NCBI RefSeq assembly: GCF_000002075.1
Contig: NW_004797351.1
Location: 1,263,199 to 1,327,198, forward strand
DNA length: 64,000 nucleotides
Direction: 5' to 3'
Origin: Aplysia californica
Taxonomy: Eukaryota
Shown: in pieces, positions 1 through 64,000 of the stretch
Position numbering within the stretch: the first letter of the stretch is position 1
Layout of the letters: every line of letters starts with the position of its first letter
Notes under the pieces: generated by a model
The model's input: the letters and a program-made list of their open reading frames with translations, nothing else
Databases searched by the model: none
Told to the model about the DNA's origin: nothing
Program-made: the position numbers and the translations under genes

Positions 1-13200: not shown

Positions 13201-14568
13201 TCGGATTCAACGAGGTCGCTTCCATCCAGGGTGAACAGCCCATGCAGACGTGGCTTCGCTCATTTTTCTCCCAGAACGAACTTTATCTATTCCCGGAAAC
13301 CATCCATTGCACCTGCATCATGAACCATTATTCACTTAGCCAATTGCATGCGACCAATCAGCAGCCTTCTTTAATACCAACACAATGTTGTTGGCTCGCG
13401 CACCTGTCTACCCTAGGTCTAGCGTGTGTCCGGGTCGGATGGGCGGCTTGCACACGTGTGACTGTGTGTGCATGTCGGGGGGGGGCACCAGCGGTTCGGA
13501 GGTGGAACGTCGCAGAGATACAAACGAGTCACAGTCATCCCCCCCCCCCTCTGGCAACTGATCAATATTACAATGATAAGCTAGTCTTGACATAGATCTA
13601 CGTAATGAATTATGCGCTGGTCTATGGAATGAAAAGTTGCCGCATGCTAGGCTCAACACAGCAGCTCAACTTTTTGGCAAACAATCGAGACGACACAGGC
13701 GTGCATTTGAACTGATTGGTCTTTTTTTGGGCACAGTTAATAATATGCAGGCATTTCAGGAAGCACCAATTGTTACTTCTCTTTATAAATTACTTGCTCA
13801 GTGCCTGTAATTATCTAGATCTACACAAAACCTTATGTTTGCTATGCGAACACTCGGATTCAACGAGATTTTAATTTAGGCCTGGCGACCTCGTTGAATC
13901 CGAGTTCCACTGTACTAACATTATTTCATTAAATAGCTTTCAGTTAAGGCTATTATTTTTAAAAAACATACTACTCTGGCAAGTGAATTCCTTTCTCAAT
14001 TTACAATATATATTTACACTTGTCTAGGGTTTTGGTGAAGATATGCGTGCATACTCTCAACTCAAGATTTAAAAAAATGAAACAATAACAATCCCCGTGG
14101 GAGCCTAGACAAATCGGCCAGCACTCTGGGGCAGGTCACGAATGGTCACTCTCTTACAATTCACAAATTATTTTCTATCATCCGTTCTCAACACTCATGT
14201 AGACCTAAAAATCCATATATATGGCTTTATTTTCATTCCAGTTACCGTGTACGTAGATACTGAGACAAGGAGCCCGGTTATCGTGTACGTAGATACAGAG
14301 TCTGGGTAAGACTAGGTGTCTGGTTACCGTGTACATAGATACTGAGACTAGGTGCCTGGTTACCATGTACGTAGACACTCCATTAAAAACCCCCCACAAT
14401 CTTCATATGTTTACATGGCAAATTATAAATTGGAACAGGAAGACAATAAAAAGCATGAGGAGATACTACTCTAGATCTACATAACATGATAAAAACCTGA
14501 AACGTCCTCTGCGTTTGCTGTATCACGCCAACGCCCCATATGTGAATAGAATCCGACAACCCCTGCAT
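2623..14568 (-). CDS. G6PC: Glucose-6-phosphatase catalytic subunit (PAP2 superfamily, G6PC1/2/3-like), 7 coding exons, ~335 aa
   Basis: Coding exons on the minus strand: 14568-14497 (MQGLSDSIHIWGVGVIQQTQRTFQ), 10426-10269 (GQSQLMLLLSHFGDPRFAF...EWLNAVCKW), 9243-~9144 (ILCGERPYWWVHE...YSITCE; 3' end lost in an N gap), 7766-7682 (SPSGHAMITSAVWY), 6279-6161 (VSRLFIATHFPHQVIAG), 5189-4947 and 2843-2623 (TGA). All visible junctions are GT-AG and phase-compatible. The phosphatase signature K-X6-RP / PSGH / SR-X5-H-X3-Q is intact. The specific vertebrate paralogue cannot be assigned. Confidence 0.93.
3060..4130. mobile_element. piggyBac-like non-autonomous element, 1071 bp, TTAA TSD, in the last G6PC intron
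   Basis: TTAA|CCCTAACTCTGGCAAG ... CTTGCCAGAGTTAGGG|TTAA, a perfect 16-bp TIR with CCC...GGG termini. Confidence 0.88.
4155..4549. mobile_element. Degenerate copy of the TIR family seen at 42790-43227
   Basis: The right end TTGACGAGCGCCTGATTCCACCACGATGCCTCACATAT closely matches 43191-43227. The left end (cgtggtgaaatcaggcgc) is degenerate. Confidence 0.55.
7158..7217. repeat. (TG)n microsatellite. Other simple repeats: (TA)n ~185-243; (GA)n 15900-15983 and 18123-18195; (CAT)n 26185-26277; (CT)n 29040-29089 and 33529-33579; (CA)n 37456-37540 and 50825-50894; (TAG)n 41685-41735; (GAT)n 43760-43800
   Basis: Read directly from the sequence. Confidence 0.95.
7392..7509. mobile_element. Tiny TIR element (TTAA-CACTTTGCC family; related copy at ~24068-24150)
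   Basis: TTAACACTTTGCCCCCATG ... CATGGGGGGAAAGTGT. The copy at 24064-24154 has TTAA|CACTTTGCC ... GGCAAAGTG|TTAA. Confidence 0.55.
10631..11930 (-). mobile_element. RTE-clade LINE, 5'-truncated and decayed (RT and C-terminal fragments), in G6PC intron 1
   Basis: Fragmented ORFs carry NFIDYEKVFDKVDR, DFPDDLALLSHT, FTYLGS and FNSNVKSVLLCGCDTW. The 3' end ...CCAGGGGTGAAAGGCATTGAT is shared with the copy at 34660-36270. Confidence 0.9.
12585..12697. repeat. Tandem array of ~25-bp palindromes TATTCTCACC-n-GGTGAGAATA, 33-bp period, 3.5 copies
   Basis: Copies start at 12585, 12618 and 12651, with a half copy at 12686. The same motif occurs at 53325-53341, 53735-53751 and 53766-53790. Confidence 0.8.
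13080..13912. mobile_element. Tigger/pogo-like MITE with internal CTCGGATTCAACGAG repeats, nested in the 12189-14381 element
   Basis: CAGTGGAACTCAGATTCAACGAG ... CTCGTTGAATCCGAGTTCCACTG|TA. The motif recurs at ~13105, 13170, 13200 and 13853. Confidence 0.85.
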
Positions 14569-15153
14569 TTCAATCAATCAAAGATCTGAAATAACAATAC
14601 AATGTCAATACGACGGATCCGATAACAATACGCCCCAAAGAGGTAGAAAAAGTCAGCTGTTGAATGCTGAATTTCGTTCTGAAATTTTTTAAACTACGAA
14701 ATTCACTGTAAAGAACTCGGGGCCATTAATTTTAACTCAAACTGAAGAGATGCAGTTTAGATCAAGATCTATTCTTTATACACTCTACTGTTGACCGAGC
14801 TGAGCCATTGAATATTATTGTGATGTGGAAAGTTGAAGAAACTGAAAGTAGTGTAGTTTGCTTGAATCTAGTTTAGCAGTTCAGAATGAGAGACTCCAAA
14901 AATTCGAGTGACCACCATTTTGAGGCGTTAAAAAAACAAAACAATATATTATTTCTATATTTGGCCACAAAAATAAAGTAAACATTTTGTTACATACAAA
15001 ATGAAAATCCACAACAATTTAAATATTTATAAAATATTTTTCCACTTTGTGTTTTGTCCAGTTGATTATTTTTAGCAATAATAATTTCCTTTTGCTTGTG
15101 CTAATAACTGTTTTTATATTGCCGTTGTCTATGGTAACATCACTACCAACAAG
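14569..15153. promoter_or_regulatory. Putative bidirectional promoter shared by G6PC (-) and SPAG16 (+)
   Basis: The two start codons point away from each other and are only ~585 bp apart. Confidence 0.65.
15124..15138 (+). promoter_or_regulatory. RFX X-box motif (GTTGTCTATGGTAAC) immediately upstream of the SPAG16 ATG
   Basis: It matches the X-box consensus GTNRCC-N0-3-RGYAAC with one mismatch and lies 15 bp before the start codon of a ciliary gene. RFX control of ciliary genes is established. The ATG context AAGATGGCGG is also YY1-like. Confidence 0.7.
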
Positions 15154-15919
15154 ATGGCGGGGAACGTCGACACAGACAAGTATTATGTTGAAAGTATCCT
15201 TTCCAATCTCTATGATGAAATTAATATTCTATGGACATGAAATATAAGTTAATTATTGCTATAAATGTACATTTATTCCGTTTTGTGTCTTGCATGCAAA
15301 CCAAATATTCATAATTCTATTCTAGATTCTAGATCTAGATATCTAGATCTAGTAGATCTAGATCTAGAGATCTAGATTCTAGATCTAATCATGACTGATT
15401 GGATGTGTTGACAAATCAATTTAATGAGTATGAGCCTTATGAGGGACAGCACGAATGACTTGGATTATGATGAATTCAGAATGGTACAAAGAGTAGACCT
15501 ACCGTGCGATAAATGTGTTTGTTTTTCAGTACTCTGGAGGACCATTAGTGGCATGCTGTCACTGGATTTTCAAAGTTTTCTTTTATGGAAAATAGTCGAG
15601 TCATAGAGTTTGATTAATACGTGCGTCATCTTTCGCTGTGGAGATACGTACTGTGGACTTTTAAGCTTTTGCACATGTCTTCAGTGTGAGTGACTATTAT
15701 TCAGAATCGGCTCTTTGGGTTTAGGCAATATTTTTTGTTTAGTAATTTTAAATGGTCTATAAATTGTTACTGCTCCATCAAATTTCCAGTACATTTAATT
15801 CAAAGAACTCTTTGTGCAAATGCACTTTAATTGACTAGGGTATGTTATAATTGTTAAATACCGAGATTGACTGACAACACAGACAAAGCCTGGGCGAAAG
15901 AGAGAGAGACGGAGAGAGA

Positions 15920-15988
<69 letters not shown>

Positions 15989-18118
15989 GGGGGGGGGGGT
16001 GCGGAATTATAGATGGACAGGTGAAGAGGATTGATTAGCTAGCTAGGTTTTCCACTTCTTTAAGTTGTTTGTTTGTACAGTACATGTATTTTTGGACTGG
16101 GTCATTGGTAATCCAAACTATTGTTTGTCGTTGTGAACAGAGTTATTCCACCATGAATGTAAGTTGATCCTTTGAGTTGTATAGTATAATAAATTTATAT
16201 ACAGCTGCTATTTAAATTAAGTTGACACTTTCAAATATGAAGAGGTTCATTTTATTACTTGAATTGTATTTCATTTCATTTGTGGAATAGATATTGCTTT
16301 GATTCCTTAACATTAAACTCACAGAGGAGGAGATTGCTGTAGACTCAGATGATGAGTTCGTTTATGAGGAGGTCCCAGTTGATGATGATCCAGTTCCTCC
16401 AGGTGAAATCAACTTTAACCTAAACCGTGTTTTAAAAAAAATCCATAGAATCTCTCCATTGTCTCATTTGTTTCAGCATTCACTTTTTAGTGTGATTATA
16501 GTTAGGCCTATCAGTCCATAGCAGCCCATAGAAGCTTACATAATACAGTGAAAGAAATGTACACAAAAGGCACTACCACTGACAATTTTACAAACAAGTT
16601 GTATAAGTTGTTCTAGAAACAAGTATTGAAATATTCAGAATTGGAAAAATACCTTTTTATTCACCTATCACCTACGTATTGTTCCACAATTATGATTGAC
16701 AAAGGATATTTGCAGGGTACTTACTATAGAAAGTTAGCTTCACGAGGAGCTGCACCTCGTATACGTAACAGGTTGGACAGTGGTCATTTTGAGATTTAAT
16801 TAACACTGGTTCAAATTACCAGTCTTCACATATGGCAGAGTAACACACGTCATAGGTTTTACTGAAAGATCAATATGCAGAACTCAAAAGGATTGTTTTG
16901 AGATGCAATGGGTCTTACATAAAGGGTGAACAAATAGCATCTGAGGGTGTACTGTACAGTATAATAGTATCTGCCTTTATGAGCCATGATCGATAAAGGC
17001 AAACATAACTATGAGCATATACCCAGTGGGCAATGGTCTTCACACTTCATAATTTCTGAAACAAAATATCTTTGAAGCATATACTGCCAATTCTTGTTAC
17101 ATTTTGTAACCTTGCAGCTTATAAATGACCAAATCTGCCATTAAAAAAAAATCATTAATGGGCATAACGTCTTTTTCATTGCTTTCCATTTTAACACAGA
17201 GTTAGAGGAAGATCTAGATGCTGCCGTCAGGACTCTGAGGGAAGCAAATGAAGATGCTGATGCGAGGGTAAGTATGCTACATTTCAATTAACTTTTATGT
17301 TATCGATTGAATTTGTGCAAATTGCTCTGAAATAGAAAAAAGAAGGATTAAAAGACAGGATGATAAATGAGAGGTACACATTCTGTTGAAAAACTGTTAG
17401 AAAATGGAAATGAATTACTTAAAAAAAACATAGAAACAAATCTTGGAATGTGAGAGATGAGGGGGACAGACGTGGAAGTATCCACTTTAACTTACTTGCA
17501 CCACTTCCCATTTATTTACGGGACCGATTGATATCTCTGGTGCTTTCGGGTCAAGCCACAGGAAGACATGAGCCAGTAGTTGACCCTCTTATTTTGTTTT
17601 ATGGCAAGCTTGGTGAAGTTATACAAGACACTTCTTGAGCTATTTCGAACTAAGGGAGTCATCACCAAATCGCAATTAATAGAAGCTCTGTGAACAGTAG
17701 CAAATGTCATGGTCTTTTAAGAGTGGAGATAGCGTCTAAAAGACATAAATAGAACATGCCTAAATCCTTCAAATGGTCTGACAGTGAACTAGAAGGCTAT
17801 AATTCTCACAATGTCCCACAAAACATACCAGAAGCTGAGTCTATGGGTTGAGGCTGTATTTAAGACAATGAAAGTTGAAGTCGGGGTTGGGTGAAAGTAG
17901 GAATTAGAATAGCTTTTTCTTCTACCAAGTCTAGTTCGAGTGACAGTAAACATAATATAAATCTAGTAGTTCTAGTTGTGGGAACAGTTGCAGTAAATCT
18001 ATTACTCACAGATGTAACAATACACATAGGGAGAAATGGACAGAGTATCTCAGTGATGATATCAGACACAGAGCTAAAGCAACGGCCTAGGATTATGTCA
18101 GGCTCAAGTGAGTTAGTA

Positions 18119-18198
<80 letters not shown>

Positions 18199-21100
18199 AT
18201 AGGGGAAAGGGAAGCTTTTAGTATACTGGACACATTTTTTAACCCTGTCGTAATTGTTAATTTCAGCTTCAGAGGGAGCCTCCCCCAAAGCCAGCTGTGG
18301 TTCAGAAGCCAGAAGTTGTTGACGACTTTGTTCGCAATTTCCTGATTCATATGGGCTTGGGACGTACTCTTGACTGTTTCCAAACGGAATGGTAAGTAAG
18401 AATCAGTACATCGTGACGGTAACAATGATGAAGTCGCGCATAGCAATTTTTTCTCAAAAGTTACTTGTACTCTAGTAAGCCTTGAACAAAGATGACCTGT
18501 TCTAAAAAGTAAAATATAGCAACGTTCTCCTTCTTTGTACTTTAAGTGTTTGTTTTGATTCATCAGTAGACTTTGTGATGAGATAGGTTGTTAGTCTTTT
18601 GTAAAGTTTTCTTGAAATGAATACTGAAAACCATGTTCAGAAAGAAAGTATAAAAACATATAAATGCTGCCAGATGTCTTTGGGTTTTTTTTTAAAGAAG
18701 AGCCTGATGTGAATGGAATGATGGCATTTTCAGTCATTCCACTGACAAGGTATTTTCAGCAGTTGAACAAAAATAAATTATTGCTATCAGTCGACAGATA
18801 GCTTTCTATGCTTTTTGATGGTTATAGCATCTTTTATGCTGTTCACCTTCCCCTCTTTTTCTTTTTCCGTCATTGACCAGGTATGAACTACAGGAAAAAG
18901 GTTTACTGAAATACAATGAAATTGGAACTGTCCCAGATGTGTACACTCGTAACCAGGAAATGGAGAATGAAATTGAGTTCTTGCGGAAGGAAGCAAGCAA
19001 ATACAAAAATGNNNNNNNNNNNNNNNNNNNNNNNNNNNNNNNNNNNNNNNNNNNNNNNNNNNNNNNNNNNNNNNNNNNNNNNNNNNNNNNNNNNNNNNNN
19101 NNNNNNNNNNNNNNNNNNNNNNNNNNNNNNNNNNNNNNNNNNNNNNNNNNNNNNNNNNNNNNNNNNNNNNNNNNNNNNNNNNNNNNNNNNNNNNNNNNNN
19201 NNNNNNNNNNNNNNNNNNNTAGAATGAAATTATGTTTGCTTGTGATTGAGTGTGTATGTGTGTTTGTGTGAGTCTTTCTGTTACATGGCCTAATGATATC
19301 TGGTTTTGAGTCTTTCAATGTCTTTTTTTTTCAGAGGAATAACTATTAGTTGATGGTGGAGGTGTTTTTACCCCATAGTATCAATAGATTGTTACAGTCA
19401 TGAGTAAAAAAAATCAAATCTGCACTTAATACAATCAAAATCAAAGGTACATTGAAAGAAGAAAAAGACATGTTTTTCTTCAGCATTTTAAAAAAGAAAT
19501 CTACAGACCCACCTACATATCATCTTTTCTTGTGTTATATGAGTTTTCAAATTTACAGTGTCAAAATTATATCCTGTGACATCCACTATGCCATACGAGA
19601 TAAAAAGCCCTTTTTATAGCCCCTAAATATATATATTTCAAAACAAATCCTTATTTATGAGAATTGCTTATCAGGCATATATGTTGTTCTTGTCTTTCAT
19701 TCATGGCAGGAAAGCAAAGGAAACTTATGTGAAGTTGAGGAAAGAGAGAGATTTCCACCGCATGCATCACAAGCGTGTTGTGCAAGAGAAGAACAAACTT
19801 ATTGACGACATCAAGAGGTAAGGTTTAGCTCAACTTCATTTGAAGTACGTTAAATACTTACTCTACATGTATTTGTCACCTTTTATATAGCTGATCATTT
19901 GGTGGCTGTCATGTGCTTAACTTCATAACCTGAGCAATTGAAATCTTTAGCTGTCGTGACATGCTTTGAGAAGAAAATGATGTATAAAGTCAAAACCAGA
20001 AATTGTTTTAACTCAACGTTTTCTTGAAAAACAATAGATTGTGGCAAATAATACTTATAAAATTTCAAAGAAAGACTGTACCTACTAAAAAAATTCCCAA
20101 TATATCATCTCATAAATTAAAATGAAACAACCCAAGAAAAAAAAAGTCTCAATATGTTATGTATAATTTAGTACCACTGTGGATGGATGGGTGGCGAAAG
20201 TGTCAGGAGTGGAGGGCGGGAGACTTTTCTAAATCATCATGATCCTGTGATCTGATAACTGGTCAGTCATCAAAATTTTCATTAATGAACGTTCTGATAC
20301 AAATTGATCCTCTGACCTAATCAGTTAATCCTGTAAATTTTCATTAACCCACGCTCTGGAACATCATGATCTTGTGACTTTGTAAGTCAGTCAATCATGA
20401 GCTCATTTATTCTTTCAAAGGTTGAAGCATCATGGTTCTGAGGCCTAATAAATTGTCTGTGGTTAGGCACTCAGACTTGCAACTGTAAGGTTGTGGGTTC
20501 AAATCTTGTTAGGGGCCTGATGTTGTGTCTTTGGGAAAGGCACTTAACATGAATTTTTGTCATTTTACCCTAACGGGAATGGGTACTGATCAGCTATAGA
20601 CGGCAAAAGATCTTGTCAGTTTACTAGTGTTTTAGCATGTGTAATCCGCAGCTTGTACTGTATGCTTCTCAAGAAACCTAGAATGTTTCTGAGTGTTCTT
20701 GTAGGGTCTGCTGCGGTAATAATAGTTGTTAAGTGCATAGAGCATGCTGTAGAGTGTAAATATGTGCTATGTGAATGCGATCATCATATTATTATAAATC
20801 AGTTGGTCATCAAATCTCTATTCCATTCACAGGCTGAAGCGTCACTACTCTCAGTACGCTCCCAACATGGAGGCTCTCAAAGCTCGCTATGAAGCTGCCA
20901 TGAAGGAGAAGATGTTGGCCAACTTGGAGCGTGACAGGGCAGTCGGCCAAGTGAATGGCCTTCAGAGCACCATCAAGAGCATGGAAGGATTCCACGGTAA
21001 TCACATACTGTTATGATTAGAGCTCCTTTTTCCAGTAGGACCTTTGACTATTTATCTATTTTTGACTCCCTCAATGGTGTAGGGATATTTTAAGTGGCAT

Positions 21101-22553
21101 GACTTTTTAATCAGACTTCTATTTCTGATAAGACTTAGCCAAGTAAGCAGACTGTTTGAAAACTCTAGATGTAGCTTAAATTCAGGGAACACCCACAATT
21201 GAAATTATAACCATAATTGTCCAATCCACAGGTAGTGCTAATAAGGAGAATAAGACAGAGGCGAAAGGCCCCACTCAGACAGCTCTTCTCTTGGAGAGAC
21301 AGAAGAAAGCCCTGGGCTCAGACGGAGATGTGGCAGACTTGCCATCCAACTTCAAGCGTTACCCGAATGTGAGTTTTTGTAGATTGCTGTTAACCTTTTT
21401 CGCACCTATGGAGTTACTGATTGATGCACTGAATATGGATCATTAGACTGATTGCAGTGGTGCGAAGGTAAATGGTGAAGTGGATAAAATCTGTCAATGA
21501 ATAGTGATGCTGAAAAGAATTTTTACAGGAAAGCAAGATTTGAAATCTGTTTGAATGTTAATGTTTAAAAGTGACCCTAACAAGTGTGGAAAAGTTTCTG
21601 TAAATCAATTCACATCAGTATAATCGCTTGAATGAAATGAATTTGTATAGGTTTTACACTCTTAGCAACAATGTAAGGTTATTTAAGAGGCAGGACTTCC
21701 GAATTTAATGTCCATCTCAAATAGGACTGAGCAAAATGAGAAAATTTGTGTAAAGTACTATTCCCAAGGACACAACATGGGACGGAGCTGAGTCTCGAAC
21801 CCCTGAACCTGCATTCTCACAATTATGACATTAGTAGCCTTGTCATTTGCCCTCCAATATGCCACTGTATAATTCCTTTGTCTCAAGTGTCTTGGGTTTA
21901 AGGTTGGAGGAAAGGTAGATAAACCATTAGTGTGATATGTCTGGGCTCTTGTAGCCCAAAGCTCACTGCATTTCTCTTTCAGTTATACATTCAGTCAGAT
22001 CTACGCTCATAGTATCTACCAGCCCAATACTTCACCTTCTCAAAGTGTCACTGCCTTTTGCCAGTGCATGAAAGTATGAGTCATTGCATAAGGCTACACC
22101 CTCNNNNNNNNNNNNNNNNNNNNNNNNNNNNNNNNNNNNNNNNNNNNNNNNNNNNNNNNNNNNNNNNNNNNNNNNNNNNNNNNNNNNNNNNNNNNNNNNN
22201 NNNNNNNNNNNNNNNNNNNNNNNNNNNNNNNNNNNNNNNNNNNNNNNNNNNNNNNNNNNNNANNNNNNNNNNNNNNNNNNNNNNNNNNNNNNNNNNNNNN
22301 NNNNNNNNNNNNNNNNNNNNNNNNNNNNNNNNNNNNNNNNNNNNNNNNNNNNNNNNNNNNNNNNNNNNNNNNNNNNNNNNNNNNNNNNNNNNNNNNNNNN
22401 NNNNNNNNNNNNNNNNNNNNNNNNNNNNNNNNNNNNNNNNNNNNNNNNNNNNNNNNNNNNNNNNNNNNNNNNNNNNNNNNNNNNNNNNNNNNNNNNNNNN
22501 NNNNNNNNNNNNNNNNNNNNNNNNNNNNNNNNNNNNNNNNNNNNNNNNNNNNN

Positions 22554-22601
<48 letters not shown>

Positions 22602-25600
22602 TCAGGCATGCTTTCCTCCCCTCCTAACTCCTCTCATAACTTTCCTTACCCTATTCTCATAATTTTTCTTCCCCTCCTCTTGCAATTTCCCTTCAAATCC
22701 TGGTGTAATTTTCCTTCTTGTCTTCTCTGGGACGTACAGGATTCTGAATTCCCTGTGGACAATGGGGTCAACCCGTACCTGAACCAGGTCAAGGCTCCAC
22801 CAGGTCATGTGACCCGCACTGGAGGATTTCGGCTGTCCAACACCTTCAGTGCCCACTCACACCCAATCAGTGGGTAAGTATATCGGTTTACTCATTTAAG
22901 ATAAGAGAGAGATCAGATAATATTCTATTTCCTCAGGGGGAAATTTTTCTTGGCTGTACAGGACCGTAAAAGCACATGCTGGTATACATGGAAATTACAT
23001 TTTATATAACTCTAATTAAAATTCAATATGAAAAGAAAAGTAAACCTGACATATAATGTATTGTATATATCACATCAGAAGCATCATTCTATCACATGCA
23101 GGAATTTATAGCTAAGCTTTTAGAGTTATATTGATACATGTCATTTTTCGAAACTGCAATACACATTAATGTTTATTCCTTGTGTACTGTGTGCACTGGA
23201 GGTTTTTTTTTCATATTATGTTTAAAAAAACTGTTTATTTGACATGAGTTCCGGAGAAATTATTTTCATTATGAAAGCTAGATCTAACAGCAGTGGATGG
23301 ATTCAATTTTGAATATAAAGGTTATTGCATTGCACAAACTGAAAGTGTTTCAACTCCTTTACACATTCTTCAGTTTGAAAGTAAATATGTAGCACTTCGT
23401 AAGACTAAGATCTATTAAAAATTTTTACAAAGGAAAATTTGACAAATAAGTACTTTTTTTTTAAAGCTAGCTTTTGAAAAGCTGATAGAATTGATGAAAC
23501 TTGTACATTCACAATTTTCCACTTTTTCTGCTTTTAGAAATAGAGGTCGCTCTATTTTGTTAATTGTTAGATAAATATGTCGTTTTTTTCTCTAATTTTG
23601 AATATATTACTTTGCTCTCTCTCAACAAGAGACAAAACCCTGTCATTTCAAAGTCACGGAATGTTCACTGCTCATGAAATTCCAATCAGTGGGTGTGTAC
23701 AAAGCTGTACTTTTCATTGGACACTATTTTGTTCTTTCTTTTAATCCATGTCTTTATTTAAACATATTTCTGAGTGTAAAACATGGAGATTTCATACTTA
23801 AAAATAATGAAGGGACAGGTTAATACCCATTACTCTTTGATTGAATTGGAAAAGTTAAAAGCCCTTTCAGAAACATTTTCTGACTGAAATGACTTGGAGT
23901 TTTTTACTTGCTCTATGTTCTGACAAAGAACGTCTAACCTGCCTTCTTCATTACTTTTTCCTTTTCAAGTTGGGTATCAATTGTTATTGCAAAATCTTTG
24001 GGTGTTGTCAGTATGCATTTTTTGTCGCTCAGTTCCATTGTATAAAGGATACTACTTTCGTAGTTTAACACTTTGCCTCCTCAGTTCGCCGATTGGTGAT
24101 GTTTACCACCCAGTTTCTTTGGATTTTCTCCAAAATATGATGGCAAAGTGTTAAGCTTTGGTATAATTATTACAATCCAATAAACATTAAAATGTTCCAG
24201 CTTTCTGAAGTTTTTAATAAGGCAAAAATATTTTTGCTTTTTTTTTCTGAATAAGATGTAATTTCTGGTTTACTTCATGAATGCTTTCTAAATCTTTACA
24301 ATAAGTATGCTGCTGTAAGTGTAAATTGTAAAAATATCTCTATGAGAATGCCCTCTGAAGTCAAGAAAAGTCAATGTCGGATACTCCATTGGTTGAGCTA
24401 AATATTATTGAAAACATGATTCATTAATCATAAAGGAATATTTTTTGTTATGGCCTAATTTTTTTGGGTTTATTTTTGGACTTGATTTTGTTTGGGTCTT
24501 GCGAAGAAAGAAAAAGGAGGTTCAAATACTTTAGAATTAACCGGTAACACAAACTTAATGCCCTCATGAAAATTGTCCTCTCGAAAGATCGTTGGTATCC
24601 TTTCATTATTCGTTTCTGGGTCTTTTTTTTTGGTCTCTCTTCAAAAATTTGAGAGTCAGATGGTCATTAGAGAAATCTGAAAATGAATTTTGAATTTGAA
24701 GCCAAAAAATAGAGATTGTGGCTGTAATTAAGCACATAGCACATTTTCTAATTGGATGGATCACACATAAGTTTAACCCTCTCCGTATGCCCTGGGATCA
24801 TTCTTCACATTTTAGAATACTTCTAGTACGAAGATCTCTTTGAAACTTTCAGTATTTCTCAAAAAATCATTTAAGAAGTTGTGCTTTGTCATGTGTGCTT
24901 TGTTATGTCAAAGACAAATATCTACAATGTTTTTACATTTATTTCTTTCCGTAGCATCTTTATGAGCTTTAACAGTTTTTTCTTTTCGGAGATACCCGTG
25001 CAAACAAGTTTTTTATCAAACACTATTACATGTGGAGTACTATGCCATCTAAGTAAACTCTTTTTTCCTTTTTCCTACTGGTAGGTCCTACTACTTTTCT
25101 TTTCGTCTGTCATTTTTGTCTGTCATTCTGACTCTTTCCCATGCCCATAATAACCATTGCTGTGTCAGTATGCTTTTCTTCACTCTAAAAATTTCTTCCT
25201 CCACTAGTGTTGCCCTTCACCCTCGTAAGCAGATACTAGCAACTTCTAGCGATGACCATACTTGGAAAATGTGGGCGGTGCCTAGTGGGGACATCATCAT
25301 GACAGGAGAGGGGCACTCTGATTGGGTCTCTGACTGTGACTTCCACCCAGCGTAAGTTTTTCAGTGTTAAATTTATTTAAACCAAACCTGAAAGTTGAAA
25401 TGTGTAAAATGCATAACTTTTGCAGAATAGGTAAGTGTAATTGTAGTCAAAGTATAAGGAGAAAATGAGATGAAACAACTTAGGGATCAGGTTAGGTGAC
25501 TATTGGTCTGTTATGAATACTTAATTGNNNNNNNNNNNNNNNNNNNNNNNNNNNNNNNNNNNNNNNNNNNNNNNNNNNNNNNNNNNNNNNNNNNNNNNNN

Positions 25601-26212
25601 NNNNNNNNNNNNNNNNNNNNNNNNNNNNNNNNNNNNNNNNNNNNNNNNNNNNNNNNNNNNNNNNNNNNTTCTCATTCTACTGATAAGTCACTCTACTCTG
25701 GAAGCTATTATATCTAACATTTNNNNNNNNNNNNNNNNNNNNNNNNNNNNNNNNNNNNNNNNNNNNNNNNNNNNNNNNNNNNNNNNNNNNNNNNNNNNNN
25801 NNNNNNNNNNNNNNNNNNNNNNNNNNNNNNNNNNNNNNNNNNNNNNNNNNNNNNNNNNNNNNNNNNNNNNNNNNNNNNNNAGGAGGGAAGGACTATTGAG
25901 TAACATTTGTTCTGTAAATATGAATAAGACAATTTTTTTTTTGGTCTTTGTCTTCTAAAATGCTCAATGTTTCACCATGAAGGGTCTTTGAGAGTTACAT
26001 AGAATAAAAGGAAAGGGAACGCTGTACAAATTATAGGGGGAGGGGACTCATAGAGGAAGCAAAACATCATCATCATCGTCATCATCATCATCAGCATAAG
26101 TATCTTCAGCATCATCATCATTATAGACAGCAGAGAATAAAAAAAGGTTGAGACTTGGTAAAATTTCTAGAAATATTTTATAATCATCATCATCATTATC
26201 ATAATCACATCC

Positions 26213-26278
<66 letters not shown>

Positions 26279-29035
26279 ACTCAAACCCACCTTTCTTTCG
26301 TTCCTTCCCAATCATCACAGTGGGTCAAGTCTAGCTACCACGAGTGGTGATTCGACGGTGAAGATCTGGGACTTCTCAAAGGCTGCCTGCGTCCACACTT
26401 TCACAGATCACACAGCTGCAGGTATAAAATTATAAAAATAGTAATAGCAATTTTCTTGTGCCCCCATTGACACATAGACACAATTCTGATCAGAGACGGA
26501 TTCCTTCCATCTGGTCTGTCAGGGCCATCTAGGTTGATAGAGCTCTCACAGAAACACACGGAAATACTCTGTAACAAAAAAAAAAAACCCTCATTACTCA
26601 GGAATTAAACTTGCAAACGTTTTTTTATTTTTGAATAAAAATTCAGGTGAACCTGCTTTAAGATAATAAACTGTACTTAAGACGTGTTCCCACTTGCCCC
26701 CTCACATTTTTTCCAAGGGGTGACTTAGTGCGACTCACTGCCAATAAAAGCTGCATCATTGCTATCATAATTGTCTTTTTTTAAAAATTAGTGACATATT
26801 GCGTAATATCTGACTTTGATATATATACATGCTATTGTCTGAACTTCATAGGTTTGTATTGTTCTCACTATTGCAACAAACATTTTTAACTGGTAATAAT
26901 CAAAAGTGGTATTTTATTTATTAATTATTTTATTTTATTTTATCTTTTAAAAATGTATTATTATTATTTTTTGTCAAGTGTGGAGTTGTTCCTGGCATAC
27001 TTGTGGAGACTTCCTAGCCACAAGCTCAATGGACAACACAGCCAAAGTATGGGACATCAACAGGTAAACTGTCTATGCGACTGCGGGATATTAACTCGTA
27101 AGCTATTTATGTGACTTTCTTGACCCTATGAGAGATTAACAGGTACACTGTCATTGTGAATATGAGAGATTAACAGGTACAATATCATTGTGAATATGAG
27201 GGATTAACAGGTGCACTATCATTGTTAATATGGGAGATTAAAAAGGAAACTTATGAATAGATGTTTGATAAGAAAGAAGAAGCAAACCACACTAGAGCAC
27301 CCACCAACCACCCAATGATCCTTCTTCAATATGCATGCAAGCACTTGGTAAATGATGCATAGACAACAGCCCATTACAATGCATAAACACACAAAAAATG
27401 TAAGCTCTCTTGAGAACTAGAAATGATAATATATTTTTGTGTTGAAATTCAATTTTCTTTTACTTGACTTCATAAGACTGTGCATAAAACAAATTGAATG
27501 TCTTATCTTTTCTTCAGTTTGAGGTGTAGATTCACCCTCCGAGGCCATGCAGACTCGGTCAACACAATTGAGTTCCTTCCCTTTAGCAACACTTTGCTCT
27601 CCAGCTCTGCAGACAAAACTATGTCTCTTTGGGATGCACGCACAGTGAGTTTTTTGACTCGGTATAACACAACACATACAATGTTTACTAGATCCATCCT
27701 CAGGAAAAAAAATTAATTTGTTGAAAATGTATAAATGTTTTGCGCTGTCACAGACACCATTTAGATCATTTAGAAGGTGGTTTGCTCTGACCTGGCCTGT
27801 CAGAGCGAGTGACAAAATGCCCCAACAAGCAAATGGAGATACTCAATGAAACATAATGTACCCATACAGGAATCAAACTCACATTTCTGCATTTGACAGC
27901 AAAGAGCAGAGAGTCGAACCTTTTTCCGACAGATGTCTGTATGGTGTTCTTATACTTCTGAGGAACACCGCACCATCCGTTTTCATTTTTTATGTCTTTC
28001 TTCTCTTTCCCTTTTTGTGCCCTCCCATTCTCCTTTTTAAATAAACATCTCACAAGCTCGCTCTCATGTTATTGATATCTCCTTGTAGTACTGGAGATGC
28101 ATATTTATTCCACTCTCTGGTGAGCTTTATGCCATTTTAAAGGTGAATACAAGGAATCAAATGCTTTTTTAGATTTGTTATACCCGGTACATAAGTGGTT
28201 TGTCTTCGTAGTATGTCAATGTCAGCACTCTCTGTGATTCCTTAAATTGGATCACCATACTCACAGTAAGCTATAAAGTATCGGTACTTTTTGAAAGTCA
28301 CATACTTTGTGAACCAATTTACTCTCCTGCAAGAAAGACACTAAGAATGGTGCTCTTGTAATCCTGTTTTACCAGTACTTCTTTTGAATACAGGTTTTCT
28401 TGATGTTTGGTGCTTGATCCTGCTTTCGAAAAATTCTAATAACATGCAATCTTCCAGGCGAGTTTATGTGTACCATCAACTTGGTTGGTATCATTGTAGA
28501 TTATCACTTGATTTACCCTTGTTAGAATCCCCAACTAGGCACTCATTAGCTTGTGTTGTGTGGGAAGTTTTCAAGGATATCCGTCAACTTGGTACTGCCC
28601 TATCAGAGATGGATATTGAAAATGGAGGTTTCACCTCTTACATAGAACAAGGTAGTGTTGAAAAGGATATTAAACCCAAGCCATAACAGTCTGGTTTCTA
28701 ATGACATGAAGTGTGTTCAGAATTTTGTTTGTTTGTTTGAAGTACTACACCAGATATCTAAACAGTATCATACCCTGGGTTTCTGTGGTTATTTTTAAGT
28801 CTTTTATTTTACATTTTATAGATTACCCTGAAAATTGATCAAAATCAGGTTCTCAACAATTTCTCAAAAGTATGACATAATCTTATATTGTTGTCTGCAC
28901 GAAGAATGGGTCTCAAAATTATATATTTGTCTGTTTTTCAGGGCTTATGCGCTCAAACATTCTATGGACACTTGCATTCTGTGAACCATGCCACTTTCAA
29001 TCTCAGGGTGAGTTTGTTGCTTGATAATAATCCAG

Positions 29036-29090
<55 letters not shown>

Positions 29091-31164
29091 AATAATGATA
29101 TATACATTTATAAGTTCTTTTTTTGTATTGTCATACGTTTTGTGAATTTCAAACATTTGTTGCTCATATTAGTTGTTTTGGAAAGGAAGACGGACTTGAG
29201 AAGGATGGGAGAGGAGGTACTTACATATCATAATTATTCAACTACAGACATCAAGGAACATCTTACAATATTGCTTAATTTTGTTTCATTATTTCCTTAC
29301 TTGTCTTTAATGGAAAATTTAAAGGATGATGAGTCTATCATGATTCAAAAGTCAAGCAGGATTCTGATTTGGGTGATCTCCTCTGTTTTAATTTTCTAAA
29401 AACTTAAATAGCTCAAGTGCTTATGGAATGATGGTCACGAAGAGGAAAAAGTATTAAATTGTATTTTATTATTATATTGTACAGTATATTATAATATTAT
29501 GTAAAATCATGGTATATTTTATCATGTAACAGGATTTTATATGATAAGACGCGATGCGATTTGATTCATAATATTTCCTTTCCATATACAGTACTTCTTT
29601 CCTTCTCTGTTTTGTTCTCCTTCTCCCCTTTTACAAAGCAGCCCCCAGTGAGTGACACTTTTTCTTCTCTCCCCACCAGGGTGACACTATCGCCTCCTGT
29701 GACTCTTATGGTGTCGTGAAGCTCTGGGATGTCCGTGTTGTTGCGCCCATGGCAAGCTTTGAGGTCGGACCCCACCCTGCCAACAAGTTGGCCTTTGACC
29801 CCTCAGGAGGTGTTCTGGCCATTGCCAGCAACGATAGCACCATTAAAATGTATGAGATCGGCACTGGTCAGGTAAGGAACAAAAAAGTTTTCTGAAAAAA
29901 CAGCTCTTCTTCCTCTCACGAAAATGTGTTTTACAATGGTATGCTCATTAATAATTATCAATAGGCATAAATCATACTGAAACAGGATATCTAAATAATG
30001 CGCGCCTATAGTTTGAGTGAATGAGATTCAAAAGTATACCTCATGTATTACACGCGTGATATATAATATACAACCAGGATGGGGCCAAACAAAGGGGAAG
30101 TAAGGCTGAGCAGGTGAATAAAAATCTGGGTTTTACAACTTATCTTGACCTCTTGCATAGATTACCTTCTACTACTGTAGTCTCTCATATTAACTCCTTA
30201 TCTCTGGTAAACCACTGACAGCAGCTTGCGGTCGGAACCGCTGTACCAGTGAGCTGCTGGTAGTGGCTCGGACAAATTCCTTTCCGACGACGTCAGCGGT
30301 AAATTACTTTTCAGCAATTGCTGAAAACTGGTCTCTTTTACAGGGAGTTCATTCATTAGGTGATGAACTATCAAAATATGTTCACTTGTTTGGTTTTAAT
30401 TACCAATTTAGTGACATATATATGTCAATTTTAGATTTCATACCAAAAGAGGTTTACTTCCCTCAGAGATAAAGAGTTAAATAAATCTCAGTGCAGCAAC
30501 CAATGTTTCTTACTTAAAGCCAAAACACTATATTTAATGCTTGGCATATTTAGCACCTCATGTCACAAATTGATCCCGTATTACACCCGCGACCTACAAA
30601 AATGGGCCGATTTTGGAGGCAAAAATATAGTATGTATGGAAAATCATGATATATGTGAGTATATATAAGGTAGGCCTTTCTTGTGTTCTTGAGGACAGCA
30701 AATGTTTCGAGTTAGGGTTAACATATTTTGACAAGGAACAATGTGATGTGCTTCCCTCCCGCACAAGTAGCCACATTTGATTTTCCCTGACCGTAAAACC
30801 ACCCATAATTGAGAAGCAGCTTGACAACATAGTGGCAGTTGGCTGTATAGCCTTCTGGTGTACCTTTTTTTGGAACGACAAGTAGCCTCCCACTACACTA
30901 AAAAACAACTACCTAAGCAAAATCTAGGATACAGTTCAACTATCAACCGCCAACGTTTAGCCAAGGAAAAATAGAATGCCTGGTAAGGATGATTGTTGAA
31001 AAAAAGAAGAAGTTATTAATGCATATTTTGCTTTCTTGTTTTTCTTGTTACAGATTCAGTCTCTGGTTGGTCATGAAGACGCTGTCCAGTGTTTGTGCTT
31101 TGACCGCAGTGGAGAGTTTATGGTGTCAGGGGGAAGCGACTCCACTGTTCGCATCTGGTCCTAG
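15154..31164 (+). CDS. SPAG16: Sperm-associated antigen 16 / PF20 (axonemal central-pair WD40 protein), 16 coding exons, ~600 aa
   Basis: Exons: 15154-15193, 16325-16402, 17200-17267, 18267-18391, 18881-~19011 (end in gap), 19710-19817, 20833-20996, 21232-21368, 22740-22873, 25208-25351, 26321-26421, 26979-27063, 27518-27644, 28942-29007, 29680-29871, 31054-31164 (TAG). The protein has an acidic N-terminus (YYVEKEEIAVDSDDEFVYEEVP), PEVVDDFVRNFLIHMGLGRTLDCFQTEW, a coiled coil (KLRKERDFHRMHHKRVVQEKN) and WD40 repeats (GHSDWVSDCDFHP, GHADSVNTIEFLPFSNTLLSSSADKTMSLWD, GSDSTVRIWS*). These match known SPAG16 from memory. Confidence 0.95.
15321..15386. repeat. (TAGATC)n self-complementary hexamer repeat; second tract at 52888-52986
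   Basis: Runs of TCTAGATCTAGA. Confidence 0.85.
20440..20790 (+). mobile_element. tRNA-derived SINE with a CORE-like domain (SPAG16 intron 6)
   Basis: A tRNA-like head with B-box GGGTTCAAATC is followed by GTTGTGTCTTTGGGAAAGGCACTTAAC (CORE-like). The boundaries are approximate. Confidence 0.6.
27048..27246 (+). repeat. 34-bp minisatellite overlapping the SPAG16 exon 12 splice donor
   Basis: Unit TATGAGAGATTAACAGGTACACTGTCATTGTGAA occurs at 27127, 27161, 27195 and 27229 (partial). Diverged copies lie at 27048 (spanning the exon end) and 27082. Confidence 0.8.
30194..30476. mobile_element. piggyBac-like MITE, 283 bp, TTAA TSD
   Basis: TTAA|CTCCTTATCTCTG ... CAGAGATAAAGAG|TTAA, a 13-bp TIR with 1 mismatch. 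Confidence 0.75.
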
Positions 31165-31875
31165 TTGAAAGTAGCAATGTTTAGTGTGTCGTTATTTTTG
31201 CTCATGAAACTTTCATCATCATTCTTAATATTTATCAAAGATTTTTTGTTGTTTCAACTTAAAACAAATTCACCAAAACAGAAATTCGACTTTGCACCTG
31301 TAAACTATGGTTTGATAAAAAGGGATGAAATTGTGACACCATATCAAGCAAATCCGGTATAATGTTTTGGAATAATACCATAACAATTTAGTTAAGACTT
31401 TCAAAAGCCTTCAATGTTGTAGAGAAGATCATTTCAGTAAAATAGAAATGAGCCTATTAACTATGTAATGATGACATCATTACTGATCAGACATTGTTGT
31501 CTATTTCATTAGATACAAAAGGATGTTGCTAAATGCCTTATTCATTTTTTGGGTCAAAAATTGAAATGCTCCTGCACTATTTATAGGTGTATTCTCCCAT
31601 AAATGTATGAACCATTTTCAAGACCTAAGGCAGAATGCCTATTCTTGAATCATTTCAATTCCATATAAATACTGCAAACTTCTCTTTTCTCCTCTTTGAA
31701 CTTCGTTATGATAGAGGCAACAAGTTAAACCAAATGTAATAACCTCTTTGTATCCCTGTAAGTTGTGTATAATTGTTGGTACAATTCTCACTACAGCTAA
31801 ATTTAAACATGTGATAGTACTCTTTTGCTGAATTGTTATCAACGTTTTTAAAAATTAGTTTTATTTTACTTAACT

Positions 31876-32310
31876 GTGGCACCTTGATGAAATCAAGGGC
31901 TCATCAATAGAATGAAACCAAAAAAACAAATAGTTTGTTCAACTGCTGGAAATATTTATTGAATTTTTTTTCTAGGCTCAGCACCTTTTGTGTCCATTAA
32001 AAAATACATTTTTGTGTGGATTTGCTGAACAATGTGGATCAAAGGAACAAAAACTGTAAATTTGCAATTTCCAATGACACCCAAGCTTTGCAAGTCACCA
32101 TAATTTGGCGACTATTTTCTCGCTAATTTTACCTCTGACACCAGGCAACCCCTGCCTTCTTCAATAGCAAATATCTCGACTTGTATTCGAGATAGATGCT
32201 TCATATTTTCATTAAAGCATGACAAATGAATATGCTTTAAGGTGATACCAATAACTCCACGTGCCCAAAAACTGATGAGCACCTAATTCCGCCATGTCGG
32301 GACTCATATA
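31876..32310. mobile_element. Degenerate TIR element related to 42790-43227, downstream of the SPAG16 stop (probable 3' UTR)
   Basis: It shares internal GCAAATATCTCGAC.TGTATTC.AGATA...GACAAATGAA...GCTTTAAG.TGATAC.AATAACTC with 43090-43180. Confidence 0.5.
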
Positions 32311-32920
32311 GCTTGTACATGTACTGAAGAAAAAAACAATTCAAAATCGTAACATTTGTGAAGGTTTCTGTTGGTTTTTTTTACCACACTAAGGACAAAA
32401 AGGAATGATAATGTAATTTATGAGAGCATGTATGGCAAACGTATTCATTTTTTTAAAAAATCCATCAAATTTGGGAGTGTTATTCATGATGAATCTGATT
32501 TATGCACAGAAGACAATTATTATGGGTGAGCTGATAGCTCATTTGGTGTCTTGCTTGACCACAATATGGATGACCCAGGTTCAGATCCCCAATAGAGCAT
32601 TCTTGATCTCAGGATGTTTAGGACTTTTCAAAGGTCTCCTCAGACTTGGATGGGTCTTATTAGAGCTGGAAATAAAATTCTTGGATCTTTTTTATTGAAA
32701 TATCTTTCAGTGATCATTAGGGACCTAAATCCGTAGCAGACACAGTTTATGTGGTGACAAAGTCCAGCTGTGATAAAAACAATTTTGAATCTGCTTGAAC
32801 TAAAAAGTAATAAAACAGTGTAAAGTGTAAAGTCGATGAGTTCAGTACTATAACCTCAGCTTATTCTCTTTTCTAGTTACAAAGTGTGATTGGAATTTTG
32901 AGACTTTGATGCATGTAATG

Positions 32921-32926
32921 AATAAA
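32921..32926 (+). terminator. Candidate SPAG16 polyadenylation signal AATAAA
   Basis: AATAAA is followed ~25-55 nt downstream by a GT/T-rich tract, ~1.75 kb after the stop codon. Confidence 0.35.
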
Positions 32927-33526
32927 ATATCTTTACAATAGAAAAATATGTGTGTATTGGGTTGGAATTATTTTTTTTTCTTTTCCTTTTAGACACATCA
33001 TGCTTTGCTCTCATTAATTTCAGATCTGGCTGGGACTCCATGTCTTCTAGGATTGAGTTACTGCAGTTCTTATAAATTAGACTTGTCTTGTTTCAAGCAA
33101 GGTTATTTACTGGCCCGTAGTAAATATTGGCTTTTGCTGGCCTGGATTTTGTTCTCTGATCTGAACACTTGAGCTATTGAGAGTGCGTCTCGTTTGACTA
33201 TGCAATTTATACGTGGTATTTACAGTAAAGGGAAAAGGGAGATATATATATATATATATATGAGACCACTGACAAAACTGAAACACCCTTCCCTATGACT
33301 ACGAGGAATTATATTATCACTTGCTTGCTTGCCCAAACTTTTTATAATTTATAGTGTCAAAAGTTCGGCAGTTTTCCAGATTTGTGTGTTTTATTCACAT
33401 TTGCTGGATTCAGGTAATATGGTAAGGGTTAAAAATCTCTCTCCCTCACTCACACCCTCCCTATATCCAACACATGAAAGCACACATAAACACTCACACA
33501 CATATACACACTCACATACACAGAAA

Positions 33527-33581
<55 letters not shown>

Positions 33582-34016
33582 ATACACGCACACTCACTCA
33601 CTCACACCCACCCCCCTACACACACGTGCGTGCGCACACGTAAGAACAAGTATAGCTATTTGTAATCAACAACTCTTCCGAACTGGAAAGGATACTCAGA
33701 ATCTGACATCAGGGGCCGAAGATGACACCATAATACTATCCTGCAGGAATGAACTGAGGTGTTGACAACTCGAGAGAAGTGCGAGGTGACTCCAACTAAC
33801 CCCCTAGGTAAGCACACGGAAGAAAGCAAAGTCGGTGAATGCTGAAGGCAGTCATATTTATTTCACACCTCCACTAAAACGCCTACGTAAGAGAAATCTG
33901 AAAAAAGGTGTACGCGTGAACGCCGATGCTCAACAAACAAGCAACAACAACAACCAACCCCCCCCCAAAAAAAAAAACACACAACAACAAAAAAAAAACC
34001 AACAACCAACAACAAC

Positions 34017-34047
<31 letters not shown>

Positions 34048-34659
34048 AACACAAACAAAAACAAAACTCAAAACATTTTTTTGTTCAATATTAAAAACAA
34101 CAACAAATAAACAATGACAAAACAAAGGAGAAATAATCAAAGTTGAAGAGGTAGTGAAAGGGACCCATAATAAGACAAGATTCGATTATAAAATCCTTTT
34201 CCAAAATTCTACTCTCAGACGATGCTATTATTCTCTAACCGTGTAACTGGTTTAACAACTTTCCAGCAAGCCACCCCCCCCCCTCCCCCAACTCGCTAAA
34301 AAAAAAAACGCTCGTAAAAGAAAATACCCCCCTCCCCCCAAAAAATACCAACAAATAATATATAATATTACAAAACAAACAAACAAACAAACAAATACTA
34401 ACAAGTGAATTAAACAAACACACAAACAGACAAACAAACCAGCAAACACACGAACAAAAAACACTTTAAAAGCAAGACTTACAAGATGATCAAAGTCAAA
34501 GGCAAAAAAGATAGCCCAATGTTGTTTTTTTTTTTTATTCTGTCCAATCTGACTCCTGGTAAGTTTGATTGAAGACTCCTAGATCGAGTTTAGAACAACA
34601 AGAGCTAGGGTCTAGAGAGGTACAGAAATATGCACTAATAAGATGGTATCGATAGTAAT

Positions 34660-36270
34660 GGTAGCGAATAGGCCTTCCAGAAATTCTTCCAGCCAGAAAT
34701 GACCTCCCAATAGATACCGAACCGCCTTCAAGAGAGGAAATTGCAGCCGCTATAAAAACACTGAAGTCCCACAAGGCAGCTGGTCCCGACCATATGCCAC
34801 CCGAAGCACTTAAGGCAGATAAAGATACGTTAGTGGAAATTCTCTATGCTCTATTTGAAAAGGTTTGGCAAAAAGAGGAAATACTATCAGACTGGAAGGA
34901 CGGCCACCTAATCAAGCTGCCAAAGAAGGGAGACCCCAGCAATTGTAACAACTACAGAGGCATCACACTCCTGTCCATACATGAGAAAGTCTTTAACAGG
35001 ATACTCCTGGAGAGAATCAAGCTGGCAACAGACGAGAAGCTCCGAGGTAACCAGGCAGGATTTCGCAAAAACCGATCATGTGTGGACCAGATCGCTACTG
35101 TACGCATCATTGTTGAGCAATCACTTTAATGGAATTCACCACTTGTGGTCAACTTCGTTGATTATGAAAAGGCGTTTGACAGCGTGGACAGGGAAACGTT
35201 GGAAACTCATGCACAATTTGGAATACCTGACAAAATCGTCAAGCTTGTGAAGGCCACCTATGAGGGAACAAACTGCCAAATCTTCCACGAAGGACAACTC
35301 TCAGAATCATTCCAAGTACAGACAAGAGTGCGACAAGGATGCTTGCTCTCACATTTTCTCTTCATACTGGCAATTGACTGGGTCATGAAAGAAACCACCA
35401 GAGGCAAGCGTAATGGAATACAGTGGATCCCTTGGCACCAGCTGGACGACTTGGACTTCGCTGATGACCTTGCACTGCTCTCTCACGCACATGCTTAGAT
35501 GCAAGAAAAGACCAAGGAACTCAACAGCCTATCAAGGAGTGTTGCCGGCGTATACATCCAGGCAAGTCAAAAGTAGTGAAGCTAGGACACGTTAAAGCCC
35601 TACTGCGACAGTGGAAGAAACTCCCCTGGAAGAAGTGGACTCCTTTACCTACCTTGGAAGTGTCATCGATGGTACAGGTGGAACCGAGGCTGACGTTAAA
35701 GCAAGAACCGCTTAGGCAAGGTCAGCATTCAATCAATTATCAAAAGTCTGGAAAGCAAGTAACATCTCACTACGCATCAAGATTCGACCCTTTAACTCCA
35801 ACGTCAAGTCTGTGCTCCTCTACGGCTGCGAAACTTGATTGGAAGACAACAAAGACAGTACTGAATAATGTTCAGACTTTCATCAACAGATGTATGAGGA
35901 GTATTCCAAGAGTTAAGAGGCAGGATAGAATAAGAAATGAAGAGCTGTGGGAAAGGACAGGACAAAAGGATATAGAAGTAGAACTAGGATTAAGAAAGTG
36001 GCAATGGATGGAACACACCTTAAGAAAGCCCAGCGGAAACATCACAAGACAATCACTGCAGTGGAACCCACAAGGAACTCGAGGCAGGGGTAGGCCACGG
36101 GAAACATGGAGAAGATGCGTGGAAAGAGACATGAAAGAGATTAAGTTCACTTGGAACGAGCTAGGAAGGATGATGGCTCTGGACAGAGATAAATGGAAGG
36201 AGCTTGTATGTGGCCTATACCCTGCCAGGGGTGAAAGGCATTGATGATGATGAAGAAGATGATGATGATA
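34660..36270 (+). mobile_element. RTE-clade LINE, 5'-truncated, frameshifted RT, (GAT)n tail
   Basis: It encodes KLPKKGDPSNCNNYRGITLLS, NQAGFRKNRSCVDQI, FVDYEKAFDSVDR, VRQGCLLS, LDFADDLALL and GRGRPRETWRR, with several stops and frameshifts. It ends in TGATGATGATGAAGAAGATGATGATG, a short-repeat tail typical of RTE. Confidence 0.93.
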
Positions 36271-36306
36271 CAATGTTTTGATATCAGACTAAAAATATTA
36301 TTATTA

Positions 36307-36344
<38 letters not shown>

Positions 36345-37462
36345 TGCGCGCCCTCTCTTCAACAGACAGTCTTGAAACTTTTCCAATCCAATGGGAATGT
36401 CTCATTTTAAAAATCTGACACACCAAAAATTATATTACTGCGTACCCGTCAAATATCCTGAAAAGAGAATCGATACCAACAGAAAAAACCGGCACAAATT
36501 TCCATTTCCCAACAGTTGATATTGTCGACTGCAACCGTGTATGTGCATGAACATTGATTTTTTTAAATGGGAAAAATAAATCCGCAATTTCTTTCTCTTT
36601 GTCTTCCAGAATTACTCACAATTTTGCGTAGAGTTTTCATTTTCATTTAACATATGCTTTCAAAATCACAAATAACAATTAAGCTTATAATGAATTATAA
36701 TATAATTTGAGACCAGAATAAAAAAAAAAAAGCGTTGGAACAAATTTGGTGGATGCATGGTTAAGTCAGTCATCGACGATACCTTTCTTTTAGCTATACT
36801 GTTAGAGCATAGCAGTAGTATGTTTGTCAACCGCTGACATTTCAGAGGTTTCCATGACAACATTAGTCTTTAGAGTAATTGGAAGTTCTACTTGTTCAGC
36901 ACTCTTATATATATTCATCACGCTGTATAATCAACGACTTGGCTGAAGAGGGGAGATTTTTTATTCAACGCTTTTTGTTCAGAAGAGTGTGCCAATTATA
37001 TGACAAAAATTATATAAATCTGTAAAGCGGATGCCAGTCTCATAGCTTCTTTTTTTGTTCAAAAGAAAGTGTAATTAGGGACAAAGATCTCGTACAACTA
37101 AAACGATAGTTCAGTTTGACCCACACAAAAATACATTTTAAAATTTATATATAACGAAAGATGACATTCTCGTAGCTTTTTGTTCATAAAAAAGCGCGCC
37201 AATGTGAAAAAACACAATAAAACGGAAGACATTCTTGCGGTTTGTGTCTTCAAAACGGACCAATAATTAATGTTCTTTACACTTTTGAGCTCTGTCAATA
37301 AACAGCGAGTGTTGGCCGAGTGAGCTAGGTTATTGAACTTGAAAAGCAATCACGTCCGATACAGCGTTATTGTTGAAAATTTCCTTGAATTAATTGTAAC
37401 GTGGTCAGTCAAATTTCACTGGTATTTTGTTCGAGGACGTATCATTTTTGTGAAACACACGC

Positions 37463-37528
<66 letters not shown>

Positions 37529-37745
37529 ACACACATACACAAACAAACAAACACACTNNNNNNNNNNNNNNNNNNNNNNNNNNNNNNNNNNNNNNNNNNN
37601 NNNNNNNNNNNNNNNNNNNNNNNNNNNNNNNNNNNNNNNNNNNNNNNNNNNNNNNNNNNNNNNNNNNNNNNNNNNNNNNNNNNNNNNNNNNNNNNNNNNN
37701 NNNNNNNNNNNNNNNNNNNNNNNNNNNNNNNNNNNNNNNNNCTAC

Positions 37746-49635: not shown

Positions 49636-50821
49636 AATAAGTTACAGAGTTGTTATTCACTACATGACAAAACAAAATACGCCTCTAGACTCTATAAAGA
49701 TTGTCTTTTTGTTGTTTCTTTCGTTCCGGTGATGTAAACTTAAAAATAATTATCGTGCTAGCTTTTTGACTGAATTTATAATAGGCGAATTTACCACTGA
49801 CGCGTTATATATATATACAAATGTAATGACAAGTCAAGGTTACTAGATCTACTTCTTTACTCCCATTAATTTTCCTTTTCTTAAAACAAAATCTTTTCTT
49901 GTGGAGCAATAGAACTCAAACACCCCAGAACAGCAACAGTTTTACCACAACAACATTCAACAGAGGAAAGTATATGTTCCTCCTGTAACAGATTGACTTT
50001 GATTATCTATTACAAGCGCACAGCTCATTTAAGACATGGAGCCAGCCATCAAGATAGACAAGATGCCAAAGGGGACACAATCATGACAATTAATAGGTTG
50101 CTACTTAGAAGATTTGTGTCCCTGTATGATTATTGCAGATTGATTTTTTTTCTTTTTTTACTGTAATACCAATCCGACGCCTGAGCAAAAATTAATAAAT
50201 AAACTGAATTGAAGTTTGAGCGAAAAAACGCTATTTTGCATAGTCCGAAATGTTTCGCATATTTTTAGGGGGATAGAAAAGTAATGGGTGGGTTTAACAC
50301 CCCTTTTAACACTATTACGTTATCTAAGAGTTGGGCCTCTGAATTTAACGTCCATCTCCAATAGAACCGTATGGTTTGGTAGAAATTGACGCAGGTAGTT
50401 GAAAGTTATCTATAAAAAATCATTAATTTGAGTTGGGCCGTGGAATGTTATTCCTTTGACAAGGATACAAACGTCCTCCTCGATGCTGCTGGAATTCGAA
50501 CTCGTAAATTCTTCCATCGCAAGTATCGGCCTTTGCCTTTGGCATCAAGCCAGCAATAGCAGAGATATTCTTGAAAAATACTCTCCCTAACAGGGTCTCT
50601 TTGGCCCTCACGGAGAATACGGGTACAATCTCGCTAGGATTTTGCACGGGGCTCTATTAAGCCTTTTGAATTCTTAAAAAATACTAATTACTGTGTCGTG
50701 CGTACTTTGTTTGCAGAGTAACATCTACTAAACAATGACAATAAGATAAAATGAGATAAGATACATCTTTATTGTCCAGATCCTGGTCCACTGTTTTGGT
50801 GTTTTACGGCACACATATACT

Positions 50822-50899
<78 letters not shown>

Positions 50900-53870
50900 C
50901 AGCCCCCCCCCCCCCATACACACACCACAGACATGTACACACGCATGGTTGTCGACTAGCTGACTACGTTCTAAAAAGCCTTCAAGGTGGGATAGTTTTA
51001 GAGTTTTAGTTTTTTAGAAAGACTTTTGTGGAACTTTCAACACAGTATTTAAGTCATCATGATATAAGTTCCGATGATGAGGTGTTGCTTCAGCCTAGAA
51101 TAACGTGCACAAGAAGGCGGGGCAGATGAGGACGATAGATCTTTGTTAGGAGGAGCAAGCCACCCCAGAGAGCCCTCCAACCACCTCAATATCATAATAT
51201 GGGATACAAGAATGAAGGACAATGGAAGACACAGAGATGTGGACAATGTTGGACATAAATCAGCAAAGAAATGAGCTGATGGAATTGACAGTTCATCACC
51301 GTTTCTTCTCTCTATACATGGAGGCCCCATGTTCTGAACACTCAATTTTTTTATACACTTGGTTGGCAACTCAAGTATGGGTAGCACTGTACCAGCTAGA
51401 CCTCGATTTATAAGTCATTGAATGAGCTTGTCATCGTCATGTTTTGAGCAAAACTGGCGTTTGCCGTGTGTCAATCGTCTCTGTACGAGCTTGACATGAG
51501 CAATAGTTTTTATTTTTTCATAGCGAAAAGTTATCTTTTTTTTTCAGATACGATTTACGGGATTTCGAATGCGGAATTAANNNNNNNNNNNNNNNNNNNN
51601 NNNNNNNNNNNNNNNNNNNNNNNNNNNNNNNNNNNNNNNNNNNNNNNNNNNNNNNNNNNNNNNNNNNNNNNNNNNNNNNNNNNNNNNNNNNNNNNNNNNN
51701 NNNNNNNNNNNNNNNNNNNNNNNNNNNNNNNNNNNNNNNNNNNNNNNNNNNNNNNNNNNNNNNNNNNNNNNNNNNNNNNNNNNNNNNNNNNNNNNNNNNN
51801 NNNNNNNNNNNNNNNNNNNNNNNNNNNNNNNNNNNNNNNNNNNNNNNNNNNNNNNNNNNNNNNNNNNNNNNNNNNNNNNNNNNNNNNNNNNNNNNNNNNN
51901 NTGAAGACTCTAAACAAAGTGAGACAAAGTGAGGACTCAAACTGTAAAAGAGGATCGCAACGATAGTCAGTATGCCAACTGATCTGAAGACGAGCAACAG
52001 CAAATTGTCAACAGACCAAAGTAGGGAACCAAACAAATCTGAGAAGATTCTATTTGTCCCCATCACTTTGAGGTCGTGTGTACCGTGCCTCCGCGCCTGA
52101 TGTGACTGACTGGTGTGCTGTACGTGTAACCACAACACACGGGGAAAGATTTTGTACACCAGCAACTCGACTGCTAGAGGATCTTTGGCTTTGGCTTTTT
52201 TGCGTTGTTTTTATTAACCAAACTAAGGTTATGGTACAATTTCAAACGGTAGGACCTGTCATGGGTTCTAAGATTACTAAGGAAGCCTAAGTTCAAATCC
52301 CTTTCTTGGCATCATTAGTGACAATGCAGGCTACAATTCAGAACTTGTTTCACATGGACATATTTATTGATGAAAATCTCGCTTCATGGTTCAGCAAAAT
52401 AATGGCATTGTGTCGAAAATGTTTTGCTTCAGCTAATTTAATACACGTACCCGACCGTTCTTCCCGAGTACCCGAACAAAACAGTACACTCACAAGGCAA
52501 TCAAAACTCTGAATTCTACAACTTTGTAAGTGTCCGTCTGGTCCTAATTTAATTATTATAGTGTTATCAAGATATGGAAAAAATCGAAAAACGTTTGGCA
52601 CCATGAGGTTCAAAGGTGTAAGGTCAACATTTCAGCCAATCAGACTAAAGTTGCTGTATTACTTTCATAACATTTCGCTTACTGCTTCATTTCATCATGG
52701 GACGTCGTGGGCGAAGGAAGCACGGCTGACTGGGAGCTCGCGAACGGTGACTGGGACCCATCGATTGATTCATGTAAGCGTCCGTAGGCCCATTTCAAGG
52801 GCCAGACAGGGCTTTAAAAATATAAAAAAAATATTTAAAAATCTCAAAGTAATTATTTGCTCTTCCATTACGAGTCAAGGAACAATATCTAGATTCTAGA
52901 TCTTGATCTAGATTTCTATATCTATATCTAGATCTAGATATAGATAAGATCTAGATCTAGATCTAGATCTAGATATAGATCTAGATTAGCTGCTAACTAA
53001 CAGCTCGCCCAGCGAGTGACGATTTTTGAGAAAATCACTGTTTTTCCTCTTTCTCGGCTCATAAGTTTATTAGTTCTTGGCCTAACATCATAATACCAAC
53101 ATGAAATGAGAGGTCTAGATCTGTGTGTGCTTTTTGTTTCCGTGTTAGCTTCAATAGGGAGAGAAATGTGTAACATAATATATAGATTTTTAAAAGTTTA
53201 GGCTACAACTTACTACAAGCCACAAGGGTCGTCATGCGTTCTGCCACAACGATTAGCTATGTGGAAAATTCCGCTCGAATGAACAGGGCCTCCCACCCCA
53301 CCTCCTCCCATTTCTCAAAAGAAAGTGGCTATTCTCACCCGCCCGGAAGTTCTCGCAAGATCTACTCCTCCCCTCTTCTCTCTCTCTCTGTCTCTTTCTG
53401 AATACTGTCTATCGGTGTGGACGATCAAATTGACCAAAACAAAGTTAAAAAATGATGTTAAAACAAAAGTAAATTAATTTGGTTGTCTACAAAGATGCTA
53501 GGGCTATTTAACTTTTCGAATCGAGCCGAACTACGCGGGTCGCCATTTTGTTTTGTCCTCTCTCTCACTCTCTCTCTCTCCACTGCCCACAGACAAAATT
53601 GTACGCTTTTAGTAGGCTACAAGTACAGTTGTAATGGAACGTTTGTTCACAGCACAGAATTCTACAATTTTTCTCTTATCACAGTGTAGAATTCTATGGT
53701 TTAGGGTGAACGCAAAATTTGTTGACACGCGCACCGGGTGAGAATAGCCACAAGACCCGCCTGCACTATTCTCACCCCGGGTGAGAATAGAGGTGGCCTT
53801 CTCAAAATTAGTCTCATCTCTGGTCATTTGCAGACTTACCTTTTTTATTATGGCAATCATAAATATTTAC

Positions 53871-55212
53871 CTTGGAGTAACTATTATTAGGAGAGGCCGC
53901 GAGTCGCGTAACGTGAAGCCGCTTCAGACGACTGTCGGCCATGTTTGTGAGATCAGCTCAGTTCTCTCAGTTGTAAACTTACTGTCAACCGAATGGCAGT
54001 TTGCGTAGCGTTCGGGTCCGGTGGGCCTCTCATTCGAAGGTCCCGGGTTCGATCCGAGTAGTGACGGAAAAATGTTATTCTCTAAAATTCTACTTTCTCT
54101 TTCGTCTGCTATCGTCTCCACTTTCTGCCCCTACCTCCTCAGGGCTTCGCACTCTTTCTGCAGCCTTTCTACTGCTACTCCTTGGCTCCTTCTTACTTCT
54201 GTCTTTCAGCCACACCCCTGATCTTCTGGTAGGAAAGATCTACCCCTAGCCTTCTCGGACAAGGGCGAAAAAATCTCGGAGGCTCGACAGAGGTTGCGTA
54301 TGCAAGTTGCGCAAATTAAAGGTCCTTTAGTGGTCTAAAATCGATAAGAGTAGGCTTCGGTCGCCACCCGCGCAAAATTCAAAATTTCCTACCAACTTAA
54401 AATGTTTAATGTGTCCCTTGCGCTCATATGACTTATGCAGTTGCGAGTGCCGTAAAACACTTATAAGGCCTACGAAAAATGTTTTTAAAAATATCAGTCT
54501 CTAGCAATGGCACTGAACTTGATGACGAAGTGCCTTCTGATTTAGCCGTAAATGCATCTCACAGTAAAAACAGAACGAAAAAAGATTGCACGTTTGTGCC
54601 TAGATCTAGTCTGGCATACTGGTCAATTTACTCTGAGAATACTATTGCTTAAATGGCTGGTTTTGTGTTGTTAAGGTTTACAAAGCATTTGAAAATGTGA
54701 AACCTTCATCGGTGCCTTAGTTGACTCCAGTGTGTCAAATGTAACTTCCTTGCTGTTTTTGAAGTCTCGTCGGAGGTTTGACAGTGCCTTCAAAGAATGT
54801 CATTGAAGTGCGTTTGATGTGTGAATAACATTTTCGATGTCATGTGTAGTCTGTCTGTGCAGGGGGTGTGACATTGTCAAAAGAGAAATGTCACAAATTA
54901 GTGCAATCTGTCTTGAAATTCTTCTTATTATAAGCCTATCATTTCAAATTTTGTATTAATTTTTCAATACACTTAACAGTATTTTGTAAAATTTAGATAA
55001 AGTGTCTGGGTGTTTTAAAGGTGCCCTTCCCTCCTCGTTTTATTTGGGGGGAGGGGGGGCTGTTTTCTTCTTTTTTTTTCTTCTTTTTTTTCGGGGGGGG
55101 GTTAATTTCCACCATCATACTTCACTCTTATCTGCCTTGCCCTCTCCTTCCTCTTTCTTCGCCCATCCCATCCCACCCTCACTACCATATTTTGTGTAAT
55201 CATTTTCAATTT

Positions 55213-55264
<52 letters not shown>

Positions 55265-55775
55265 ATGTTTAAGTAAAGAAGTCTACGTTTTAGTAAAAAT
55301 AATGTCAGTAATGACATTATTTTGCACTGATGAAGTTCTATGAACGAAAAGTCCGCAAATTTTGTTATCCCGTTTATATTTTTGTTTTGATCCTTATTAT
55401 CCCAATTTCTCCTCTAAAACAAGTTTAAAAATTATCTTACCGTCACAATGTGTATACATAGTACATGTATTACTAAATGTTCGACTGAGTGAGCTGGTAA
55501 TTTGATGCAAGTAAGATTTATTAACTTCCTTATTATATTACAACTGTGCGTGGGTGCTTATAATGCTGTAATTAACATTGACAAAGAAATTTCGAGAGAA
55601 AATGGAGTCCGAGCAGCTTGTTTTGAAAGGAGATTACGCAGCGTACGCTGCATTGTTTTGAACTTACAAAGATGGCGGCAGGCCCGATAAGCTCCGCCCT
55701 TTCGGCTTCAACTTGGTTGGAACTGTTGAGCGGGCGACGCAACGTTAGGGCCTCTCCCTATATAGTTACTCCAAG
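53871..55775. mobile_element. Non-autonomous DNA transposon with a perfect 8-bp TSD (P-element/hAT class), 1.9 kb, with nested insertions
   Basis: ATATTTAC|CTTGGAGTAACTATTATTAGGAGAGGCC ... GGCCTCTCCCTATATAGTTACTCCAAG|ATATTTAC. The TSDs are at 53863-53870 and 55776-55783. Confidence 0.85.
53993..54461 (+). mobile_element. tRNA-derived SINE (B-box GGTTCGATCC at ~54046), nested in the 8-bp-TSD element
   Basis: It has a tRNA-like head, a pyrimidine-rich body and a tail GCAGTTGCGAGTGCCGTAAAACAC. A homologous inverted copy lies at ~56845-57340, and tail fragments lie at ~2320-2360, ~8480-8505 and ~40410-40445. Confidence 0.75.
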
Positions 55776-55783
55776 ATATTTAC

Positions 55784-56180
55784 CATCGCAATATTATTTG
55801 ATCTAAAGGGAACGCCAAAGACACGTCAAAATGAAGCAAGCCACCTACCTACACACCACAATTGTGTAATGTCACTTCCTTGGTCTAAAATGTTAAATGC
55901 CCCCCCCCCCCACCCCCAGGGCTGTCGTTTCAGGGCTGTCGTTTCTATGGCTAGTCAGGTGGGACTTACGCTATGCTATGTCTGACCGCCTTTGATTGCA
56001 AATCAGTGGTCGATTGGGCGGGACTTATTGAAGACTGCCGCAGTGCACTAGACCGTCAACTAAATCAGTACCCGAAATTGCAATTTTTTCCTTTAATGTC
56101 CTTTTTCCGCCTTGAAAATAATACTGACAAATAATCAATGTATTCAGTATTTCGGACAGTATTGTTTTCTCAAACAGATC
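55784..56180 (+). promoter_or_regulatory. Probable MTRR promoter/5' UTR region
   Basis: It contains an ETS-like CACTTCCT (~55873) and an inverted CCAAT directly followed by a GC-box (GATTGGGCGGGAC, ~56012-56024). An acceptor-like ttttctcaaacag ending at 56178 suggests a non-coding upstream exon. The TSS cannot be determined. Confidence 0.35.
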
Positions 56181-56297
56181 AAAATAAAAGAGGAGAGGCT
56201 GAAGAGGAATTGGAGACACACGCTTCCCAATTCGAATACGGTTCAAGCGTGTATCCTTCCAGAGAAAAAGAAATTGCTCTAGCAGTTTGGGTGAGCC

Positions 56298-59200
56298 ATG
56301 AGCCCAGCCAATATGTCCGGAGGAAACACACTTCAGAAAAATCGTTTTTTGGTGCTGTACGGATCTGCAACTGGACAGGCTCAAGCTATGGCTGAGGAAA
56401 TCTGTGAAAAGGCCACTGGCTTTGGTCTGACTGCAGAGCTACATCCAATGGATGAAATAGGAAAACGGGTAAGGCTTACATTGTTGGAGAAAACTGGAAA
56501 GAATACAGACTGTTTTAAATGACAATGAATTATTGTTACATATAAAATAGTGCACTTTTTTTTCTTTTTTACCCTGCTTTGTTAATAGAATATTATTGAT
56601 TTGAAAAAAAAAAAAAGTGTCTCCTTTTGGAAGTGAGCAAGTTTTTTTTTGTAATGTAAGTTAAAGTTATTTATTGATGTCTGTTTGTTTTACCAAATAC
56701 AGTCGATCTTGCTCTAGCAGCCATTTGTCCAACACAATCACCCACACAGGGGACTACTACTACTTCCCATTTTTCCCCTTTTCGGTTATTAAAATATTAT
56801 AATGACACTGTCTAAGACATCCTCCTATTTTTATATATTTTTTTGTGTGTTTTACGGCGCTCGCAACTGTGTAAGGTCATATGAGTGTGCAGGACACATT
56901 AAACATTTTCAGTTGGTAGGAAATTTTGAATTTTGCCAGGGTGGCGGCCGAAGCGTACTCTTATCAATTCTTTGACCACCAAGGGATATTTAACATGCGC
57001 AACTTGTACACGGGACCTCCAAGATTTTTTGCCCCTGTCCGAGAAGGCTAGGTGTAGATCTTTCCTGTCATAAGATCAGGGGTGTGGCTGAAAGACAGTA
57101 GTAAGAAGGAGCAAGGAGTAGCAGTAGAAAAGCTGCAGAAAGAGTCAGTAACCTGAGCTGAGGGGGTGGGGGCAGAAAGTAGAGAGGAAAGCAGACGAGA
57201 GAACATTGTTAGAGAGCAGGAAAAGATGTGAAAGGAGAAAATGTTAGAGAATAAAATTTCTGTCGCTATCCAGATTCAAACCTGCAATTTATTGAACGAG
57301 AGGCGAACACGTTAACCTAGACAATAAGAGCCCATCCGCCTGTCTAAGACAAGCAGCAGCACTTTTTTGCCAAGATAATCATATTTTATCTTTCTGTCCC
57401 AGTGACACCTTTACCAAAGAAAAGATGATGTCATGTTGATGGCCTTTGTCAGTTTTTATACATACTGCTACCATTCAGTGCAGTTTGAGAACACATCCTG
57501 ACTTCTGTACAGAAATGTACTAATTGCATTTTATTAATTTTTTTTGGTCACTCCTTTGAAAACATGAGGATGGATAAATATAGTGAATTTTCATAATTAT
57601 TGTCGTTTTTCGCAAAATGTAATTTTGCTGGACTCTGATTTTGCCTCCTATGTTGGAAAGAAAGTGTAGACCTATTTACCACAACAAAGACAGTGCCTTC
57701 CTTTACTCTTAGGCCTACCATTGTGCTGACAATTTGGATTTTTATTGTCACATTGATTTTGTTTTCTGTCCCCATATCATTGTCTTATAGCAAAGTATGA
57801 CCACTGGGGTCCTCTTACATGTTTCAGTTCAACTTAGAGCATGAACAGTGTGTAGTTATGGTTGCATCCACTACCGGAGACGGAGACCCGCCACCAAATG
57901 CGGAAAAATTCATGCGCAGGATCAAGAAGAGAACCCTTCCGACGGACTACTTGGCACACCTGCATTATGCTTTACTGGGTAAGTCTGCTTAGTTTGTAGA
58001 GTGCCGTCGGTAGCCTAGTAGATAGGCTACCAGACTCTCGTAATCGTGAGATTTGTGGGTTCAGGGATTCAAACCTCAGCTTGGTCTAACGTTGTGTCCT
58101 TGGGAAAGGCACTTCACACGAATTTCCCACTTGGCTCTGTCTTTTCGGAGACGGATGTTGAACTCGGAGGTCCAGCCCCTTAAATAACCTAATAATGTTG
58201 ACAGGGACGTTAAACACACACCGTTTGGTTTGTAAAAGATACTATTGCAGTCATTTAAGAGAATGATGATATTACCTCCCTTATTTGTATTTTAAGAATA
58301 TTGTATTCTGTTAGTTTTCTCTTCGCAAACCCCTTTGTTACCAAGGGGTATGCGTTCCTACTTTCAGCATTGATTTTCAGCTAAGCTCATTAGCCAGGAA
58401 AGTAGTCTCATGTCTCAGTATTAACGGGAGGAGCTACCCTTGAGGACCATTTTCTATGTTTGTTGCCTGAGATCAAATCTAAGTACACATAATATAAGTT
58501 AGACGTAATAAAATCTCTTGATAGGCAGTTTTATTTGGCATAGCTGTAGCAGTTGCTATAGAAACGGTGGCCATCTTGAAAATAAACAATGAATTTCAAA
58601 TCCCTACGGCTTTCTTATTTACTGATCAAATTTGGTGAGGGTATACCTGAACCGGACACTATCAGAGTAACAGTAAATTTTTCTCAATAGTGCAAAAGAA
58701 GAAAAAAAAAGAGAATTTTCCCAAAGTATCAAGAACTTTTTCTAAATTTAGGTTGCCTAATCGCTTGCCAATGGAAGAAAGTGTAATTTTTTTCACAAAT
58801 ATCTCTCTGTTACATTTATGGTTGCCTTGCCATAAATGTTTCCTGAAAGTTTTATGTGAAAAAGATGAAAACTAAAGAAGAATTAGGGAAATAAAAGCGG
58901 GGAAAAAATTACATTTTGCGAAAAACGACAATAATTATGAAAATTCACTATATTTATCCATCCTCATGTTTTCAAAGGCAATTTACCAGAAGAATAAAGA
59001 CTTTATCAATAATCAATTGTATCCATGCTATTTTTAGACAAAAGAACTTCAAAAATTGGCCAACATAAAATTTGCATAGCTACAGCCTGACCCAAAATTT
59101 GCAAAAATCAAGGGTCGCTCCTCCCCTTAATGGACTCGCGGCCTACAACTTTTAATCCGCTGAGACGTATTTCAGATCCCAGGTCTTCGATCATGTCAAA

Positions 59201-62200
59201 TTGCGGCTCTCCATCCAGGTCCGCGAGTCACATTTAGGGAAAGTGTTAAATCCTTACTATTTTAAAGAAAGAGTAAAAGTTGTTATGATGATCAAGTTCA
59301 AGGATCAAGAAAACTTAAAGCACCAGCAAAAGTTTGTTATGGAATCATGTTGTTGTGTAATTTTTTATTGAGATTGTGAAGAGTAAATAAAGCCTGAAAA
59401 AAAAAATCATGATGTTTCTAGAGTATTGCTACATGGGTACCTGCTGCAAAGCAAGCAATCATTTTAATGTGTCATTACTGTGTTTATTTGTCAGGTTTGG
59501 GGGATACAAACTACAGTTCTTTCTGCCGTTGTGCCAAAGACCTGGACAATCGTCTTCTGGCGCTGGGTGCAAGACAGTTCTTCGCGACAGGCTTTGCAGA
59601 TGATGGTGTTGGGTGAGATTTGATTTTTTTCCCCATTCTATCATGTGTCAGCTTTGGCTGGATAGTATTTTTTAAAAATCAGCTCATCAGTTGGAAGAAA
59701 TTTCTTCTCACACATTTAAAACCTAGTTAACCAAAGTGAATTGTGTGAATTAGTAGCAATACTTAGGACCATGAGTAAAAAAATGGGCAAAGAAAGGTTC
59801 CCATGATTTGGCTATGATACGGCACACTTACACAAATGACAACCATGTATACTGTACTAACGCAATATTGGTAAAATTTACCGATCGCTCTGCCTTTCAT
59901 AGAATTTTTACATCATCCTTTGCAACAACACGCAATGAAGTAGTAGTAAGATTTGCACTGGGACGTGAAAACAACTACCTTGTACTGAATATGTCTAAAG
60001 CTTAAAAATTTCTAAATTTCAGACTTTAAAAATGTGTTAAGAATTGACGAAGAGCAGTTTGTATTTGTGGGAATGTATGAGTATCTTAGATTCTATGTGG
60101 ATGATTAATTAAATTTGCATCATGTGCCGAACGTTTGTAAAAAAAACGAAACCCTTTTATATTCAAATTTTCTTCGTTTGAAATTCATAGTACCATTAAA
60201 ATTTTTTTTTACGTCTCCGTAGTATAAAATGTAATTTCTTTGGGCATCACTTGTTAGTGTGCTACAGTAACAACCGTGGACAAAAAGAAAATAAACATCA
60301 TTAGGAAAGCAGGAAAAATAGTAAATTGTAAACTTTTGATTTTGATGCCATTTATTCTGATGCATGTTTTCATAGAATTTATAAGTCAATGGTGAATGAT
60401 AGTGAACACCCCTTCGGGATGCATATATATATATATGCATAATATGCAAGACCTGCTGAAAGCAATAAAATCCTCCAACCTGCTTCAAAAACAGAGATAC
60501 AAGAACTCCTTTGTCCCCTTATCTGTCTGAAAAAGAACAATATACTAAGACTGTGATCCTTTTGTGTGTGTTTCTGCTTTTATTTAATGTGTTTACCAGA
60601 TGTGTATGGAAGAGAAGGAGAGAAGACTGAGTGTATATGTTTGTGTATGTGTGTGAGAGAGAGAAAAAGAGAGACCGTTTCTTTACACTTGTATGAGTAG
60701 GTTGTGCATTCATGTACTTTATCATTGTGCATGAATGTGATGGGTGCATTTTGGTGTTGATGATCTGGAATGTCCAGCCCAAATTTCCCAATGGATCAAT
60801 TATTTTATCTTATATGACCTGCCTTTTCCAAATTTTAACTGTGGAATGGAGTATTTTTAAGTTACTGTCAGAACAAATGTAAATATCTCTTTTGTCAATA
60901 ATTTATTCTAATGTAAGCCTGATATTGCTGTTTTCCAGTTTTAAAAAATGTTACCCTTTGGGGTTACTTTATTTGACAAATTTAGAAGATTGTGTTTTTA
61001 AAAATGTTTTTATATAAAATACTGTGTTTTGACAGGCTTGAGATTGTTGCTGAGCCTTGGCTTGAGGGTATTTACCCTGCATTACAAAAGTTTCTGGGAG
61101 TGACTGAGGGCACTGGTGGCTCCCTCACAGAGAAGGTGGAGGCACCCGCACAATCCTCACCAGCAAGTGTGGACATATCGGAGGCGCGGGATTCAACAAA
61201 ACAAGACAATGTGGAGGTGGTGTTAACGAACTCGGGTGTGAGAGAATCTCAAATAGAATCTCAGAGTGATACAATTGAAGCTTTTAAATCTGTGACTTGT
61301 GATGAAATTTCTGTTAAGGAAACAAGGGCTTCGGAGGGTAATGGTGATGGCTCAGTGCAAGTAAAAAATTCTCAAGACTGCTCAGTCAATGGTTGTGATG
61401 CTGAACTTACGGTTGAGGTTCAGTCTAAAATCTTGGGCCAGAAAACTTTTTTTGACAGCCAGCGAAAGTGTGAGACACCATGCCAGCTTGTTGATTTCGC
61501 TGCAGCTAGTGATGCCCCCTGTGCCTTGGTCAGCTCTGACTCAGAGCTAGCGGAAAAATCCCTGACGGTACCAGTTTTACCACCCGCGTATCTTGAAGCA
61601 TCGTTCTCTGGAGATCCTGTGAATGTGAGTTTTATGATTTTTTTTCCCTGTTTTTTTTCTTAGTTGTTTAAGTTGCTTTTTTGTAGATGCTTTGCTGTCT
61701 GCAAGAGATATTTCTTCTGTATTTGGTTTGGAAATTGTCTTCAGAGAGAAATTGTAGTAATATAATCCTGTGGGTCTGACACGCATGATTGAATAGTCAC
61801 TTATGAGGTTCAGAATGTTAAGTAGTTTGTCATAGTTTTTCAAACAGAAAGAAACCACAAATTTAAGTACAGTCGAACCTGTGTATTTATAAGCTCAGAG
61901 CGGATATTTGTAAGGGACAGAGTACAGAGCACTAAATAAATGCAGCAATCCAATCTGTTTTTATTTTTATTATTATTATTATCATTATTGTTCATTATTA
62001 TCATTACTGTTATTGCTACTTTCTACCAGCTCCGTGAGCTGAGTTTCCAGAATGACTACAAGCTGCCCAGTGCAGTCTCTCCCGTGATCAAAGTGCAGGT
62101 CTCAGCTGCCCGAGTACTCACCCACCCTCAGGCAGTGAAGAAAACACTTCTGCTCTCTCTCAATCTTCAGGTAGGAAACATTCTCCCCAGTTTTTAAAAA

Positions 62201-62715
62201 AATCCCTTTGAGCCCTGGATCCTTAAGACTGCAGGACTAGAGGTCCTGTGTGTTGGCTGCTTGATACACACTGCCACATCTTGAGGCATGGGTTTTGTAC
62301 GTAGAGGGAGGGGCAAAGATTGTCATGTTACAGGTTCTTGCACGCGTTCAATAGATTAAAGACATTTTTATCTAAACTTCTTCTATAAATTCAATGCCTG
62401 TTTATGCCCTTGAGAGTTTTGACCTGTTTTTTGGGGGTTTTTTTTTAAAACCTTATCAATCAAGTTTAGATAGTTATAATCTTGAAGAATTAAACATCAT
62501 TTCCATCAAACTAAACGCCCAGACTGCAGGTGTTAACAGGTTAAAAATAAAAGTGGGTAGAAGTTGTACAGTGATAGCTTTCCTTGGATTGCAGAGGGGA
62601 CAACGGTGCCATCTTGTATCTTTCTTCAGGGCGCGGGTGTGAACTATCGTCCTGGTGACTCCATCTCAGTAATCTGCCCCAACAATTGCAGCGAGGTGGA
62701 CATGCTCTTAGAAAG
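56298..62715 (+). CDS. MTRR: Methionine synthase reductase (diflavin reductase), 5' portion; the gene continues beyond the window
   Basis: Exons: 56298 (or ATG 56313)-56468, 57828-57978, 59495-59612, 61036-61624, 62030-62170, 62630-62715; all junctions are phase-consistent GT-AG. The flavodoxin/FMN domain reads RFLVLYGSATGQAQAMAEEICE...STTGDGDPP...YALLGLGDTNY...LGARQFFATGFADDGVGLEIVAEPW, followed by a long hinge and the start of the FAD-binding region (AVKKTLLLSL...YRPGDSISVICPN). These motifs resemble MTRR rather than POR or NDOR1. Confidence 0.92.
56845..57340 (-). mobile_element. Second copy of the same tRNA-derived SINE, reverse orientation, in MTRR intron 1
   Basis: It is the reverse complement of 53993-54461 over most of its length (e.g. 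GGTAGGAAATTTTGAATTTTG, AAGATCAGGGGTGTGGCTGAAAGACAG). Confidence 0.8.
57553..58978. repeat. Perfect 74-bp inverted repeat pair (57553-57626 and 58905-58978)
   Basis: CCTTTGAAAACATGAGG...CAAAATGTAATTTT is the exact reverse complement of AAAATTACATTTTG...CCTCATGTTTTCAAAGG. Confidence 0.9.
58003..58220 (+). mobile_element. tRNA-derived CORE-like SINE (MTRR intron 2); reverse-strand relatives at ~21670-21815 and ~50290-50500
   Basis: It has an A/B-box-like head, GTTGTGTCCTTGGGAAAGGCACTT, and a tail ...CCCCTTAAATAACC...GGGACGTTAAAC. Confidence 0.65.
58425..59126. mobile_element. Kolobok-like non-autonomous DNA transposon, 702 bp, TTAA TSD (MTRR intron 2)
   Basis: TTAA|CGGGAGGAGCTACCCTTGA ... TCAAGGGTCGCTCCTCCCC|TTAA, a 19-bp TIR with 2 mismatches. 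Confidence 0.8.
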
Positions 62716-64000
62716 GTCAGTAACGTCCAGTGGCTAAACGGTTACTGAGCTTGGACATAGATTTTTGGGGTTCTGGTCCAGTTCTTGACGTATTTAACTT
62801 GTAGCTGGATTTGGCTGTTCGGGTGATGTACAAAATATCTTCATATAAGCATAGCCGTCTCTCAAAAAGTTACATTATATATTAAATTAAAGGAAATTGA
62901 ATGAGAAATACATTCAATTAACATATGCCTGCATTACAAGGGTTAAAATGGGTTATGCTGATGAGAAGAATAAATTTTTACGGAAAAAATTACACTCACC
63001 AAACATGTGAAAGTAAATCAGCATAGCTATCTAATCATATGCACACCAAAAACATCAACATTCACAAATTTGTGAATGCACCGCTTTTTATTTGAAAGCT
63101 TTATATTCCAATTTTTGTTACAGTTATGATATTTCTGCTGAGTCTGGTTGCATTGTTCTGTTCATGCGAAACCGCAAGAATGAATTCTCCCGTTTAACAC
63201 CAAAATGATACTTTGACAAAGCGAAACGAAACTTTTTTTTTTCTAGATCCTTTTCAAGTTTTCAATAAGAATAGAAAGTACTTATAAATGACGGACCATG
63301 TTAAGACACAACAAAACTGAGGCTGCCCATCATAGCTGATATATCAGGCGATACGTCCGCAAGGGGTGTGGACTCCCACCGATATATAACATAGGTGATA
63401 CGTCTGGAAAGAGTCAATATTGCCAAGCATATACTGTCGAACCTGTGTGTAAGACAGCCACCCATTGTTGAGGAGAAAAATGGCAGTGTAAGACAGGTGG
63501 CTGTCATAAGCAGGACTGATCGAAATGAAGAAACCAAACTATTCCCAGCTCTGGACTGCTGTAAGGCTAATTATATTATGAGTTTTTGTTTTGTTTTGTA
63601 AAAGGAGGGGGTACAAAGGTTATTTTTGTGGTTTTTGTCTTTTTTTTTTTATTAGCTTTTTGTTTTGTTGCTGATTTTGTGCAAGGGTAAAATAAAAAGA
63701 AATGTGTCAGATGAGGAAGACAGAGTGCTATGGTAAAACAAACAAATGAGTTGCCACCACTCAGAGAAGGAAGGAGCAACGCTTCTGTCACACGTTCTGT
63801 TGATGTCCATTGTTACGGACTGGGTAAACAGTGACCGCTTATCTCACTTACGATGTGTGTACGAGTTGTGGTGAGGGCTTACGGTTATGATGGATCACTC
63901 GCTTCCCTCATCGGTAGCTGAGCAACTGAAATTTATTGTTGCTGGGTGGTCAACTTGGGTCAACAGTGGGAGTGGGAGGGACCTACGCAAAATGTTTGGT

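Follow-up and report, generated by a model that had tools for sequence, protein, structure and literature searches.

A probable ancient cassette exon, derived from a partial copy of exon 9, in the SPAG16 gene of Aplysia californica

Introduction

PF20/SPAG16 sets up the central pair, and without this protein the whole apparatus is missing (PMC12297659). The propeller of the protein is located on the C2 seam together with FAP178/SPATA4 and touches CFAP47 (10.1101/2022.01.23.477438, PMC12297659, 10.64898/2026.01.30.702858). In WD40 propellers, the d-a loops form the top face, and the strand preceding strand 1a closes the last blade (PMC4387560). The central-apparatus structures of PF20/SPAG16 (PDB 9ijj, 7n61 and 7som) correspond to the protein and fold considered here (TM 0.95 for 7som_aa); judging from the alignments, blade 1 is without an insert in the solved forms.

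Two described systems are close to the exon reported below. In the mouse, the gene contains exon 10a, an untranslated first exon with its own promoter that precedes exon 11 (PMC3105110). At a more general level, tandem exon duplication is usually discussed together with mutually exclusive splicing (PMC9013439, PMC8373072).

The closest relative is a database entry. In the snail Biomphalaria glabrata, the isoforms X1 (XP_013086434.2, 628 aa) and X2 (XP_013086443.2, 607 aa) are separated by a single gap of 21 aa and do not differ otherwise. X1 is a predicted (XP_) protein model; predicted isoforms of the RefSeq type rest on transcript alignments. No paper on this isoform was found in the open-access literature when SPAG16 was combined with Biomphalaria or Aplysia.

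Here, a 63-nt segment of intron 9 of the Aplysia californica gene is described. It is a partial copy of the end of exon 9 and has likely been an optional exon for at least ~200 My; when included, it would extend the protein by a loop of 21 residues where the WD40 propeller begins. The cassette is already on record as the Biomphalaria database prediction; what is new is the unannotated Aplysia exon.

Results

The window, i.e., the whole stretch of 64,000 nt analyzed, contains the SPAG16/PF20 coding region at 15154..31164 on the forward strand (+). Sixteen constitutive coding exons were placed by tBLASTn and boundary fitting, the exon 5 donor being hidden under N; they give XP_012935784.1, a protein of 605 aa without the cassette. 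Exon 9 (22740..22873, +; 134 nt, phase 0 to 2) is present in the contig of run X8 and in the short-form model, is 100% identical to the A. californica SPAG16 XP_012935784.1 and is truly the ninth coding exon of P0001. It encodes the linker, the strand d that closes the ring, the WD repeat 1 His and, in blade 1, the first half of strand a. Exon 10 (25208..25351, +) supplies the rest of WD repeat 1; its translation starts with VALHPRK behind a single leading base. Intron 9 spans 2334 nt. Three short fragments of multi-copy elements are found in it, at about 22930-23020, 24080-24175 and 24800-24872, with a heavy coverage by poly(A) reads derived from other copies.

Several other features are visible in the window. 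The exons of a PAP2-family gene (2626-6497, -; PAP2 E 4.6e-4, under the cut-off), which we take to be glucose-6-phosphatase-like, lie head-to-head with SPAG16. A flavodoxin-domain exon is located at 59422-59613 (+; E 4.2e-7). A non-LTR retroelement at 45924-47993 (-), with 48639-49367 (-), has an open frame of 690 aa (RVT_1 E 3e-33), and the frames preceding this ORF show a CCHC-like knuckle with no Pfam hit. Broken RT fragments occur at 10953-11504 (-) and 34912-35592 (+).

The cassette exon (23630..23692, +) is 63 nt long with phase 2/2. The signals listed for it by the initial annotation are all in place: a branch-like TCTAAT at 23591, which would be the branch point, a pyrimidine tract and an AAG at 23627-29 compose its 3' splice signals (23591..23629, +), and the exon ends in GG before GTGTGT. 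The AAG is the first AG downstream of TCTAAT. After one leading base, the exon is translated as DKTLSFQSHGMFTAHEIPISG.

This peptide aligns without gaps to the final 21 codons of exon 9 with 9 of 21 residues identical, as had been claimed, and with 31 of 63 nt identical. The BLOSUM62 score of this match is 42; exon 9 itself aside, the runner-up of the 6920 GT-anchored sites scanned over the two strands of the window scores 18. None of the 1500 simulated introns reached 42, the maximum being 25. Three of the nine identical residues (T, A and H) differ at a synonymous position, and the variable positions are changed at two to three bases: the divergence of the two copies is codon-shaped. When exon 9 was decayed at random to 31/63 nt, at least 9 of 21 residues were kept in 0.5% of 50,000 trials. 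Behind the cassette, the donor GTGTGT belongs to 19 nt of intron (23693..23711, +), 12 of which are identical to the start of the intron that follows exon 9; a copy that took in the donor would give this. At the sequence level, the homology of the cassette to its neighbor is far beyond chance, and the cassette is classified as a tandem copy of part of exon 9, its 3' end.

The cassette is single-copy in its own genome (one match). A transposon origin was considered and rejected: the segment is single-copy and shows no RNA pile-up, unlike the three repeats of the same intron. Comparison of the other SPAG16 exons with their own flanking introns gave no convincing copy (best 34 vs. 43). A 23-nt segment of intron 1 (16222-16244, +), bounded by AG and GT, reads DTFKYEE and resembles FVYEE of exon 2 (FKYEE in Biomphalaria). 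Its score, 30, does not exceed the noise seen in other introns (up to 34), and 23 nt cannot be divided by three; this resemblance is probably due to chance.

Scored with a small matrix, built from only 14 introns, the cassette acceptor reaches 7.9, fifth of the 110 AG sites of intron 9, the 14 constitutive acceptors spanning -6.4 to 12.4. The donor scores 6.6, second of 125 GT sites and mid-range among the 14 constitutive donors. Both sites are thus of ordinary, usable strength. With a length that is a multiple of three, the same phase on both sides and no stop, the exon preserves the frame. Further upstream, a TAG at 23568-70 opens a 122-nt frame (23571-23692, +) that has the exon 9 phases (0 to 2) and contains a further ATG, at 23577.

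The 21-aa insert of Biomphalaria X1 (UniRef A0A9U8EH32 and A0A2C9KFY5) is located at the exon 9/10 junction, after a complete exon 9 and before exon 10. It shares with the Aplysia cassette the junction, the length and the motifs TLSFQSH and PI[S/T]G, the former being absent from exon 9. The middle eight to nine residues differ and the second His is lost in Biomphalaria, and the Aplysia orthologue is unannotated. In the 64 kb, the best match of the insert is the cassette, with a score of 46 vs. 32 for the next non-overlapping one (6906 GT-anchored windows). Even when the last six residues, which are exon-9-like, are removed, the score is still 38; among random intron-like peptides, one in 200,000 attained this value, and among 50,000 copies decayed from exon 9, none. 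These tail-less statistics argue that the two inserts are orthologous and go back to one ancestral exon, and not to independent duplications. Their one-codon shifts offset each other, so that each insert has 21 aa.

A protein search with exons 9-10 matched 207 proteins, 120 of which were listed. The junction length was measured in 172 proteins of at least 300 aa (listed matches and cluster members), one record of 54 aa being excluded. Among these matches, the insert is present in 2 of 172, both Biomphalaria X1 records, which are probably one annotation. In the other 170, the segment is near-constant, from 0 to -5 residues, except for one model at -19. The candidate peptide and its upstream frame, a short query and therefore a weak search, gave a single candidate, and no match at E<=10, in one protein search and no match at E<=0.001 in another.

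Aplysia and Biomphalaria both belong to the Euthyneura, Aplysia being outside the Panpulmonata. The split between Hygrophila and Stylommatophora is dated to about 199 Mya (159-228; PMC9392753). As this split falls inside the Panpulmonata, it provides a rough minimum age for the cassette. No look-alike was found in the four metagenome loci sharing intron 9 (L003, L004, L007 and L008; 281-452 nt), with best scores of 19-25; a further locus, L005, had no exon 9 hit and was left aside. In the multi-isoform records of scallops, oysters, a limpet, Babylonia and Gigantopelta, the isoforms of the seven pairs differ elsewhere in the protein. Judging from these comparisons, the cassette probably arose within gastropods. 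The annotations of Elysia, Bulinus, Candidula and Bradybaena are single models without the insert, which are uninformative on an optional exon. Other molluscs have small conserved optional SPAG16 segments of their own: two scallops have one of 8 aa (241-248) and oysters one of 11 aa (63-73); pairs with optional segments are P0033/P0148, P0149/P0150, P0158/P0157 and P0037/P0161.

Four of the 24 listed runs were covered by the RNA comparison. Run X8, presumed to be RNA, contains one SPAG16 contig of 2655 nt, a full transcript, in which exons 9 and 10 are joined at 22872/25207 by a GT..AG splice and the cassette is skipped: the depth is 60.8, and 0 at 23600-23695. Runs X21-X23 (raw poly(A)) do not cover the SPAG16 exons, with a depth of 0 on exons 9 and 10, and are uninformative. 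No Aplysia read or contig including the cassette was found in the one informative run, and Aplysia RefSeq holds a single SPAG16 form without it (a cluster of two). In Biomphalaria, the skipped and included forms are both on record, as the predicted proteins X2 and X1.

In the short-form model, strand d comprises residues 320-325 and strand a residues 331-336, which places the exon 9/10 junction midway along strand a of blade 1. The AlphaFold model of the long form keeps the strand 320-325, and the insert (335-351) has a pLDDT below 50, with 90-96 for the remaining blades; the register is biased, because 71 of the 72 alignment rows lack the insert. A profile of strand d and its His was built from 102 orthologous segments. 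In Aplysia, the exon 9 strand with its His scores 20.7 bits, and the two cassette registers 9.2 and 9.4. In Biomphalaria, the exon 9 strand scores 19.0. A His placed six residues ahead of the junction Gly gives the weak match of 9.4 bits in the Aplysia cassette and none in Biomphalaria, where the register at the insert end falls to -26.8 with the loss of this residue.

Discussion

Three options had been left by the initial annotation: a frame-preserving cassette, a swap exon and an alternative first exon. The cassette is the one supported, because X1 and X2 differ by one 21-residue insert after a whole exon 9. A swap exon would replace the 3' half of exon 9, from the internal donor CAG/GTCAT at 22803 to the acceptor at 23631 (GAG, 23630-31), or all of exon 9 via the TAG at 23568-70. 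These sites exist and both variants are in frame, but the sites are weak: the donor scores 3.2, below 13 of the 14 constitutive donors, the GAG scores 3.9 and has a G at -3, seen in 0 of 14 constitutive acceptors, and the TAG scores 0.7. Moreover, the extra 20 upstream codons do not resemble exon 9, and X1 retains exon 9 in full, which makes a swap extremely improbable. An alternative first exon, with the ATG at 23661 starting a WD40-only protein like mouse SPAG16S, is very improbable as well. The ATG is indeed in frame, the donor is good, and the mouse does make a WD-only isoform (PMC3105110). However, the start codon is not conserved, the Biomphalaria insert having no Met; the conserved TLSFQSH lies upstream of the ATG and would go untranslated; besides, the acceptor is strong, and the extra residues of the Biomphalaria form are internal to the protein. 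The mouse precedent also does not carry over to this position. Spag16S resembles the cassette form in that an additional exon, close to where the WD40 domain begins, gives the same gene a second isoform, but its product is a short nuclear protein, and the accessible part of the source does not state a paralogy of exon 10a to a coding exon (PMC3105110). The published primer of mouse exon 11, reverse-complemented, encodes DSEFPV, which is the start of Aplysia exon 9 and is found in the mouse chain too. The untranslated exon 10a is therefore located one intron upstream of the cassette position.

Even with the splicing of an in-frame cassette unchanged, the included segment could itself become the ring-closing strand, an alternative entry into the blade; the old strand would then turn into linker and lengthen the tether between coiled coil and propeller. 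TLSFQSH and GMFTAH do resemble the motif of strand d and its His, with both registers above zero bits, and FQSH is found at the same place in one orthologue (P0049). On the other hand, the exon 9 strand scores far higher at 20.7 bits, the His of the canonical register is lost in Biomphalaria, and AlphaFold, with the alignment bias mentioned, retains the strand of exon 9. This arrangement is considered unlikely, and the "alternative blade" put forward by the initial annotation is not favored: both copies are included in tandem, and the better strand stays with exon 9. The ancestral cassette could also be real but now silent, or nearly so, in Aplysia. Its skipping in the one informative run, its absence from Aplysia RefSeq and the lack of its peptide in the protein collections are what such a vestigial exon would give, but rare variants are dropped from contigs. 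The frame is open, the sites are intact, and TLSFQSH is kept at 7/7 positions over ~200 My or more, which is hard to obtain without continuing selection; a vestigial state is thus quite improbable.

The optional cassette also differs from the pairs to which tandem exon duplication usually leads. Like mutually exclusive duplicates (homologous substitutions), it is an adjacent paralogous exon with the same donor phase and a long conservation (PMC8373072, PMC9013439). Unlike them, it copies only the 3' half, with 63 nt and phase 2/2 vs. 134 nt and phase 0/2 for exon 9, and it is an insertion, both copies being found in one product, the predicted model Biomphalaria X1. By its phases, its length and this co-inclusion, the cassette is not a member of a mutually exclusive pair: it is an ordinary in-frame cassette that arose by duplication.

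The following scenario is proposed. In a euthyneuran ancestor, the 3' part of exon 9 and its donor would have been duplicated in tandem, an acceptor gained and the cassette retained. It would be spliced after exon 9, without replacing it, in some tissue or stage, the skipped form being the main one. In the included form, the ring-closing strand d and the His would still come from exon 9, and the [I/L]PI[S/T]G end of the cassette would rebuild the start of strand a. The net effect would be a d-a loop longer by 21 residues on the top face, carrying the conserved TLSFQSH. In the last and weakest step, this loop may give the propeller an additional contact at the C2 microtubule seam or prevent one there. 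From there, a broader reading, which we hold as doubtful, would be that euthyneurans tune the ciliary central pair: through an optional exon that arose by duplication, the face of the SPAG16 propeller that binds partners would bear a 21-residue loop with a fixed TLSFQSH, and one cell type (e.g., sperm vs. epithelial cilia) would thereby have a different C1-C2 bridge or an axoneme-excluded form, with the length held at half a WD repeat by offsetting indels.

Conclusions

On the reading favored here, the gene model of Aplysia SPAG16 is corrected, and an anonymous Biomphalaria isoform is explained by an old, selected exon that arose by half-duplication of the neighboring exon. The event belongs to a well-known class, of which this is a clean example: a tandem duplication leading to an insertion rather than to a mutually exclusive pair. 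Given the role of PF20/SPAG16 in the central pair and the near-constant length of the junction segment, a regulated insert in blade 1 would offer a testable handle on cell-type-specific cilia of molluscs.
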